This document shows, piece after piece, positions 1 to 64,000 of a stretch of DNA of 64,000 bases. The translations under genes were made by a program, and so were the position numbers. The stretch's first letter is position 1; the number at the start of each line of letters is the position of its first letter. This DNA is from Candidatus Bathyarchaeota archaeon. Its GTDB lineage: Archaea; Thermoproteota; Bathyarchaeia; 40CM-2-53-6. Where the stretch lies: positions 64,001-128,000 of the forward strand of contig CAWHWX010000018.1 in assembly GCA_963833125.1 (NCBI GenBank), in the 5' to 3' direction. The notes beneath the pieces were generated by a model. The model ran no database searches and was not told the DNA's origin. It worked only from the letters and a program-made list of their open reading frames with translations.

Positions 1-24
1 CTCAATATTTAAAGCCATTATCGC

Positions 25-945
25 ATGCCGTTTCAGTGCATGGACGATAAGGTCATACCCTTAGCTGAAGCCATCGCGAAATTTGTCAAGGATGGAGATC
101 ATATCGCGCTTGGAGGTTGGGTCATTGCAAGATGCGTTGTAGCCGCAGTTCACGAAATCATTAGACAAAGAAAATGCAATCTCACAGTGAGCCAGGGCGT
201 CGCGGGTTTCGACACGGATTTGCTCGTCGGCTCTGGAGCTGTCAAGCATCTAAACATGTCTGGCGGATCGCTGGAGGACTTCGGCAGACTAAATCGGATC
301 AATAAAAAGATACTGGATCGAGAGATCGATGTTGAAGAGTACAGTGCGCTTGCAATGGCGACGAGATTCCTTGCCGGGGCGATGGGGTTACCGTATCTAC
401 CCACTCGTTCGCTGCTAGGCTCTACAATCTTGGAAAACCTTCAAATGAAAAATCCGCAAGTGGTCATCAAAGATAAGTGCCCGTTCACTGGTGACTCCTT
501 GGTATTACTGCGAGCTCTGAACCCGCAGACTGCAATCGTGCATGCTCAACGCGCTGACCGTGATGGGAATGCCCAAATCTTTGGTCCTCTGTGGGACACG
601 AAAGAGATAGTGGCGTCTGCAGATCGCGTCATACTCACGGTAGATGAGATAGTAGAGAAATCGGAGATCATACACAACGCTGAGATGACCGTGATCCCTT
701 CTTTTAGAGTTCTATCGGTAAGTTTGGTCCCCTTCGCCGCTCACCCGACCTCGTGCTATAGGCTCTACGATTACGATGCACAGCACCTCAGAGTTTATGC
801 CGAGGCGTCAGCCGATGATAAGACTTTCAAGGAGTACGTCAAAGAGAACATTCTCGCGAAGGGTAGCTTCGAGGAGTACCTAGAATCGGTCTGTCCAATG
901 AAGCGACGAGAGTTACTGAAAGCTGACTGGGAGAAGGGCTATTGA
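25..945 (+). CDS. CoA-transferase subunit A (glutaconate CoA-transferase alpha-like, family I)
   Basis: Motifs AIAKFVKDGD, RFLAGAMGLPYLP, IVHAQRADRDGNAQI and FAAHPTSC; true start may be the ATG at 40. Confidence 0.85.
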   Translation: MPFQCMDDKVIPLAEAIAKFVKDGDHIALGGWVIARCVVAAVHEIIRQRKCNLTVSQGVAGFDTDLLVGSGAVKHLNMSGGSLEDFGRLNRINKKILDREIDVEEYSALAMATRFLAGAMGLPYLPTRSLLGSTILENLQMKNPQVVIKDKCPFTGDSLVLLRALNPQTAIVHAQRADRDGNAQIFGPLWDTKEIVASADRVILTVDEIVEKSEIIHNAEMTVIPSFRVLSVSLVPFAAHPTSCYRLYDYDAQHLRVYAEASADDKTFKEYVKENILAKGSFEEYLESVCPMKRRELLKADWEKGY

Positions 946-1724
946 AGATGCCAGCACCGGGTGAGCCCACTAAAGAGGAGATTATGATAGTTACCGGCGC
1001 TCGTGCGCTGAAAGACAAAGAGTTGGTTCTAGTGGGAAAGGGGCTGCCGCAACTTTCAGCTACCCTAGCGAAGATGAGCCACGCTCCAAACATGAAGATG
1101 ATCCTCGAAGTAGGCGTTGTGAACTCTAAGCCCATAGATCCTACGATGGGCGTTGCGGATCCTAGGTTGTGGTATGAGGCGGAGTACATGAGTGGACTTG
1201 TTGACATTCTGGGAATGATGCTCCAGAGAGGAATAATTGACACAGGTTTCTTGGGGGGAGTTCAAATCGACACATATGGAAACTTGAACTCCACCATCGT
1301 AATGGACGAATCGGGGAAACAGAGACGCTTCATAGGGAGTGGAGGTGCAAACGATATAGCATCTCTCGCAAAGAGAACGGTCATAATAATGAAGCACGAA
1401 AGACGTAGGTTTCTTTCGCCTGTGCACTATGTCACTAGTCCAGGATACCTGAGTGGAGGGGATGAACGAAAAAGGCTAGGGCTTATGGGCTCCGGTCCCG
1501 AGATTGTCATAACCGATCTCTGCGTCTTCAGATTCAACCGGCAAACCAAAAAGTTGGAATTAGCGAGCACGCATCCAGGCGTAAGTTTCGAAAGCGTGCA
1601 AGAACATACCGGCTTCGAGGTAGAAAAGAGCAAGGACCTAAGTGGAAGTCCTCTACCGACTGAACGTGAATTAGAGTTACTGCGAAACGTCATAGACCCA
1701 AAGCATCAATATGTTGGAAAATGA
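942..1724 (+). CDS. CoA-transferase subunit B (GctB-like)
   Basis: ILEVG (catalytic Glu region), GFLGGVQIDTYGNLNST, GSGGANDIA and VITDLCVF; overlaps the subunit A stop. Confidence 0.85.
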   Translation: MKMPAPGEPTKEEIMIVTGARALKDKELVLVGKGLPQLSATLAKMSHAPNMKMILEVGVVNSKPIDPTMGVADPRLWYEAEYMSGLVDILGMMLQRGIIDTGFLGGVQIDTYGNLNSTIVMDESGKQRRFIGSGGANDIASLAKRTVIIMKHERRRFLSPVHYVTSPGYLSGGDERKRLGLMGSGPEIVITDLCVFRFNRQTKKLELASTHPGVSFESVQEHTGFEVEKSKDLSGSPLPTERELELLRNVIDPKHQYVGK

Positions 1725-1910
1725 GAAAGGCGATTCCTGTGATTATATTGATTATGACAGGTTTGGTCTATAGGCGTTTACATCTTTGACTATACTTTCA
1801 ACTTGCGATGCGTTTTGCGTTGCTTGCAATCAGGATATAACGGTGCCAACGAAATATCGAGATGGGTATTTCCACTCGAATAATCGAAAAACAACCGGAG
1901 AATCACGATT

Positions 1911-2881
1911 GTGAATCAACAGTTTTCGCGTTACGCATTAGATGTTAAAGAAAAGAGAAGAAAGATCGAAGAAAAAACTAAGTCGCCACAATCAAAGCTC
2001 ATGTCGGCGGACGAAGCAGTTAGACGGTTCATACACGAAGGCTCCCACGTCACGATTGGGGGATGCCTGTATTCACGAACCCCGACAGCGATCATCCATG
2101 AAATCATTAGACAGAAAGTCAGTGGGCTTACAATCTCGCGAAGCCTTCTTGGAATGGAAGGCGATTTGCTTGTTGGCGCATCCTTGCTGAGAAGGGCAAT
2201 TACGAGCTGGTGGAGCGTGGGTTACGCTTGGGGGATCTCTCCGTAATGCGTAAGGCCGTGGAAGAACAACGTGTTACATTCGAAGAGTGGAGTCATCTTT
2301 CACTCGGCCTCCGGTACAGAGCAGCGGCTATGGGGGTTACTTTCTTGCCTAGCTTCTCAATGCTCGGTTCGGACCTTCAGAGAGTGAACGCCGTTGAAAC
2401 AATTACTTGCCCATATTCTGGAGAAAAGGTGCTGGCTGTGCCAGCACTCTACCCGGACGTAGGAATCATTCACGCGCAAGTAGCTGACGAAGCCGGCAAC
2501 GTGCAAGTAGGCGGATACGAGTTCATGGACCAAGACATCGCTCAGGCCTCAGAAAGAGTCATAGTGACCGTGGAAAAGATCGTCAACTCGAAGGATATCA
2601 GAAGACATTCTGATAGGACGACCATTCCATTCTTCTGCGTCGACGCGATAGTGAAAGTACCATTTGGGGCTTACCCGAGCGAATGCTGGAATCTATATGA
2701 GGCAGATTTCGATCACTTTGCTCAGTTCACCGAGCGAACCAACAAGAATGGGATAGATGGGGCCTCGGATTACCTTAAGGAATTTGTTTACGGCACAGAA
2801 TCCTCTCAGGAGTTCTTGAAAAAGATTGGCTCAACTAAACTGAAGAAATTGAAGAGGAACATGCAAAATGTCATCACCTAA
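1911..2881 (+). CDS. second CoA-transferase subunit A (frameshift near 2240)
   Basis: ORFs 1911-2246 and 2210-2881 join into one GctA-like protein (YRAAAMGVTFLP, HAQVADEAGNVQ, PFGAYPSEC). Confidence 0.8.
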
Positions 2882-3650
2882 GCTCGAGTACTCGAAGTCG
2901 GAATTGATCGCCGTAACAACGGCTAGGCTACTGGAAGACAGGAAGACCATCTTTGTCGGAATAGGCCTACCGATGGCGGCAGCCTTGCTCGCACAATCCA
3001 CACACAGCCCAGATCTATCGATTATGTTCGAAGGCGGCATAATTGCCCCACAACTTAAGCCAGGCAAAATGCCGCTGTCAACCAATGAGGCACGAGCAGG
3101 ACGGAAGGCAATGGCGTTTTGCAGCATCACGGACATTTTCCTGTATCAACAGAGGGGTTTCTTGGATTACGGATTGCTCGGAGCGGCCCAGATAGATAAG
3201 TTCGGAAACCTCAACACATCAGTAATTGGAGATTCCCAAAAACCCAAGGTCAGGCTGCCAGGAAGTGGAGGAGCAAATGATATTGCAACTTCAGCAACTC
3301 GTGTGATTATCTGCGTGGTTCACGAAAAACGTCGTTTCGTAGAGAAAGTCGACTTTGTAACAAGCCCTGGACTGCTGAGCGGAGGAGATTCGAGACGTCA
3401 AGCAGGGTTGATCTTTGGGGGACCGTACAAAGTTGTAACGGACTTAGGAATCTTGGGCTTCGATTCAACGACGAAAGCGTTGAGGTTGGAAGCGGTTCAA
3501 GATGGAGTCGAACCTAACACTGTCTTGGAAAACACAGGATTCCATCTTCCCGTCGCAAGCCAAATTCAACAAATATCCCCTCCAAGTAAGCATGAACTTA
3601 AGATTCTGAGAGCAGTTGACCCTGAGAAAGTTATGGTGCGTGGAGGTTAA
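2868..3650 (+). CDS. second CoA-transferase subunit B
   Basis: VGIGLP, MFEGG, GAAQIDKFGNLNTS, RLPGSGGANDIA. Confidence 0.85.
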   Translation: MSSPKLEYSKSELIAVTTARLLEDRKTIFVGIGLPMAAALLAQSTHSPDLSIMFEGGIIAPQLKPGKMPLSTNEARAGRKAMAFCSITDIFLYQQRGFLDYGLLGAAQIDKFGNLNTSVIGDSQKPKVRLPGSGGANDIATSATRVIICVVHEKRRFVEKVDFVTSPGLLSGGDSRRQAGLIFGGPYKVVTDLGILGFDSTTKALRLEAVQDGVEPNTVLENTGFHLPVASQIQQISPPSKHELKILRAVDPEKVMVRGG

Positions 3651-3655
3651 GTTTG

Positions 3656-4928
3656 ATGAGTAATCCGAGGGAAGCAGTATCTTCGTACATCGATAAGAAC
3701 CGCGAGGAAGTTGTGGAATTTCTACGTAAACTCATCTCATTTCCCAGTGTTACTGGTAACGAGAGGGAAATTCAAATTTTCATTTCGAACTGGTTGAAAG
3801 ATTCGTTACACGTCAAGGTCGATGTCTGGGAGCCGAAAATCGAAGAACTTAGGAAACATCCGGGATATGTCCCGGTGGATAAAGACTACAAGGATAGGCC
3901 GAACGTGGTTGGCCTGTATACGGGAGATGGGTTAGGCCGTTCCCTTCTTTTCAACGGCCACGTAGACGTCATACCTGCAGGGGCGAGTGATACGTGGAAT
4001 ACCGATCCCTGGATTGGGACGATCCGGGAAGGAAAGCTCCACGGGCGTGGCGCTTCGGACATGAAAGCTGGTCTGGCAGGTTACACTATGGCTATGAACG
4101 CAATAATCAAGTCCGGATTGAAGCTAAAGGGAGATGTAATCCTAGAATACACGGTCGATGAGGAACTCAGCGGAAACGGAACACTCGCTTGCGTCACAAG
4201 GGGCTACAAGGCAGATGCAGGGATCAGTGGAGAGACTAGCAGTATGTACGTACAACCGGCCTGCATCGGCCGAATATGGTATGAGATCTACGTGAAAGGG
4301 AGACCAGCAGGGATTCAAACGCAATGGGATGGAGTCAATGCGATCGATAAGGGCTACGCAGTTACAAAGGCTGTTTCGGATTTCCAGGAAATACGTATGG
4401 GAAAAGTCAAACATCACCTTTACCCGAATATTAGAGAAACGATTCCTTGTCTAGTAGGAGTTTTTCAGTCTGGTTCCTATCCCAGTGCTTTCCCAGACTC
4501 ATGCCTCCTCAAGGGCAGCATGGCAACCGTGCCTGGAGAAAATTCTGACGAAGTCAAGAAACAGTTCAGTGAACACTTGAAAGCGGCCGCAATGGCCGAT
4601 CCCTGGTTGAAGGACCACATTCCAACGGTCAAGTACACCGGATATTTCGCAGAACCATCCGAGATACCAACCAATCATGAGATTGTGAAATGTCTGAGAT
4701 CAGCATACAAGGAGGCTTTGGGCGAAGAAGCCGATGTCAGCGGAAGGACTGGCGCCGCGGACATAAGATTCCTCAACAAGTATGGCGGCACGCCCACCGT
4801 AATATTCGGCCCTGGCCCCACCGATCAGATGCATGCCACGAACGAATATGTGAGAGTAGATGATTTGATAGCGGCAACGAAAGTCTACGCAGTTAGCTAT
4901 ACTGGACTGGTGCGCAGTCGTCGCGTGA
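3656..4928 (+). CDS. ArgE/DapE-family M20 deacylase/peptidase (frameshift near 4895 restores the C-terminus AILDWCAVVA)
   Basis: FNGHVDVIP, GRGASDMKAG, VDEE, FGPG...MHATNEYV metal-binding motifs. Confidence 0.85.
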
Positions 4929-4944
4929 AGAGCTGGACGATTCA

Positions 4945-5902
4945 ATGGCACGGATCAAGTTCGGATTAACATTACAGAACTACGTTGCACCTGGAGAGAC
5001 GATTAGCCCTAAGACGCTAATCAAACACGCAATCAGAGCCGAGGAATTGTGCTTTTCCTCAGTCTGGGTTTGGGACCATATATTACTCGGATCGAAGAGT
5101 GTCTTTCCCGTTCACGACTCGTTGACCATGCTAACCGCTGTAGCGGTGAGAACAGATAGAGTCAGGCTTGGAACAGGGATATTGGTTCTCTCGATCAGAA
5201 ACCCAGTGGTCCTAACCAAACAGGTAGCAACACTAGACAACCTAAGCGAAGGGCGGGTTACACTTGGAGTTGCCGCTGGTTGGTACGAGCGAGAGTTTCA
5301 AGCGTGCGGGTACCCGTTTGACACTCGTGGCCGAACGCTTCAAACGAATATTGAGATCATGAAACGTTTATGGACCGAGAACGGAGTGACTGGCCAGTAC
5401 GGCCAATATTCATTCAAAAACGTAACCATGGAACCTAAACCATTCCAGAAACCTCATCCACCTCTTTGGATGGGAGGATACGTTGACTCGGTTTTGCGTC
5501 GAGTGGGTAAGCTAGCTGACGGATGGATATCGTACTTCTACACGCCGAAAAGTTTCGAGAAGAGTTGGTTAAAGGTACTTGAAAGCGCGAAATCGTCAGT
5601 GCAAGAACGTCGACACATTTGGAAACTGTGACATGGTCCCCATCAGGATCGATCGGAGTCAAGCGGAAGCGCGACGTGTAACGAACGAATTCATAGCGGG
5701 CCATTGTGATTTGCCCAAATGGAGCGAAGCCACACCCGACAGCGCAATAATCGGCACAGTCAAAGAATGCGCGAACATGGTCGAATCCTTCGCCAAGGCA
5801 GGCGTACAGGAACTCGTATTGATGCCTTCCGTAGCCCAACTCTCAGAGATAGACGAGCAGATAGAAGTATGTGGCAAGGAGCTGATACCGTCCTTCTCGT
5901 AA
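4945..5902 (+). CDS. LLM-class flavin/F420-dependent oxidoreductase (frameshift near 5600)
   Basis: VWVWDH, RVRLGTGILVL, TLDNLSEGRVTLGVAAGW and PKPFQKPHPPLWMGG; C-terminus lies in ORF 5579-5902. Confidence 0.85.
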
Positions 5903-5903
5903 G

Positions 5904-6186
5904 TTAGCCGCCGTCGATAACACCGAATAGAACAACATCGTCACCATTCGTCAACTGAGTCGTCAGAGCGACAGTTTCCTTTCCATTTACAAATATCTTG
6001 AATTTAGAATCCAATCTTCCGTCGTGGCCGATAATTTCCTCCTCCAATCGTCCTGAGGTCATCTCATTCAATGTCGCAATGAGATCACCAACCGTGCGCC
6101 CATTCGTCTCAACTTGCTGCCTCTTGGTTCCTAGTATCATCTGCCATAAACCGAACAGCGCTCACATTGACAGATATGGAACTCAA
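5904..6186 (-). CDS. MoaD/ThiS-family ubiquitin-like sulfur carrier (SAMP-like); frameshift near 6160
   Basis: IFVNG...LTNGDDVVLFGVIDGG with C-terminal GG; N-terminus MSSISVNV..LFGLWQ recoverable from a TTG at 6186 with one indel. Confidence 0.8.
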
Positions 6187-6405
6187 TCTCGCACAGACTC
6201 CTTCACAAAATGTCGACCGCTATCTGATGCCTCTTCATGACCAGTCACACTCTATATTCATCGAGCGAGGCATTTACTTTTCCCGATTTTCATTGGACGT
6301 TCGATTGCGGTTATGTGCGCAGTAACAACAAACAACTCTAGGAGATATTCTAGAGTTACGTTAATTAGAACACGCCCGATAGGGTGATTCTAATTCGGTG
6401 AATTC

Positions 6406-8701
6406 ATGCAAACTCTTGAGGGCATTCAACGATCAAATAACGAGGAAACACGCGTTGACGCTTTACAGAAAGTGCTCGGCAAGACCAGGTACACTACTGA
6501 CATGATTGAGCAAACGGCACTTTACCTAAGGCTTGTTCGTTCCCCACACGCCCACGCCATTGTCAAGAGGATTGACTTTTCAGCTGCAGAGAAAATCAGC
6601 GGCGTAGTGAAGGTTGTAACTGGTAAGGATGTCCCAGGAGCTAACGAGGTAGGCTTCTTCATACAAGACCAACCATTGTTCTGCGATCATAAAGTGAGGT
6701 TCGTCGGCGACACCGTCGCCATGGTGATCGCTACGACTCCCGAGGCCGCTGAAATTGGCGTCGAAGCGGTAACGGTGGATTACGAACCGCTCCCAGCAGT
6801 CTACGATCCTCAGGAAGCTCTGAAGAGCGACGCGGCGAAAATCCATGAGAAAGGTAACTTTCTCGATAGCTTCTTGGTTAGAAAGGGGGATGTTGAGAAA
6901 GGATTTCGCGAAGCCGATGTGGTGGTTAATGGCACCTATCAGACTCCTGTCCAAGAGCAAGCGTATCTTGAGACTGAGGCCGCCTTGGCGTATCCGATAC
7001 CTGATGGTATCGCCGTCCTCGGCTCGATGCAATGCCCCTTTGCTGTAGAAAAGGCCGTAAAGGTCGTTCTTGGAAAAGCTGTTTCCAATGTCCGCATAAT
7101 TCTGGCGCCAACAGGTGGAGCATTTGGCGGGAAGGAGGATGCTCCGGACGAGGTTTGTGCTAGAGCTGCTCTGGCCACTTATCTTACCAAGAAACCTGCG
7201 CTTCTTGCCTTTTCGCGTGAAGAATCCACAATCTTCCATCCCAAGCGACATCCCATCAGAATTGAGAGAAAGATGGGAGTTACTCGTAAGGGGAAAATTA
7301 CGGCGGTTGAAGCCAACATTTTGCTTGACGGAGGAGCATACGCATCACTGAGCTCACGAGTCCTTTTCCAGTCCGTGTGCTTGGTCTCAGGCGCGTACGA
7401 TGTTCCTAACGTGCAGGTAGATGGAGCGGTTGCTTACACGAATAAAGTTCCGATGGGCGCATTCCGAGGTTTCGGTAAGCCTCAAGCACTCTTCGCCGCA
7501 GAGCTCCAGATGGATGAGGCCGCTGAGCAGCTGCATATGGACCCGTTTGAATTCAGACGCAATAACATCCTTCGAGTTGGATCAAAGACGGCCACCGGGC
7601 AATTACTCTCTAGTAGCGTTGGCCTCGAAGAATGTTTGCTAAAAGCTGCGGAGGAGTCCGGATGGAAGAACAAGAGGCAGTTGTATTCGAAACCACAGGT
7701 TGGCGAGTTGCGTCGTGGCATTGGCATGGCCTGCATGATTCACCCGACGAGCCTAGGGCCGCTTGGCGTAGACGTTGGATCTGGAATTGTTCAAGTCACC
7801 CAAGATGGGACGGTGCAAGTATTCACCGGGATGACTGAGTATGGTCAAGGGATCTACACCGGTTTCGTGAAGATCGTCGCCAAGGATACTGGGTCTGAAG
7901 AATACGAAGATCAACGTCGAGATGGTGGATACGAATCTGGCGTTGGATTCAGGTCCCACGGTAGCTTCCAGAAGCACCGTCATGGGCGGCAAGGCGCTCT
8001 ATCTAGCGGCAATTCAACTTAAAGACAAAATGGCGCGAGTAGCCGCAGAGTCCCTATCTTGCAAACCAGAAGACCTACTCTGGGAAAATGATGTGATAAA
8101 GCAAAGGTCGGGCACGAAAGAGTTGACCTTCGCTGAACTCGTGAACGAATGCCGACGCAAAGGACTTGACCTCAAGGAAGAAGCCTGGAACCGTGCAACT
8201 GGCATCAACTGGGATAAGGAAAAGGGGGAGGGTTCGCCTTGGAAGTCGTATTCATGGGCTGTTCACGTCGCGGAAGTTCAGGTTGACGTTGAAACCGGAA
8301 AAGTGGACTTGCTGAACTATGTAGCCGCTCATGATTCTGGCACCGTGATTCTTCCAACTCAATTCAAGAGCCAGATTTACGGTGGTGTCGTTCAAGGTCT
8401 CGGATACGCCTTGATGGAGGAGCTTCTTATCGGGAATAAAGGGCAAATCATGAACCCCGGATTCCTCGACTACTACATCCCAACCTTCGCGGACGTCTCA
8501 ACAATCAAACCGATTCTGGTCGAGGCTCCTGACTTAGAAAACGGACCGTTTGGAGCGAAGGGGATAGGTGAACCGCCAATCGAGCCAGTTGCTGCCGCAG
8601 TCGGTAACGCTGTCTACAACGCCCTCGGATTTCCAATTCGAACATTCCCTTACACCCCAGAGCGGGTTCAGACAGCTCTTGCGGCAAGAGATAGCTCATG
8701 A
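6406..8701 (+). CDS. xanthine dehydrogenase family molybdopterin-binding subunit (frameshift near 7885)
   Basis: VRSPHAHA, GGAFGGK, GAFRGFG, TEYGQG, GPTVASR and GPFGAKGIGE. Confidence 0.9.
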
Positions 8702-9597
8702 AATCATTCCAATACCTAGCCCCCATTGCTCCGTTCAACTACCTAAGACCAAACGACATGACTGAATTACTCGACGCGATGACCCAGTATGGTTCAAAGG
8801 CAAAGTTGATCGCGGGCGGTACCGACCTTACCATCGCCCTAAAACACCGCTCGATCCACCCCGAAACAATAATCGATCTTAACCGGCTTCGGCCCACTTT
8901 ATCCGGAATAACGCTGACTAAGAACAGTCTGCGAATCGGTGCTATGACAACCTACACGGAACTTGAACTAAACCCGAATGTCAAACGTTTTGCGAGGGCT
9001 TTGAGTGAGGCTGCTTCACAAGTTGGAACTTATCAGATCAGGAATCTCGGAACGATCGGAGCGAATCTAGCCAATGGTTCTCCAGCCGCCGACACGGCGC
9101 CTCCGCTCATCACCCTCTCGGCGAAAGTAAACATGCAAGCCAAAAGTGGAGAGAGAACAATGCTCGTAGAAGATTTCTTCACAGGGGTAAAGAAGACAGC
9201 GATCCGCCCCGATGAAGTGATTACTTCCGTGGAGATTCCTCAAACCCAGGGTGTTTCGAGCTACTGGATGCGAGCCGCAAAACGAAATGAGAACGTAATT
9301 TCTGTAGTCTCAGTCGCGGTCGCCTCCGAAGTGAAAGACAAAGACTTCGGAACCAGCAGAATCGCTCTCGGAGCAGTCGCGCCCACTCCAATCCTCGCAA
9401 GGAAAAGCTCTGAGAAACTTACGGGAAGCCCAGTCACTGAAGAGGCAATTGAAGCAGTCGCCAAGACTGCTGGCGATGAAAGCAGGCCAATAACGGATGT
9501 GAGGGCTAGCGCCGAATATAGAAGGCAACTGGTCCGTGTCCTTACAAAGAGGTCCATCAGGAAGGTGGTGGAGATCGCGAGGGGAATCGAGAAATGA
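8698..9597 (+). CDS. xanthine dehydrogenase family FAD-binding subunit
   Basis: LIAGGTDL, QIRNLGTIGANLANGSPAAD, DVRASAEYRR. Confidence 0.9.
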   Translation: MKSFQYLAPIAPFNYLRPNDMTELLDAMTQYGSKAKLIAGGTDLTIALKHRSIHPETIIDLNRLRPTLSGITLTKNSLRIGAMTTYTELELNPNVKRFARALSEAASQVGTYQIRNLGTIGANLANGSPAADTAPPLITLSAKVNMQAKSGERTMLVEDFFTGVKKTAIRPDEVITSVEIPQTQGVSSYWMRAAKRNENVISVVSVAVASEVKDKDFGTSRIALGAVAPTPILARKSSEKLTGSPVTEEAIEAVAKTAGDESRPITDVRASAEYRRQLVRVLTKRSIRKVVEIARGIEK

Positions 9598-10088
9598 AGC
9601 CCGAACCACTAGTCGAAATAACATGCACCGTCAACAGAACGATCCTCCACAGGAAGATTCTACCGAACCTTACACTCTGTGACTTCTTACATGACGAAGT
9701 CGGCACCACTGGTGTGAAGAAAGGCTGCGACACCGGCGAATGTGGGGCCTGTACCGTCTTAATGGATGGAAAACCTGTCACCTCATGCCTCGTACTAGCT
9801 CCGCAATTGGATGGGCATGAAATCACAACTATCGAAGGATTAGGAAGTGAAACAGCGCTGCATCCGGTTCAGGAGGCGTTCATCGAACTTGACGCGGCCC
9901 AATGCGGATATTGTATCCCAGGCATGATAATGACCGCCTCAGCATTATTGAAAGACAAACCGAACATTACAGAAAGCGAACTCAGACGTTACCTTTCAGG
10001 TAATCTTTGTAGATGCACCGGATATCAACAACAACTCCAAGCAGTCGTGCTGGCCTCCAAAAAGATGATAGGCCGCACGAACAAATGA
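9594..10088 (+). CDS. xanthine dehydrogenase family 2Fe-2S subunit
   Basis: GCDTGECGACTV, QCGYCIPG, GNLCRCTGY. Confidence 0.92.
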   Translation: MKPEPLVEITCTVNRTILHRKILPNLTLCDFLHDEVGTTGVKKGCDTGECGACTVLMDGKPVTSCLVLAPQLDGHEITTIEGLGSETALHPVQEAFIELDAAQCGYCIPGMIMTASALLKDKPNITESELRRYLSGNLCRCTGYQQQLQAVVLASKKMIGRTNK

Positions 10089-10178
10089 ATTAGATTGCTC
10101 CTACGTAAGAATACACCTTGGGCGATGCGATAAAACTCCCACAAAGAAGGCACTGATTGGAGTCAAGGGACGAGCTAA

Positions 10179-10460
10179 ATGGGTAACGCTGATCGAGAAT
10201 TCAACGACAGAAGCGATAATCCTCATCAGGTAAGGACAACGAAGACTCAATTTGCGTCGGGCAGTCAATCAAGTCATTGGCTATTGATTCGCTGCCCCGA
10301 ATGTGACTCCGCTCTTAAAATTGTCCCAAACCAAAAGGAAAGCCCCGATGGTTACGTCTTCGCTGAGTTGGATAAGCACGAACAATGTTCGAATCCAAAT
10401 TGCCGGCTATCTTTCCGGGCGACAGTCGACATAAGCGTCTCAAAGCAACCAACGAAATAA
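10179..10460 (+). CDS. small Cys-rich putative zinc-finger protein
   Basis: CPEC ... CSNPNC pairs; abuts the next ORF. Confidence 0.5.
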   Translation: MGNADREFNDRSDNPHQVRTTKTQFASGSQSSHWLLIRCPECDSALKIVPNQKESPDGYVFAELDKHEQCSNPNCRLSFRATVDISVSKQPTK

Positions 10461-10461
10461 A

Positions 10462-10668
10462 ATGGTTGAAACTGGATTGATCTATAGACACCTCTTGGCT
10501 CTTCAATGTCCATACTGCGGTAGTTCTAACATCATTTCCTCGATGTTCGAAAAACAAGATGGCGCATCAGGCTACTATATTATGGAGACGAAGGGCTCAC
10601 AAACAGATTGTGCCGGGTGCAGCAGAAAATTCTACTACCAGATCCGTGACCTCCACGTAACCCCATAA
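10462..10668 (+). CDS. small putative zinc-ribbon protein
   Basis: CPYCG ... CAGC pairs; starts 1 nt after the previous stop. Confidence 0.6.
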   Translation: MVETGLIYRHLLALQCPYCGSSNIISSMFEKQDGASGYYIMETKGSQTDCAGCSRKFYYQIRDLHVTP

Positions 10669-10759
10669 CCAAGGGCCCTCTCGAAACCCAAAAAATCAGC
10701 CAGGAAGACGTTTGATGAAAAAGGGGATTTCTCGTAGTTACCGGTACTAGGATCTTCGC

Positions 10760-10912
10760 CTAGTATTTTCGGTGCTTCTGGTAGCAGTCTCTACAGTAGA
10801 CTGGTTTACCAGTTGTTGGCACAAACGGTACTTGCGTATCGGCGCCGCATTCGGAGCATTTGACATTCGTCATTTGCCTCGGGGCACGATCGCTTCTATT
10901 GTCATAACCCAT
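10760..10912 (-). CDS. CxxC-x17-CxxC domain zinc-ribbon protein (50 aa, not in the ORF track)
   Basis: Manual translation MGYDNRSDRAPRQMTNVKCSECGADTQVPFVPTTGKPVYCRDCYQKHRKY matches the CxxCG..VPF.P...PVYCxxC pattern. Confidence 0.9.
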   Translation of the reverse strand: MGYDNRSDRAPRQMTNVKCSECGADTQVPFVPTTGKPVYCRDCYQKHRKY

Positions 10913-11107
10913 TTCGTTTTCCACCGTCCCAATTTTTTAGTTATACGAAAGATAATACTCGCCGCGGTAATCGGCATGACCTTGACGGTCGTCCCATCAT
11001 CCACGCAGGTAAGATCTCCAGTATACCGCCTGCGCAATAGGCAAGACCCCCATAAAAACTGATTCCGCGCTCATGCTTTGAGACAATTGGAGATGGGAGG
11101 CGGAAAA

Positions 11108-11295
11108 GGGTAACGTCAAGTTAACGGTTGTTAAGAGGTTCTTCGCGTTTTCTGTGCGGAATTGAATGGGGTGGATCCACCCCTCGAGGGGTGGTGCCAA
11201 ACGGTGCCAAACGAAGGACACCCTCGCCCCATTCTACGCCTCAATCCCCTCAAACGAAGCGATTTGCAGCAGCAACCAACAAGTTGACGTTACCC
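11108..11295. mobile_element. putative MITE-like element with terminal inverted repeats
   Basis: GGGTAACGTCAA (11108-11119) and its exact reverse complement (11284-11295), extending imperfectly to about 23 bp; GC-rich internal fold-back; no credible ORF. Confidence 0.45.
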
Positions 11296-11455
11296 CAAAA
11301 AGGAAGGCAAACATGCCTCATTTCCCTGGTCGCCATAGCATTCCTAATACGCTTTCTGAGAGGGGGATGGTTCTTTCAGGAAGTTTTTACGAAGTAGGAG
11401 AGGAAGGATTAAATGCGCATGTGAATGCAGGCCCGCAATTCGGTTGTAGTCTAGT

Positions 11456-11776
11456 ATGCAGTTTTGCTCGAAATGTAGTCTTGCGCTCGTTCCAACCAAG
11501 AAGGAAAAAGTGGTTGTGCTAGCTTGCCCTAAATGCGGGGAAGAAACTAGACGGTCGGTTCCGGTTGTGCAGAAGCTCGGAACGGCTAAGGAATCCGTCG
11601 TGGTAATCGGTAAGAATGAGAACCTGCAGACGCTGCCGAAGATGAAGGTTAGCTGCCAAAAATGCGGGCACGGCGAAGCGTTCTATTGGATGGTTCAGAC
11701 TCGGGGTGGGGATGAAGCCTCGACCCAGTTCTTCAAATGTACGAAGTGCGGGTGGACGTGGCGAGAGTATTCGTGA
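11456..11776 (+). CDS. tfs: archaeal transcription factor S (TFS, RpoM family)
   Basis: Two zinc ribbons; QTRGGDEASTQFFKCTKCG retains the acidic DE hairpin. Confidence 0.92.
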   Translation: MQFCSKCSLALVPTKKEKVVVLACPKCGEETRRSVPVVQKLGTAKESVVVIGKNENLQTLPKMKVSCQKCGHGEAFYWMVQTRGGDEASTQFFKCTKCGWTWREYS

Positions 11777-11799
11777 AGGAATCCAGGTAAGTTTGGGCC

Positions 11800-12642
11800 T
11801 TGCGTTTCGGGGTTCTTGTTCCGAATTTTGGTAACTGTTGCGGTTCTCCTAGAGAGCTTGCTGAACTGGCTATCCAGGCGGAGAATTCTGGGTGGGATGG
11901 GTTCTTCATCTTCGACCACATGCTATACAGTAGTAATGAACAGGTTCCATTGGCGGATCCTTGGGTTGCTTTGGCAGCCATTGCAATGAATACAAAACGA
12001 ATCCGAATCGGACCATTAGTTACGCCACTTGCTCGCCGTCGGCCGTGGAAACTCGCACGGGAGACCGTCTCAATTGATCATCTGTCGAATGGGCGGCTAA
12101 CACTTGGTGTTGGCCTGGGCGATCCTGCCGAAGTGGACTTCGCTTCCTTTGGCGAGAGCGGCGAAGATCGGGTACGTGCTGAGAAACTTGATGAAGGGTT
12201 AGAGGTATTGGTTGGTTTATGGAATGGTGAACCGTTCAGTTATCTCGGGAGGCATTATGAGGTGCGAAATGCTCAGTTCCTTCCACCACCTCTTCAATCG
12301 CCTCGTATTCCTATTTGGGTTGCTGGTAGGTGGCCGAGAAAGGAACCATTCCTTCGCGCTGCCCGATGGGAAGGAGTGTTCCCGCTAGGGTTAGCGCGAG
12401 GCAGTAAGTTGAACCCAGACGAAATTCGAACTGTCCTCTCTTTCATCAAAAATCATAGAGCAGCTACATCCCCATACGATGTTGTTGCCACCTCAGGTGA
12501 CAATCATGATGCACACGATAACGAAATGCTATCCGCATACGCCGCCGCGGGCACTACGTGGTGGATGGAAGACATGCGCAAATTGCGCAACTCAAGGGAA
12601 GAGCTAGGAAGCCGAATCCGCAAGGGACCGCTTAGAATCTAG
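11800..12642 (+). CDS. LLM-class flavin-dependent oxidoreductase
   Basis: GWDGFFIFDH, RIRIGPLVTPLARRRPWKLARE, LSNGRLTLGVGLG. Confidence 0.88.
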   Translation: MRFGVLVPNFGNCCGSPRELAELAIQAENSGWDGFFIFDHMLYSSNEQVPLADPWVALAAIAMNTKRIRIGPLVTPLARRRPWKLARETVSIDHLSNGRLTLGVGLGDPAEVDFASFGESGEDRVRAEKLDEGLEVLVGLWNGEPFSYLGRHYEVRNAQFLPPPLQSPRIPIWVAGRWPRKEPFLRAARWEGVFPLGLARGSKLNPDEIRTVLSFIKNHRAATSPYDVVATSGDNHDAHDNEMLSAYAAAGTTWWMEDMRKLRNSREELGSRIRKGPLRI

Positions 12643-12777
12643 AATCATTGACAATCGAGTTAACAGAACCAGAAAACTATGCCCCCCAGGGTCACAGGTA
12701 GAAAGAGACTCACCTTGGAAGTTCTCACATAACGATTGAAATCAGGTGCGGGTAACCGTAACCTTAACCACACAACT

Positions 12778-13812
12778 CTACCGCGTTCGCTTCCTCTTCA
12801 CACCCATTGTCATAGCCAGAACAGCCATCTTCGTGAACATCCCATTCTCCGCCTGCGGGTAGATCACCGAATGGGGGCCATCCATAACCTCGTCCGTAGC
12901 CTCCTCTCCCCTAAGCACAGGTAATACGTGAGTGACGATGGCTTTCTTATCCATCTTATCAACCAGCCTCTGATTCAGGGTCCAATCCCTAAACCTCTCG
13001 TGCAATTCAGCCTCACGCTCCTTCCCAAACTTGCTAGCCCCAACCCTCAGTAGCTCATTCGAAGCCCAGTTTCTCGGAAAGATACCGTGCGCTCCTTCCA
13101 CGGCCGAGTTTAGATCGTTGGTAATTTGGAATTCTCCGCCTGAGGCTTGGGCGTTCGACTTCGCCTGTTCAACAATCTTTGGGTCAATCTCAAATCCGGG
13201 TGGATATGCGAGAACAACATCCATTCCGAATCTCGGCATGAGCAAAGCTTCCTCCTGTATGCTGCACCGGCCTCGGAAGCTTTTCGCGTAAGCCCACATA
13301 ATCACATACTTCTTCCTCCTAACCTTCCCAAGTCCTTCCTGAACGGTCATCAAATCTGCCAGACCCTGTGTTGGGTGGTATGTGCAGCAGGCCATGTTTA
13401 TGACTGGAATCTTCGCATGTTGTGCATATTCTCGTACTACCGATATCCCAGCTCCGTAAACGTAGTCGATGGCTGAGTCTAGAATTCGGACGCCGAGGCC
13501 GTGACCATACAAGTCATACATCTTAGCAACATCCTTCGCCGCTTCCCCCGATCCCAAACGTGTGGTGGAAACATCGATGTACTGCCCGTGGCCCCCAAGG
13601 TATGTCATTCCCGCCTCAAATGCAGCCCTCGTTCTCGTTGATGGTGCGTAGAATAGCATGAAGAAAGTCTTGTCCGCGAGTAAGTGCGGATGCTGGCCGC
13701 GATGATACTTCACCTTAAGGTCTCTTGCCAGCTTAAGCGTAGCCTCTAGTTCTTCAAGCGACCAATCTTGAGTAGTGATCAGATCTTTACCTGCTAAGTC
13801 GACTCTCGGCAC
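12778..13812 (-). CDS. carbamoyltransferase, OTC superfamily (AOTC/YgeW-like, divergent)
   Basis: STRT carbamoyl-phosphate motif, HPTQ, YVIMWAY, HVLP, QAENG. Confidence 0.8.
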   Translation of the reverse strand: MPRVDLAGKDLITTQDWSLEELEATLKLARDLKVKYHRGQHPHLLADKTFFMLFYAPSTRTRAAFEAGMTYLGGHGQYIDVSTTRLGSGEAAKDVAKMYDLYGHGLGVRILDSAIDYVYGAGISVVREYAQHAKIPVINMACCTYHPTQGLADLMTVQEGLGKVRRKKYVIMWAYAKSFRGRCSIQEEALLMPRFGMDVVLAYPPGFEIDPKIVEQAKSNAQASGGEFQITNDLNSAVEGAHGIFPRNWASNELLRVGASKFGKEREAELHERFRDWTLNQRLVDKMDKKAIVTHVLPVLRGEEATDEVMDGPHSVIYPQAENGMFTKMAVLAMTMGVKRKRTR

Positions 13813-13946
13813 CTATCTTTACCTCATTTTGAATTGCTGGAAGCTGTCTGGTAAATAGCCCGGTAAATAACTTCCTGAGCGGGAATTACCGTGAAAGTTG
13901 ATAAAGATATACTGGGGCATGGGATGGCCTTCGATGTGTTTCAAGT

Positions 13947-14900
13947 TTGACTGAGAAACTTATCGTGATTGCCCTTGGGGGAAACGCCCTGCTCAAACGA
14001 GGCCAGAAAGGCACCTTCGATGATCAATACCAAAATGTCAAAGGAACCGTGACCAAAGTCGCCGACCTAATCGAACGCGGGTACAAGATAGTAATGACGC
14101 ATGGCAACGGGCCACAGGTCGGGGCAACCCTACTCAGGCATGATGCGGCGAAGAACATAGTTCCGCCATTTCCACTGGATGCATGCGGCGCTGAAACGCA
14201 GGGATTCATAGGGTACATGATACAGCAAGCACTCAGAAATGAACTCAAGTCGCGTGGAATCGACAAGTTCGTCGTGACCTTGATCACTAGGGTTATCGTC
14301 GATAAACACGACTCAGCCTTCCAAAACCCAACGAAACCCATTGGGCCGTTCTACACGAAAGAAGAAGCAGACAAGGTGCGAGAACAGAAGCCCGAGATAG
14401 TTGTCAAGGAAGACGCTGGGCGAGGCTATAGACGTGTAGTGCCGTCGCCTGATCCCAAAATTATAGCCGAACGTACCGCGATAAGGGCCTTGATTGACGC
14501 CGGCTTCATAGTTGTTGCATGCGGAGGAGGCGGGATTCCCATAATCGAGGAGAACGGACACGCGGTTGGTGTTGAGGCTGTCATCGACAAAGACCTCGCA
14601 GGTCAAAGGCTAGCGACTCTTATCGGCGCCAACATGTTTGTCGTCTTAACGGATGTCGATGGTGCCTACGTCAACTATGGCAAACCCAATCAGGAAAGGA
14701 TAAAAGAAATTACCTCAGGAAAATTGAGGAATTATGCGAAGGAGGGGCAATTCAAAGAAGGAAGCATGGCGCCAAAGATCGAGGCTGCAATTCGGTTTGT
14801 TGAAAGCGGAGGGGAACGTGCAGTAATCGCAGCTCTCGGAGATTTGATCGAGGCTCTAGACGGTAAAGCGGGAACTCAGATAACCGTGCCAAAGGTTTAA
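13947..14900 (+). CDS. arcC: carbamate kinase
   Basis: VIALGGNALL, HGNGPQVG, PTKPIGPFY, RRVVPSP, VEAVIDKD, GSMAPK. Confidence 0.95.
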   Translation: MTEKLIVIALGGNALLKRGQKGTFDDQYQNVKGTVTKVADLIERGYKIVMTHGNGPQVGATLLRHDAAKNIVPPFPLDACGAETQGFIGYMIQQALRNELKSRGIDKFVVTLITRVIVDKHDSAFQNPTKPIGPFYTKEEADKVREQKPEIVVKEDAGRGYRRVVPSPDPKIIAERTAIRALIDAGFIVVACGGGGIPIIEENGHAVGVEAVIDKDLAGQRLATLIGANMFVVLTDVDGAYVNYGKPNQERIKEITSGKLRNYAKEGQFKEGSMAPKIEAAIRFVESGGERAVIAALGDLIEALDGKAGTQITVPKV

Positions 14901-14938
14901 GTCGAAATCATAGAATCGGTGGGTTCGAGGCAGTAAGG

Positions 14939-16010
14939 GTGGTTTCATTCGTAGGGTTATGGAGTGGCAAAAGCTTCCTTGACACAAACGATTTCTCACA
15001 AGAGGAAGTCAAGAAGATTCTTGACGCTGGCCGACGAACTAAGAAAACTCTTCCGGGCACACAAGAAACATGCGTATCTCCCGGGGAAGACGCTTTTCAT
15101 GATGTTTTACAATCGTTCCCTCAGAACAAGAAACTCATTCGAGGCAGGTATGTATCAACTCGGCGGGCACGCTCACTTCCTCAGCCCACAAGATGTATAC
15201 ACACCCGCGTTGCCCGAGGACATGGTCGCTTACCAAACCGAAGCGATCTCTGACGTCGCCAGAGTGCTGAGCAGGTACGGTGACGGGATCGCAATTCGAA
15301 TCTACGGCGACGCTGCAAAGTGGATTATTGGCAGAGGTCACAAGGTCGTTCAGGAATTCGCTAAATACGCCACGATCCCTGTGCTAAACATGGAGGACGA
15401 CATGTACCATCCATTTCAAGCTCTAGCGGACGCACAGGCCATGAGGCAGGCAATTCCTAAACTCAAAGGAAAGAAACTGGTCGTATCCTACGCCTACTCG
15501 GGAGGCCTCAAACCTCTCGCTGTCCCTCAGAGCGAGGTGCTCATCGGAACACAGATGGGAATGGATGTCGTTCTTGCACATCCCCCAGGGTTCGAACTTG
15601 AAGACGTGGTAACTCAGGCTTGCAAAGCGAACGCCGATCGATACGGCGGCGGCTTCCACGTAGTGAACGATATGAAGGAGGCTTTCCAGGGGGCGGATGT
15701 TGTCTATCCCAAAGCCTGGTCTCCAAAGAACTACGTCCCACCCCACAACGCCACAGTGGACAAGAACGGTGCCACAAGCTACCAGGACAAATTCAAGGAC
15801 TGGATATGCACCCAAGAAATGATGGACCTCACGAAGAAGGGAAAGTACATGCACTGCGGCCCAGCAGACCGGGGGCAAGAAGTAACCGATGAGGTAATTG
15901 ATAACATGGATTATTCACTATACTTCGAAGAAGCCGAGAACCGTTTGCACGTCCAGAAAGCAGTCATGGCAATGGTGATGGGCGGGCGGCCGTCAAAACG
16001 GCGAAAATGA
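14939..16010 (+). CDS. carbamoyltransferase, N-acetylornithine/knotted (ArgF'-like) type; frameshift near 15025
   Basis: SLRTR, NMEDDMYHPFQ, SYAYSGGLKPLAVPQS, YPKAWS, MHCGP and EAENRLHVQKA; N-terminus in ORF 14939-15253. Confidence 0.82.
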
Positions 16011-16036
16011 GCACTTAACCTGAAACAGGGTTCTGC

Positions 16037-16528
16037 ATGGTTAAGCGTCAAGCAGAACCTCTCATACTGGCGAATTGGGGAAGACGCTTCATCGCTTGGA
16101 TGATAGATTACATAATCATCAACGTCATGCTCGCATACGTTGGACTTGAGGATTTAGAAACCAAACTCTTACCCCCGTTCCTCATGCCACGAATATTCGA
16201 TATGTCCATTTGGTCCCCGATATCGATACTCGTTTTCTTTCTGTACTGGACTTTCTCGGAATGGTACTTTGGCAGATCAATTGGGCAGTTGTTGCTGAAT
16301 CTACGCTTAACCAACCTTGAAGGGAAAAACGCAAGCCTACCAGCTTCAGCGATTCAGAGCATCGGAAAATCCCTGCTGCTCCCCTTAGATTGCCTAATTG
16401 GATGGGTATACAGGCCTTGCCGAAAAGCAAGACAGAGGTTCTTCAACAAACTCTCTAATACTATTGTCATATACCTCGGAAAACCCCAGCGCACAGTCAA
16501 CCAAGGCGATTACACTAAGGAAGCGTAG
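16037..16528 (+). CDS. RDD family membrane protein
   Basis: LANWGRRFIAWMID, GRSIGQLLLNL, RQRFFNKLSNT. Confidence 0.85.
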   Translation: MVKRQAEPLILANWGRRFIAWMIDYIIINVMLAYVGLEDLETKLLPPFLMPRIFDMSIWSPISILVFFLYWTFSEWYFGRSIGQLLLNLRLTNLEGKNASLPASAIQSIGKSLLLPLDCLIGWVYRPCRKARQRFFNKLSNTIVIYLGKPQRTVNQGDYTKEA

Positions 16529-16624
16529 TTTCACAAAACCGCCGAAAAATCACGCCCGAATTTTGTTCGATAGATTAAAGGTTCAACTTATAATTCATCA
16601 GCCGAATTTGGAAGTCGAAGCAGC

Positions 16625-17572
16625 ATGGCAGAGTACGACATTATCGTGATTGGTTCAGGTCCTGCGGGTCTCACTGCCGCAATCTATGCTGGCCGCGCAT
16701 TGGTGAAGACCCTCGTCGTGGGGGGTCGGTTGACTGGCGGGCAGCTCATGCTAACAAGCGGCGTAGAGAACTATCCAGGGTTCTCAGAAGCGGTTCAAGG
16801 CCCTCTACTTATGCAAGAGATGCGAAAGCAGGCCGAGCGGTTTTGCATGCAGATTATGGACGACGACGTCGTATCAGTAGATTTTTCACGTAATCCATTC
16901 AAAGTCACAGTTGGCAGCGACGTTCACACCTCGAAAGTGGTCATCATAGCAACTGGGTCTTCCGCAAAATGGCTAGGTATACCCTCCGAAACAAAGTTAC
17001 GCGGCCGTGGAGTTTCAAGCTGCGCAACCTGTGATGGCTACTTCTTCCGGGGTAAGCGTGTAGTCGTAGTCGGTGGCGGGGACACGGCGACGGAAGAGGC
17101 GCTATTCTTGACGAAGTACGCGACTGAGGTCGTTCTTGTTCACAGACGAGGTGAGTTACGGGCTAGTAAGATAATGCAACGCAGAGTCCAGTCTAACGAG
17201 AAGATCAAACTTGTTTGGGACTCAGTGGTCGACGAGGTGCTTGGAGAGAAGAAGGTAGAGGGCGTGAAAGTAAGAAACCTCAAGACCGGAGAACATTCTA
17301 TTCTGGCATGTGATGGTGTATTCGTAGCGATTGGGTTCGAACCCAACACGAAAATATTTCAACCACAAATCAAAATGGACGAAAAAGGATACATTCTCAC
17401 TGAACACGGGACGAAGACGTCCGTCCATGGAGTGTTCGTTGCAGGAGACGTACACGATTACAAGTATCGCCAAGCCGTGACAGCTGCAGGCGAGGGATGC
17501 AAAGCCGCTATGGACACGGTCGCATACCTCGAAGAACAGAAAGAAGTCACAGTAGCTGCACGAGAAAAATAA
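16625..17572 (+). CDS. trxB: thioredoxin-disulfide reductase
   Basis: GSGPAG, VENYPG, CATCDG, GGGDTA, YRQAVTAAG. Confidence 0.95.
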   Translation: MAEYDIIVIGSGPAGLTAAIYAGRALVKTLVVGGRLTGGQLMLTSGVENYPGFSEAVQGPLLMQEMRKQAERFCMQIMDDDVVSVDFSRNPFKVTVGSDVHTSKVVIIATGSSAKWLGIPSETKLRGRGVSSCATCDGYFFRGKRVVVVGGGDTATEEALFLTKYATEVVLVHRRGELRASKIMQRRVQSNEKIKLVWDSVVDEVLGEKKVEGVKVRNLKTGEHSILACDGVFVAIGFEPNTKIFQPQIKMDEKGYILTEHGTKTSVHGVFVAGDVHDYKYRQAVTAAGEGCKAAMDTVAYLEEQKEVTVAAREK

Positions 17573-17587
17573 CTCCGCCAGGAACCG

Positions 17588-18880
17588 GTGCGGTTTTCAA
17601 CCCGCTCCCCAGAGATAGCATGGGACTCCGCACTGAAACCACTAATTCGATGGTCGAACGGCGTAGCCATTCGATACGGCGAAACCACTTTACTCCTGGA
17701 TCCGCTAGACAGCGATCCCACAGTCTCCAACCTGTTCATTACCCACGCACATTACGACCATGCGAAAGGCTTCCAGTTCCCCCTCCAAAAGAAATACTCG
17801 ACGAAAGAAACAAACGAACTCTACGAAGCCGACACCGGCCGTAAGGCAGGTAATTGGGAACCAGTCCGGGTTGGCCGACGAGTGAGGTTAGGTGAGGTTG
17901 AAGTTGAAGCGCATGATGCGGGGCATGTGCTTGGGTCAGTTCAATATGAAATCATAACACCCGATGAAAATGTAGTTTATGCAAGCCACATCAATTTCAC
18001 CGACACTCTAGTCTCCAGAGCGGCCGAAGTAGCGCCGTGCGATACTCTAATTCTCGAAGCAACATTCCCCGCAGCCTCCCAAACCCTTCCGCCTCGTGAA
18101 TCAGTAGTTGCAGATATCGTCAAATGGGCTTTGGAGTGTGTTGGTGAGCGTAGGGTCCCAACGTTTGCGACGGACCCCATCGGGAACGCGCAGGAATTGG
18201 TTAGAGTTTTCAACACATGGACAGAGCTGCCCGTGATAGTTCACCCTCGAATCGCCCGAATCAACCAAGTTTATGCAAAGAATGGTGTTGGGTTGAAGTT
18301 CGTGGACGCGTCAACTGAAGAGGCGCAGTCTCTGGTGGGGGATGCGAGATGCGTGGTGATAATTCCGAAGCGGTTCGATGCTACTCGATACGGAGAATTC
18401 AGGATCGCTCATGTAACCGGCTGGCCAACCGCAGCTGAGAGGGCTGCAGGGAAAGTATTCACTTTAAGCGAACAAGCTGATCTAGACCAGTTGCTCCGGT
18501 TCGTGAAGGAGGCTCGACCGAAGACAGTTTTCACTTTCCGAGGAGGCAGCAAGCTGCTTGCGGAACTTGTCTCCAAGCGGTTCAGTATAGCGGGAAGGTC
18601 GCTCGCCGCTGATACACAACGCTCCAAGTTCCCGGCCCCAAAAATAGATGAGGAAAAGGTGGGGGCTTGCGAGGATTTCATCCTGAAACTCGTCGAGGTG
18701 CCAGACTTCACGTATGATAAAGCGGAGCTGGTTGCCCGAGTGTTGAATGAGGGCTTCAAACTGCAGGAAGTGGAAGAGGCTTTGAATCGAATAACGCGCA
18801 AAAGTCTGCTCCGTTACTCGGATGTAACTGGCGGGTACTCGTTGCCGAGCCAGCCGCCATATCGCCTAGGAAAAACCTAG
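17588..18880 (+). CDS. MBL-fold/beta-CASP nuclease-like protein with C-terminal wHTH-like extension
   Basis: ITHAHYDH, AGHVLGS, LILEATF. Confidence 0.75.
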   Translation: MRFSTRSPEIAWDSALKPLIRWSNGVAIRYGETTLLLDPLDSDPTVSNLFITHAHYDHAKGFQFPLQKKYSTKETNELYEADTGRKAGNWEPVRVGRRVRLGEVEVEAHDAGHVLGSVQYEIITPDENVVYASHINFTDTLVSRAAEVAPCDTLILEATFPAASQTLPPRESVVADIVKWALECVGERRVPTFATDPIGNAQELVRVFNTWTELPVIVHPRIARINQVYAKNGVGLKFVDASTEEAQSLVGDARCVVIIPKRFDATRYGEFRIAHVTGWPTAAERAAGKVFTLSEQADLDQLLRFVKEARPKTVFTFRGGSKLLAELVSKRFSIAGRSLAADTQRSKFPAPKIDEEKVGACEDFILKLVEVPDFTYDKAELVARVLNEGFKLQEVEEALNRITRKSLLRYSDVTGGYSLPSQPPYRLGKT

Positions 18881-19165
18881 AGGCCTAGGCCTCTGAACAG
18901 GAATTTCTTTTGGCAGTAGGGGCAGGATGGGCTTTCGCGCGGTATAGTTTGGCTGCAATAACCACATCTGATGTATGCTGACGCAACTTGCAACTTTCAT
19001 CATCCATATGACGAAAGGAATTTTCTTTTTGATATTTAACCCCTATACTTGCAAACTTGCTCCCAAACATCAACCGCATTATTACAAGGTCCAAGCAACG
19101 TAAACTGGTTCGGTTGGAAAACCTGAAATCGTCTCCAGATTGTAAGCTATTCTTGTGTTCTAATA

Positions 19166-20483
19166 ATGACTGAGTTCAATTTCAAAGAAACTGCGTATAC
19201 TAAGCGGACTCCACTCTCCCGTGCGCTCTTCGCTCGTTCAAAGCGAGTTCAACCTGCAGGGGTCTCGTACCGCAACCGATACTTTGAACCATACCCGTTT
19301 TTCGTCAGAGAAGCTTGTGGAGCCAAACTCATCGATCTTGACGGGAACGAATACACCGACTACTGGTGCACACATTTCGCCATGATCCTTGGGCATGCTC
19401 ATCCGATCGTTATGCAAGCAATCAAGAATCAAGCGGAACTTGGGTGGCATTTCGGTCTTGAACACGAGCTAGAGGTGACACTCGCTGAAACGATAGGCAA
19501 GCACGTGCCGAGTGCGGAAATGGTCCGGTATACTAGCTCAGGTAGCGAAGCCAACTTATTCGCAGTTCGTTTGGCTAGGACATTCACGGGAAGGGATCGA
19601 ATCGCCAAGTTTGAGGGAGGATGGCACGGCGCAGTACGATCCACTTCATATTGCGATGATGCCACCGTTCGAGAAGCCTCTATCCGGTGGTATCCCAAGG
19701 GCTTCTCAAGCTGACACAGTCGTAGTTCCCTACAATGATCTTAACGGATTTCTGGAAGGGACCAAACGGGAGAGGCTGGCATGTGTCATCCTTGAACCCG
19801 TTCTCGGAGCAGGAGGAATGATTCCAGCGGACAAGGAGTTTCTCAAGGGGATAAGAGAATACTGCAACGATACGGGAGCCCTGCTGATTTTCGACGAAGT
19901 GATCACAGGGTTTAGGCTTGGTTTGAGCGGTGCGCAGGGTTATTTCAACGTCAAACCGGATGTTACAGTGATGGGAAAGATAATAGGCGGTGGTCTGCCC
20001 ATCGGCGCGGTCTGCGGATCACGCGAGATAATGGAAAGGATGGACCATACGAAATACTCGGGTTTGGAACTAGCTTACCATGGTGGTACATTCGCGGGCA
20101 ACGCGCTAACCCTATCTGCGGGACTCGCGACGATCGCTATACTGGAACACACACCCGTCTACGAACACATCGATAAGCTGGGCAAGAAGGCGAGGGAGTC
20201 GCTCAACAAAATCTTCCAAGCCAACGCCGTCTCAGCTCAAGTGACCGGAATCGGTTCACTCCTAAGCATTCACACCACCGCCAGAGGACCTATCAAAGAT
20301 GCAAAAGCTTACGCGGAGGCTGACCACGACAAATCAAGAAAATTGTTCGAACACTTGCTTGACGACGGAATATTGATGATTGTGCCGGAGAGGTTGCACG
20401 GCGCAATTAGTTATGCGCATACCGATTCGGACGTTGAGCGCCTAATAACATCCGTCGCGCAATTCTTTACGACTAACTCATAG
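19166..20483 (+). CDS. class III PLP aminotransferase, glutamate-1-semialdehyde aminomutase-like (frameshift near 19632)
   Basis: DLDGNEYTDY, SSGSEA, KFEGGWHG, LIFDEVITGFR, MGKIIGGGLP, HGGTFAGN. Confidence 0.88.
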
Positions 20484-20497
20484 GCCCGCGCTGAATG

Positions 20498-21538
20498 TCA
20501 GAATGTCTTGAGCATAACTGATCGTTCTTCTCCCGAGAGTTCAAGCCTTGGTGTGATTGGTGGTAGGTCGAGCATTGTTCTCAATCCAGGTTCCAGTTTC
20601 TTCAGGCGTGGCAGCGAATTAACTATGATCGCGGGTGTTGCACTGTCCCCTTGAACTCCACCGCGAATCGTCATATCCACGGGCGGTATGCCGTCGATGA
20701 GAACTGAGTCGTGTGGGTTTGGTGCGCCCAAATACATGCGTAGGTCGAGCACTACTAATTCTTGGCCTGCTAGAATTCCTTTGGCGACTTGCCGGACTCC
20801 TGCGACTGCACCTGCCTGAACTTTAATGAAGTCGCTCTGCACGTCCCTCTCAGCAATTACTGGGGTAATTCTTTCTTGAATCTCGCCCACCTTCCAACCC
20901 ATCGCCAAGGAGACTAGACCTACTGATTCGGGTAAGCCGACGTGCTTGATCGATCCTGCCGCAACTTTCTTCTCGAAATCGGTTGGGGGCATTCCTGCTC
21001 CAATCTTTTTCTGGAGCGGCAGCCTCCGCAGTGACGCGTCCACCACCCTCTCTGCTCGAATAGAGTTTACCTTCTGGCAGACGCCGCTCAACGCTACGGC
21101 TAAGGTATCTAAGAGAAAGCCTGGATTCACACCGGTTCCGAGCACTACGACGTTTCTTTTTCTTGCCCGTTCATCCAGCTCCTTCGCCAGGTCGGGGTGT
21201 TTGGCAAATGGGTAAGTGAGTTCTTCAGCGGTTGACACAACGCTTGCTCCATGGTCAATGATCTCGACCAATTGAGGATGAATTGTCTTCATGTACGAGG
21301 AAGTCGCGTGCGTGACAACCTCGGGCTGTGCACTTTTCAAGATGCTTGATGCTTTATCGGTCACGAGGATGCCTGTGTTTCGAGGCTTCTGAAGTAGCTG
21401 GCCTACATCCTTCCCAACTTTAGCTCGGTCAATGTCCACCGCGCCCACAACCTGTACCCAAGGTCTTGTCAAAAGCACTTCAACTATTCCTAGACCTATC
21501 GGTCCCAACCCGTATTGGACCACCTTGATTTTTTCCAC
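20498..21538 (-). CDS. 2,4-diaminopentanoate dehydrogenase (Ord)-like NAD(P)-dependent amine dehydrogenase
   Basis: VVQYGLGPIG, STAEELTYP, LGTGVNPGF, GGVQGDSAT. Confidence 0.75.
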   Translation of the reverse strand: MEKIKVVQYGLGPIGLGIVEVLLTRPWVQVVGAVDIDRAKVGKDVGQLLQKPRNTGILVTDKASSILKSAQPEVVTHATSSYMKTIHPQLVEIIDHGASVVSTAEELTYPFAKHPDLAKELDERARKRNVVVLGTGVNPGFLLDTLAVALSGVCQKVNSIRAERVVDASLRRLPLQKKIGAGMPPTDFEKKVAAGSIKHVGLPESVGLVSLAMGWKVGEIQERITPVIAERDVQSDFIKVQAGAVAGVRQVAKGILAGQELVVLDLRMYLGAPNPHDSVLIDGIPPVDMTIRGGVQGDSATPAIIVNSLPRLKKLEPGLRTMLDLPPITPRLELSGEERSVMLKTF

Positions 21539-21647
21539 CCTTAATCTACCACCGTATTTTTTGGTGCGCTAGTGGGCTGTGCAGCTAAGTTAAAAGATAC
21601 TCAGTGGTTGCCGTGAATACAGTAAGCGCGAAACTTCTTTTACCACA

Positions 21648-23696
21648 ATGTATCCCGCTCCAAGCCAGGGCCTCGATTTGACTGAACCCCACCGTATAAC
21701 CTACGACCTCCTCCCTCCACTCACCTCCCTGATCATGTACGTGGTTCTCTCGGGGTTCGCCCTGGTCTTCCTATACGGCTTCTACCGACGTCTCCGGTTT
21801 TACTTTAGAGGTTCACTCCCACCGAAGTTTGACCACGTTCGTGAGAGGGTTTGGAGGACTATCACTAACGTCTTCGCTCAGAAGAAGGTTGCAAAGAAAC
21901 CGTATCCGGGATTAATGCATTTACTGATTTACAGCGGTATACTCGTTCTTTTCATAGGGACAACCCTTGTTATGATAGACAGCGACCTCTGGGTTCCCCT
22001 CTTCCACCATCAAATTTTAGTCGGCTACTTCTATCTCGCATTTGAATCGTTCCTCGACGCCTTCGGACTGGTCGCAATAGCGGGCCTCATAATCGCCATT
22101 TTCAGGCGCGTTTTTTCCAGACCCTCTAACCTTCCCACGTCGCGGGATGACATATTCATCTTCTCAATCCTCATAGTCATACTCTCTACGGGCTATTTGC
22201 TTGAAGGAATACGGTTAGCCGTTGATCGCCCTCCTTGGGCCCCGTGGTCGTTCATGGGCAATCAGGTTGCGCTATTTCTAACCAGCCGTGGCGTGGTTGG
22301 GCCTTGGATAGTGGGTTTCTATCAGTATTTGTGGTGGTTCCACGCTCTCCTAGCGTTCACGGCGGTCGCCAGCATTCCCTACACGAAACTCTTTCACGTC
22401 TTCACATCCCCACTAAATGCACTCTTCATTCACCTTCGCCCCAAAGGACAGCTTAGTTCGCCCTTCGATCTCAAACAGGTTCTGGCCTCGGGTAGTTTCG
22501 ATGTGAAAGTTGGGGCTTCGGCGATCACGGATTTCTCTTGGCAACAGAGGCTATCATTTGATTCGTGCACGCAATGCGGCCGATGTACGAATGCATGCCC
22601 CGCAACCGCGGCTGGGACACTCCTCTCCCCCATGCACCTGATACTCAAACTCAGAAACGTGATGTTAACGCAAAGCACCCTTGATGGAGGGAGTTCCGTC
22701 ATGCCGAACATCGTAAACCCCGAGGAACTGTGGGCATGTACAACGTGCCGAGCTTGCGTCAACGAGTGTCCAGTCCTCATCGACCACGTGGATGCGATAG
22801 TTGACATGAGAAGGCACTTGGTAAGTGAGGGAAAGCTCGACCGTCCAAAGAGGGATCTCTTAACTAATCTAGGTAATTCAGCAAATCCGTATGGGCTACC
22901 TCAATCGGATCGCATGAAGTGGGCAGAAGGTTTAGGGGTAAAGACCGCGAAGGAACAACCTGAGTTTGAAATCCTCTACTGGGTTGGATGCTCAGGGTCA
23001 TACGATCCAAGAAATCAAGCAGTATCACGGGCGATCGTGAAGATTCTTCAAGCCGCGAATATTCGTTTCGTCATTCTCGGAACCGAAGAGAAGTGCAACT
23101 GTGAAGCGGCGAGAAGGTTAGGGGAGGAAGGACGTTTCCAACAGAGCGCGATAGAGTTAGTGGAGCTCTTCAAGAAATACAATGTGAAAACGGTTCTAAC
23201 ACAATGTCCACACTGTTTCAATACATTCAACAACGAATACCCAGAGTTCGGAGCAAACCTCACAGTACTGCACCACTCACAATTCATCGAACACCTCATC
23301 AAGACTGGGAAATTGAAACTCAAACCTTCAGTCAAAGGTACAATCACCTTCCACGATCCTTGCTACCTAGGCAGGTACAATGGAGTTTTCAATTCCCCGA
23401 GGGAGGTAATCTCCTCATTGGCTCCCCAAACGACGGTGGAGATGAAACGATCCAGGGAAGGCAGTTTCTGTTGTGGGGCAGGGGGAGCGAACTTCTGGTA
23501 TAAGGTCGATCAAAAGAAGAAAGTAGGAGCGATGCGTTTCGAAGAAGCACAGGAAACGCAAGCAAACATCTTAGCCACCGCATGTCCCTTCTGCACGTCT
23601 ATGCTTGAAGACGCATCAGTTGCCGCAGGCGCCAAGGAATCCCTTACGGTGCGCGACATCGCCGAACTCGTAGCGGAGCAAATCTCAGCTACATAA
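21648..23696 (+). CDS. membrane-bound Fe-S oxidoreductase (FadF/HdrD-like, ETF-associated)
   Basis: N-terminal TM helices, CTQCGRCTNACP and CTTCRACVNECP, and two CCG domains (HDPCYLGR, SFCCGAGG). Confidence 0.88.
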   Translation: MYPAPSQGLDLTEPHRITYDLLPPLTSLIMYVVLSGFALVFLYGFYRRLRFYFRGSLPPKFDHVRERVWRTITNVFAQKKVAKKPYPGLMHLLIYSGILVLFIGTTLVMIDSDLWVPLFHHQILVGYFYLAFESFLDAFGLVAIAGLIIAIFRRVFSRPSNLPTSRDDIFIFSILIVILSTGYLLEGIRLAVDRPPWAPWSFMGNQVALFLTSRGVVGPWIVGFYQYLWWFHALLAFTAVASIPYTKLFHVFTSPLNALFIHLRPKGQLSSPFDLKQVLASGSFDVKVGASAITDFSWQQRLSFDSCTQCGRCTNACPATAAGTLLSPMHLILKLRNVMLTQSTLDGGSSVMPNIVNPEELWACTTCRACVNECPVLIDHVDAIVDMRRHLVSEGKLDRPKRDLLTNLGNSANPYGLPQSDRMKWAEGLGVKTAKEQPEFEILYWVGCSGSYDPRNQAVSRAIVKILQAANIRFVILGTEEKCNCEAARRLGEEGRFQQSAIELVELFKKYNVKTVLTQCPHCFNTFNNEYPEFGANLTVLHHSQFIEHLIKTGKLKLKPSVKGTITFHDPCYLGRYNGVFNSPREVISSLAPQTTVEMKRSREGSFCCGAGGANFWYKVDQKKKVGAMRFEEAQETQANILATACPFCTSMLEDASVAAGAKESLTVRDIAELVAEQISAT

Positions 23697-23744
23697 CGTA
23701 TTAATTCGATGATGCGCTGAAGCCCTCAATCCGTGTGATCGACG

Positions 23745-24539
23745 ATGGTAAAGATCCTAGTTCTCATGAAGCAAGTCTATCAAACGGCCGACCTGAAAGT
23801 CGACCGAAGCACTAAGACCATCGTAACCCAAGGAGTTCCTCGAGTCATTAGCGAGGTCGACAAGAATGCCCTGGAAGAGGCGGTGAGGATCAAAGAGAAG
23901 CATGGAGGCAAAATCATAGCGATAACCCTCGGCCCACCCGAAGCAAAAGAGGCGCTAAGAGAGGCATTAGCAATGGGAGCAGACGAAGCCTGCTTGCTCA
24001 CAGACCCGCTCTTTGAGGGGTCAGATGCTCACGCAACCGCGAACGTCTTAGCCGCGGCGGTTACAAGGATTCTCGAATACGATTTAGTACTCTGCGGTGC
24101 ATATTCAGAGGACCTATTCGCTTTCCAAGTCGGCCCACGACTCGCGGAAATGTGCAATTTGCCGCAGATAACCTATGCCACCAAACTGACTTTAGAGGGT
24201 GACCGCGTGACAGTAGAGAGGGACCTTGAGAATGAGAGGCAGGTAGTAGAAGCTAAGCTCCCATGTTTGGTTAGCGTAGTCAGGGAGATCAATGAGCCAC
24301 GACTTCCAACCCTTATGGCAATCATGGCGGCGTCAAAGAAACCCACAAACATTTGGGCCGCACCCGACCTTGCCCTAGGACCGGAAGAGCTTGGATTCGA
24401 CGGGTCGTTGATCGATATCGTCAGAAGCTCGGTCACCGTCGGCGAAAGGAAACGAATCGTGCTACAAGGTGAAGCCCGAGAGATAGCTCCGAAAGTTGCC
24501 AAGGCCTTAATCCAGGAAGGCGTTCTGAAGGCAGCCTGA
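23745..24539 (+). CDS. etfB: electron transfer flavoprotein beta subunit
   Basis: DKNALEEAVRIKE, ALAMGAD, INEPRLPTL. Confidence 0.92.
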   Translation: MVKILVLMKQVYQTADLKVDRSTKTIVTQGVPRVISEVDKNALEEAVRIKEKHGGKIIAITLGPPEAKEALREALAMGADEACLLTDPLFEGSDAHATANVLAAAVTRILEYDLVLCGAYSEDLFAFQVGPRLAEMCNLPQITYATKLTLEGDRVTVERDLENERQVVEAKLPCLVSVVREINEPRLPTLMAIMAASKKPTNIWAAPDLALGPEELGFDGSLIDIVRSSVTVGERKRIVLQGEAREIAPKVAKALIQEGVLKAA

Positions 24540-24541
24540 TT

Positions 24542-25515
24542 ATGTCCCAAGAGAACAAAGGCGTTTGGGTATTCTCCGAATCACCACAATTGGCACTGGA
24601 GTTGCTGGGTAAAGCTAGGAGCCTTGCCGATAGCCTTGGCACCGAGGTAGTCGCCGTCACATCGGCGGAGGATGGGAACAAGTTAATTCAAAGTGGCGCC
24701 GACAAGGTTCTGATGATGTCCAACCCGCTGTTGAGTTCGTTCCAAGTAGACACTTATACCGATGCCTTCGAAAATCTCGTAACAGAGCAGAAACCGGACA
24801 TTCTTCTAATCGGAGCGACCCGAAACGGGTTAGAGTTCGCTCCCCGCCTAGCCGAACGACTAAAGACGGGCTGCGTAACCGAAGCAACCAGACTCGAACT
24901 AGACGCAGAAAAGAAGTATCTTCTCATGGACAGGGTCACGTGGGGCGGCAATTTAGTTGAGACTCATATATCAAAAACCAAACCACAAATCGCAACCGTC
25001 GCTAAAGGACTCTTCTCCCCTAACCCTTCAGACGCAGACGCGAACAGGAGAAATTGTCAAGGTTGAACCAAAAATTAAACCCCCGAGCACCAAGATAATC
25101 GAAACGAAACCAAAGCCTATGAAAGGTGTGAAGTTGAGTGACGCCCCGGTCATCGTCTCCTTCGGACGCGGCGTAAAGAAGAAGGAAGATATGGGATTAG
25201 TCGAGCAGTTCGCCAAAACTGTAGGGGGCGTAGTCGCCTGTTCTAGACCTATTGCGGAAGATCTGCGTTGGATGCCGGAGGATCAATATGTGGGCCTCTC
25301 CGGTCAGAAGGTAAGTCCGAAGTTATACTTCGCAGTTAGGAATATCGGGGCAAATTCAGCACTTAACGGGAATCAGAAACAGCAGAATCATAGTCGCAGT
25401 AAACAACGACCCTAAGGCACCCATCTTTGAGTTCAGCGACTACAACATCATAGCCGACCTGTACGAATTCATACCCGCTCTAATGGATGCTGTGAAGCAG
25501 TTAGGGAAGACCTGA
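24542..25515 (+). CDS. etfA: electron transfer flavoprotein alpha subunit (frameshifts near 25035 and 25337)
   Basis: VSFGRG, VGLSGQKVSPKLY, then in a shifted frame GISGQIQHLTGI...VNNDPKAPIF ending at TGA 25515. Confidence 0.88.
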
Positions 25516-25529
25516 ACAAGTTCGTGATA

Positions 25530-25742
25530 TTACCAGGGTCTCTCTACCGGATAGGCACTTTTCTTTCTCGGAGGAATCAACCCGAGGCATGTCCCCTTAT
25601 GATAGGAAATCATCGAAACGCTGTGAATACCGAACTTTCTTTGAATTTCACGATAGGGCACACCGTTCATAATCATCCTGTCGAGCTGTTTCCGCGCCTT
25701 ATGCTTACAAAGCTTGCAACTAATCTCTACCACATACTCCAA
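25530..25742 (-). CDS. small putative Zn-binding HTH protein
   Basis: CKLCKH...GVPYREIQRKFG...YHKGTC. Confidence 0.5.
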   Translation of the reverse strand: MEYVVEISCKLCKHKARKQLDRMIMNGVPYREIQRKFGIHSVSMISYHKGTCLGLIPPRKKSAYPVERPW

Positions 25743-25856
25743 ACAATGGCCTCGTTGTGAGAGGCGTACTGCGTACCGCGTAGTTTCAGAAACTACAAAT
25801 TATTAACGTTAACTGCAAATCTCTCCGATGCGGCAATGGTTTGCTCTGTCATCATG

Positions 25857-27089
25857 CTAAGTGCGTATCAACGATGGAACCGACAGAATGGACGCGGATA
25901 GAAGTGTAATAAACAGTCGTGGGTCACGTGCTAGGTTGAGTAATGTGCGACCTTGGAAGTCGATGTCCGACGTCTTATTCAGAATATCGTCGGCGCCTAA
26001 TTCTTGAGCTATGCTAAAAATTCGGTTAAGGTTGCGATCAGGCAACCGATAGAGGAGTCGCCTTAGCCAAGACATCGCCCATAAGTCAAAACCGAACATT
26101 CTGCGCCAGAGGGTTTCATACTCTTCCAGGTGCGACGCGGAAAATTCTTGGTCACGTACAGCTTTTGCGGCGGTTTCGCCTGCAATTCGACCGCATGCCA
26201 AGCCAAAGACTATACCGCCGCCAGTTGTTGGTTTGACCTGCGATGCTGCGTCTCCAACTGCGAGGATATTATCTGCGTAAGTACGATTTACTGCTCCCCC
26301 TACCGGAATCGGATGATAACTTGGAGGAGTGATTGATTTCGAATGCTTTAGCTTAGCCGAGACTATAGGATGTTTGCCTATGAAACGTTCGAAACATTGC
26401 CGAACGTTAGCTCGAGCACCGGCGGCGATGCCAACTTTTGCTGTTCCGTCATGGCGAGGGATTATCCACCCAAAGAACCCCGGAGCAAATCCTTGACCGA
26501 AGTAGACTTCAACAAAGTCCTCATCAACGTCTACCAGATTTTCAACGCTGAACTGAGCGGAGTTCACCACGATTCCCCTCCCAAGGTTCGTAAAGCCAGC
26601 GTACCTTGAAACAGAGGCTCCACATCCGCTCGCATCGATTAGCACTTTGCAGGTTATGTTCTGTTCTTTGTTACCACCAATTTTCAGCAGGATTTCTCCA
26701 TCGTCTAGGCGTTTGTAGCTTTCAACGCGGGAACTCAGATGCAGTGCAGCCCCGTTCGTCTTCGCTAGATCGGCGAGGTATCGATCGTAGGCTGCTCGAT
26801 TGAGAACCCAGGTTACTGGTTTCGCGCGGTGGAGCGTAAGCGGCATACCCCCAGGCGAGTGCAGGACGGCTCCTTTGATCTCGTTCTCAATGATTCGCCT
26901 TGGCACTTCGGGGCTAAATTGCTTGAAGGCGAGGATTCCAACGTGCCCTGAGCAGTGGGACGGCGTTCCAACCTGCGAATGATCCTCGAGTATAGAGACA
27001 GAAACATTCCTCTTGGCGACTGCTAACGCCGCAGTGGCACCGCTAACTCCGCATCCAACGATGGCAACGTCGGTTGAACTGTGGGGCAA
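25857..27089 (-). CDS. geranylgeranyl reductase family FAD oxidoreductase
   Basis: VAIVGCGVSG, LNRAAYD, APGFFGWIIP, VGDAASQVKPTTGGGI. Confidence 0.88.
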   Translation of the reverse strand: MPHSSTDVAIVGCGVSGATAALAVAKRNVSVSILEDHSQVGTPSHCSGHVGILAFKQFSPEVPRRIIENEIKGAVLHSPGGMPLTLHRAKPVTWVLNRAAYDRYLADLAKTNGAALHLSSRVESYKRLDDGEILLKIGGNKEQNITCKVLIDASGCGASVSRYAGFTNLGRGIVVNSAQFSVENLVDVDEDFVEVYFGQGFAPGFFGWIIPRHDGTAKVGIAAGARANVRQCFERFIGKHPIVSAKLKHSKSITPPSYHPIPVGGAVNRTYADNILAVGDAASQVKPTTGGGIVFGLACGRIAGETAAKAVRDQEFSASHLEEYETLWRRMFGFDLWAMSWLRRLLYRLPDRNLNRIFSIAQELGADDILNKTSDIDFQGRTLLNLARDPRLFITLLSASILSVPSLIRT

Positions 27090-27157
27090 AGCCTTGTTTT
27101 CTCGACTGCCTAGTTTGAAACAAGCACAGATTTCGTGAAGCTATGGATACTGGTTAT

Positions 27158-27397
27158 CTATCTAATGGTTCGTTGTTCGGCAATTTCGACTCGGCGCTTG
27201 CCTTTCATTTGGCGTGAAACCCTAACTAAGCCGTTAACCTCCAGCTTCAAGAGAATTCGGTTCAACTCGCGAAAACTAAGGTCCTCCTTGCCATTTCGAA
27301 TCTCCCGGAGCAACTCGTCATCTGTTAGTGGTCCCTTTCGTCCTATGAGATCCAGGACGAAAAGGTGGAGGGGACGGGGCCCCCACACTTTCTCCAA
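27158..27397 (-). CDS. small winged-helix protein downstream of cdc48
   Basis: LSFRELNRILLKLEVNGLVRV wHTH pattern. Confidence 0.7.
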   Translation of the reverse strand: MEKVWGPRPLHLFVLDLIGRKGPLTDDELLREIRNGKEDLSFRELNRILLKLEVNGLVRVSRQMKGKRRVEIAEQRTIR

Positions 27398-27420
27398 TCG
27401 AATTGACTCCTTGAATGGGA

Positions 27421-29607
27421 CTATGCTACCGGGGTTGGGGCAGTTGCTCGCTCTCTTCTGAGTCGTCTGGAGAATTTCTGATAAAACGCATCATCCTCTG
27501 CGGCTACGCTTGGGCCTACCCTTTCCATGGCCATGTTGAAGTCGCGTCTTGAGACTTCGGTTGAATTGATGTCATCCCGCAGGGCTGTTATCGCAGCTTC
27601 TCTGCAGACGGCTTCGATGTCGGCGCCGGAATATCCCTGAGCCTTTCTGGCTAAATCCTCCAGGTCAACGTCCGCCGAGAGCGGCATTCCGGTTGAGTGT
27701 ATTTTGAAGATTTCTTTCAATGAGTCCAAGTCTGGGGACGGTACGTAGATCAGCCTGTCAAACCTGCCTGGTCTCAATACGGCTGGGTCGAGCATATCGG
27801 GTCGATTCGATGCCGCTATGACGAGTACGTTTTGAAGGCTCTCGATTCCGTCTATCTCTGTCAAGAGCTGGCTGATCACGTGTTCGCTAGCTCCCGAGTC
27901 AGCGTACCCCAGACCTCGCCTTGGCACTATAGCGTCAAGTTCATCGAAGAATATTATCGCCGGGGCCGCAGTTCTTCCTTTTCTGAATACCTCCCGAATC
28001 GCCTTCTCGGATTCTCCAACCCATTTGGAGAATATTTCGGGTCCTTTTATCGAAATGAAGTTGGCTTCGCTCTCCGTGGCCACTGCCCTAGCGAGTAGTG
28101 TCTTTCCGCATCCCGGTGGTCCATAGAGGAGCACGCCTCGCGGCGGTTTAATGCCCATCTTCTGGAAGACTTCTGGTTTCTTGAGAGGCCACTCGACTGA
28201 TTCCATGAGTTCCTGCTTTACAATTTTCAGTCCGCCGACTTCATTCCAATGCACTTGTGGAACTTCAACGTAGACCTCTCTCATTGCCGTCGGAGTGATC
28301 TCACGGTAGGCAGAGAGGAAGTCATCCATCTTAACCATCATCTTCTCCAGGATTTCGGGCGGGATTCTTTCTTCCTCGAGGTTGATTTCAGGGATGTACC
28401 TTCTCAGTGCTTTCATGGCTGCTTCTCGGCAGAGGGAGGCGATGTCGGCGCCTGTGTAGCCGTGGGTTACCTCGGACAATCGTTTCAAGTCCATGTCCTC
28501 GGCTAGTGGCATGTTTCTAGTATGGATTTGTAGTACTTCGAATCGTCCTGCTTTGTCTGGTACGCCGATCTCTACTTCCCTGTCAAACCTTCCTGGCCTT
28601 CGAAGAGCAGGGTCGATTGCGTTTGGTCGGTTTGTTGCTCCGATGACTATGATGTTTCCTCGTGAGCCCATTCCGTCCATGAGGGAAAGGAGTTGAGCCA
28701 CGACGCGGCGTTCGACTTCACCGGTGACCTCTTCCCGCTTGGGCGCAATGGCGTCCATTTCGTCGATAAAGATGATGCTCGGGGAAGTTTCTTGGGCTTT
28801 TTGAAATATCTCACGCAGCCTAGCCTCTGATTCCCCATAGAATTTGGACATTATCTCCGGTCCCGAGATAACGTAAAAGTTTGCGTCGGACTCATTGGCG
28901 ACAGCCTTGGCGAGCAAGGTCTTACCACAACCAGGGGGACCATAGAGGAATACTCCTCTGGGGGGTTCGATGCCTAACCTTTGAAAGAGTTCAGGGTGTC
29001 TTAATGGCAACTCAACCATTTCACGGATCCGTTGAATCTCCTCGTGGAGCCCTCCAATGTCCTCGTATGTTACGATCGGGATGCCTTTCTTTTCGGGTGT
29101 CGGTTCGCTGAGCACCTGTACGTGCGCGGTTTCGTTTATCTTGACAGGGCCATGCGGTCTCGTTCGAGTAACGATAAGTGGGACGGCGCTTCCAAAAATC
29201 GATAGGAGAGTCATATCTCCTTCGATGAAAGGCATGTCCATGAATCTTCGTTTAACGAAGCTAACAAATTCCTCATCCACACTCAGTCTCACATCTGTGG
29301 GAGCGAAGACTATCGCTTGCGCGTCCTTTACTTCCGCCTTCCTTACGCTTACGTACTCGTTAAGTGCGACGCCGGCGTTTCTACGGATGAGTCCGTCCAT
29401 CCTTATGATTTCCTGACCCTGGTCTTCAGCGTAGGCGGGCCAAGCCACGGCAACCGTCATTTTCTTGCCATGAATCTCGACGAAGTCACCTGCCGTTATT
29501 CCAAGCTTCTGCATAGTATCGTTATCTATTCGGACCTTACCGTGCCCAACGTCCCGTTGCCTAGCATCTGCAACTCTGAGGGAAGATTCGCGGCTACTCA
29601 TTGTCAT
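27421..29607 (-). CDS. cdc48: CDC48/VAT AAA+ ATPase
   Basis: N domain plus two AAA modules (GPPGCGKT twice, IIFIDE, IIFFDE, RPGRFDR twice). Confidence 0.97.
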   Translation of the reverse strand: MTMSSRESSLRVADARQRDVGHGKVRIDNDTMQKLGITAGDFVEIHGKKMTVAVAWPAYAEDQGQEIIRMDGLIRRNAGVALNEYVSVRKAEVKDAQAIVFAPTDVRLSVDEEFVSFVKRRFMDMPFIEGDMTLLSIFGSAVPLIVTRTRPHGPVKINETAHVQVLSEPTPEKKGIPIVTYEDIGGLHEEIQRIREMVELPLRHPELFQRLGIEPPRGVFLYGPPGCGKTLLAKAVANESDANFYVISGPEIMSKFYGESEARLREIFQKAQETSPSIIFIDEMDAIAPKREEVTGEVERRVVAQLLSLMDGMGSRGNIIVIGATNRPNAIDPALRRPGRFDREVEIGVPDKAGRFEVLQIHTRNMPLAEDMDLKRLSEVTHGYTGADIASLCREAAMKALRRYIPEINLEEERIPPEILEKMMVKMDDFLSAYREITPTAMREVYVEVPQVHWNEVGGLKIVKQELMESVEWPLKKPEVFQKMGIKPPRGVLLYGPPGCGKTLLARAVATESEANFISIKGPEIFSKWVGESEKAIREVFRKGRTAAPAIIFFDELDAIVPRRGLGYADSGASEHVISQLLTEIDGIESLQNVLVIAASNRPDMLDPAVLRPGRFDRLIYVPSPDLDSLKEIFKIHSTGMPLSADVDLEDLARKAQGYSGADIEAVCREAAITALRDDINSTEVSRRDFNMAMERVGPSVAAEDDAFYQKFSRRLRRERATAPTPVA

Positions 29608-29801
29608 TCTCTCGAATGGTGATTTCGTCTTGAGTTGTTTTGACCGTCAATCGTGCTATTAAAGTTCCTTTCGGGTTCCGTGCGCTCAGTTCTCTTTCGG
29701 TTTCGGCCCAGAACCCCGCGGTCAAATAGTGCCATGCTTGTGTCAGCTCGGATTTTGTTACTTTAGGTAACACGTTCGCATTTAAATGTTACCGAACGTA
29801 A

Positions 29802-30071
29802 CTAAACTCGGCCGACCCTTAGGACCTCGATCTGACTCACTTGGTCGACGCCCCGAATGGCTTCCTCAACGCCGTCCATTTGGCCGGCTGCATCTTCGGG
29901 CAGAACAACATGTGCTATGAGGGCAACAAGGCCGAACGCCACTGGTTCTTCGTCAAATCGCTGCACCGTAGAACCGGCCGGAAGTGAAGATTGAATCTTA
30001 GATTTCAAGGCGTTCAGATCGATGTTCGCGTCGCTCGGAAATATCTTGATGGACGCCAGAACTCTCGCCAA
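29802..30071 (-). CDS. ef1b: translation elongation factor aEF-1beta
   Basis: TTG start MARVLASIKIFP and EEPVAFGLVAL motif. Confidence 0.92.
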   Translation of the reverse strand: MARVLASIKIFPSDANIDLNALKSKIQSSLPAGSTVQRFDEEPVAFGLVALIAHVVLPEDAAGQMDGVEEAIRGVDQVSQIEVLRVGRV

Positions 30072-30094
30072 AGTCTTACACTCTGATCGAATTC

Positions 30095-30292
30095 TCAGGG
30101 CCCCGTGTAGCCACACTTCAAGCAGCGATAAGGTCTGCCGAACATTCTACACTTCTCACAACGCCAAATCGTTACTTCGCCGCAACTCGGGCACGGAAAT
30201 TTCACCGCTCCTTCTCCTGGCAGAATCGTTCGCGCGCACCAAGTACAGGTAGGCATACGGATGATTTTCTCAGTAGTTGTCGTTGTACTCAT
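30095..30292 (-). CDS. zinc-finger protein (DUF1610/HVO_2753-like)
   Basis: CTWC...FPCPSCG...RCEKCR...YRCLKCGYTGP; usual position upstream of ef1b. Confidence 0.88.
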   Translation of the reverse strand: MSTTTTTEKIIRMPTCTWCARTILPGEGAVKFPCPSCGEVTIWRCEKCRMFGRPYRCLKCGYTGP

Positions 30293-30519
30293 TCGTATGC
30301 TCCTCGCGGGTTCTCTCAGCCAAGTCTCTGGAGGTTATAAATTGATTGCTAATTCCATCGATGGCATCCTTTCCTTAGGCCGATCGCCATCGACCGACAA
30401 ATTCAAACAGTGGTCTGCAAATCCTCTCATAGCGAACTGCCGCCTTGAACGGTGGGAGAGTAGCTTTGGTCAAGATAGATTCTATTTGCGATCTGGACAG
30501 GTTCAGACGGTTCATGATA

Positions 30520-30912
30520 ATGAGTACATGTCAATCCTATATCCCACCTGAACTCGACGAAGATGAGACCATCTACCCCGAAAGGTCCTCAGAGAACGGC
30601 ACAATGTACGTTGAGGCGGAGGATAAAGAGACCGTCCATCAAGCACGCGACCTTAGGTTCGCGAGAGTTTCAAACGTTCTTGGAATAATATACAACTCGA
30701 AAAGTGGTCGTACCCAGCTGAAGTGGCGCCACATGAAAGGGAGAGTAGGGAGACTAAGTGGTGAAGCTAGTCCAAACACATTGGTCAACTTATTTGCATC
30801 AGGGGCGCTACCTGAATCCTACGCTATCGCCGGCCGTGAACCTGTAGCTGAGGCTGCCCAACCAAACGAGCAACCCCCCGATTCGATAAATGAGGCCTTC
30901 GCTGACACCTAA
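30520..30912 (+). CDS. hypothetical protein
   Basis: 130-codon ORF with globular-looking composition; no family recognised. Confidence 0.6.
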   Translation: MSTCQSYIPPELDEDETIYPERSSENGTMYVEAEDKETVHQARDLRFARVSNVLGIIYNSKSGRTQLKWRHMKGRVGRLSGEASPNTLVNLFASGALPESYAIAGREPVAEAAQPNEQPPDSINEAFADT

Positions 30913-31028
30913 TATTATGCCATGCCGCTGTTCCACGCCATTCAAGCATTCTCCGGGATTTGCGTCGTCAGAGTCTAAAGTTGTAATCTAGATCAAACGA
31001 GGCGTATTCAATCGTAGTCGACCGAACC

Positions 31029-31172
31029 ATGCGCCTTGAATCGGAAGCTCGCAAGGAAGGTTTGTTAGAACAACGTTACACGCACGGCAAGTGGAATATA
31101 ATAAAAATCTTCGTAAAAGGCGAGCTTCGCGAGATAATCGTGAACCACAGGGAAGAGTACTCAACGAACTAA
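31029..31172 (+). CDS. putative 47-aa small protein (not in the ORF track)
   Basis: ATG-initiated MRLESEARKEGLLEQRYTHGKWNIIKIFVKGELREIIVNHREEYSTN fills the gap before fen. Confidence 0.4.
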   Translation: MRLESEARKEGLLEQRYTHGKWNIIKIFVKGELREIIVNHREEYSTN

Positions 31173-31253
31173 ACACGTCTAGCGTATAGGCGCGTACGTT
31201 AGACAAGTTTTGTAATGACGGTCAACAACCTGAACCCGGAGTCGCAAGCGAGC

Positions 31254-32285
31254 TTGGGCGTTGACCTAGCTGATATCATACCAGAACAAGTAGTCACCCT
31301 CGACAGCCTCTCGAACAGAACTCTGGCAGTGGACGCTTACAACGCGCTGTACCAGTTTCTAGCGATCATTAGACAACCAGACGGCACACCCCTTCAGGAT
31401 AGACGCGGAAGAGTAACAAGCCATCTGAGCGGTTTATTGTACAGAACCACGAACCTGGCGGAGAAAGGGATCAAACTTGCTTTCGTTTTCGACGGTAAAC
31501 CACCTGAAATGAAGGCAATGGAGATTCGCAGGCGCCGCCGAGTCAAGGAAGAGGCGATGACCCACTATGAGACAGCTCTCAAGGAGGGAAAACTTGAGGA
31601 AGCTCGAACATACCCGCAAGCCACCTCATCGCTGAAGGATTTGATGGTGGAAGATGCCAAGAAGCTTCTTGACGCTTTGGGCGTTGCTTGGGTACAGGCA
31701 CCATCAGAAGGCGAGGCCCAAGCCGCATTCATAGCGGCACGTGGAGAAGTTTGGGGAGTAGCTTCTCAAGACCATGACTCATTGCTATTCGGCGCGCCGA
31801 GAATGGTCAAGAATCTTGCAATTACCGGGCGCAGGAAACTGCCGCGCCGGGACGCCTATGTTGAGGTCGAACCAAAGGTTATCGAATTAGTCCGAGTTCT
31901 CGATTCATTGTCATTGACTAGGGAGCAGTTAATTGATGTGGGGATATTGATTGGGACGGATTTCAACCCTGATGGGACTAAGGGGATAGGTCCCAAGACA
32001 GCGGTAAAACTGATTCGTGAGCATGGTAACATTGAGAACCTGAAGACGGCTGATCCCACGATCACAGTTCCTACCGATGCTGCCAGTATCAGGCGGATCT
32101 TCCTCGACCCGCCGGTAACCACCAGCTATACACTCAAATGGTCCCCGCTCGACGAACAGAAAGTCGTCGACTTCCTGTGCAAAGAGCGTGACTTTTCCGA
32201 AGACCGTGTGCGCAAGGCAGTATCAAAGATGATCGTATCCCAAGCTTCTTCCTCTAAGAAGAGTACACTCGAATCCTACTTCTGA
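31254..32285 (+). CDS. fen: flap endonuclease 1
   Basis: MGVDL start, AVDAYNALYQFL, FVFDG, APSEGEAQAA, GTDFN and C-terminal PIP-like STLESYF. Confidence 0.96.
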   Translation: MGVDLADIIPEQVVTLDSLSNRTLAVDAYNALYQFLAIIRQPDGTPLQDRRGRVTSHLSGLLYRTTNLAEKGIKLAFVFDGKPPEMKAMEIRRRRRVKEEAMTHYETALKEGKLEEARTYPQATSSLKDLMVEDAKKLLDALGVAWVQAPSEGEAQAAFIAARGEVWGVASQDHDSLLFGAPRMVKNLAITGRRKLPRRDAYVEVEPKVIELVRVLDSLSLTREQLIDVGILIGTDFNPDGTKGIGPKTAVKLIREHGNIENLKTADPTITVPTDAASIRRIFLDPPVTTSYTLKWSPLDEQKVVDFLCKERDFSEDRVRKAVSKMIVSQASSSKKSTLESYF

Positions 32286-32354
32286 CAGGTCCAAACGGTC
32301 TTCGTTAGGGAGTTGATGATGCAGTTGCCAAGTCAGGGCTTTCAAATTGCATCA

Positions 32355-33068
32355 CTATTGCCATCCGCGTTTTCCTCTCATAGGCACAAAAGCCACACCT
32401 CCAAGATTCTCACGCCTCAAGCCGCCATCAGGCTTTTTTCTCACTCGGAAGAGTTCTTGATAGAATTGGGCTCCGCCGACCGGTATGATCAAGGTCCCAG
32501 CTGGGTTGAGTTGACCAGTTAGTTCGACTGGGATTTCCGGAGCAGAACTTGTAACGATGATCAAATCGAATTTTCCATTTTCATTGAGGCCCTCGGACGC
32601 ATCCGCGGCAACGAAGGTAACCCTTTCAGAGTATCCTAATCGTTCTACATTCATTCTTCCAAACTCAGCTAACTGCTCTATGATCTCAGCCGACCATACG
32701 TGTCCCCAAGCCTTCTTTGGTTGCTCAAGGGGGGCGACAACTTCAGCATATACGCAGCTCATATAGCCGCAACCTCCTCCAACTTCGAGCACTCGCTGGC
32801 CGAGTTTCATCTCTCCATACTCGCAGAAAAGAGCCGTCATGTGAAGCGCGCTTGTAGTCTGTCCATAGCCAATCGATATTGGTGAGTCAATGTACGCGTA
32901 TGACCTGGCTTCCTGCGGTAGGAACTCTTCGCGAGGAACTTTCTCCATCGCTCGAATTATGTTTCGATCCTTGAGCAGTCCCTCATTCTTGAGCTCTGCG
33001 ACCGCTTGCCTCCTCAACTCTGCGAAGCCCTTCAATTTCCCCTGAACCATAGGCCGAAGATGGGCCAA
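32355..33068 (-). CDS. pcm: protein-L-isoaspartate O-methyltransferase
   Basis: VPREEF, IGYGQTTS, VLEVGGGCGY, VAFVPM. Confidence 0.9.
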   Translation of the reverse strand: MAHLRPMVQGKLKGFAELRRQAVAELKNEGLLKDRNIIRAMEKVPREEFLPQEARSYAYIDSPISIGYGQTTSALHMTALFCEYGEMKLGQRVLEVGGGCGYMSCVYAEVVAPLEQPKKAWGHVWSAEIIEQLAEFGRMNVERLGYSERVTFVAADASEGLNENGKFDLIIVTSSAPEIPVELTGQLNPAGTLIIPVGGAQFYQELFRVRKKPDGGLRRENLGGVAFVPMRGKRGWQ

Positions 33069-33115
33069 TAAACGTTCAAAAGCCTATTTCCAACCAAGGA
33101 AGTCGATCATCAGGG

Positions 33116-33541
33116 TTGCAATTCGTCGAAGATCTATTCGCCCAAGGTCACGCCAACGTACTAGGAACGCATAGAATGACCTTTGAGATAACACGAGAGC
33201 CTGAGTTATCGAGACGCGGGGACTGTGTTATCGCTGTTAACGCGACAAAGGGGCCACGAGAAATGTCGCCTCAATTCAAGAAAGCCTGCACGCGAGAAGG
33301 GTGTAGAATAGTCGTAGAACTGGAGGTTGAAGGCTTATTTGACGTTATTCGAGGCGAAGGGTGTCCGGAGCTTAGCTTTACTCACCCAACCGAAATGGTT
33401 GGGAGGAAGTCCTCGTACACATCGGATAGAACAATAATGGTGAGAGCCGACAAAGCTGCATGTGACCTCGATAGGCGACTGATAAAGGCTTTGAAATCTC
33501 CCGAGACTAGGCTAATCGTCCACATTATCGCTGAGGTCTAG
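33116..33541 (+). CDS. DUF371 domain protein
   Basis: GHANVLGTHRMTFEIT, GDCVIAV, ADKAACDL. Confidence 0.88.
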   Translation: MQFVEDLFAQGHANVLGTHRMTFEITREPELSRRGDCVIAVNATKGPREMSPQFKKACTREGCRIVVELEVEGLFDVIRGEGCPELSFTHPTEMVGRKSSYTSDRTIMVRADKAACDLDRRLIKALKSPETRLIVHIIAEV

Positions 33542-33543
33542 CT

Positions 33544-34632
33544 TCAAACAACGGCGGCGTCTATGGCCACCTGGACTCTACCTGGAGCAATCTCCCGGAT
33601 CTGCTCATGAAAATTAAAGGACTTCACTTCTCTCTTCTCAGCCGCGACCGAAGATCGGAATGACTTTGTGATCGAGTCAACGCTCGTATCTCTCTGCGCA
33701 AACTGATAGAAATGTATCAGTCCCCTTCCTTCTTCAAGATTCGAAGGGCTGCATCGATGTAATTCCGTGCTTCGGACGGCAGATTCATGATGACCCTGTC
33801 AGCGATCCCATGCACCTTAGCTTCTGAAAAGTACCTTACGTCTCCCAGCAACGGTGTTACGCGGTCAGCTACGCCATTGGCGAAAACATTCTCTTGGAGA
33901 TATGCGATCGCTGAAGGATTAATGTCAATAGAGTGCACTCTCGAAGAATGCTGGCGTTTGGCGATTAGAACTGAGTAGGGGCCAACCCCCGCGAACATAT
34001 CGACAACAACTTCATTCTCCTTAACCTGTTCCGCTACCCGAAGTCTTTCGTGAGAAAGTCTCGGGTTGAAATACACAGCAGACACGTCGAGATGGTAACT
34101 GCAAGAGAACTCACGGTGAACCGTTTCCATACCACCGGACCCAGCCAAAACCTGCAGATTCCGTGTTCGAAACTTTCCTGTGACATCCCCAAGTTTTTTG
34201 ACGACTAACCGAACGTTGGGATTGAGTTGGAGTATGCCCATACCAATTTCTGTCGCAAATGGTTCTAGCTCAGGGCGGAGATCGATGACTGCTATGTCAC
34301 CGATAACGTCGAAAGCGCGGGAGTATGGAAACAAACTGACTGGGAACTTGGCCAGCTACTGCCTCTTCTAGGTTCTTGGGACGGGAGGTTTTGGGTTCAA
34401 AGGGAACTTGCTGAATCTGAAAGGGGCCTAGCTCTCTCCTCAAAATGTCCTCTTGTTGGTCTGATGGACTGCGAATTAGCGGAATCATAATCATTCCCTG
34501 ATTTTTTCCAAGTTCATACCCATCTACCCCAAGTCCCATGTTCCTCAAGACTCCTAATGCCTTCTGGGCCTTTTGCATGGGCAAAACGAGTCCAGGAAGT
34601 ACTTTCAGCTTGCATCCATCCTGGTGTGTCAC
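33544..34632 (-). CDS. trm5: Trm5/Met-10+ family tRNA methyltransferase (frameshifts near 34325 and 33722)
   Basis: FDVIGDIAV, YFNPRLSHER, VDMFAGVGPY and RVIMNLP; C-terminus ...EIAPGRVQVAIDAAVV in a shifted frame. Confidence 0.85.
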
Positions 34633-34707
34633 TCGCCCTCGAATACCTGAAACAATCCTAAATACCCAAATGATGCTTTAATCAAAAGTCCGGTTGGGAT
34701 TTTAGGT

Positions 34708-35049
34708 TTGGTGCAATGGAAGCGAAGGGAAGAAGTGGTTGGCAAAGAAGTAATTGACGCTGATGCCAAGAAATTGGGCGTGACCAAGGACCTAGCTTGG
34801 TCCGACGACGGAAGAATGGCGTTGGTAATAGAATTTGGTGATGAAGACGAATTTTTCTTGTCATTCAATGAAATCGAAAGGATTGGCGATGTCGTCTTTG
34901 TGAAAGCCAAGTCTGCGTTGACCGCTGCCCCCTCAATAACCTGCCCAGTATGCAAACACAAGAATCTCTTGGAGGCAAAGTTTTGCGCGAAATGTGGTCG
35001 GACGTTGGAAGTGAAGGAAAAGAAGCGCTCGCAAGGTCAAATGCCTTAG
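34708..35049 (+). CDS. PRC-barrel plus zinc-ribbon protein
   Basis: VVGKEVIDADAKKLG...IERIGDVVFV and CPVC...FCAKCG. Confidence 0.8.
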   Translation: MVQWKRREEVVGKEVIDADAKKLGVTKDLAWSDDGRMALVIEFGDEDEFFLSFNEIERIGDVVFVKAKSALTAAPSITCPVCKHKNLLEAKFCAKCGRTLEVKEKKRSQGQMP

Positions 35050-35203
35050 ATTCTAGCAATTTGCGTGGATGGAAGTGGAGATGGGGCTTGTAATCGTTTG
35101 TGTCAGGATAGTATGCTTCAAGCTCGCTAGCTGACATGGTTTGCTGTATAATTAGCTAAAACCGCTTTTATTCCGACCGTATGATGCCCTGCGAGTGCAG
35201 TAG

Positions 35204-38076
35204 ATGTCGTTATCGATGTCAAGGATTTCTAGGAGGACCCTCGGTCTAGTCGCCTTAATCACAGGTTTGATCATACTCTCAACCATCGCTTCTATGTTTC
35301 TAACTCCTGCTGCAGCTGCAGTTGCACCTGCATCACCATCCAACATCCACACCGAAGCGGTGACTTCGATTAAGAAATTCGCTCTCAGTGAATGGACTGT
35401 TCCAACCTCAGCCTCTCAACCCTATGGTATAGGAGTGGACACAAATGGGCGAGTATGGTTTACGGAGAATGCGACTAACAAGCTTGCTAGATTTGACCCC
35501 ACAGACAACAACTTCACTGAATGGAACATTACGACGCCAAACAGTCAACCGCACAATGTATTCGTGAAATTGGTTAAGCTTACGAATACCTCAGTAACTC
35601 AAATATTCTTCACCGAATTTGGCGCGAACAAGATTGCCCGATTTGATTCCTCCACAAACAACCTTACGGAATGGACCCTTCCCGTTGGAAGCAATCCTGC
35701 GGGGATTTACGTGGACAACAACAACGACATCTGGTTCGCAGAGTCCGGTCGAGATATCATCGCACGCCTGACCCCAAGCACGAGTCATCTCACGGAGTGG
35801 GCACTTCCGGGCGCCACCTCAACACCTGGGACTCCGTTATTGAAGCCCTGGGGTATCTACGTTCAAGTTGTCACTACACCGTCCTATAGCAACCGATTCG
35901 TCTGGTTTACGGAGACCCTTGGAAACCAGATAGGACGGATAGAGGTCACAAGCAATCGACTGACTACCTGGGCTCTAACTGGTCTGGGGCATCAACCCAC
36001 GGATCTCGCTATAGCAGTATATCAAACTCTACCGGTTGCGATATTCACCGACGCTAACAACTTTATCTCTGTTCTTGGGAACGATACTGGCGGCGGCTCG
36101 GAGTATTATGAGACCGCCGGGGGACTGCCTTCGCTGAATGCAGGCCCGATGGGGGTCGCGTATGATTCTCCGCGGAACGCTGCTTGGTTTGCTGAGAACA
36201 ATGTTGGAAATATTGCCAACCTCAACGTGAGTATAGCCAGCATATTTGCTGGGCAGCTCTTCACCCCAACTTATTGTACCATCGCACCGCAAGCAGGGTC
36301 CCCAAGCTGCACTGCTCCCTCAGCAATGGCGTCGAGCAATGTTACTCAGTCCATGAATAGGCTGGTCGGGGTGTCGAAAATCCAAAGCCCCGCTACAACA
36401 ACCGTCGGCATTCATCAGGGGCCTATCGACGGAGTCACGGAATACAGCCTCCCTACCAACACTTCAAGGCCGGCCTATGTCGCTATAGATACGCAAGGTA
36501 ATGTTTGGTTTACCGAGAACAACGCTACGGCTAACAGAATAGGCCGTTTTGGTGTTCCATACGTCTTTCAACTAGCAGCAACTCCAAGCCTGCAGACCAT
36601 AAACCCCGGAAATTCAACTACCTTCGCTTTGAACGTCAGTCTCTCAAGTGGTTTGCGCAACCTCTTCAACTCAGCCTCCTTAACACACCTACAGGCGTAA
36701 CAGCCGTTTTCACTCCGCAGTCGCAAAACCCGCCATTTACTTCAACACTCACATTCACTACGACAAATTCAACTCCTACTGGGACCTTTCCGATGACCGT
36801 TGGGGCAAGCAGTGGAGGTCAGGTTCAAACTGCACTAATCACGCTCAGGATTCAAGCAGTTGTGCCGCCGCCCCCGCCGTCTTTCGACTATAGTGTCGGT
36901 GTTACGGGACCGACAACCGCGACTGTGACTCAGGGCGGTTCAGCCTCATTTGGACTAGCAATAACTCTCCTGAGTGGCAATCCTCAGGCCGTGAATCTCA
37001 CTGCTTCGGGATTTCCGTCCGGTGTTAGTTACTCCTTCACCAACCCCGGAGGACAGCCATCCTTCACCTCAACGATCAACGTGTTTACAACTGTGAATAC
37101 TCCCGGAGGAACTTACCCGATCACCATCACTGGAAAGACGAGCGCCGGTCTAACACACACCGCAACTCCGGGGCCGGTGTTAACGATAATCGAACTTCCA
37201 CGTGACTTCAACATCACCGCGCCCGTTACTCAGCTTGTTCTCGTTCAGAGTTCGAGAACCTCAACGACGATAACCCTCCAATCAATTGGTTACTTCAACG
37301 GCAACGTCACTTTGAGCGGTACATTCTCACCATCCTCTGGGCTCCAGGTGACCTTCACACCAACCGCCATTCCCCTACAACCAAATGGTGGTATTGCGCA
37401 GGACTCGATGGTAATAACCGCGCCCAAGAATACGGTGGGGACTTACCAGCTTACCGTAACAGGAGCAAGCACTACTCCATCGCGTACTCATCAACTGGTG
37501 ATAAGCGTCCAGGTCTCCCCATGCCTCATCGCAACGGCAACTTACGGATCAGAACTTGCACCACAGGTACAATTCCTTAGAGACTTCCGCGACCAACAAA
37601 TCATGAACACCTTCGCAGGATCAACCTTCATGGCAGCTTTCAACACATGGTACTATTCCTTCAGCCCCACCATAGCCAAGTATGAATCTACAAGCCCCAG
37701 CTCAAGAGCGGTTGCCAAAGCGGTACTCTATCCGTTGATTGGAATACTGCAAATCTCATCATCCACCTTCAGACTATTCGGCTTCGCACCGGAATTCGCG
37801 GCGTTGGTCAGTGGTTTGTTGGCAGGTTCCTTAATCGGCCTCGCGTACTTCGCATTCCCAGCTTTCTGTACACTTTGGCTACTGAAGCGAAGACTTAGCA
37901 CAGAAGCGAAGGGCAGAGTTATCAAAGTAATGATCCTAGGGTTTGTCACACTGCTGTTCACTTTCGTGATTTCCGAAGCCTTTGCGTTGCCTGTGTCGAT
38001 GATGATTTCCAGCGCGGGTCTCGTGCTTGCGGCCCTACTGGCAGGGAGTCTCTTCTCCCTGCTCTCGCTGCTATAG
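35204..38076 (+). CDS. large secreted/membrane-anchored protein: Vgb-lyase-like beta-propeller, Ig-like repeats and CFI-box-CTERM (frameshift near 36650)
   Basis: Signal peptide; repeated P.GI.VD..G.VWFTE..NKIARF..TEW; F.L.V.P.. Ig-like repeats; CLIATATYGSELAPQVQFLRDFRD; C-terminal TM helices. Confidence 0.8.
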
Positions 38077-38095
38077 AATACATTAAACAAAGAGC

Positions 38096-39353
38096 CTAAG
38101 CGTTCACACCAGTCATGTGCAGCGACTTTCTTGCCTCTTGAAGCACACGAACTGAAACTTCGCGTACCGGAAGAGAGAGTGTTCGGGCGATCGAATCCAA
38201 ATCCTCGAACTCAGGTTTCATTCCAAGAACCTCTCCCGATTTGTCCCTCGCGATCTTTATTCTCACATTAAACATCTTATCGGCCAACCGTACTTGGATG
38301 GTTACTATTTCCCTCTCACGAATGAATCGATTCCATTGCTGATGCCTGACGCCAAGCGTGCCTGTTTCCGTCATGATAATCTCGGTGATTTTCTTCAAAT
38401 CGTTCGGGCTACAGAGCGCGTGTAATACGTAGCCTGGGCGGTTTTTCTTGAATTGAGCCGAAGTGACCCATGCATCTTTTGCTCCGGATTCGAGAATGCG
38501 TTGCAACGTACTGCCAACTATTTCTCCGGACACATCATCCAGATTGGTCTCGAGTACTTCAACTTGGTCGGATTCAAGGCTCTGTTCTTCGCTTTGGCCA
38601 ATGACAACCGCGGAGCATGTTTGGGGAGGACGCTAATTCTTTCTGTCCTGCACCATACCCTACTCGTTCAGGAATCATTGAAGGAGATCGTTCAAGGAAA
38701 CTGTCTGTCAGGTTGGCGAGCATGGAAATGCCGGTTGGAGTGGTCAATTCCTCATTCGCCGGGCCGCCCACTATCGGGACGTGATACCTACGTACAACTT
38801 CGAGTACCGCTGGTGCTGGGACTGACACTGTCCCGTGTGAGAAAGTGACCGAACCGCCGCCGACGGCAACAGGGGACGAGTAAATCTTTCCTTCGAAAAC
38901 ATTCAACGAATCACATGCGGTCGCCGTGCCGAATATGTCAGCGAGTGTATCAGCCGAGCCTGCTTCGTGTAGATGTACCTTCGAGATCTCGTCACCGTGA
39001 AGTTTGCTCTCAACCTCGGTCAGGGTTCTAATGGAATTCTTTGCGAATGATATCGCGTTTTTGCTGAGTTTCGAAGAATTCGCGATTGCGTCAGTTGCGC
39101 GGACAAGTTCCTGTGCCATGGTTTCGTCAGGTTGCTCAGCAATCGTTAATTCCGCACGGCACGCTCGGAAACCGTGTTTCTTCACTTCCTTCGCGTCAAG
39201 TTTGATTGATTTGCACCGCGGGAAATATCTCGGTATCAGATCCAGCGTCCGCTGAATCGATTCGAGTTTTGCGCCGGCATCGATCAGAGCGCCCAGCAAC
39301 ATATCGCCTGATATGCCCGCTGTCTGCGCGTCGATGAACGCGATTGTTGTCAA
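38096..39353 (-). CDS. larC: nickel pincer cofactor biosynthesis protein LarC (frameshift near 38610)
   Basis: GISGDMLLGALID, HLHEAG, ELTTPTG, GYGAG; shifted frame LETNLDDVSGE, KKNRPG, ETGTLGVR, KPEFED. Confidence 0.9.
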
Positions 39354-39439
39354 GGTTACGGTTGTCCAATCAACAGGTTTGATGTGTTCAGGTTTTTCGT
39401 AAATGAGTTGTCTGATCGGTTGATTCGTGCTTTCGATAG

Positions 39440-39823
39440 CTAGGCGCGGTGAGCAATGACGTCAATCTCGATGAGCATGTTTGGAAGGGGCAAATTAGCT
39501 TGTACTGTTGTTCTGCTGGGCGGGTTTTGCTCGAAAAATGATTTGTAAACTTCATTCATGTTCTTGAAATCGCTCATATCCTTCAGAAAGATTGATGCTT
39601 TTACTACATCGACCATTGATAGGCCTGAGGCTTCCAGTATGTTCCGCACATTTGTAAGTGTCTGTTTCGTTTGAGTTTCGATGTCCGACCCGACTATTTT
39701 TCCAGATCCTGGATCGATTGCACCCTGTCCAGATACGAAAAGGAAGCCATCGACCATGGTTGCCTGAGAGTATGGGCCAATGGGTTGAGGGGCCTTTTGT
39801 GTTCTGATGATTTGTTTGTCCAT
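39440..39823 (-). CDS. ridA: RidA family reactive-imine deaminase
   Basis: APQPIGPYSQA, FVSGQ, PPSRTTV, IEIDVIA. Confidence 0.93.
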   Translation of the reverse strand: MDKQIIRTQKAPQPIGPYSQATMVDGFLFVSGQGAIDPGSGKIVGSDIETQTKQTLTNVRNILEASGLSMVDVVKASIFLKDMSDFKNMNEVYKSFFEQNPPSRTTVQANLPLPNMLIEIDVIAHRA

Positions 39824-39846
39824 TGTATGTTCACACGATGAATTGT

Positions 39847-40125
39847 TTAGCTTGCAGATTTTAGATTAAACGGCCTGCCGTCTTCAAGCGTTTTCTGGGG
39901 AATTTGGCTTTTCCATTTTTGCAGGAACGGTACATCTTCATTCTGCTCTCTCAGCTCGTCCGGTAGCATGTGTGGTATTTCATCAATGATTGGGTACCAG
40001 CGGTTGCATTTGGGACAGGTGATCATTCCAGCGTTGACTTCTTCCTTTTCTTCGAATACAAGCAATTCGAGAGGATAGAACTTGTCAATCGGGCAGGCCA
40101 GTATGTCCATTAACTTCCGCTTCAA
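39847..40125 (-). CDS. Trm112 family protein
   Basis: LMDILACPIDK...CPKCNRWYPIIDEIPHMLP. Confidence 0.88.
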   Translation of the reverse strand: MKRKLMDILACPIDKFYPLELLVFEEKEEVNAGMITCPKCNRWYPIIDEIPHMLPDELREQNEDVPFLQKWKSQIPQKTLEDGRPFNLKSAS

Positions 40126-40192
40126 TACTCAACCAACCAGGCAGTTAGAGTCAACTATCCACTGAAATATACCACTTTCTAGGTCGAAAGGG

Positions 40193-40561
40193 ATGCAACC
40201 CTTGGCTACATCAGATTCCATGCAAGAATTCAGGGCTAGAGTAGTGCATTTAATCGTCGATGGTAGTCCGGAGCGTGCGTTGCGGTTACTCGCCAAATAT
40301 TATGAAGTAAGCGAGCCTACTCTTCGTGTGGGGACCGTTAAGCGCCATCGCAAGGTTTTGGCTTGCTACGTTGAGAAGGAACGTAGAATTTACTTGTCAA
40401 ACAGTAGTTTCGTGACGAACCCGTTTGTTATCTTGCATGAATTCTACCATCACCTGAGAGCCTCGAACCAGGGAAGGAGCAGGCAGGTTGAGAAGCGAGC
40501 CGATTTATTCGCTTGGAGCTTCATCCGGGATTTTAGAGCCGATGGCAGCAATTTTACGTGA
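40193..40561 (+). CDS. small HExxH putative zinc metallopeptidase
   Basis: VILHEFYHH...EKRADLFA. Confidence 0.65.
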   Translation: MQPLATSDSMQEFRARVVHLIVDGSPERALRLLAKYYEVSEPTLRVGTVKRHRKVLACYVEKERRIYLSNSSFVTNPFVILHEFYHHLRASNQGRSRQVEKRADLFAWSFIRDFRADGSNFT

Positions 40562-41522
40562 CGGAAGATATAGGCATTGGTATCGTTTGTCCGGATGATC
40601 CGGCTTTCAGAACAACCTCGCATATCTCCACCGCCCTCAGGCCGTCTTCCCCGTTAACCATGAATGGTTTGTTGTTGAGGATAGAGTCAGCGAAATGTGC
40701 AAGTTCTATTCGTAAGGGCTCTTGTTTCTCCAGGTTTGGTTTAATTGATCTCTCGGCATCTTCAATAGAGATTTCTTGCGATAGATAATCGAGCTGAACT
40801 GTGGCATCACTTCCCGTAACGATCAGTGTTCTAGTCTTTCTTGGGGTTAACCAGTTTGCATCGATGAAAGCTGTCCCGCCGTTTTTGAATTCGAGCATAA
40901 TTTCGGCGTAATCTTCTTTGGTGTGACGCACGCTGCCCGTTTTGGCGTGGACAGATCTAGCTTCGTCTCCAAATATGTAGCGTGCCAAGTCGATGTCATG
41001 AATGGCGGTGTCCCGAACGACGCCAACATCTCCGATTCTTTCAGGCCACCTACCAACGCGTCTTGCGTGAAAGAGGGTTACGGTTCCTAGTTTGTGTTCG
41101 TCGAGGAGTGATTTTAGGTAGACGACGGGCGGATTGAATCGCTCAATGTGACCCGGCATCAATCTGAGGCCACTTTGAGAAGCCAGTGTAATTAGCTCGC
41201 GAGCTTCAGATACCGTATTTGTCATTGGTTTTTCAACCATAGTGTGTTTCCCTGCGAGCAGCGCCTGGGTAGCGATTTTCTTATGGGTTATTGTGGGTGT
41301 GCAGATAGTTACGGCGTCAATATCGGTGCGCGAGAGCGTCTCATCGAGATTCGTAGAGTAGGGTACATGAAATTCGGAGGCGACTGCTTGTGCTCTCCGC
41401 TCATCGACATCGCAGATGCACATGAGCTGTGTCTGGTCGAGTTGGGATAGCACCCGAGCCTGATTCTTTCCCCAAAAACCGGTACCAATTACTGCGCTAC
41501 GGAGTTTCTTCACCGCGTCCAT
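40554..41522 (-). CDS. Gfo/Idh/MocA oxidoreductase (nucleotide-sugar 3-dehydrogenase-like)
   Basis: VIGTGFWG, VEKP, GHIERFNP, DTAIHDID. Confidence 0.88.
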   Translation of the reverse strand: MDAVKKLRSAVIGTGFWGKNQARVLSQLDQTQLMCICDVDERRAQAVASEFHVPYSTNLDETLSRTDIDAVTICTPTITHKKIATQALLAGKHTMVEKPMTNTVSEARELITLASQSGLRLMPGHIERFNPPVVYLKSLLDEHKLGTVTLFHARRVGRWPERIGDVGVVRDTAIHDIDLARYIFGDEARSVHAKTGSVRHTKEDYAEIMLEFKNGGTAFIDANWLTPRKTRTLIVTGSDATVQLDYLSQEISIEDAERSIKPNLEKQEPLRIELAHFADSILNNKPFMVNGEDGLRAVEICEVVLKAGSSGQTIPMPISSVT

Positions 41523-42907
41523 AGCCCCCTGCCAACCCCCCGGTACACTAGTCCACTTTTCTCCACGCTAGCCGGGTCAAGAAGTCCGGTGCAGTCTACA
41601 ATCAGTCCTTTCTTAGACATGTGTGCTGCAAGTTCAATAGTATCCATTTTCTTGAATTCGTCATGCGCCACGGTAACGATTACGCAGTCTGCCTTCTCAA
41701 CCGCCTTCCGCAGAGTCGGCTCAGAGGTTAAGCCGTAAGAATCCATCTCTGTCGCGGTAAATAGGGGGTCGTATGCAACTACTCGCGCTCCGCGTTTCTT
41801 CAATGTAGCAATCAGGTCAAGCGAAGGGGAGAAGCGGGTCTCTTTCACGTTCGGGCGATAGCTGATTCCCAGAACGACAACTTTGGCTCGTTTGAGTGAT
41901 CGCCCGCAGACACGTATCCCATCTGAAGCTAACTTGACAACGTGTCGAGGCATCAGATCGTTGATCTTTCGCCCATCGAGAACGAGTCTAAGTTTCGCAT
42001 CGAGTGTGTAAGTTTCACTGTGCAGCAGGTAAGGGTAGACAGGTAAACAATGGCCGCCAACGCCTACTCCAGTGGAGTGAAGGTGGGAGTATGGTTGACT
42101 GTTGGCTGCTCTCATTGTCTCCGGGTAGTCTACGCCTACTTCTTCGCAGAGCAATGCAAACTCGTTGGCGAGTGCAATATTCACGTCTCGGTATATGGTT
42201 TCGAAGAGCTTCGATAGTTCAGCCGTCCTAAAGTCCCGGACACGCAAGAGTTCCCCTTTCACGATGACGGAAATGGCTGCGCATCCAGCCTCGAGGCTTC
42301 TCTTATCCACCGCCCCTACGATTTTGCTGTAGGCTTGCATATCCTGAAGTGCTCTACCGCCCATTGCCCTAATCGGACTGTAAACCAGTCCGAACCCTTG
42401 CCCTGCGGTAAGGCCTGAATATTTTTCGAGCGTTCCCTTCACGACACGTTCGGTGACCCCAGGCCCACAAGTACTTTGGAAAATGACTAAGCTACCGTTC
42501 TTCAAACCTTTGCCAATACTTACGCATGCATCTTCAACGGCAGAATAGTCTGCCCTCTTCTGCCGATCAATCATGGTCGGGACTACGATGAAGATTATGT
42601 CGGAATTAGCAGCTGCCTCCTCGGTATTTGTGGTGGCCGAGAACTTGTTGGACCTGATTGCTTTCTTCAGCATAGCAGGGAGGCCTGGTTCATCGATCGG
42701 GGGATCACCCTTAGTGATCCTTTCAACAACCTTCGGATTCATGTCAGCCGCAATAACCCGTGCTCCAGCATCAGCATAGAGGCATGCGGTAGGTAAGCCC
42801 ATCCAACCCAAGCCTACCACCCCGATTGTGAGGTCGCCATCACGGATTCTGACTGCTATCTCGCCGGGTTCCAGTGAGAGTGGTCCTTGCGGATTTGTTG
42901 AGGACAT
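41510..42907 (-). CDS. nucleotide sugar dehydrogenase (UDP-GlcNAc/ManNAc 6-dehydrogenase family)
   Basis: GLGWMGLP, IVVPT, AELSKLFETIYRDVNIALANE, GVGGHCLP. Confidence 0.9.
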   Translation of the reverse strand: MSSTNPQGPLSLEPGEIAVRIRDGDLTIGVVGLGWMGLPTACLYADAGARVIAADMNPKVVERITKGDPPIDEPGLPAMLKKAIRSNKFSATTNTEEAAANSDIIFIVVPTMIDRQKRADYSAVEDACVSIGKGLKNGSLVIFQSTCGPGVTERVVKGTLEKYSGLTAGQGFGLVYSPIRAMGGRALQDMQAYSKIVGAVDKRSLEAGCAAISVIVKGELLRVRDFRTAELSKLFETIYRDVNIALANEFALLCEEVGVDYPETMRAANSQPYSHLHSTGVGVGGHCLPVYPYLLHSETYTLDAKLRLVLDGRKINDLMPRHVVKLASDGIRVCGRSLKRAKVVVLGISYRPNVKETRFSPSLDLIATLKKRGARVVAYDPLFTATEMDSYGLTSEPTLRKAVEKADCVIVTVAHDEFKKMDTIELAAHMSKKGLIVDCTGLLDPASVEKSGLVYRGVGRGLWTR

Positions 42908-42971
42908 CGAAATATCTTGGGTACGACGTCGAGAGAAATATTTAACTGTTTTTAACTCTACAAGAGTTAAC

Positions 42972-43793
42972 ATGTCATCAACTCGACTTATGGAGTACCT
43001 CCGGCAAGTAGGACTCACCACCTATGAATCGGAGGCATACATCGCCTTGCTCTCTAAGAGAGTGTTGACCGCGGAAGAGATCTCAAGAAGCACTTCAGTT
43101 CCAATAACGCGGGTGTACGGGACTCTCGAACAGTTAATGCAGAAAGGTTTCGCGAAAATTGTACAAGGCAGGCCGAAAAGATATCATGCCGTCTCACCCG
43201 AACAGGCAAAACGTGAATACGTAACTCACTTACGGCACAACTTCGAAGTGGAACTTGTTGCGATTGACGAAACGCTCAGGCATTTGCAAAGACAGGTGGA
43301 ACCAATCTATGTAGAAAGCCACCTCCAAGTGAAAGCAGAGGAGTTACTCGAACCTCTGGCTGACCTGCGGAGTATGGAAAATAGGACGAACAATTACCTT
43401 GAAAAAGCGGCTGACGAGGTGTTGATTTCTACGGCGTTGTTCTCATGGCTGCCGAAAATCAAGGTTCAACTGCGACGCGCTGTGAAAAGAGGTGTCAAGG
43501 TCAAGGTCCTGATGCAGTTTGAAGATAGCCAAGTGAAGAAGCAATTGGATGAGTTATCCGGGATCGGGATCCAATTTAGAGATTCCCCTGACCCCTGGCA
43601 TCCGGTCAGGGGAACATTGATCGATAACAGAGATCTCGTATTCCTGATATGGGCAGCCGAGGAGGTGGAACGTCACTGGAACCCTATCGTTTACACCCCC
43701 AACCATACGAAAAACCCTGGATTAATTCGGATCTTTCGTGAATCTTTCCTCCTAAGATGGGCTAATTCGGCCAAGGGATCACGGCGAGGTTGA
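42972..43793 (+). CDS. TrmB family transcriptional regulator
   Basis: GLTTYESEAYIALL, VPITRVYGTLEQL, GRPKRYHAVSP. Confidence 0.88.
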   Translation: MSSTRLMEYLRQVGLTTYESEAYIALLSKRVLTAEEISRSTSVPITRVYGTLEQLMQKGFAKIVQGRPKRYHAVSPEQAKREYVTHLRHNFEVELVAIDETLRHLQRQVEPIYVESHLQVKAEELLEPLADLRSMENRTNNYLEKAADEVLISTALFSWLPKIKVQLRRAVKRGVKVKVLMQFEDSQVKKQLDELSGIGIQFRDSPDPWHPVRGTLIDNRDLVFLIWAAEEVERHWNPIVYTPNHTKNPGLIRIFRESFLLRWANSAKGSRRG

Positions 43794-43800
43794 ACGTCAA

Positions 43801-44868
43801 ATGAAGGTCTGGCTCGATATTCTCACACCAAAACAAGCAAATTTCATGGGCGAGCTTCAAAACAGGCTTGAGGCCAAAGGTTTCAAGACATTCTCGACGA
43901 CCCGTGAGTATCGTGAGGTCACCGAACTCCTCCAGCTTCGGGGTTTGAAGGCAATCCCAGTTGGACGTCATGGTGGAGAAAAGCTGGAGGACAAACTCGT
44001 AGAGAGTTCGAACCGAGTATCCGCACTCGCTAAGATCTTAGAGGGTCAGAGTGTCGACGTGGCGATTTCATTCTCATCTCCCGAAGCAGCGCGAGTTGCC
44101 TTCGGACTAGGAATTCCGCATTATTGTATCAGCGACTCCCCACATGCAGACGCAGTCAGCCGTCTTACGATCCCGCTAACTGAAAAGTTGTTCACCCCAT
44201 GGATCATCCCTCTTCGTGCCTGGACGAGGTATGGAATCAACCCTAGAGACGTGGTGCGATATCGAGCCCTGGACCCCGCCGTGTGGGTGTCCAAATACAA
44301 GAGCAACATGAAAGCCTTAGATTTACTGAAGCTCGATTTTTCGAAGCCGATCATCGTCATTAGGACTCCTGAGGAATATGCTTCGTATCTTTCAGATCGA
44401 CATTCAGGTATAGCGGGCAAGGTTGCCGAGACGGTTGCGAAGATAATCGACGTGAGCGGTGACAGCTCCCAGATCGTGGTCCTTCCTCGATATGATGTTC
44501 AGGGAGAACGGTTCACGAAGAAATTTGGGAACCGATTGATTGTTCCGGAACATGTTATCGACGCAGTCTCTCTTCTATGTGTCTCCTCAGTCTTTCTGGG
44601 TGGAGGAGGAACGATGACCGCCGAAGCAGCATTGCTTGGTGTCCCAGTGATCTCATATTATCCTGGAGACGCCACGTTTGTCGAGAGGTTCTTGATTAAC
44701 CATGGATTGGTTGAGAGAATTCTTGACCCAGGACGCATTGCTCAGCGCACGAGTGCGATCTGCAAGAGCGTGGATTTCCGTGAATTCTATCAGAGAAAAT
44801 CAGCGAAGCTGCTTCGAAGTATGGAAGATCCCTTGCAGATAATTATTCAAAAGATCTTCAAGCATTAA
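43801..44868 (+). CDS. DUF354 family protein (GT-B fold)
   Basis: MKVWLDILTPKQ, SSPEAARVAFGLGIP, GGGGTMTAEAALLGVP. Confidence 0.88.
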   Translation: MKVWLDILTPKQANFMGELQNRLEAKGFKTFSTTREYREVTELLQLRGLKAIPVGRHGGEKLEDKLVESSNRVSALAKILEGQSVDVAISFSSPEAARVAFGLGIPHYCISDSPHADAVSRLTIPLTEKLFTPWIIPLRAWTRYGINPRDVVRYRALDPAVWVSKYKSNMKALDLLKLDFSKPIIVIRTPEEYASYLSDRHSGIAGKVAETVAKIIDVSGDSSQIVVLPRYDVQGERFTKKFGNRLIVPEHVIDAVSLLCVSSVFLGGGGTMTAEAALLGVPVISYYPGDATFVERFLINHGLVERILDPGRIAQRTSAICKSVDFREFYQRKSAKLLRSMEDPLQIIIQKIFKH

Positions 44869-45109
44869 CCCGTTTTCGCGAGAGCGTTCTAGTGAGATAG
44901 GAATCAGTCACCTTCTTCCATCCCAGTAACCAGATGAGAACGAGGCCACCCGATGCCACAACTCTAGCCGTTTGTGTAGCTACGCTCTCTGCCAAGGTGG
45001 CTGTTCCAAAGTTGATCGCAAATGCTCCCTTCGAAATGACGTATGTGCTCCCCAATAGGAAGAGCCAGACGAAGATCTCTATTGCTGCTAAAGGAAGGAG
45101 TCGTTTCAT
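44858..45109 (-). CDS. small two-TM membrane protein
   Basis: Two hydrophobic segments; translationally coupled to the upstream gene. Confidence 0.6.
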   Translation of the reverse strand: MKRLLPLAAIEIFVWLFLLGSTYVISKGAFAINFGTATLAESVATQTARVVASGGLVLIWLLGWKKVTDSYLTRTLSRKRVNA

Positions 45110-46111
45110 TTGACGGCCACCGTTATCCAGTAGGTCACCACTGCGAGCACAGATGAGATCGCAGTTAGAATCATCATGGATCGCACAATTTGCTTTTCGC
45201 CTAGCGGTCCAGCGGCTAGGATTAGGCGTGTGAGAGTGACTGGTGCGCCTTTCTCGTTGCTTGCCTGCAATAATCCATTATCCAAGAGTCTTGTGGGTCT
45301 TTGAAGAATCTCTCGCCTTTCACGTAAACCGCGAACAGAAGCGAGCCCATAGAAGGAGTTCATGATGTGAGGGATTAAGGCTATCAGAATTACTGCTTCC
45401 AATCTTCCGATAATTGCCAAAGCTCCCGAGTGCTGCCCCAACGGATAGGCTTCCTGTGTCCCCGCTGAACACACGGGAAGGAAATCTGTTGAAGTAGTAG
45501 AAAGCAAGCATGGCCGCGAATAGGATGGCCGCGAGAGATCCGGCTTGCACATTTCCTGAGAAGAAAAGAATACCTGCAGCTGTTGCTGAGATTATGGCGA
45601 CTGTACCTGGCATCGCGCCATTCATCACATCCATCATGTTGATCGAATTGGAAGTGACAGCGATGGCGATTGGTATGAGAAGCGGGTATACGATGGTGAG
45701 CCTGACCATTCCAACGAGAGGTATCTCAGGAAAAGGAAAGTACGCTCCAAGGGCGAGAATCGGTATGCTGGCTAGGGCCGTAAGTACCGGTTTGGATCTC
45801 GCTCCTAGTGGGTGTAGATCGTCAATAACCCCAATTGCTCCTGCTACCAGCACTGTTCCAATGAACGCGGTCATGGTTCGAACTCCTGTAGGAAATGCGA
45901 GAATACAGGCGAATACGCCCACGACTAATCCGATTATTATTGCGAGGCCGCACATTTCGGGTACTTCATTCTTCTTCAGCTTGTGAACATCCTGACCCGT
46001 AATTCCGCGTGCTTTCATGGCTTTGGCTACGATCGGCGTTACAGCGAACGTAACGATGAAGGTTACAATGGATACGACACCGATGGTCGCGGCCTGCAGA
46101 ATGTCAAGCAT
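45106..46111 (-). CDS. MraY/GPT-family UDP-GlcNAc:polyprenyl-phosphate GlcNAc-1-P transferase (AglH-like; frameshift near 45425)
   Basis: DVHK...VPEMCG, GVIDD, NSINMMDVMNG, FPSRVFSGDTG. Confidence 0.88.
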
Positions 46112-47483
46112 GTTGTCTGCAGCTCTTGATTATGCCTGAAACCTTGCTTTTGTAATCATTTACGATTCGAAGAGCTTGGCCTTTCGTTGGTGCTTCGGCT
46201 AATATTCTAAAGATTGGCTCGGTTCCGCTGGGTCGAATTAGTATCCAAGATCGGGGCGGTATCCAAACTTTGATTCCATCAATGTCCAACACTTTGTTTT
46301 TACGAGGAAGGTTGCGGATTGCTTCTGTGACCTCTTCCTTTATTGCATTAGGACATGGGATTTTGTCTTTAACGATGTATGACTTTGGGAGCTTGGAAAT
46401 CAATTTTGATAGCGGTTTCCTAGCCTCAGCCAGTATTCTATAGATCCAGGCTGTAGTTATTCCACCATCGCGTGCTGCGACATGTGGAGAATAGAAGATG
46501 CCACCGTTGTCTTCTCCTCCGAGCTTGGAGTTGATTTTCAGCATTAAGTTTGAAACATACACGCTCCCAACAGGGGTATAGACGACCTCTCCGCCATGTT
46601 TCTCGGCTATTTCTTCAATGATCTGAGAGGAGCTTATCGGGGTGACAATTTTTTGGCCGGGGTAATTTTGCAGGAAATCCTCTACTATCAATGCAAAAGT
46701 ATGGTCACCCCAACATACCGATCCATGTTCATCAAGAAACACAGCCCTATCTCCATCTCCGTCGTGTGCCACACCAAAATCCGCGTGGAGGCTCGGAACG
46801 ATTCGTGATGTTTCGCGGAGGTGTTCGGGGGTCGGTTCGGGTAATCTGCCGGGGAATGTTCCGTCGATCGTGCCGTTGACAATGGAAACTTGGCCTCCTA
46901 GTGCTTCGATAATTGTTGGCGTCGAGAGGACGCTCACAGCGTTTGCCGTGTCAACGACTACCTTCAAGCTTGCCTGTCTCGGCACTGCACCGACATGTTC
47001 AACGATCGATTTTACATAGCTTGTGAATTTCTCAGAGACAGGGAGAGGCGGTTTGATCCGGTTCCAAGCTGCCAAATTCAGTTTTGAATCGAAATAGATC
47101 TGCTCAATCTTCAATTCCTCTTCGTGTGGAAGTTCCACTCCGTGATTTCCCATGACCTTCATGCCATTGTATTCCGGTGGGTTATGGCTGGCGGTAACCA
47201 TGATGCCCCCTTTCAGACCCCAATCTTTCGTCAAGAACTGCAAGGCGGGCGTAGTTATCATGCCTAGGTTCCAAACTTGGCATCCCACGCTCGCTAATCC
47301 AGAACAGACAATTTCTAGGAACATGGGGCTTGAAACGCGGCCGTCACATCCCACCGTCAAATCGGCGCCTTGGAAGTAGGTTCCCGTGGACTGGGATAAT
47401 TTCAGGACAAGTTCGCTGGTCATCTCCTTATTGACAATGCCCCGGACGCCATTTGTCCCGAAGAGTTTCCTTCCCTCTGACAC
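46104..47483 (-). CDS. phosphoglucosamine/phosphomannomutase family
   Basis: LFGTNGVRG, TASHNP, HDGDGDR, IRPSGTEP. Confidence 0.92.
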   Translation of the reverse strand: MSEGRKLFGTNGVRGIVNKEMTSELVLKLSQSTGTYFQGADLTVGCDGRVSSPMFLEIVCSGLASVGCQVWNLGMITTPALQFLTKDWGLKGGIMVTASHNPPEYNGMKVMGNHGVELPHEEELKIEQIYFDSKLNLAAWNRIKPPLPVSEKFTSYVKSIVEHVGAVPRQASLKVVVDTANAVSVLSTPTIIEALGGQVSIVNGTIDGTFPGRLPEPTPEHLRETSRIVPSLHADFGVAHDGDGDRAVFLDEHGSVCWGDHTFALIVEDFLQNYPGQKIVTPISSSQIIEEIAEKHGGEVVYTPVGSVYVSNLMLKINSKLGGEDNGGIFYSPHVAARDGGITTAWIYRILAEARKPLSKLISKLPKSYIVKDKIPCPNAIKEEVTEAIRNLPRKNKVLDIDGIKVWIPPRSWILIRPSGTEPIFRILAEAPTKGQALRIVNDYKSKVSGIIKSCRQHA

Positions 47484-47489
47484 TCTGGA

Positions 47490-48582
47490 TCACATCACAT
47501 GGGCCGATGCTCTGACGTTAGAGTCAATCTCCTTGTAAGGATGAATTATGGCTCCAGGCCCAATTTTCACGCCGTCCCCAATCTTTACGCTGGGCGAAAT
47601 GACGCATCCCGACCCAATCCTAGCTCGTTTCCCCACGTTAACGTCGTTTGCTAAGATTGCTCCCGACACTACCGAGCGTTCCCCGATGGTGACTCTGTCA
47701 AATAGTATTGATTCCGAGACTCTTGCACCTTTTTCGATCGAACCGTTGTTTCCGAGCAAGACTTTCGGCCCGACCGAAGCCTCGCTACTCACTCTGGAGT
47801 TTTCTCCGATGAAGACTGATTTTCGAATCATGTCGTCATTTGGTCAAGTTTCTCCTGTCTTCTACGAAACCGTGTGGTGACTCGACCAGCATTGCAAAGT
47901 TGGCCCTTCGGAAATCGACGAGGTTGCCTATGTCAAACCAGTGACCCGAAAATGTGAATCCGCCGAGCCTTCCATTCTTGGCAAGTGGCGGGAATATATC
48001 CCTCTCGAGCGAAACCCGCTGATTGGGAGGTATCATTTGCAACACGTCTGGTTCGATAAGGTAGATTCCGGCATTAACGAGGCGGCTGGGTGCCTCTCTT
48101 TGCTTTGGTTTCTCAACGAATTTGCGGATTCGGTTTTCTGAGTCCAATTGGACGACGCCGAATCTGCTCGGGTTTTTCACTTCGTAGAGCGCATCTGTGA
48201 TGAGCGCTTTTGTCTCTTTATGCTGTTTCAACATCTCTCGGAGATTGATCTGGGCGATTACATCGCCGTTCATCGCGATGAATGTTTCATCGATTCTTGC
48301 GTTAGTCGAGGCGAGCTTCATCGGTCCCGCGGTACCAAGAGGTTCGGTCTCAAGAGAATACTTGATGCTCATTCCTTTGTATTCCGACCCAACCTGGCGC
48401 CGTAGGGTCTCCGCCAAATAATTCACACAAAGTATCACTTCTTCTGTTCCAACGCTTCTTAGAAGATCCAAACTCCAGTAGATCATCGGCTTGCCACAAA
48501 TAGGAAAGAGCAGTTTAGGTAAGGCGTAACTAATCGGTCGGAGCCGTGTTGCGAATCCCCCAGCAAGCACTATTCCCTTCAA
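47490..48582 (-). CDS. NDP-sugar synthase (mannose-1-P guanylyltransferase-like) with left-handed beta-helix (frameshift near 47840)
   Basis: LAGGFATRLRP, EPLGTAG, FVEKP and WFDIG; hexapeptide repeats in ORF 47490-47831. Confidence 0.88.
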
Positions 48583-48655
48583 ATCAGCCCACGACCAGTT
48601 ATCTTTCGGACAAACGTACATTTCTCCCTATTTGTACTTCGAGGAGCGCTCACAA

Positions 48656-49113
48656 ATGAAGGGAACTTACACCATAGTTGTACGGTGCAAAGACACAGGG
48701 TACGCAACGTTCGGTAAGTTGGGAAGGGCCAGATTGAGAAAGGGCCGTTATCTCTATACGGGTTCGGCATTGGGGCGCGGCGCTGTTTCGTTAGAGGGAA
48801 GGCTTGAAAGACACATGAGTCGCCAAAAGCGGCTGAGGTGGCATGTCGATTATCTCACCTCGCGCCCTGGTTGCAACGTCACGGGTGCTGTTTATGTAGG
48901 TGTGATGGCCGTTTGGAGTGTAAGGTCAACAGTTCAATTTCAAAGGAATTGGGTGTTTCGCCGGTCTTATTGAAAATTGGAGCGAGTGATTGTAAATGTG
49001 ACGGGCATCTGCTTGGGCCGGTGCGTCGTTTGAATGAACACTACTTGATGAGGTTGTTGGAATCTGTCTACGGCGAGTTCGGCGTGCCGAGATCGTACGT
49101 CGTGAAAGTGTAA
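48656..49113 (+). CDS. DUF123 GIY-YIG-like nuclease family protein (frameshift near 48900)
   Basis: MKGTY, YLYTGSA, RLERH, RWHVDYL, GASDCKCDGHL. Confidence 0.85.
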
Positions 49114-49114
49114 T

Positions 49115-49918
49115 TCAGATTGATTGTGCTTCTTCCCATCTCTTTTGAAAGGCGTCTCGAAAGATTCTGATGAGTCCTTGGTTTTTCGTGTAGTTTGGAC
49201 GGAAGTAGATGGGGCGGGGGACGTCGCTCTTCTTGGTTGCCCAGACGACGAAAACGAGTTCTTGGTCGTCCACAAGTGTTCCCCTTACGGGGTACCATTC
49301 TTCGGCACAGTGACGTACTTGTATGCCGAGTCCTCGAAGTTCTTTCGCCCGTAGCTCCGTGGAAGAGTCTTTCACCATCATCAGAACTTTCATGTCGACC
49401 TGTCGGTCATGGGCTTGGAAGATAGATTCTCGGACTTTTTCGTACCAACCGAAGGTTTCAGCGAAAATGAACACCTCTCGAGTAGCATTACCTAAGATTT
49501 GTGCTGTCCGAAGTTCCATATCCGGTAAGTCTCGTAGAGGTTCGATGATCTCTTCGGGCCTTATTCCGAGCCTGTTTTCCCAGTAGGTGGGTTCTAGCAG
49601 TTTTTCAAGGTCGAGTGCAATTGATGTCTCTTGGGAAACCTGATCTTCTATAGCCTTCTTTCTTTGATCGAGTATCTTTCGAAGGACTAGCCTGGGCTGG
49701 ACGACTTCAACTCTATTACTAGAGATCTTGACGAGACCTTTGTCTGTGAGGGCCTTCAAGGCGTCTTCAGCAATGGGCGCAGGTATTCCGAACGCGGTCA
49801 CCACTTTCTCGACCATGTCACCGCCCGGTTGTGAGAGCAATTTCAGGTACATCTTGGATTCAGCAGCCGCTAAGCCCAATGACTCGAGAAGCTTCACTTC
49901 TTTGCCGTCGTCAGCCAT
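49115..49918 (-). CDS. TrmB family transcriptional regulator (paralog of 42972-43793)
   Basis: LGLAAAESKMYLKLL N-terminal HTH; C-terminal WYPVRGTLVD...TKNQGLIRIFR. Confidence 0.8.
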   Translation of the reverse strand: MADDGKEVKLLESLGLAAAESKMYLKLLSQPGGDMVEKVVTAFGIPAPIAEDALKALTDKGLVKISSNRVEVVQPRLVLRKILDQRKKAIEDQVSQETSIALDLEKLLEPTYWENRLGIRPEEIIEPLRDLPDMELRTAQILGNATREVFIFAETFGWYEKVRESIFQAHDRQVDMKVLMMVKDSSTELRAKELRGLGIQVRHCAEEWYPVRGTLVDDQELVFVVWATKKSDVPRPIYFRPNYTKNQGLIRIFRDAFQKRWEEAQSI

Positions 49919-50028
49919 GGCTCTCAACACTCAAAGAATACTCGAAAGGAATCGGTTGCTGTTTCATTCGTCAGGGCTTATACCCTTTTAGGATCTAAAT
50001 TCAACGCCGCTTCCTCAGGATATGCGGT

Positions 50029-50793
50029 TCAGTTCTCTGTCCATTTCGCTTTGAATAGCGCAAGGGAGAGGAAGATGATTGTGAATACTGGTAGTGCGAG
50101 CCAACTCAGGAGCACCTGTGAAGAGGTTGATGGTAGACCTACCGCGTTTTCTATTAGGACAGAGGTATGTGTGGTTGGAACGAGTTCAGCGAGCCATCTA
50201 AGCCGGTCCGGGATTATTTGGAGGGGATAGAAGACGGGTGGTAGGACTGAGAGTATGATTGAAATGAAGGCAACTGTAAGAAATGCGGTACGAGTGTTAA
50301 GGACGTAGGTTGAGAGGAAGAAACCGATAGCACTCGTCGTTATCCATGTAAGAAATACCACCGCAAGTATCTCGAGGATCATGACTGATGAGATTGCACC
50401 CGTAAACAAAGGGATAATTGCTAACAGAATGACGAGCGCGGGTGCTGCGAAAGCGAGTTCTGACATCGCGACCGAGAACATGTATGTGAGAGAAGAGACG
50501 GGGGATGCTACCACCATTGATTGGAATTTGTGCTCAATTCTATAATTCGTTAAGTCTGCGCCCAGAAAGAGACCCTGCTGCGAGACCGTCATGGTTATGG
50601 CCCCAGCAATTCCGTAAAGCAACGTCGCACCATGCCCGGTTACGAAAAGTATGAAGAGTATTGTGAATGGCGTTGAGAACACGAAGGGAAGCAGTGTTGG
50701 GATCCTTACCATGGGAAGTATGCCCAGGTAGTAACTTAGCGCGCCTATAGTTCGGAGTTCTTTCGTTATCTTTTGTGATATTGTTTCATTCAT
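50029..50793 (-). CDS. ABC-2 type exporter permease
   Basis: Six TM segments, PVFYP...PTTH. Confidence 0.85.
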   Translation of the reverse strand: MNETISQKITKELRTIGALSYYLGILPMVRIPTLLPFVFSTPFTILFILFVTGHGATLLYGIAGAITMTVSQQGLFLGADLTNYRIEHKFQSMVVASPVSSLTYMFSVAMSELAFAAPALVILLAIIPLFTGAISSVMILEILAVVFLTWITTSAIGFFLSTYVLNTRTAFLTVAFISIILSVLPPVFYPLQIIPDRLRWLAELVPTTHTSVLIENAVGLPSTSSQVLLSWLALPVFTIIFLSLALFKAKWTEN

Positions 50794-51755
50794 CTCTCGT
50801 ATGCTCCTCTCGTGTGGGCTTGCTCTTGGTTCTCTTGTTCTTCGTCGATGCCTGAGCCTACGATTTCTACGAAAACGTCATCTAATGTAACGGGTGCGAT
50901 TGAAATTGTGGCTTTTCGCTTCAGCGCTTCCCTGCTTACATCTTCAGCCATCTTCTCGTCAACGAAAAGTCTGGAGAGGTTGCCGACTTTGATTGTCTTT
51001 CCATAAGACTTCAACTCATCATCCGTGAAACCAGCTGCTACATCGACCCGGATCCTCGAAATGAGATGCTTTGCGCACACGTCGGTTGGGGTGCCTTGTG
51101 CGAGAACATGGCCGTGATCTATTATTGCCAACTCGTCCGACAGCGCTTCGGCCTCATCCATATAATGCGTCGACAGGACTATCGTCTTTCCTTCATCGCG
51201 TTTTAGTCGAATCAACTCGTTCCACACCCGCCTTCTGCCAACTGGATCAAGGCCTATTGTGGGTTCGTCCAAGAACATCAGGTCGACGTCGCAGGCGATT
51301 GTCATGGCAATCAGTATCCTTTGCCTTAACCCGCCCGACAGCTCTTCCGAATGTACTTTCTCGAACTCAGAAAGCTCTACAGTTTCAAGCACTCGTTTCG
51401 CCTTCACAGAAGCCTCTCCGAGACTTTCGCCACGCATCATTAGCGCGAGTAAAACATGGTCGTAAGCGTTCAATGTCCAGAGAGGCTTAGCCTCCTGCGG
51501 AGTGATAGCTATCCTTCGACGTATTTCCTTCGCATTTTTCGTTACGTCAAGTCCAAAAACGGTAACAGATCCAGAGGTAGGTAGGAGCTGGGTAGTGGCG
51601 ATTCTCAGGAATGTAGTTTTTCCAGCTCCATTTCTTCCGAGGAGCGTGAATATCTTGCCCTCATCTATCGCGAGGTTCAAGTTGTCGAGAGCCGGGTCCT
51701 TCTTCTTTCTGTAGTACTTCACCAGGTTGCTGGCTTCAATCACGTGAGAGCACAT
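50790..51755 (-). CDS. ABC exporter ATP-binding protein
   Basis: GRNGAGKTT, LSGG, FLDEPTIGLD, STHYMDEAE. Confidence 0.93.
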   Translation of the reverse strand: MCSHVIEASNLVKYYRKKKDPALDNLNLAIDEGKIFTLLGRNGAGKTTFLRIATTQLLPTSGSVTVFGLDVTKNAKEIRRRIAITPQEAKPLWTLNAYDHVLLALMMRGESLGEASVKAKRVLETVELSEFEKVHSEELSGGLRQRILIAMTIACDVDLMFLDEPTIGLDPVGRRRVWNELIRLKRDEGKTIVLSTHYMDEAEALSDELAIIDHGHVLAQGTPTDVCAKHLISRIRVDVAAGFTDDELKSYGKTIKVGNLSRLFVDEKMAEDVSREALKRKATISIAPVTLDDVFVEIVGSGIDEEQENQEQAHTRGAYER

Positions 51756-51913
51756 GACGTTTCACCTCGACGAAGACTGAACTGACGTTCGTCTATTTTA
51801 GATAAGGATGGTGCGTTATCGGATCGAAAGAAGTTTACAAATCGGCCACGAATATCGAAGATCAATCAATTTTGAGTTCTATAGGAGCGTCCGCAGTGAG
51901 GTCAGGTCAGCGG

Positions 51914-52020
51914 TGGTGGACCGGGCGGGATTTGAACCCGCGACCTCCCGCATGCCAAGCGGACGATGTGATCGCATCGTTTTAGTCTACGATGCTCATA
52001 CCAGGCTGATCTACCGGCCC
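51914..52020 (-). tRNA. tRNA-Ala(GGC) with a 29-nt intron (51968-51996) at about position 22/23
   Basis: Acceptor GGGCCGG/CCGGTCC with G3:U70, anticodon loop TTGGCAT, GGTTCAAAT T-loop, encoded CCA; intron hairpin GCATCGT/ACGATGC. Confidence 0.92.
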
Positions 52021-52230
52021 ACTATTCCGAGAGCTTTCAACGTGCGGCTAAAAACCTTCGTGCAAGTCCAAAACTGTAACGGCGAACGGGTGGATGGTCT
52101 TCAGTGTAGGCGAAACGCTTCTGTCGAAGAATTCATCTGTTGAAAGCCGCGAACGTCTGGTCGTGGCCTGTAAGAATATGGGCCACGCAACAAAGAGCTA
52201 TCTATCACCAGTATGAATCGTCCGAGGAAA

Positions 52231-53857
52231 ATGCAATTGATCAATCGCGCGACCCGAACAATACTGTTGGTCCTTCATTGTCCTCGCCATCCTGATGGTT
52301 GCGCTCAACGCTTTCGAATCAGCCCAGGCTCAGGCGGGCTTCGATTTCAGCGTGAGCTTAAATGGGTACTCGCTTGCGGTAGCCCCGAACCGTTCAGGGT
52401 ATGATCAAGTAACCGTTGCATTAGTTTCCGGTTCCCCTCAAACTGTGAACTTAACCTCACAGATTTCACCACAGGATGGAGAAGTGTCAGCGTATTTCGC
52501 TCAACCAGCGGGAAATCCATCATTCGTGACAACGCTCGTTGTCAACGCTCTGGCAGCCTCACCTGGCAAGATGTATACGATCTCCGTTACGGGCATGTCC
52601 CAAGGACTAACGCGGCAAGCACTTCCACTTGCGTTAACGATCAGCTGCCCTCAAGGGCCCTGCCCAAAATTGCACGTTGATTGGACGGACAAAACCTCTT
52701 ACTCACAAGGTGAATCGATCCAGTTCAGGGGATCAGGATTTTACCCAACCGATGTAGCAGCATCTTGCTTGACAACCGAGAACAATGGCACGGCCATATG
52801 CCAGAACCAGGCCTCCGCTGATGGTCAGGGGGATGTTTCAGGTTCGATGGTTGTAACCCCAAAAATACTGCTTGGCCCACAACAATTCTACCTGAAGGAT
52901 CTGACAAACGACCAACAATCCCCCAAGGTCCCGCTTACCATCCTCCAAGCGTCCCCTATCCTCACGACCGCCTATGTGGGACAAGGCTCCGTATCTCCAT
53001 CTTGCCCATCGGGCTGCGCACAACCTGTAGGGGAACTCGTGAACGTTACCGCTAGTCCGGCTGCAGGCTGGACATTCGCGGGCTGGAACATCACAGGGGC
53101 CACCTGCTTCGGCGGGCTTAGTTCAAACCCCTGCATGTTCACGATGCCAAATAACGGAGTGTCTGCCAACGCGAACTTCGTCCAATTTCAGACTCTCACA
53201 ACGACCTACATAGGACAGGGCGCAATCTCGCCCTCCTGCCCCTCAGGCTGCCAGGTGACCGTCGGGTCGACAGTATCAATCACGCCCACTCCATCTCCGG
53301 GGTGGATAGTCTCCGGTTACCACTTAACGAGCGGAGTCACCTGTGGCCCTCAGCCAGGATTTACTTGCGGCTTTATCATGCCCAACGTTCCGGTCAATTT
53401 TCAAGTGATATTCACAGAAACCACAGTAACCGCCAAAACAACCCTGACCGTCACTTCCTCGGTCACAACGCCTGTGACAAGTACGTCCGTGTTCGGAAGC
53501 ACATCCTCATCAACGATTACGATAATCACGGAATCGACGACCCAACTAAGCGGCACCCAGACAACAACCACACTATACTCGACTGGCAGCACAATAAACA
53601 CGCAAACACAATACTACGCGATAACTCAACTCTCGACGTTCACATCAACTACTACTTCGACTAGCTTGAACGTGCCCGATCCCCTAGTTGAACTCGCACT
53701 CGCAGCCATTATCCTCGTCTCATCGGCAGTTATCGGGGTTAGTCTAATCAAACAATTCCCAAGGCGGGGCATAATTTCATGCTCTAACTGCGGCTTCAAG
53801 AACTCCCATCCCGGAAAATATTGCTTGGGCTGCGGTGAACCCTTGAAGAGGACTTGA
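52231..53857 (+). CDS. surface-anchored protein: Ig-like domains, two InlB-B-repeat-like domains, Thr-rich stalk, TM helix and cytoplasmic zinc ribbon (signal peptide split by an indel near 52275)
   Basis: Repeats LTT.Y.GQG..SPSCPSGC...VG..V..T..P..GW; Thr/Ser run; TM; CSNCG...YCLGCG. Confidence 0.75.
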
Positions 53858-53862
53858 CCGAA

Positions 53863-54403
53863 ATGGCTCGCCTCCCCTCAGCTCGCGTGAAGATCTCGAT
53901 TACTCATCATATTGGTCTGCTTTCTTGGCTTCTATTCATCACTGAGCATCTCAACAGCTCAGTCAACCTACACTTCAAACCTGACGCAACTCACAACGAC
54001 CTTCTCTACCACCACGAGTTTGACAACGATAACTAGTCCAACAATATTCTACACGACTACGACAGAGACTTTGAACTCAACCGTTCAGGGGACCCAAACC
54101 CTCGCCCAAACTTCAGTGATAATGGTTACGTCGAACTATACCATTATTCTTGGCGGTACGCTAACGCAAACCATCACGTCAATAGTCACCCAGGTTTCAA
54201 CTCAGACAACCCCACTGCTCGGAAACATTTGGGGCGAATCCTTAGCTATTATTCTACTTCTGAGCGCGATTGCAAGCTTTATTGTCCCTAGAGTTCGCTC
54301 CGTCCGTCCAAGAGGAACAATTTGTAGCGAATGCGGTTATCGAAACCCGCCCTTCGCCAAGTCCTTCTGCGTCAAGTGCGGTCATTCTTTGGAGCCAACG
54401 TAG
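53863..54403 (+). CDS. small Thr-rich membrane protein with cytoplasmic zinc ribbon (possible indel near 53905)
   Basis: Signal-like N-terminus, Thr-rich stalk, TM, CSECG...FCVKCG. Confidence 0.7.
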
Positions 54404-54444
54404 CCTTACTGTGTGAGGCTACTATTCCGGTTACTGCGGTTAAG

Positions 54445-54744
54445 CTACGACGCCACTCCAATTCTTCTCTTCGGTGAATGTTTCACGGAATAGTAGGGTG
54501 GTAACGCCTTAACTTCAAAGGTTCGATGGTTCTGCGTGGGGGCCTGACTAGTGTAGATATTTTGTTGGAACTGGGGGGATGGGAGTGGTTTGGTTTGGAA
54601 TTGTGTGTTGTTTCGTGTTGCAGCTGGATGCAAGAATGGCTGGCCGAAGGAATTGGTTTGTGTGAGCCAGAAGATAATTGGCAAAACTACGGTCACCGCT
54701 ACGAAGCCTGTGGCCATAACGAAGACTATAATGACTGCGTCCAT
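54445..54744 (-). CDS. hypothetical single-TM protein
   Basis: N-terminal hydrophobic helix and Gln/Pro-rich tail; TATA box about 50 nt upstream. Confidence 0.55.
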   Translation of the reverse strand: MDAVIIVFVMATGFVAVTVVLPIIFWLTQTNSFGQPFLHPAATRNNTQFQTKPLPSPQFQQNIYTSQAPTQNHRTFEVKALPPYYSVKHSPKRRIGVAS

Positions 54745-54798
54745 TATTGACTCGCCTGTCGATACATGTATCTACGTTAATATACACATGAGTTTATA
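54742..54798 (-). promoter_or_regulatory. promoter A (TATA box plus conserved TATCGACA element)
   Basis: Minus-strand TATAAA-N28-TATCGACA...ATAATGG, paralogous to 56948-57006. Confidence 0.55.
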
Positions 54799-54860
54799 TG
54801 ACTTTCGACAGTGACGATACATTTTTAAACACGCCTAGACACCACATTGCCCGACGATAA

Positions 54861-54971
54861 ATGAACAAGGACCTATCGAACTGGCTTAGAAAAAGGATGA
54901 CGCAAATAGATGAACGGGTTACAGAGCTCAAAGTGCGCATCCTAGATGGAGATGAGGTCAATGGCTGCTGA
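54861..54971 (+). CDS. 36-aa coiled-coil microprotein resembling the N-terminal helix of the downstream regulator (not in the ORF track)
   Basis: MNKDLSNWLRKRMTQIDERVTELKVRILDGDEVNGC; TTTTAAA box about 33 nt upstream; overlaps the next start. Confidence 0.65.
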   Translation: MNKDLSNWLRKRMTQIDERVTELKVRILDGDEVNGC

Positions 54972-55317
54972 CGATGAGCTGAAGAAATGGCTTGAATCAA
55001 GATTCTCAAAGATAGATCAACGCATCGGCAAACTGGAACAGACAATCGCCGAAAGCAAGCAACCTAGAATCCGCATAGCTTGGTACAGAACCCTGCTAGG
55101 CATGACTGAATTAGGCGGGAAAGCCGGAACCGAGAAACTCGCAGATCACTTAGGCATAAGCAGGAGCGTAATCAGCGAATACCTAAACCGAATGGAAGAG
55201 GAAGGCATCGTAAAACGCGATTTCAACGAGGACACAAAGGAAACCTCGCGCTACATCTGGCAAATCGATTGGGAAACATTGCCACCAGAAATCGCATCCC
55301 GACTCAGAAAAAAATGA
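54961..55317 (+). CDS. coiled-coil plus winged-helix transcriptional regulator
   Basis: TEKLADHLGISRSVISEYLNRMEEEGIVKR; SD-like GGAGATGA 5 nt before the ATG. Confidence 0.82.
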   Translation: MAADDELKKWLESRFSKIDQRIGKLEQTIAESKQPRIRIAWYRTLLGMTELGGKAGTEKLADHLGISRSVISEYLNRMEEEGIVKRDFNEDTKETSRYIWQIDWETLPPEIASRLRKK

Positions 55318-55390
55318 GTACGGCTAGAGGCAAATTACACTAAGAACGAGTGAAAACTAAGTACCCTCGCTAAGAGGGCGCTGTTTCTCT

Positions 55391-56527
55391 TCAGGGGATT
55401 ATTGGGATGCGGTAGAAGCTGGAGAGAAATGGCCTCATTGATCTTGAAATGTCGTCCACGTCGCAATCCACACAAGACGGATCCAAGCGCAAAGGTATTC
55501 TCTTACTCCCATCTGCCAGCTCAACCTCGAGCAAAGCGTGACCCGGAAGTTTCCGTTTCTCACGTGTAGTTGCATCAGCGTATGTTCCTGGGGGGAGGAT
55601 GAGGAAGTGCATTCGTCTGAACGCGAGGCTGGCCAGCATGGAAGCCAATAGAACGACCTTACAGTCGCAGTCGCCTCCCGTTTTCATGGTTTCCCAAGGC
55701 CATCTAACGTATTCACCGAATGACTCGCCTTTGTAGATCACTTTGTCGCGGGAATATTCGAAGACGAGCGTAAGAAGCCTAAGCTGATCCTGGAACGATA
55801 GTTCTTGCGCATCTTGCGGCTTTTCTCCTCCAAGTGCAACCGCACCTATGGTCGTGGTCAGCTCGTCTACGACCGAATATTCGGGGTGATCCTTCGCTTC
55901 GACTACTCTGTTTAGCATCGTCAAGGCCACTTTCATTGTGCGCGGATCAAGAATTTGCTGGGGTTCAAGTTCTTCGACCAACACCTGTTTGGCACCGCAG
56001 TAGCGGCAGTAGGGTTCGTCGGCCCCTATTGTCTTGTTACAGGTGTGGCAATTACGCATCCGTTCCACGAAGGCCGTTTCTTCTTTCTTAATGAGTCCTC
56101 TCTGCTGTAGTCGGGTGAGAGAGTCGATGAGTTGTTCCGTGGTTACGTTCAGATCAGTGGAAGTCCTTCGTATCGATATTCCACCATGATGATCCTCCAA
56201 ATACTTGAGCACGTGGCCGTCCATGTCGGATGATTCCGTTGTATCGAGCATGCGTACGTTTATTGTAGGGCCAGGTTTGCCGGCTTGAGTAACCTGTCTG
56301 CTTTCCACTCCGACATAGGGCAGGGAGGCCTTAGACGTAGTTTCGATGGACGGTTCCGGTGGTATGAGTGACTTGCCACAGTTGTGGCAGAACTCTGATG
56401 ATGCTAGATTAATGGCCTTACAGGTCGAACATGTAGTGAGCCGCTGGCCGCATACGCCGCAATATGCTTGCCTTTGCCGGGCTGCGGTGCCACATTGCGG
56501 GCATTTCTGTGTGTTCTGTTGGGCCAT
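55391..56527 (-). CDS. double zinc ribbon / wHTH / zinc ribbon / transglutaminase-like protein
   Basis: Six CxxC motifs; wHTH-like VLKYL...LIDSLTRLQQRGLI; triad GGDCDC, GHALLEV, LDP. Confidence 0.75.
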   Translation of the reverse strand: MAQQNTQKCPQCGTAARQRQAYCGVCGQRLTTCSTCKAINLASSEFCHNCGKSLIPPEPSIETTSKASLPYVGVESRQVTQAGKPGPTINVRMLDTTESSDMDGHVLKYLEDHHGGISIRRTSTDLNVTTEQLIDSLTRLQQRGLIKKEETAFVERMRNCHTCNKTIGADEPYCRYCGAKQVLVEELEPQQILDPRTMKVALTMLNRVVEAKDHPEYSVVDELTTTIGAVALGGEKPQDAQELSFQDQLRLLTLVFEYSRDKVIYKGESFGEYVRWPWETMKTGGDCDCKVVLLASMLASLAFRRMHFLILPPGTYADATTREKRKLPGHALLEVELADGSKRIPLRLDPSCVDCDVDDISRSMRPFLSSFYRIPIIP

Positions 56528-56632
56528 GCTGTAACGCCAGTGTATTCCAGAGTTGCATACAGCCGCCCCCACGGAAATGTAATGCTTTCGGGTTCACCGA
56601 ATTAATCCACTGCGCTGGATGGAGCGTCCTGA

Positions 56633-56950
56633 TTACAGATGAAGGAGCATGGCGGCGGTAGCGATTGCGGTAAGGATGCTGAGGTATATGGCTCCGCGAA
56701 CCTTCTCCTCCTTGATTGAGTTCAGGAAGCAGACGCGTTGTGATTTCACTATTGTCTTGGTGAGATGTGTGGCTATGAAGCCAACTCCGCCGCCTATGAC
56801 GAAAACGATTGTTGTGTAAACGGTCGGGGAGAGTTCTCTGATGAAGACTGGCATGGCTCCGTATGTGAGCGCCATTTCTACTCCCATCGCTACGGCTGTG
56901 AATACTTGTTGTCTGGCGGTTGCCAGAAGGGATGAGGTTATTCGTTCCAT
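56633..56950 (-). CDS. hypothetical three-TM membrane protein
   Basis: Three hydrophobic segments; GGAG before the ATG; own TATA box. Confidence 0.6.
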   Translation of the reverse strand: MERITSSLLATARQQVFTAVAMGVEMALTYGAMPVFIRELSPTVYTTIVFVIGGGVGFIATHLTKTIVKSQRVCFLNSIKEEKVRGAIYLSILTAIATAAMLLHL

Positions 56951-57006
56951 TATATGTGTCTCCTATGTCGATATACGTCTAGACACATTAGACACACGCC
57001 TTTATA
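56948..57006 (-). promoter_or_regulatory. promoter B (TATA box, tandem GTGTCTA, TATCGACA)
   Basis: Minus-strand TATAAA-N27-TATCGACA...ATAATGG. Confidence 0.55.
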
Positions 57007-57285
57007 ACAATGTCGCTCGAATTACGATATATTCAGAGTTCGAAGTCTTGGACTTCAGATAGGAAGCTGCCGACTCAAGGAATGAGTCAGCTCTTATCCC
57101 GGTGAGACTTGATTCAATATTGGAATACATTTCGCAATTATCGCAGGCAGCTGATTCATGTTCCTAGGGTATTGACGACGCCCGTCTCTTGCTATTCATT
57201 GACGTGGGTGCGACGAAAGTCAGAGCTTCTCACAGGAAAAAGGCTTAATTCAACGCGGGCAGCACAACGGATTTTGCCCAGGAAC

Positions 57286-57436
57286 GCCGAGGTAGCTCAG
57301 CCTGGGAGAGCACCCGACTTAACCAATAAGGGTGAAGCTGAAGACCGGGTTGACCACTCCAACCGATGGATGGGCCCAGTCGACAGATTCAAACGGAACG
57401 CGAAAAACGTTCCTGAAATTCCCGCCCTCGGCACCA
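57286..57436 (+). tRNA. tRNA-Phe(GAA) with three introns (57317-57336, 57353-57379, 57394-57419); T-stem 5' strand mismatched
   Basis: GCCGAGG/CCTCGGC acceptor, D-arm GCTC/GAGC, spliced anticodon arm CCCGG-CTGAAGA-CCGGG, BHB-like junctions, CCA. Confidence 0.85.
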
Positions 57437-57592
57437 AGAACCTCAGGCTCGTTGTAAAGGTAATTGCGATTATCGAAAATCGTGATTGCGTTCTGATTGG
57501 CTGCTTGATTCCAAAAGGCCTTCCATGCCCTATTGACAATACCACAAGAATGCTTTAATTGGATTCAGCCAGTTAACGGTAGGGGCACTAAG

Positions 57593-58072
57593 TTGACATC
57601 CGAAATCACAGTACGCCAACTGATGCGAACGATCATTTCGATAGATTCTAAAGCCAAGGCGCGAGAAGCCGCAAGATTAATGGTGGAAAAACGGATCGGT
57701 TCCTTGATAGCCAATAGAGACGGCTTGCCCTTTGGAATAGTCACCGAAAGGGACTTGGTGGACAAGATAGTGGCCGGAGCCGCTGATCCATCGAAAGTTA
57801 CCGTTGCAGAGATGATGACTGCGCCCTTGGTCACGATTGATGCTGCGGCTCCGCTAATTGACGCGGCTCGCAGGATGGTGGAAAAGCAGGTGAAAAGGCT
57901 GGTCGTTACCGAACACGATAAGATAATTGGAATAGTGAGTCAAACAGATCTTGTTCAGAGTATGACTGATTTCCAGAAATTAGCCAAGATGGGTATGGCT
58001 TCAGGATCCGCTAAGCAACCAGCCGCACGGATTTTCCGGACCTTCTCATCGGTTATCAGCTTCTTTACGTGA
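57593..58072 (+). CDS. CBS domain pair protein
   Basis: GIVTERDL and GIVSQTDL CBS repeats. Confidence 0.88.
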   Translation: MTSEITVRQLMRTIISIDSKAKAREAARLMVEKRIGSLIANRDGLPFGIVTERDLVDKIVAGAADPSKVTVAEMMTAPLVTIDAAAPLIDAARRMVEKQVKRLVVTEHDKIIGIVSQTDLVQSMTDFQKLAKMGMASGSAKQPAARIFRTFSSVISFFT

Positions 58073-58790
58073 TACCTGCAAGATGCAAAAGGCCGGGCAG
58101 CAGTGTTCCCAGAAGGTATCCTGCTGTTCCAGAGAATGCCCCAATGATCATCACCTCTATCCCACCTTTCAGCATGTTTCCACTCGCAACCTTCGATTTG
58201 TACACTCCAAGCCCGAACAGGGCGGCGACGGTCAATCCAATTGAAACGAAAAGTGCGTTGTGTAAGGAGAGTATCGTATAGGGTACGATGGGAAACAGAG
58301 AACCAAAGAGGTAGGAGATGCCCATGACAAGCGCATCCTTCCTCTCGTTGTGAACCCGCTCGAGCGAGACACCTAACTCTTTCTCAACCATGGTTCTGAT
58401 CCAAGATTTCTTGGATGTGGTTATGAGTTGGGCCACCTTTTTGGCATTGGTCGAAGAGAGTCCTTCACTGTGAAAGAATACTTCAATCTCCTTTTTCTCA
58501 TGGGCCGGCACTCTTTCAATTTCCTTAGTCTCCTTATCAATTGCAGCCTGCTGAACTTCTCGTTCTGCTTTCGAGGAAAGATATGCACCTACTCCCATTG
58601 CGATTGAACCTGCAAATGCTTCTGCGAGACCCGCTATCAAGACGTAGAAATTGCTGGTTGTGGCCCCAGCCACTCCCGATACCACACCCAGCGGTACCAG
58701 AAGCCCGTCCTCAGCACCAAAAACAACTTCTCTTATTTGCGATGATCTGGCAACTTTCTTCTTCTCATCGAAGAGTTTCTTCTTGTTCAA
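58065..58790 (-). CDS. VIT1/CCC1 family Fe/Mn transporter
   Basis: REVVFGAEDGL, AGSIAMGVGAYLS, MVEKELG. Confidence 0.9.
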   Translation of the reverse strand: MNKKKLFDEKKKVARSSQIREVVFGAEDGLLVPLGVVSGVAGATTSNFYVLIAGLAEAFAGSIAMGVGAYLSSKAEREVQQAAIDKETKEIERVPAHEKKEIEVFFHSEGLSSTNAKKVAQLITTSKKSWIRTMVEKELGVSLERVHNERKDALVMGISYLFGSLFPIVPYTILSLHNALFVSIGLTVAALFGLGVYKSKVASGNMLKGGIEVMIIGAFSGTAGYLLGTLLPGLLHLAGIT

Positions 58791-59010
58791 GATTAAGATG
58801 TCACCAAATCATAGTTAGCTCTGGGGATGCAAGTCGATTATGCTCTGGTATAAGTCGCCCTTGTGGTTGTCATCCTCGAATACTGACTAAGAGTCTGGTG
58901 GAATACCGGATTGAGAATGCAGAATTTTGACCGGTAGTAAGTCACGCGTACGGTTACGTGAGTTGTCTCTGTTCATCACTCAGTCGGACGCACGGTTTTG
59001 ACAATTGTGA

Positions 59011-59403
59011 CTAGTGCTTCAACAGTTCCAAAACTTTCTTTTCGATCTCCGATGAGATCCTTCTGACCTGGTCGATTCCTTTTCCTTTAGGATCTTCGAT
59101 CTGCCAATCTACAAGCTTCTTCTGCATTTCCCGAACTAATGGTGAGGGGCAGACCTCCTGAACAGAGCACCCCATCGTAATAACTAGGTCAGACTCGGAG
59201 ATCATTTGTTGCGTCAGAACTTTCGGCCTTCCAGGAACAGATATGCCCCTCTCCGTCATCACTTGAGCCACAACTGGGTTTACCTTCTCCGCAGGTACGG
59301 TACCTGCGCTTGAGGCGTCCAAGCCGTATGCTCTTGCGAAGCCTTCAGCCATTTTGCTTCTACCCGCATTCTCGATGCAGACGAAGAGGACGCGTTTCGT
59401 CAA
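59011..59403 (-). CDS. arsC: arsenate reductase, LMW-PTP type
   Basis: VLFVCIENAGRSKMAE, SAGT, TMGC, DWQIEDP. Confidence 0.88.
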   Translation of the reverse strand: MTKRVLFVCIENAGRSKMAEGFARAYGLDASSAGTVPAEKVNPVVAQVMTERGISVPGRPKVLTQQMISESDLVITMGCSVQEVCPSPLVREMQKKLVDWQIEDPKGKGIDQVRRISSEIEKKVLELLKH

Positions 59404-59798
59404 ACTAGATCCTCCATCAACTCGAAACTCTTGGTGAGCCACGCCTTGATCTTTGGATTGGATATTCGGTAGAATACCCATTTTCCGTTGCGCCTGGAAC
59501 TCAGAACACCTACTCTCTCTAGTATTCCGAGATGGTGCGAGGTAGTTGGTTGTGTTAAGTCCAGCGCAGCCATAACTTCACATGAACATAATTCCTCGTC
59601 GCCTATGATTTTCAGAATCTTCAATCTTGTTACGTCACCTAATGATGAGAAGCATGTTTCATATTCTCGGAATTTGCGATCATCAAAGTCAAGTTTGGCT
59701 TTCAGTTCGTTAATGCGTTCGGTTGGTGTGCAGGTAGTATCCACTAAGCCTAATGTTACTAGGCGTTTGACTCGAGCTTGGGCGATGACGGAACTCAA
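59400..59798 (-). CDS. arsR: ArsR family metalloregulator
   Basis: LGDVTRLKIL, ELCSCE, QPTTSHHL, GKWVFY. Confidence 0.9.
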   Translation of the reverse strand: MSSVIAQARVKRLVTLGLVDTTCTPTERINELKAKLDFDDRKFREYETCFSSLGDVTRLKILKIIGDEELCSCEVMAALDLTQPTTSHHLGILERVGVLSSRRNGKWVFYRISNPKIKAWLTKSFELMEDLV

Positions 59799-59822
59799 GT
59801 TGATCAGGAGTAAAGATTATAT

Positions 59823-59842
59823 TAACATTCTTAAATATGTTA
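59823..59842. promoter_or_regulatory. candidate ArsR operator in the divergent promoter
   Basis: Inverted repeat TAACAT-N8-ATGTTA over the AT-rich region between arsR and arsM. Confidence 0.4.
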
Positions 59843-59868
59843 CTTCGTATTCTAAGAGCTGAAGAAGC

Positions 59869-60603
59869 ATGGCGCTGAACGAGGAACAAATCAAGAATGC
59901 CGTTAGGGAAAGATACAGCAAACTAGCGGTACTGAATGAATCCTGCTGCGCAGACGAGAGTGCAACCTGTTGCAGTACATCGGCAACTGAAACTGATCTC
60001 CCCGAAGAGGCGGCTCAAGTTGTCGCCAGCTGTGGAAGCCCTCTAACCCACGTACAAGTCCGCGAAGGCGAAACCGTGCTAGACTTGGGCAGCGGCGGGG
60101 GTGTCGACGTGTTTCGTGCTTCGAAACTTGTCGGGGCGAAGGGGAGAGTTATTGGTCTTGATGCAACGCCCGAGATGATTTTCAGAGCCCGTGAAACCGC
60201 CAAGAAGTATGATTACCAGAACGTTGAGTTTCGATTAGGTGAGATCGAGCACATGCCCATTGAAGGCAATTCGGTGGATCTAGTCATAAGCAACTGCGTC
60301 CTGAACTTGGTCCCGGACAAGCAGTCAGCATTCCGTGAGATTTACCGTGTTCTCAAATCCGGTGGCAGAATCTCTGTGTCGGACATGGTGGCGACGAAGG
60401 AAAGTCGAAAGGAGGTTAACCCGGAAGAGTGGGCGGGATGCATCGCGGGCGCGGTCACCTTCAACGAGTATAGAGGTCTACTGGAAGCGTCAGGATTCAT
60501 AGGCATCGAAGGATCGGATGAGCCACACCCCATAAACGACGAAATGACCTCGAAAGGGCTCCAAGTGAAAAGCGTGGCATGGAAGGCTACGAAGCCTACC
60601 TAA
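59869..60603 (+). CDS. arsM: arsenite S-adenosylmethionine methyltransferase
   Basis: N-terminal CC pairs, SCGSP, VLDLGSGGGVD, VISNCVLNL, WAGCIAGA. Confidence 0.9.
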   Translation: MALNEEQIKNAVRERYSKLAVLNESCCADESATCCSTSATETDLPEEAAQVVASCGSPLTHVQVREGETVLDLGSGGGVDVFRASKLVGAKGRVIGLDATPEMIFRARETAKKYDYQNVEFRLGEIEHMPIEGNSVDLVISNCVLNLVPDKQSAFREIYRVLKSGGRISVSDMVATKESRKEVNPEEWAGCIAGAVTFNEYRGLLEASGFIGIEGSDEPHPINDEMTSKGLQVKSVAWKATKPT

Positions 60604-60654
60604 CCAACTCCACTCGAATACTAACGCACGAATCGGTGATCCGAGGCGGCACTG

Positions 60655-61740
60655 ATGACGCAGCGGCTTTCGGTTTTAGATAGATTCCTTACCTTGTGGA
60701 TTTTTCTAGCGATGGCTATCGGCGTGGGCGCAGGTATCGTTTTTCCACAGCTCCCGAAGCTTCTCGAGACGTTGAGTGTAGGCACAATTTCGCTGCCAAT
60801 AGCAGTCGGCCTGCTCTGGATGATGTACCCGCCTTTAGCTCGTGTGAAGTACGATGAGCTCTCGAAGGTGAGAAAGGCATGGAAGATGTTCGGGGTCTCC
60901 CTGTTCCAGAATTGGTTGGTTGGCCCTTTCTTGATGTTCGGTCTGGCATGGCTGTTCCTACCAGACATGCCGGAATACCGGATTGGAATAATCATCGTAG
61001 GGTTGGCCAGGTGTATCGCCATGGTCCTAGTATGGAATATGCTCGCAGAAGGCGACAACGAGCACGCCGCCGTTCTAGTCGCCCTAAACTCCATCTTCCA
61101 GGTCGCACTTTATTCCGTTTACGCGTGGTTCTTCATCACACTCCTATCCTCATGGGTAGCGCATGGCTCCGGGGTAACCGTGGTCATTTCCGTTTGGGAC
61201 ATTGCCCGAACGGTCTTCATCTATCTCGGCATACCATTCATTGCGGGAATTGTGACTAGATTTGTGCTTGTGCGGAAGAAGGGAAAGGATTGGTACGATG
61301 GAACATTCGTTGAAAAGTTGAGCCCAACAGCATTGATCGGGTTGCTATTCACAATCGTGGTAATGTTCTCTCTAAAAGGAGGTTACATCCTCGCTTTACC
61401 ATGGGATGTGGTGAGAATCGCAATACCTCTCGTAAGCTATTTCCTCATTATGTTCACACTATCCTTCATCATTTCTAAGGCCTGGAAATTCAATTACCCA
61501 GAAACAGCCACCCTCTCCTTCACCGCGGCCAGCAACAACTTTGAACTCGCCATAGCAGTTGCAGTCGGTGTTTTCGGGATTAATTCTGGGGAAGCATTCG
61601 CCGCAGTGATTGGGCCACTCTTCGAAGTCCCCGTACTCATAGGCTTAGTCAACGTGGCACTTTGGGCAAGGAAGCGCTTCTTCATCGAAGAACAGACCGC
61701 AACAGCCACAACACAAGTAACGAGTCTAAAACACCGATAA
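60655..61740 (+). CDS. acr3: ACR3 family arsenite efflux transporter
   Basis: [45 protein letters not shown]. Confidence 0.95.
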
Positions 61741-61836
61741 CAACATACGACAAGTTCACAGAATATTCGAGCCTCGAGATGCAGGATATCCAGAAAGCAC
61801 TTTATGTAGTTCCTATAGCCTACGATTGCTTCGGTT

Positions 61837-61996
61837 GCGGCCGTAGTCTAGAAGGCCAACAGTAAAGGCCTGGATACCCTGGTCTAGGACGGGAACAGCA
61901 GAGAACATCTGCTGGCGCAAGCCTGCCACGCTTCTGATCGCCCGCACAGAAAACGGGCGAGAAGACGCCCGGGTTCAAATCCCGGCGGCCGCACCA
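61837..61996 (+). tRNA. tRNA-Gly(GCC) with three introns (61852-61877, 61895-61920, 61937-61966)
   Basis: GCGGCCG/CGGCCGC acceptor, spliced arms GTCT/GGAC, GGAGC-CTGCCAC-GCTTC and CCGGG-TTCAAAT-CCCGG, CCA; each intron has an internal hairpin. Confidence 0.9.
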
Positions 61997-62041
61997 CCAG
62001 ACCCACACACACTTTCAGGACGAACGACGACGTACGACGAT

Positions 62042-62082
62042 GGTTCAAATTTGGTTGCTCGCACGATTAGACGCACACACAC
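62042..62082 (+). repeat. degenerate copy of the tRNA-Gly 3' end plus CACACACAC tail
   Basis: GGTTCAA-N11-CGCAC-N4-AGA with the same spacing as 61972-62001. Confidence 0.55.
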
Positions 62083-62125
62083 ATTAAAACCAAAAACTAG
62101 AACTTCTGGTCTCCTAGCATGACCT

Positions 62126-62837
62126 ATGACTCGTTTGCCGCGCATTTCAATAATCGAGGGTCTACTCAACGGACCAGTACCTCCTGGGTCAAATTTCTTG
62201 GGTAAAATTTGACCCCTTTTTCACAATGGTACAATGCTGCTTTAACAATCGCCGCGGGATGGCTCAATACCCACGGAAAAGTCACCTATCTTCTATCCTC
62301 AAGGGCCCCCGATGACATACGCGCGCAACTCACAAGACTCGGCATCGACGTGCCACAGTCCGAGACAAATGAAACGCTTCGAATATGGGACGTGATACTT
62401 ACAATGCTTGGTATCAAGTCCCGCGAAAAATACAAACTTGAATCGATGAACGTTGCGGACTTACGGATATGGGCTGCAAAGGAGTTTATGCATCAACCCC
62501 CGTCTCCCGACCTCATGTACGTCACGGAAAAGTCATCAGTCCTGGCGAGATACAACGATGAGAAAAGTTGGGTCGACTACACACTGACCAAAATACTTCC
62601 CGCCGTCTCAATGACAAAAGCCATGAACATTCGAGGTATCACGGTCGGCGTTCATAGCGATTCAGCCTACAAGCAACTCGAAGCTGCCTTCGATGGAATA
62701 ATCGACGTTAAGGTCGAGAAATGGCAGGTGAACTTCACAACATCATAAGAGTTAGGAAAATGTTGAACGTAAAGTTCGACTCCCGATGGCACAAACTCAG
62801 AGTGAACGATAACTTCGAGGTAACACTCGGAGAATAG
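62126..62837 (+). CDS. RAD55/KaiC-like RecA-fold protein with degenerate Walker A (frameshifts near 62200 and 62720)
   Basis: IIEGLLNGPVPPGSN...FDPFSQW, GVHSD...LEAAFDGIIDVK, shifted C-terminus IIRVRKMLNVKFDSRWH. Confidence 0.7.
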
Positions 62838-62851
62838 TTAGTTCTTGGGCG

Positions 62852-62903
62852 CACACACACAGACCAGAACGACGGTTCAATTTGCGATGCGCGCACCGTC
62901 AGA
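62852..62903 (+). repeat. second degenerate copy of the tRNA-Gly 3' end with upstream CACACACAC...GAACGAC
   Basis: GGTTCAA-N11-CGCAC-N4-AGA at 62874-62903. Confidence 0.55.
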
Positions 62904-62924
62904 ACCAATATTAGAGTTTGCGAA

Positions 62925-64000
62925 TCAGGTGAGCTTCTTTATTCTCCGTTTCTTCTTGCGGGCGAAGTAAATCGCTGGGGCTACTTCGTCAGCAAATTCC
63001 TGTAACATCGATTGATCTTCGTTAGAATAGCCCATGCCTGATTCTCTGGGATCAAGCGCTAAGAGGCGAACCAACCGAGAACTCTTCGATTCCCCACTGA
63101 CTGACGAAGGCAAAGTCAATGGTAGAATCAGAGGAAGAACTTTATCGTCTGACCTGAAGATTGGGGTTCCATCCATCAGACGGCCTAAGCTGGTTTTGTC
63201 CTTTGGAAGATGGGTTGGTTTCGATGGTAGGTTCATCATCTTGGCCAGTTTTAGTTGTCCCCTCGAGTCACCAAGATATACTGCGCCACATCGGATCTTC
63301 AGGAGTTCACAGGTTCTTTCAACTACTTCATTTAATATTTGAGGGAGGTTCTTCAGGTTGCGAATTCGTGAGCGAATTCCGAAAGTTGGCGGCGAAGATG
63401 TACTTGTCTTTGTAGAACATTCGGTTTATGAATTCCTCGCTTCGTTTGTGTATCGGAGAAACAGACTTGCCGACGATCAACGTGGAGCCAACGCCTGAAA
63501 ACTGTGAAGCGTAACGTGAGAGGCTCGAGAACGAGTAAGCGGCGAATAGAACGGATCCGACGAGTCCCTCAAGCACCTTGTCGCTGACCCAAAATAGCAG
63601 AAACAAGCAACCGCTTAACAGTGTGTAAATCAGCGTGCGGTTGATAACCACATAATGTCCCACAAACGACGTCGAAGAATTGAGAGACCTATGCATATTG
63701 GGACTATTGATTGGGAGACTAGGAACGCTGCGAGAAAATTTCGGTAAACGAATAGGTAATCAGAGACGGAAAGAAAGATACTATCGAGATAACTAAGGCA
63801 ACGAGTAGACTGAACAAGATACCTGCTGCCCGCGAATCCGAATGCTACCCATTTAGTCTGTTGCCGCTGTTCCTGCGTCGAACGGCACGGTACCGTACGA
63901 CCTGGGCGTAGATCCCGGGAGAAAGCCCGAAGACATAGAGCAACGCCAGGTATTGGAACGGCCAATTGTAAGGGTTGAAGATGCGGAAAAATAATGATAG
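62925..64000 (-). pseudogene. multi-TM sensor-type membrane protein with GAF-like tail, in several frames and truncated by the window end
   Basis: QQTKWVAFG, PICIGLSILRRRLWDI..VINRTLIY, HKRSEEFINRMFY and YSNEDQSMLQEFADEVAPA across ORFs 63630-63965, 63328-63696 and 62925-63239. Confidence 0.55.

Follow-up and report, generated by a model that had tools for sequence, protein, structure and literature searches.

A co-inherited gene module of soil and peat Bathyarchaeia with a winged-helix regulator, a candidate enzyme partner of transglutaminase-like fold and a microprotein resembling the regulator's N-terminal helix

A stretch of 64,000 nucleotides from a Candidatus Bathyarchaeota archaeon (the window; contig CAWHWX010000018.1) carries a group of genes that form a co-inherited module, seen only in some soil and peat Bathyarchaeia. 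The genes for a winged helix-turn-helix (wHTH) regulator, C, and a cytoplasmic protein, D, occur in the identical 11 of 61 related genomes (G000, G002, G003, G006, G009, G010, G015, G016, G019, G022 and G026), with full-length D scored at E <1e-100 and C at E of at most 1e-5; the genomes searched are kin, and these counts overstate independence. A membrane protein, E, is present in 10 of the 61, all within the C and D set, and each of the three gave a single match per genome, without a paralogue in G000. C and D are adjacent in all loci but one (10 of 11), L022 having one gene between them, and synteny is stable among the closest genomes. The co-occurrence on which an earlier note on this DNA had staked its proposed module is borne out by these counts for C, D and E. 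We give a probability of roughly 0.45 to what we consider the best reading of the locus, in which C would act as a self-contained repressor of E and of a second membrane protein, A, with D as its partner (a protease or an anti-repressor) and not its target, and with a microprotein, B, as a competitor.

All five open reading frames (ORFs) A to E lie where the earlier note had placed them, between positions 54445 and 57006 of the window, and the ORF of B overlaps that of C. The claim that they stand between a tRNA-Ala and a tRNA-Phe gene holds insofar as both tRNAs can be read by eye, but two more genes (52295-54403) separate tRNA-Ala from A. At the left boundary of the tRNA-flanked segment, the intron-bearing tRNA-Ala(GGC) gene (51913-52019, minus strand), with an insert in the D-arm region, shows an acceptor stem with G3:U70, GGC in the anticodon loop, a T-arm and CCA; ARAGORN with introns allowed places a tRNA at 51914-52020, with its type wrongly assigned. 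At the right boundary, the tRNA-Phe(GAA) candidate (57286-57436, plus strand), read by eye with about three inserts, has a readable 5' part, GAA loop, 3' acceptor strand and CCA. With the inserts removed in silico, ARAGORN calls tRNA-Phe in 213 of 18,874 variants, a permissive test, and the interrupted gene is also present in L036 and L037. Default ARAGORN and Rfam found no tRNA anywhere in the window. None of the ORFs was recognised as an integrase, a look for att-like direct repeats gave none, and the content of the tRNA-flanked segment differs in relatives without the module. The neighbours of the module are housekeeping or arsenic-resistance genes, and a TnpB-like gene is inserted in L013.

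The two membrane proteins had been described as having one and three transmembrane (TM) segments. Hydropathy agrees for A (99 residues; 54445-54744, minus strand), with a single N-terminal hydrophobic segment (residues 1-30) and a Gln/Pro-rich tail, and agrees in part for E (105 residues; 56633-56950, minus strand), with two segments that clear a strict threshold plus a weaker third. Neither protein has a family match at a curated cut-off, and the sole Atlas look-alike of E is a 57-member Bathyarchaeota cluster. Full-length orthologues of A were found only in L013 and L014 (67-68% identity), with a weak 31-residue match in L022; poorly conserved and kept only in the three closest genomes, A is an optional regulated output and not the fixed part of the module that had been supposed. 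E, in turn, would be the constant regulated output. The conserved neighbourhood reaches beyond these genes, into Thr-rich membrane proteins with C-terminal zinc ribbons. One of them, up1 (163 residues; 53912-54403, plus strand), has a single hydrophobic segment (102-131) and matches Zn_Ribbon_1 weakly over residues 138-160 (19.8 bits, under the 25-bit cut-off). Genes like up1 adjoin the module in 10 of the 11 loci, the exception being L019 on a short contig, and they also occur in two genomes without C and D (G005 and G008). The other, up2 (520 residues; 52295-53857, plus strand), also often neighbours the module and has the make-up of a surface-type protein: InlB B-repeats, a Thr-rich stalk, a C-terminal TM segment (hydrophobic at 457-489) and a cytoplasmic zinc ribbon (weak DZR match, residues 496-518); it matches Pfam Flg_new_2 at 2e-11 and has orthologues in L013 and L014 at 77-80% identity.

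Regulation of E and A is suggested by an 18-bp palindrome with the consensus GTCGATAC-N2-GTATCGAC. The candidate operator O_E (56967-56984) lies between a TATA box (57000-57007) and the start of E, and O_A (54758-54775) between a TATA box (about 54793-54800) and the start of A, which substantiates the paralogous promoters claimed for both minus-strand units. O_A differs from GTCGATAC-AC-GTATCGAC at two positions and O_E from the consensus at three, and they are the only matches with up to three mismatches in genome G000 (3,073,301 bases). Across 12 loci (130,592 bases) we found 20 matches with up to four mismatches, where the G000 background (15 matches in 3.07 Mb with the locus excluded) gives about 0.6 expected per 130 kb. 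The palindrome stands 12-20 nt before the E start codon in all nine loci holding E, and a further seven palindromes precede C by 131-203 nt; the promoter divergent from B-C carries one in 10 of 11 loci, counting three shared with E (L018, L020, L021). Three of the 20 overlap the B-C TATA half-site, one, in L033, is unplaced relative to genes, and none lies elsewhere. The B-C promoter itself (54813-54842, plus strand) has the half-site GACGATAC directly against the TATA box TTTTTAAA (54822-54829), with TAGACAC after it. All 11 loci keep a half-site in this place, as the GTCGATAC variant in L018, L020 and L021 and as GACGATAC in the others, while the flanks diverge, and the promoter 20-mer is unique in the genome even with four mismatches allowed. 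The promoters carry two kinds of half-site, CGATAC-type and TAGACAC-type.

D had been assumed to be under the control of the regulator as well, and this is not supported. The palindrome precedes D in none of the 11 loci (nor was an operator found before up1 or up2), and D has an upstream motif of its own, CCGAAAGCATTACAT (56577-56591, minus strand), about 50 nt from its start. This candidate promoter recurs in 6 of 11 loci (the window, L014, L016, L017, L018 and L019) and has one genome match with at most one mismatch. D therefore does not look like the regulator's target. The arrangement of E followed by D as one unit is likewise not conserved, inserted genes parting them in L013 and L015, and the two being apart or on opposite strands in L016, L017, L018, L020 and L021. 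Of the self-contained switch once envisaged, there remains a module with its own operator, unmatched elsewhere in the genome, in which D is not an apparent target.

C (118 residues; 54961-55317, plus strand) consists of a 30-residue N-terminal helix, the wHTH and a C-terminal helix. Its ORF spans 54946-55317, and the start at 54961 is preferred because the gene calls of relatives are 117-118 residues long. Matches to Pfam HTH_24 (28.8 bits, cut-off 21.9) and HTH_5 (28, cut-off 22) place it, at curated wHTH cut-offs, among the MarR/ArsR-type winged-helix regulators, and its structure model (pLDDT 87.3; helix at residues 2-31) matches the folds of MarR, ArsR, the TFE-alpha winged helix and AbfR2. 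All 22 aligned sequences have an identical recognition helix, and the family numbers 72 proteins among 5.8 billion. Membership in the Lrs14/Sta1 family was rejected (NCBIfam Sta1, 27.5 bits against 80; Lrs14, 25.1 against 90).

The microprotein B (36 residues; 54861-54971, plus strand) is a conserved paralogue of the N-terminal helix of C, as had been suspected: the hydrophobic contact positions of the helix are kept, L7/W10/L11/R14/F15/I18/L25 of C corresponding to L5/W8/L9/R12/M13/I16/L23 of B. Intact orthologues of 34-39 residues occur in 7 of 11 loci, with W8, L9, R12, M13, I16, R19 and L23 invariant and with most substitutions at third codon positions; judging by sequence, B is under coding constraint. 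It is lost from the other four loci (L015, L016, L017 and L019), and a decoy would therefore be dispensable. In a peat RNA library, contigs bridge B into C, these being two short contigs of one library, from a relative at 95-97% identity and with DNA carry-over possible. The proposal that a decoy tunes the regulator is in keeping with this helix paralogy, but the co-fold of C and D described below suggests competition for D rather than simple poisoning of C.

D (55391-56527, minus strand) is 378 residues long in the gene call that begins at 56527, within an ORF of 55391-56572. A double zinc ribbon (1-57) is followed by a disordered linker, a wHTH (about 100-150), a third zinc ribbon (about 155-180), a helical lobe and a transglutaminase-like core, with Pfam matches to DZR, Zn_Ribbon_1 and Zn_ribbon_15; the composite of zinc ribbon, wHTH and transglutaminase-like enzyme that had been anticipated is confirmed in its domains. 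The candidate catalytic residues C287, H330 and D349, in that order, and the GGDC, GH and LDPS motifs are invariant in 40 of 40 sequences (alignment A1), as are C287, C289, C352, C355 and an acidic DCDVD motif in that alignment, while several family members, P0086, P0093 and P0097 among them, lack the wHTH or have a degenerate one. The family numbers 129 proteins among 5.8 billion. Stand-alone DZR-wHTH proteins are also found in these genomes. The model of D has pLDDT above 90 over the C-terminal domain (residues 200-378); its best Foldseek match is LapG (E 3.5e-4), and further fold matches are PNGase, XPC/Rad4 and factor XIII. In the comparison with VIA, every top match is a transglutaminase-fold protein at Z 8-10 (3kd4_A: Z 10.2, rmsd 3.6, 141 aligned; LapG: Z 9.0, rmsd 4.1, 137 aligned), and D is not assignable to a subfamily because these values are tied across transglutaminase subfamilies. 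No Pfam transglutaminase model, Transglut_core (PF01841) included, matched D at E of at most 0.1. In hhalign, D matches Transglut_core-positive relatives at 99.8% probability (E 2.2e-28), C287 and H330 aligning with their invariant GDC and H; among the 18 relatives scanned, 13 list PF01841, 9 of them above its 23-bit cut-off. D has the core fold and the conserved Cys-His-Asp order of the transglutaminase-like superfamily and falls short of the PF01841 gathering score, and we regard its C-terminal domain as transglutaminase-like with intact Cys-His-Asp, a placement in the transglutaminase-like/papain-like superfamily that rests on profile-profile linkage to relatives.

Three other identities were considered for D and rejected. 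Hydropathy found no hydrophobic segment in D, and likeness to the LapG/BTLCP periplasmic proteases is one of fold only, as D begins with a zinc ribbon and gave no sequence match to LapG chains. An ImmA/IrrE-type metalloprotease was set aside since a metallopeptidase family match is absent and only the adjacency to a repressor gene was found. The middle part of D reaches 19.4 bits against the 32 of TackOD1 (PF18551), over profile positions 48-99 of 188 only; this domain has 11 conserved Cys (PMC5847659).

A direct contact between C and D is predicted by co-folding. The score was 0.81 (runs 0.81, 0.79 and 0.82; best of three controls, 0.01), a level that 116 of 157 solved complexes attained, as did 2 of 215 mismatched pairs. 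It is a model confidence with custom alignments, and likeness to the solved complexes of Rad23 with PNGase and with Rad4 could add to it. The runs agree in 85% or more of their contacts, with partner pLDDT of at least 75. The model sets the N-terminal helix of C on the helical lobe of D (C 4-33 against D 223-262, 344, 346 and 356-358), and conservation reaches 90% or more at 12 of the 20 contact residues in D and at 9 of the 18 in C. This suggests that D binds the N-terminal helix of C and stands beside or above C in the circuit. C287 and H330 fall outside the confident contacts, and cleavage of C is therefore not indicated directly.

On our preferred reading, C would be a small dimeric-type winged-helix repressor that binds the palindrome over the likely transcription start of E and, in the window's genome, also over the start of A, with the half-sites flanking the TATA box of the B-C operon providing autoregulation. 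The helical lobe of D, beside the Cys-His-Asp site, would capture the amphipathic N-terminal helix of C, and D might then cleave C in the flexible linker after the helix, or sequester it, in response to a physiological signal that we infer; either would lift repression. The three zinc ribbons and the wHTH of D would be likely input or tethering parts. Perhaps B, a duplicate of the captured helix made from the derepressed B-C operon, competes for the groove of D and so exerts negative feedback. As a counterpoint to this reading, D has its own wHTH and could bind operators itself. A more specific circuit, in which D is a transglutaminase-fold cysteine protease that recognises C through its N-terminal helix and inactivates it, and co-transcribed B is a competitive decoy setting threshold and feedback, is possible, although we consider it rather doubtful.

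Some of the same observations could be accommodated if C and D formed a heteromeric transcription-factor complex, with the wHTH and zinc ribbons of D on the DNA next to C, the helix of C as assembly interface and the transglutaminase-like domain sensing or modifying another signal (redox, or metal via the four invariant Cys) and leaving C unprocessed. D does carry a wHTH and a zinc ribbon, like the stand-alone DZR-wHTH proteins, the promoters hold two half-site kinds, the co-fold supports binding with the catalytic residues away from the interface, and the four Cys and DCDVD do not vary. We nonetheless find such a complex unlikely, given that C and the operators persist in the loci (L020 and L021) corresponding to P0086, P0093 and P0097, where the wHTH of D is missing or degenerate, and that the triad intact in 40 of 40 sequences argues for catalysis. 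The layout originally proposed, in which the enzyme D is, like E and A, an output controlled by C, C and D are physically uncoupled, and B poisons the dimerisation of C, draws on the position of E and D on the same strand, 105 nt apart in the window and downstream of a palindrome-bearing promoter, and on the resemblance of B to a helix that in MarR-like folds contributes to dimerisation. It becomes quite improbable in light of the missing palindrome before D, the conserved motif that D has instead, the separation of E from D in other loci, and the co-fold (0.81 against 0.01), which favours direct contact between C and D.

A role in defence had also been raised, and a conflict system (anti-virus defence, abortive infection or toxin-antitoxin-like) in which the protease D, E and A are effectors restrained by C would suit the patchy spread (11 of 61 relatives), a tRNA-flanked segment of differing content, the TnpB-like insertion, effectors that would be small membrane proteins of unknown family, and the mention of transglutaminase-like peptidases in papers on conflict systems. 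Against PADLOC-DB 2.0, however, A, E, up1 and up2 had no match, D matched only marginally (E 0.038), B matched Csx16 at E 0.035, and C gave generic wHTH-region matches only, to Csa3, CasR and CARF proteins; none of these identifies a defence system. No PHROGs match with a virus function was found, a viral fold library yields only unnamed weak matches, and the lack of an integrase or att-like repeat, the housekeeping or arsenic-resistance neighbours and the stable synteny of the closest genomes add to making a conflict system improbable. Least credible to us is a Lap-like processing of surface proteins, whereby D would act on the cytoplasmic zinc-ribbon tails of up1 and up2 and C would only set expression levels. 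The frequent adjacency of up1-like genes (all loci but L019) and the rank of LapG, an adhesin-releasing protease (PMC3032545, PMC4359373), as best Foldseek match of D point that way, but up1-like genes also occur in G005 and G008 without C and D, no operator precedes up1 or up2, LapG is periplasmic whereas D is cytoplasmic, and the Z score of LapG is tied with those of several other transglutaminase-fold proteins.

Bathyarchaeia are an abundant uncultured group of soils, peat and sediments whose gene regulation is almost unknown, and the host organism here is likewise uncultured, the carriers of the module being soil and peat Bathyarchaeia. The locus is a compact circuit that could be rebuilt in vitro, with one regulator, an 18-bp operator, an enzyme partner, a microprotein and a constant membrane output. 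Should the contact between C and D prove true, it would show transglutaminase-fold enzymes in the role of partners devoted to transcription factors, give archaea a documented natural microprotein decoy, and assign a function to the families of D and C; should the helix-decoy circuit prove true, it would be the first repressor/protease pair on a transglutaminase fold, and the first prokaryotic gene-encoded helix mimic tuning such a pair. If the contact is false, the locus would still be a clean lineage-specific regulon with a recognisable operator.

We came across no published description of the module, in agreement with the earlier statement that no named system of such a layout was known. Several known systems nevertheless resemble its parts. 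The wHTH core of C between N- and C-terminal helices is like that of MarR, ArsR and Lrs14/Sta1-type archaeal regulators, from which C differs in that its long N-terminal helix is, in the co-fold, a docking element for D. D shares its fold and its Cys-His-Asp order with LapG (BTLCP), PNGase, the transglutaminase-homology domain of Rad4/XPC, and PeiW/PeiP, without a sequence match to these proteins or their Pfam models. As in PNGase, the core of D follows immediately after a Zn-binding module, and the helical partner predicted on the domain of D recalls PNGase-Rad23 and Rad4-Rad23; in contrast with this group of proteins, D is cytoplasmic and fused to DNA-binding-type domains. Eukaryotic microProteins of the Id and LITTLE ZIPPER type are dominant-negative mimics that bind the transcription factor itself. 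B is similarly tiny, goes back to a single interaction helix of a regulator and is proposed to titrate a partner, but what it is predicted to compete for is the enzyme D, the partner of the regulator; moreover, B shares an operon with the regulator it mimics and belongs to an archaeon.

Closest in mechanism are perhaps the bacterial repressor-protease pairs. IrrE/DdrO is one such pair, related to ImmR/ImmA; ImmA and IrrE are Zn metalloproteases, and the bacterial repressors are of the cI/XRE HTH type. We know of no helix-mimic microprotein in either system. In ICEBs1, according to PMC8960796, the small repressor ImmR is encoded beside its dedicated inactivating protease, ImmA, and autoregulates. 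C and D are likewise adjacent, strictly co-inherited and predicted to bind. They differ from the bacterial pairs in being archaeal and in their domains, C being of the wHTH type and D having, besides zinc ribbons and a wHTH, a fused transglutaminase-fold Cys-His-Asp domain, and cleavage of C by D is a proposal made here; the likeness of D to ImmA and IrrE would thus be one of mechanism only. By this analogy, the module may be viewed as a lineage-specific version of the arrangement of a repressor with its cognate protease, in what appears to be an undescribed combination.

Two of the five genes at 54445-57006, whose presence the ORF list bears out, appear to form the core of this locus: we put at about 60% the probability that the winged-helix regulator C and the transglutaminase-fold protein D are physically coupled as a regulatory pair, with the membrane-protein gene E under its control. 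In the 3.07-Mb, 39-contig genome (G000), in which the window is G000:C18:64001-128000, gene A (54445-54744, minus strand) encodes 99 residues with one hydrophobic segment by hydropathy (residues 1-30), and E (56633-56950, minus strand) encodes 105 residues with two strong hydrophobic segments and one weak one. Between them lie the 36-residue microprotein ORF B (54861-54971, plus strand), the C ORF (54946-55317, plus strand), which likely starts at 54961 because its relatives are called at 117-118 residues, and the D ORF (55391-56572, minus strand), called as a 378-residue protein from 56527 (P0001). Neither A nor E has a family match at curated cut-offs in Pfam, PADLOC, NCBIfam or PHROGs, and no informative family was returned for A, B, E or the C-terminal domain of D by PADLOC, PHROGs or NCBIfam. 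The sole look-alike of E in the ESM Atlas is its own, Bathyarchaeota-only cluster (score 0.85), which serves as a lead only.

The earlier note had suggested searching for co-occurrence of the five genes, and it is C and D that bear this out most strictly. Among 61 genomes (G000 and 60 relatives drawn from its genus, family and order), D is present at full length in 11, the raw tally of 47/61 including partial zinc-ribbon and winged-helix matches; C occurs in the same 11 genomes and E in 10 of them. Each of the three has one match per genome, with no paralogue elsewhere in G000. The other two genes are less constant, as full-length orthologues of A are found only in L013 and L014, and B is intact (34-39 residues) in 7 of the 11 module loci, being decayed or absent in L015, L016, L017 and L019. 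In the 11 loci (the window and L013-L022), C and D are tail-to-tail neighbours in eight and co-directional neighbours in two (L020, L021), and L022 has one up1-like gene between them. In nine loci E is no more than 4 kb from the module, and in G009 it is on a contig that continues the broken locus; the search with this E query did not find it in G026. Its position relative to D is not fixed. E sits immediately upstream of D in the window and L014; between the two, L013 has a TnpB-like ORF with a Cas12f1-like TNB domain (L013:7303-8511, plus strand), and L015 an MFS transporter plus a CMD-family gene (L015:7419-9392). E is placed elsewhere in L016 and L017, and divergent from B-C in L018, L020 and L021.

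On a wider scale, 11 loci were found on scanning 185,579 species genomes, and at least 10 D/C protein pairs come from equal-sized longest contigs, consistent with co-location; among 5.8 billion proteins the D family numbers 129 and the C family 72. The module is restricted to an uncultured lineage. Two records, L027 and L029 (the contigs of L018 and L020), are titled as Acidobacteriota MAGs, while the genome search places G022 and G010 in the genus of the window; these look like mislabelled or chimeric bins.

The paralogous promoters of the earlier note, those of the minus-strand genes A and E, turn out to share a conserved operator, present once in each. An 18-bp palindrome follows the TATA box in both (54758-54775 and 56967-56984), and these two palindromes are the only matches in the genome with three or fewer mismatches to the consensus; allowing four mismatches brings the total to 17, with 15 outside the locus. 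Across the 130,592 bases of 12 loci we found 20 matches, where about 0.6 would be expected by chance. Nine lie 12-20 nt before the E start codon (9/9 E genes), seven others 131-203 nt upstream of C, three overlap the B-C TATA half-site, and one, in L033, is unplaced relative to genes; the 12 loci hold no other sites. Since the E palindrome of L018, L020 and L021 also occupies the position upstream of C, the divergent promoter has a palindrome in 10 of the 11 loci, the exception being L015, which has no divergent promoter. In the B-C promoter, a GACGATAC half-site (variant GTCGATAC in L018, L020 and L021) abuts TTTTTAAA, an arrangement that all 11 loci retain even where the sequence around it differs, and a 20-mer of this promoter is unique in the genome. 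The half-site pattern T[AC]GA[CT]AC has three and two sites in two promoter regions; nowhere in the genome do four or more fall within 150 nt, and half-site clustering is too weak a signal alone. The recognition helix of C is invariant in 22/22 sequences, which matches the invariant operator. Taken together, the placement of the palindrome and the separate motif of D (see below) point to E as the constant target and A as a local extra target of what would be C bound to palindrome and half-sites, with B-C probably autoregulated.

The predicted structure of C (pLDDT 87.3) consists of a 30-residue N-terminal helix, a winged helix and a C-terminal helix, joined in part by a linker (residues 31-38) of pLDDT 67-77. 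HTH_24 and HTH_5 score above their Pfam cut-offs, and the fold matches MarR, ArsR, the TFE-alpha winged helix and AbfR2. Membership of Lrs14 or Sta1 was considered and rejected, as the scores fall far below the cut-offs of those models. The microprotein B aligns with the N-terminal helix of C at an offset of two residues, such that L7, W10, L11, R14, F15, I18, R21 and L25 of C correspond to L5, W8, L9, R12, M13, I16, R19 and L23 of B. B orthologues are about 50% identical, with W8, L9, R12, M13, I16, R19 and L23 invariant, and nucleotide differences between them concentrate at third codon positions (9, 10 and 20 changes by codon position in L020; 1, 0 and 4 in L013). In a peat RNA library, the only metatranscriptome run with a share of the locus, and a small one (0.06 of the sampled words), two contigs 95-97% identical to the window cover 54866-55021 and 54901-55204; coverage is confined to 54866-55204, and nothing follows from it for the other parts. 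The contigs span the B stop and the C start and are consistent with B and C on one transcript, but contigs are no proof of that, and DNA carry-over is possible.

D begins with a double zinc ribbon (residues 1-57), followed by a disordered linker, a winged helix (about 100-150), a third zinc ribbon with four invariant cysteines (C160, C163, C174, C177) and a C-terminal domain of about 190 residues that has no Pfam match. The transglutaminase-like call of the earlier note proved correct for this domain by fold, profile linkage and catalytic residues. In Foldseek, four LapG chains are its only matches at E <=1e-3, and the top VIA rows are all of transglutaminase fold (Z 8-10), among them a putative protease, PNGase, LapG, XPC/Rad4, factor XIII, TG2 and PeiP/PeiW. 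Searching 1.84 billion representatives exhaustively by sequence gave only 29 relatives; 18 were scanned with Pfam, of which 13 list Transglut_core and nine exceed its cut-off, and profile-profile comparison links D to nine of these relatives at 99.8% probability. C287 and H330 of D align with the invariant Cys and His of the Transglut_core relatives and, with D349, are invariant in 40/40 D family members. A PDB sequence search with the D profile returned only zinc ribbons and weak winged-helix domains. By its modelled fold, D belongs to the transglutaminase-like superfamily, and its putative reaction could be that of a peptidase, isopeptidase, amidase or cross-linker. Around the catalytic Cys and Asp (residues 287-289 and 349-358; about 55454-55669, minus strand) lie C287, C289, C352 and C355, all of them invariant, together with an acidic DCDVD motif, and this group may form a metal or redox site. 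Sequences that resemble parts of D also occur outside the module gene: the most distant locus has two tandem ORFs of 139 and 142 residues with a double zinc ribbon adjoining the module and resembling the N-terminal half of D (L022:7299-8143, plus strand), and stand-alone zinc-ribbon/winged-helix ORFs of about 150-210 residues in many relatives match D residues 18-170.

Because C and D are strictly co-inherited, they were chosen for co-folding. The pair scored 0.81 (runs of 0.81, 0.79 and 0.82), whereas the best of three controls reached 0.01. That mark was attained by 116/157 solved complexes and 2/215 mismatched pairs, counts that apply only roughly to custom alignments. Likeness to solved structures in which a transglutaminase-fold domain bears a helical partner, namely PNGase-Rad23 and Rad4-Rad23, could raise the C-D score. 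The runs share at least 85% of their contacts, with partner pLDDT of at least 75. The confident interface of the predicted complex sets residues 4-33 of C, its N-terminal helix, against residues 223-262 of D, two helices of a lobe in front of the catalytic core; D residues 344, 346 and 356-358, beside D349, also touch C. At least 90% conservation is found at 12/20 interface residues of D and 9/18 of C.

The mechanism that seems most likely is the following. C would repress E, here also A, and its own operon via the palindrome and half-sites over the likely transcription starts, and D would capture the N-terminal helix of C. In MarR-like folds the N-terminal helix helps dimerisation, so capture by D should take C off DNA. 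Perhaps D also cuts C in the flexible linker, residues 31-38. B, as the same helix alone produced from the derepressed operon, would fill the D groove and damp the response, and the zinc ribbons, winged helix and C289/C352/C355/DCDVD cluster of D are candidate inputs for metal, redox and membrane partners. The joint claim that C is a proteolytic substrate of D and B a genuine competitor seems to us rather doubtful.

There are four rival readings. C and D could instead form a heteromeric transcription-factor complex, built on the same predicted contact; D has a winged helix of its own, with no similarity to that of C by BLASTP, and the catalytic Cys and His of D are absent from the confident C-D contacts, a point to be set beside their full invariance. 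The earlier note had D as an output of the regulator. Its module, paralogous promoters and transglutaminase-like enzyme stand, and its interpretation is thus borne out in part, but no palindrome precedes D in any locus, and about 50 nt before D there is a different, TCGAAAGCATTACAT-like motif in 6/11 loci; D is probably not a target. Lap-like processing of the tails of up1 and up2 would give D its substrates next door, in line with its LapG matches. These genes (up1, 53912-54403; up2, 52295-53857) encode Thr-rich proteins with one C-terminal transmembrane segment followed by a short zinc ribbon, and up1-like genes adjoin the module in 10/11 loci, the exception, L019, being a short contig without any; two genomes that lack C and D (G005, G008) have them as well. 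Finally, the module might be a conflict system. The defence idea of the earlier note came away from PADLOC, which was run on it, with no match pointing to a known defence system, and the viral fold library gave weak matches only, mostly unnamed.

The flanking tRNA genes described in the earlier note are both readable by eye, with up1 and up2 also lying between tRNA-Ala and A. Default ARAGORN and Rfam (at gathering thresholds and at E up to 10) found no tRNA in the whole window. tRNA-Ala(GGC), intron-bearing, lies at 51913-52019 on the minus strand, where intron-allowing ARAGORN calls a tRNA of the wrong type; tRNA-Phe(GAA), at 57286-57436 on the plus strand, is interrupted about three times and was traced by eye and by removing inserts in silico. 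Of 23,790 variants made with single 3' deletions, none was recognised. The introns of both genes sit at non-canonical places, and the window tRNA-Phe differs from its orthologues in L036 and L037 in the expected T-stem region; this copy may have a further insert or be degenerate. Inspection of both strands of 54404-54545 found no tRNA there. It does contain an 11-bp inverted repeat without mismatches (54419-54429 with 54486-54496, 56 nt apart), which lies across the 3' end of A and the gap between A and up1 and could be a terminator or structured RNA. In relatives without the module the CBS gene is kept (5/5), with the interrupted tRNA-Phe upstream of it in two (L036, L037). No clean insertion site can be drawn, because the ABC-transporter side is not syntenic in these five, and a search for att-like direct repeats found none. 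Further along is an arsenic-resistance-type cluster (59011-61740) with a low-molecular-weight, ArsC-like phosphatase, an ArsR-type HTH_5 regulator, a SAM methyltransferase and an SBF/ACR3-like permease; immediately upstream of the cluster are a CBS-domain gene and a VIT1 gene.

Literature searches, which covered papers outside subscription, turned up no account of the architecture or of the gene cluster among the papers listed, and a search for Bathyarchaeia together with transglutaminase found nothing. D, of transglutaminase fold, falls short of the Pfam transglutaminase model itself and can be assigned neither to LapG or PNGase nor to any other transglutaminase-fold subfamily. By mechanism, the closest systems to C-D are pairs of a repressor and a dedicated protease such as ImmR/ImmA (PMC8960796); the likeness is one of analogy and not of membership, because D is not a metalloprotease. 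The module is best compared with a known type of pairing, a predicted repressor with its cognate enzyme partner, from which the transglutaminase fold of the partner and a microprotein that mimics a helix, both of them uncommon, set it apart.

Follow-up and report, generated by a model that had tools for sequence, protein, structure and literature searches.

A 36-codon gene overlapping an archaeal winged-helix regulator gene encodes a paralogue of the regulator's N-terminal helix

Does a 36-codon open reading frame that starts immediately upstream of a regulator gene and ends inside it encode a protein, and if it does, where did it come from and what might it do? The ORF lies on contig C18 of a 3.07-Mb MAG (G000) of an uncultured Candidatus Bathyarchaeota archaeon from peat, within a window of 64,000 nucleotides, which is the whole stretch of DNA analysed. 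The first-pass annotation had noted this uncalled ORF and proposed that it duplicates the oligomerisation helix of the regulator downstream and acts upon it as a decoy, as a dominant-negative or hetero-oligomeric partner. Its translation is MNKDLSNWLRKRMTQIDERVTELKVRILDGDEVNGC, and the features of the gene pair are:

54861..54971, forward strand: small ORF of 36 amino acids with an ATG start; paralogue of regulator helix H0, predicted to form one amphipathic helix
54961..55317, forward strand: winged-helix regulator of 118 amino acids, predicted order of elements H0-H1-S0-H2-H3-S1-S2-H4 (Pfam, AF2)
54964..55053, forward strand: predicted regulator helix H0 (residues 2-31), of which the peptide is a copy (AF2; residues 4-30 by hhalign)
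55075..55266, forward strand: predicted wHTH core (residues 39-102), in which 68-80 is the recognition helix and 84-102 the wing (Pfam, AF2)
55285..55311, forward strand: predicted short helix H4 at the C-terminus (residues 109-117, PPEIASRLKKK), almost invariant (alignment, AF2)

The two genes are in different frames, and the regulator frame opens at either 54946 or 54961. Only the closest relatives retain the in-frame ATG at 54946, and the start common to all orthologues is 54961, with which the 11-nt overlap described at first is confirmed. A structure prediction (AF2) of the peptide gives a single helix of residues 3-34 (pLDDT 88). The small ORF had been said to lack a DNA-binding domain, and a Pfam search for one returned none, the sole match being KIP1 (E 0.099), far under the curated cut-off.

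Regulator orthologues were gathered from three sources: ten strong matches (E ≤ 1.4e-57) among 60 relatives searched, 12 loci in species-representative genomes, and the best 80 of 129 metagenome loci. Eight of 103 loci were dropped for having fewer than 200 nt upstream, and the remaining 95 represent 75 distinct upstream stretches. We scored a peptide as intact by a rule of our own (HMM score of at least 35, the core motif present, 24 or more residues counted from the Trp, and a stop codon between -6 and +35 of the regulator start), by which 40 of the 75 distinct loci have an intact peptide, two a short one and 12 a remnant, with no match in the other 21. The two-ORF arrangement, which the first-pass annotation suggested seeking in relatives, recurs in these 40 distinct sequences. 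The intact orthologues share 31-94% identity with the peptide of the window; W8, L9, R12 and R19 are invariant and M13, I16 and L23 nearly so. The intact ORFs stand in two frame relations to the regulator and end at -2 to +32 of its start; stop and start overlap in nearly all of these loci, the stop being at -5 to +14 (+32 in L094). At the aligned start position (n=50) there are 42 ATG, three TTG and two GTG codons; two loci (L084 and L085) have the peptide ATG two to three codons further upstream, and one remnant (L025) is without a start codon at the peptide position.

The peptide is also constrained as a protein. Using Nei-Gojobori counts for the 38 of 990 pairs in which regulator pS is 0.05-0.5 (unsaturated), drawn from 45 distinct sequences of which some have a partly degenerate second half, and with pairs that are not independent, dN/dS is 0.14 for peptide codons 2-20 and 0.37 for codons 21-27, compared with 1.15 and 1.62 in the +1 and +2 shifted frames, 0.06 for the regulator helix and 0.04 for the regulator wHTH. 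The dS of the peptide (0.48) equals that of the regulator (0.50-0.52), and no additional constraint at the nucleotide level is therefore visible. When all 990 pairs are pooled, pN is 0.33 and pS 0.74 in frame, whereas out of frame the two are roughly equal. This small ORF is a real gene whose protein product is subject to purifying selection, and the proposal that the uncalled ORF is a gene is borne out by the 40 intact copies among 75 distinct loci and by dN/dS values of 0.14-0.37, against at least 1.15 in the shifted frames.

A rival explanation would be that the ORF is an artefact or a pseudogene, either because an assembly indel has split a longer regulator with a tandem helix or because a decaying relic happens to remain open. 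Decayed copies do exist, including a frameshift (L008), truncations (L049, L068 and L082) and a 2-aa deletion (L029). Against this, there are 40 distinct intact copies from independent assemblies, and only the annotated frame has a dN/dS well below one. Fusion of the two ORFs by an indel correction had been named at the outset as a refutation, and this fails since the 40 sequences keep the two-ORF layout in two frame relations, which rules out a recurrent assembly indel. Among the regulator homologues (a set of 72, of 64-207 aa), none of the 11 read, which were picked as the longest, shortest and most distant, has a tandem helix fused to the regulator. The same junction is also present without indels in RNA-library contigs of related strains, 90-99% like the window, from four RNA-library runs of a single peat study for which contigs only were used. 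These contigs cover 54866-55021, 54866-55002 and 54901-55204 and bridge the junction of the peptide and regulator genes, with DNA carry-over in the libraries possible. Two of them begin at 54866 (one with an adapter-like flank) and none covers 54600-54865, and since they come from one study these limits are usable neither as a transcription start nor as a sign of absence. In a wider screen of RNA runs no run reached half of the sampled words, and small shares were seen in 14 of 16 rows. The artefact reading is already contradicted and we consider it very improbable. A programmed frameshift yielding a fused two-helix regulator was considered separately and rejected, as the frame relation varies between lineages.

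Where the gene came from is indicated by its similarity to the regulator helix, of which it is a paralogue. BLASTP of the peptide against the regulator gives 9/29 identities and 18/29 positives without gaps (E 2e-5, as a single comparison), and the ungapped alignment to the regulator N-terminus reported initially stands, with nine identities over the 24 positions quoted. A profile-profile comparison (hhalign) of seven peptides with 11 regulators pairs peptide residues 2-28 with regulator residues 4-30 at a probability of 93.5% (E 2.3e-7). When a 36-peptide profile is run against all six frames of the 3.07-Mb genome, it finds the peptide itself (3e-20) and then the regulator N-terminus, 100 nt downstream, as the best non-self match (1.6e-5), with the next at 0.04. 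That third match, on contig C25, is a generic 74-aa coiled-coil ORF with no adjoining regulator and was set aside, and searches of the genome with the regulator and with the peptide found no other paralogues. Of the eight invariant peptide columns, seven (M1 is the exception) fall on invariant regulator columns, and six of these seven are identical. The peptide and the regulator helix have W, L, R, I, R and L as their common invariant residues.

Of H0 the peptide helix retains the hydrophobic a/d core together with W, R, R and D/E, and it has a fixed surface of its own. The differences are K/R10 in the peptide (33 of 36) for E/D12 in the regulator (36 of 37), M13 (34 of 36) for F15 (37 of 37), S/A/Q6 for K/R8, Q/E15 for K/R17, R/H/K26 for A/S/T28, and D/E/G31 for K/R33. 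Several charge swaps had been described from the one sequence; R10/E12 is found family-wide and K24/E26 in 18 of 36 peptides, but E22/K24 is inconsistent. Because these peptide and helix differences are fixed across the family, the duplication is older than the sampled diversity, and the similarity is not kept up by gene conversion.

The regulator passes the cut-offs of two generic Pfam models only (HTH_24, 28.9 bits with a cut-off of 21.9, and HTH_5, 28.1 with a cut-off of 22) and is below the gathering cut-offs of MarR (PF01047; 22.5 versus 24.6) and MarR_2 (PF12802; 24.6 versus 27). The AF2 model, built from 37 homologues, has a pLDDT of 88 with a weaker linker after H0, and its elements are H2-31, H39-50, E54-56, H57-64, H68-80, E84-88, E98-102 and H109-117. 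Its nearest solved relatives are dimeric proteins of the MarR, ArsR and Lrs14 types, and include HosA (8aga; 1.1e-5) and AbfR2 (6cmv; 8.9e-5 by hmmsearch), as well as YgaV (3cuo); Foldseek values are approximately 1e-4 to 1e-3. It shares with these groups a wHTH core with flanking N- and C-terminal helices, and its topology is that of the Lrs14 scheme. However, a long H0 (30 residues) is combined with a short H4 (9 residues), the opposite of the arrangement in Lrs14 proteins, and with an H4 of only 9 residues there is no counterpart of the long-H4 antiparallel coiled-coil dimer of that group. In the heptad register that we assign to H0, the a/d positions L11, F15, I18, I22, L25 and I29 follow a clean 3-4 spacing, and Arg occupies the g positions and Glu/Asp the e positions. 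From this pattern and the MarR/ArsR/Lrs14-type relatives we infer that H0 may be a dimerisation element. Excerpts of PMC11841832 describe the Lrs14 dimer as built by H0 and H4 of both monomers, and give H0 a minor contribution in AbfR2, a solved Lrs14 protein; since H0 contributes little there, a dimerising role for H0 in the present regulator is an assumption.

The sequence around the small gene contains several candidate signals for its expression and control:

54758..54775, no strand assigned: near-perfect palindrome GTCGATACA/TGTATCTAC (inverted repeat I3), a candidate operator
54813..54829, forward strand: copy GACGATACAT of direct repeat D1 (54813-54822), abutting the presumed TATA box TTTTTAAA (54822-54829)
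54853..54862, forward strand: third copy of direct repeat D1, GACGATAAAT, over the predicted transcription start and the peptide ATG
54948..54957, forward strand: SD-like GGAGATGAGG for the regulator, within peptide codons 30-32 (G30-D31-E32), 3-9 nt before ATG 54961

Only one promoter with a TATA box is recognisable before the gene pair, and we take TTTTTAAA at 54822-54829 to be that box by the archaeal consensus. It lies 29-32 nt from the peptide ATG in most intact loci (24 nt in the L083 group), and when the usual archaeal spacing from TATA box to start is used to place the 5′ end of the mRNA, this distance would leave a leader of only a few nucleotides, with a predicted transcription start at about 54852-54856, 5-9 nt before the ATG. 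A GACGA-like motif is present before the peptide ATG in most loci. Members of direct-repeat family D1 occur at 54758, 54813 and 54853, and in an alignment of 18 promoters the motif TG.CGATACA.TTTTAAAC is conserved at no less than 80%. The inverted repeat I3 has 9-nt arms that are 89% complementary with no spacer, and the palindrome is kept as CTGT.GA.AC..GT.TC.AC in the aligned promoters with the exception of L006 and L036, whose upstream neighbour differs; CGATACNNGTATC occurs twice in the genome, versus once for a control. We infer that the regulator may autoregulate through the GATAC repeats of this promoter.

The regulator has a restricted distribution. Its profile matches 14 of 401 genomes of the class (the source genome included), many of which are incomplete; 13 of the matches are among 58 genomes of the family of the window and none among 342 from the other families searched, and so among the 401 genomes the regulator is found in one Bathyarchaeia family only. 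The peptide profile has 23 matches in 59 genomes of the family, of which nine (in nine genomes) are the ORF before the regulator and 14 are the regulator N-terminus, and no copy was found in these 59 genomes elsewhere than before the regulator. On a quick maximum-likelihood tree of regulator DNA (75 rows, unrooted), intact peptides are present on both sides of the midpoint and the label of intact or not intact changes at least nine times, with at least six changes forced by well-supported branches. Remnants are common in the lineages without an intact copy, and we therefore interpret the changes as the loss of a gene that was present ancestrally, the peptide having been lost or having decayed at least six to nine times.

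The forms of decay are varied. They include the frameshift in L008, a helix-breaking G-P in L009, and the truncated copies of L049, L068 and L082. In others an internal deletion has removed the helix and left a mini-ORF that still has the original start and overlapping stop, for example MISGEEDEW in L006 and MGVMKTDMKLGGKPH in L007; MKTDMKLGGKPH-like versions occur in L007, L078 and L079, and mini-ORFs are also found in L051 and L072. In L086 and L090 the peptide is wholly absent and the regulator is directly behind the promoter. With 35 of the 75 distinct loci lacking an intact copy, the peptide is dispensable. No regulator residue was found that co-varies with peptide loss, the only differences being linked to clades (e.g. 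H24 in a peptide-less clade of 15 rows). This repeated loss of a dispensable peptide without compensation in the regulator counts against a role as its partner.

These patterns bear on whether the peptide itself matters, or only the act of translating it. If the small ORF were a cis-acting uORF, translation ending on the regulator start would set regulator output through coupling, reinitiation or SD occlusion, and the peptide would be a functionless leftover. The layout, as read from sequence alone, is that of a coupled uORF, with an overlapping or abutting stop in nearly all intact loci (only L094, at +32, departs from the -5 to +14 range) and the SD of the regulator inside the upstream ORF, and the mini-ORFs of several helix-less loci retain the same start distance and the overlapping stop. 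The motif that the first-pass annotation described as carried by the small ORF is indeed located in its last codons, at 54948-54957. However, the regulator has its own SD-like motif, a 4-mer at -17 to -4 of its start being found in 71 of 72 distinct loci, where the same test at the peptide start gives nine of 40 (the control window for this count is within a conserved coding region and is a weak control). Nor is translational coupling required, given that L086 and L090 are without any upstream ORF. There is, furthermore, purifying selection at the protein level, as the dN/dS range given above indicates, with a dS that is not below that of the regulator, and the a/d core, W8, R12 and R19 are invariant even among peptides only 31-50% identical to that of the window. 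We consider an exclusively cis-acting uORF distinctly unlikely. The Gly/Asp/Glu-rich tail of the peptide is largely the ribosome-binding site of the regulator read as protein, in keeping with the raised dN/dS seen in the second half of the peptide.

The reading that we put forward, tentatively and at a little less than an even chance, is that the peptide is a SinI/SinR-like partner that pairs with the N-terminal helix of the regulator and alters its oligomeric state. The small gene arose when the 5′ end of the regulator gene was duplicated, ahead of the divergence of the sampled regulator family. A single TATA-box promoter would read both genes, with the peptide ATG a few nucleotides from the predicted 5′ end of the mRNA; the regulator starts within the last codons of the peptide behind its own SD-like motif, and both products would thus be made side by side. 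The peptide would most probably pack on the dimer interface of the regulator, made up of H0 and perhaps also of the short H4, either replacing a second regulator subunit or lying next to it, and the amount of DNA-binding-competent dimer on the GATAC-type repeats of the shared promoter would change, as with SinI acting on SinR. If it does pair with the regulator, the peptide probably tunes it, and the effect could be that of either an antagonist or a stabiliser. The analysis shows the reality of the gene, its homology to H0, its age, its linkage to the regulator and the expression signals, while the role of H0 in dimerisation, the binding of the peptide to the regulator and the sign of the effect belong to the proposal. 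The charges at heptad positions g and e show no clear preference for a parallel heterodimer over homodimers, and peptide R26 would face regulator K33. A complex prediction from the regulator and peptide alignments, run without controls, scored 0.02, compared with a mark of 0.32, a value that counts neither for nor against binding.

The same selection could also reflect a functional helix that is not an antagonist, and that instead serves as a co-subunit stabilising or re-spacing the regulator dimer (a co-repressor, cf. Hha/H-NS), binds some other partner, or self-associates. Purifying selection and the peptide-specific surface (K/R10, M13 and R26) fit any protein partner, and production from one mRNA in a fixed proportion is more what one expects of a stoichiometric subunit than of a switch; excerpts of PMC6936261 describe Hha as binding the N-terminal helices of H-NS and enhancing H-NS action. 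However, strict linkage in cis, with no orphan copies in the 59 genomes, speaks against an unrelated target, and repeated loss without change in the regulator speaks against an obligatory subunit. We regard this alternative as unlikely. A more specific version of the partner reading, which we consider possible but would sooner doubt than accept, is that the peptide is a cis-encoded archaeal microProtein that captures the regulator helix as it is made. Made from the short-leader mRNA that it shares with the regulator, and only a few codons before it, the peptide would set, transcript by transcript, how much of the regulator can form DNA-binding dimers on its own promoter, and would act as a built-in threshold or delay device.

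The control of archaeal transcription factors by small proteins is almost unexplored, and this locus is a compact test system made up of a 36-aa peptide, a regulator of 118 aa and 120 bp of promoter that contains candidate operators, for which the peptide-less sister lineages are natural 'knock-outs'. The small gene also exemplifies the functional genes of fewer than 40 codons that gene callers overlook, and it suggests that partial tandem duplication of the 5′ end of a gene can yield an antagonist or partner of a regulator.

The principle itself is already known from eukaryotic microProteins, from SinI/SinR and from H-NST. Eukaryotic microProteins such as Id, which acts on bHLH factors, and LITTLE ZIPPER, which acts on HD-ZIPIII factors, are small paralogues that keep only the dimerisation element of their targets. 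The first-pass annotation compared the peptide with these, and the principle fits, the peptide being a single-domain paralogue that keeps only the presumed interaction element. They are, however, separate and independently regulated genes, unlike the present 36-aa ORF that overlaps its target gene in an archaeon, and the nearer analogues are the prokaryotic SinI/SinR and H-NST/H-NS. What is new here is the archaeal host, the winged-helix regulator, the copying of one N-terminal helix, and a short-leader, SD-less small gene that overlaps its target; a full-text search of a limited collection found no precedent for an archaeal regulator paired with a copy of its own interaction helix that has no DNA-binding domain.

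H-NST of pathogenic E. coli, as described in excerpts of PMC6936261, is likewise a paralogue cut down to an N-terminal interaction region and is proposed to interfere with H-NS oligomerisation. It differs in being encoded on genomic islands and not upstream in cis, in exceeding one helix in size, and in having as its target a nucleoid protein, H-NS, and not a wHTH regulator. The closer likeness is to SinI, which excerpts of PMC3163267 and PMC3917956 describe as encoded immediately upstream of SinR and partly on a bicistronic mRNA, as sharing with SinR the surface that forms the heterodimer, and as blocking SinR DNA binding. In both systems there is a small protein, homologous to the regulator and without a DNA-binding domain (the copied region having, in our case, a presumed role in oligomerisation), and in both the small gene is directly upstream, with an 11-nt overlap, one conserved TATA box and junction-bridging RNA-library contigs in the pair described here. 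The differences are nonetheless substantial. In the excerpted accounts, SinR is an Xre-type HTH protein with a C-terminal two-helix hook that SinI copies, whereas here a MarR/Lrs14-like winged helix has had a single N-terminal helix copied. Likewise in those accounts sinI has its own promoter controlled by Spo0A, whereas the present genes overlap and share one apparent promoter, so that no separate signal input of the kind that Spo0A gives sinI is visible. The host here is archaeal and the pair is known from its sequence. As the regulator is a winged-helix protein and the copied element is one N-terminal helix, the pair is best seen as a candidate analogue of SinI/SinR and not as a member of that family.

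The helix peptide, which copies the N-terminal helix of the winged-helix regulator, is missing from some of the orthologous regulator loci. In two of them, L006 (about 1470-1505) and L007 (about 1450-1500), a mini-ORF of 9-15 codons is found in its place. In both, the distance from TATA box to start is unchanged from that of the peptide gene, whose stop codon, which overlaps the start of the regulator, is also retained; the mini-ORFs look like the peptide gene after internal in-frame deletions. A further genome, G330, has two copies of the regulator on contigs C16 and C9 (L109/L023 and L114/L025), one accompanied by an intact peptide with a GTG start and the other by a degenerate remnant of the peptide without a start codon. 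Elsewhere in the window's own 3.07 Mb genome, a six-frame search with the 36-sequence peptide profile gave a sole weak match (E 0.04), a 74-aa Lys/Arg/Glu-rich, coiled-coil-like ORF with no adjoining regulator (C25:20148-20372; L115 1148-1372, minus strand).

Within a single peat study, two RNA-library contigs that come from separate samples have exactly the same start, 54866, which is 5 nt within the small ORF. One of them has adapter-like letters at its flank, and the shared start, a contig end, could be interpreted only with raw reads.

The regulator and its peptide are flanked by the following features:

52295-53857 and 53912-54403, plus strand: Ser/Thr-rich proteins with a C-terminal hydrophobic segment and a zinc ribbon (DZR / Zn_Ribbon_1 matches)
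54445-54744, minus strand: 99-aa ORF divergent from the regulator promoter, with a hydrophobic segment at its N-terminus
54794-54800: conserved TTTATAT
55391-56572, minus strand: 393-aa protein with several zinc ribbons (sub-threshold TackOD1 match)

The start of the 99-aa ORF is conserved in two other loci (L004 and L005). The TTTATAT was placed between this ORF and the palindrome at 54758-54775 (its listed coordinates fall on the far side of the palindrome), and could be a divergent promoter sharing the regulator's candidate operator. A similar zinc-ribbon tail is present upstream of the regulator in L006.

The archaeal locus also occurs on two contigs (L021 and L027) from MAGs with bacterial titles, Candidatus Acidiferrales bacterium and Candidatus Acidoferrum sp. 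In the genome search, both contigs (G022 C21 and G010 C167) were assigned to the window's genus, and the bacterial titles probably reflect wrong binning or labelling in public records.

Among known families, Pfam HTH_Cmi2_C (PF24270) matches regulator residues 9-87, covering both the N-terminal helix and the winged-helix domain, at a sub-threshold 20.8 bits (cut-off 27); the same family is also assigned to some distant regulator homologues (P0052, P0063, P0064, and P0066).
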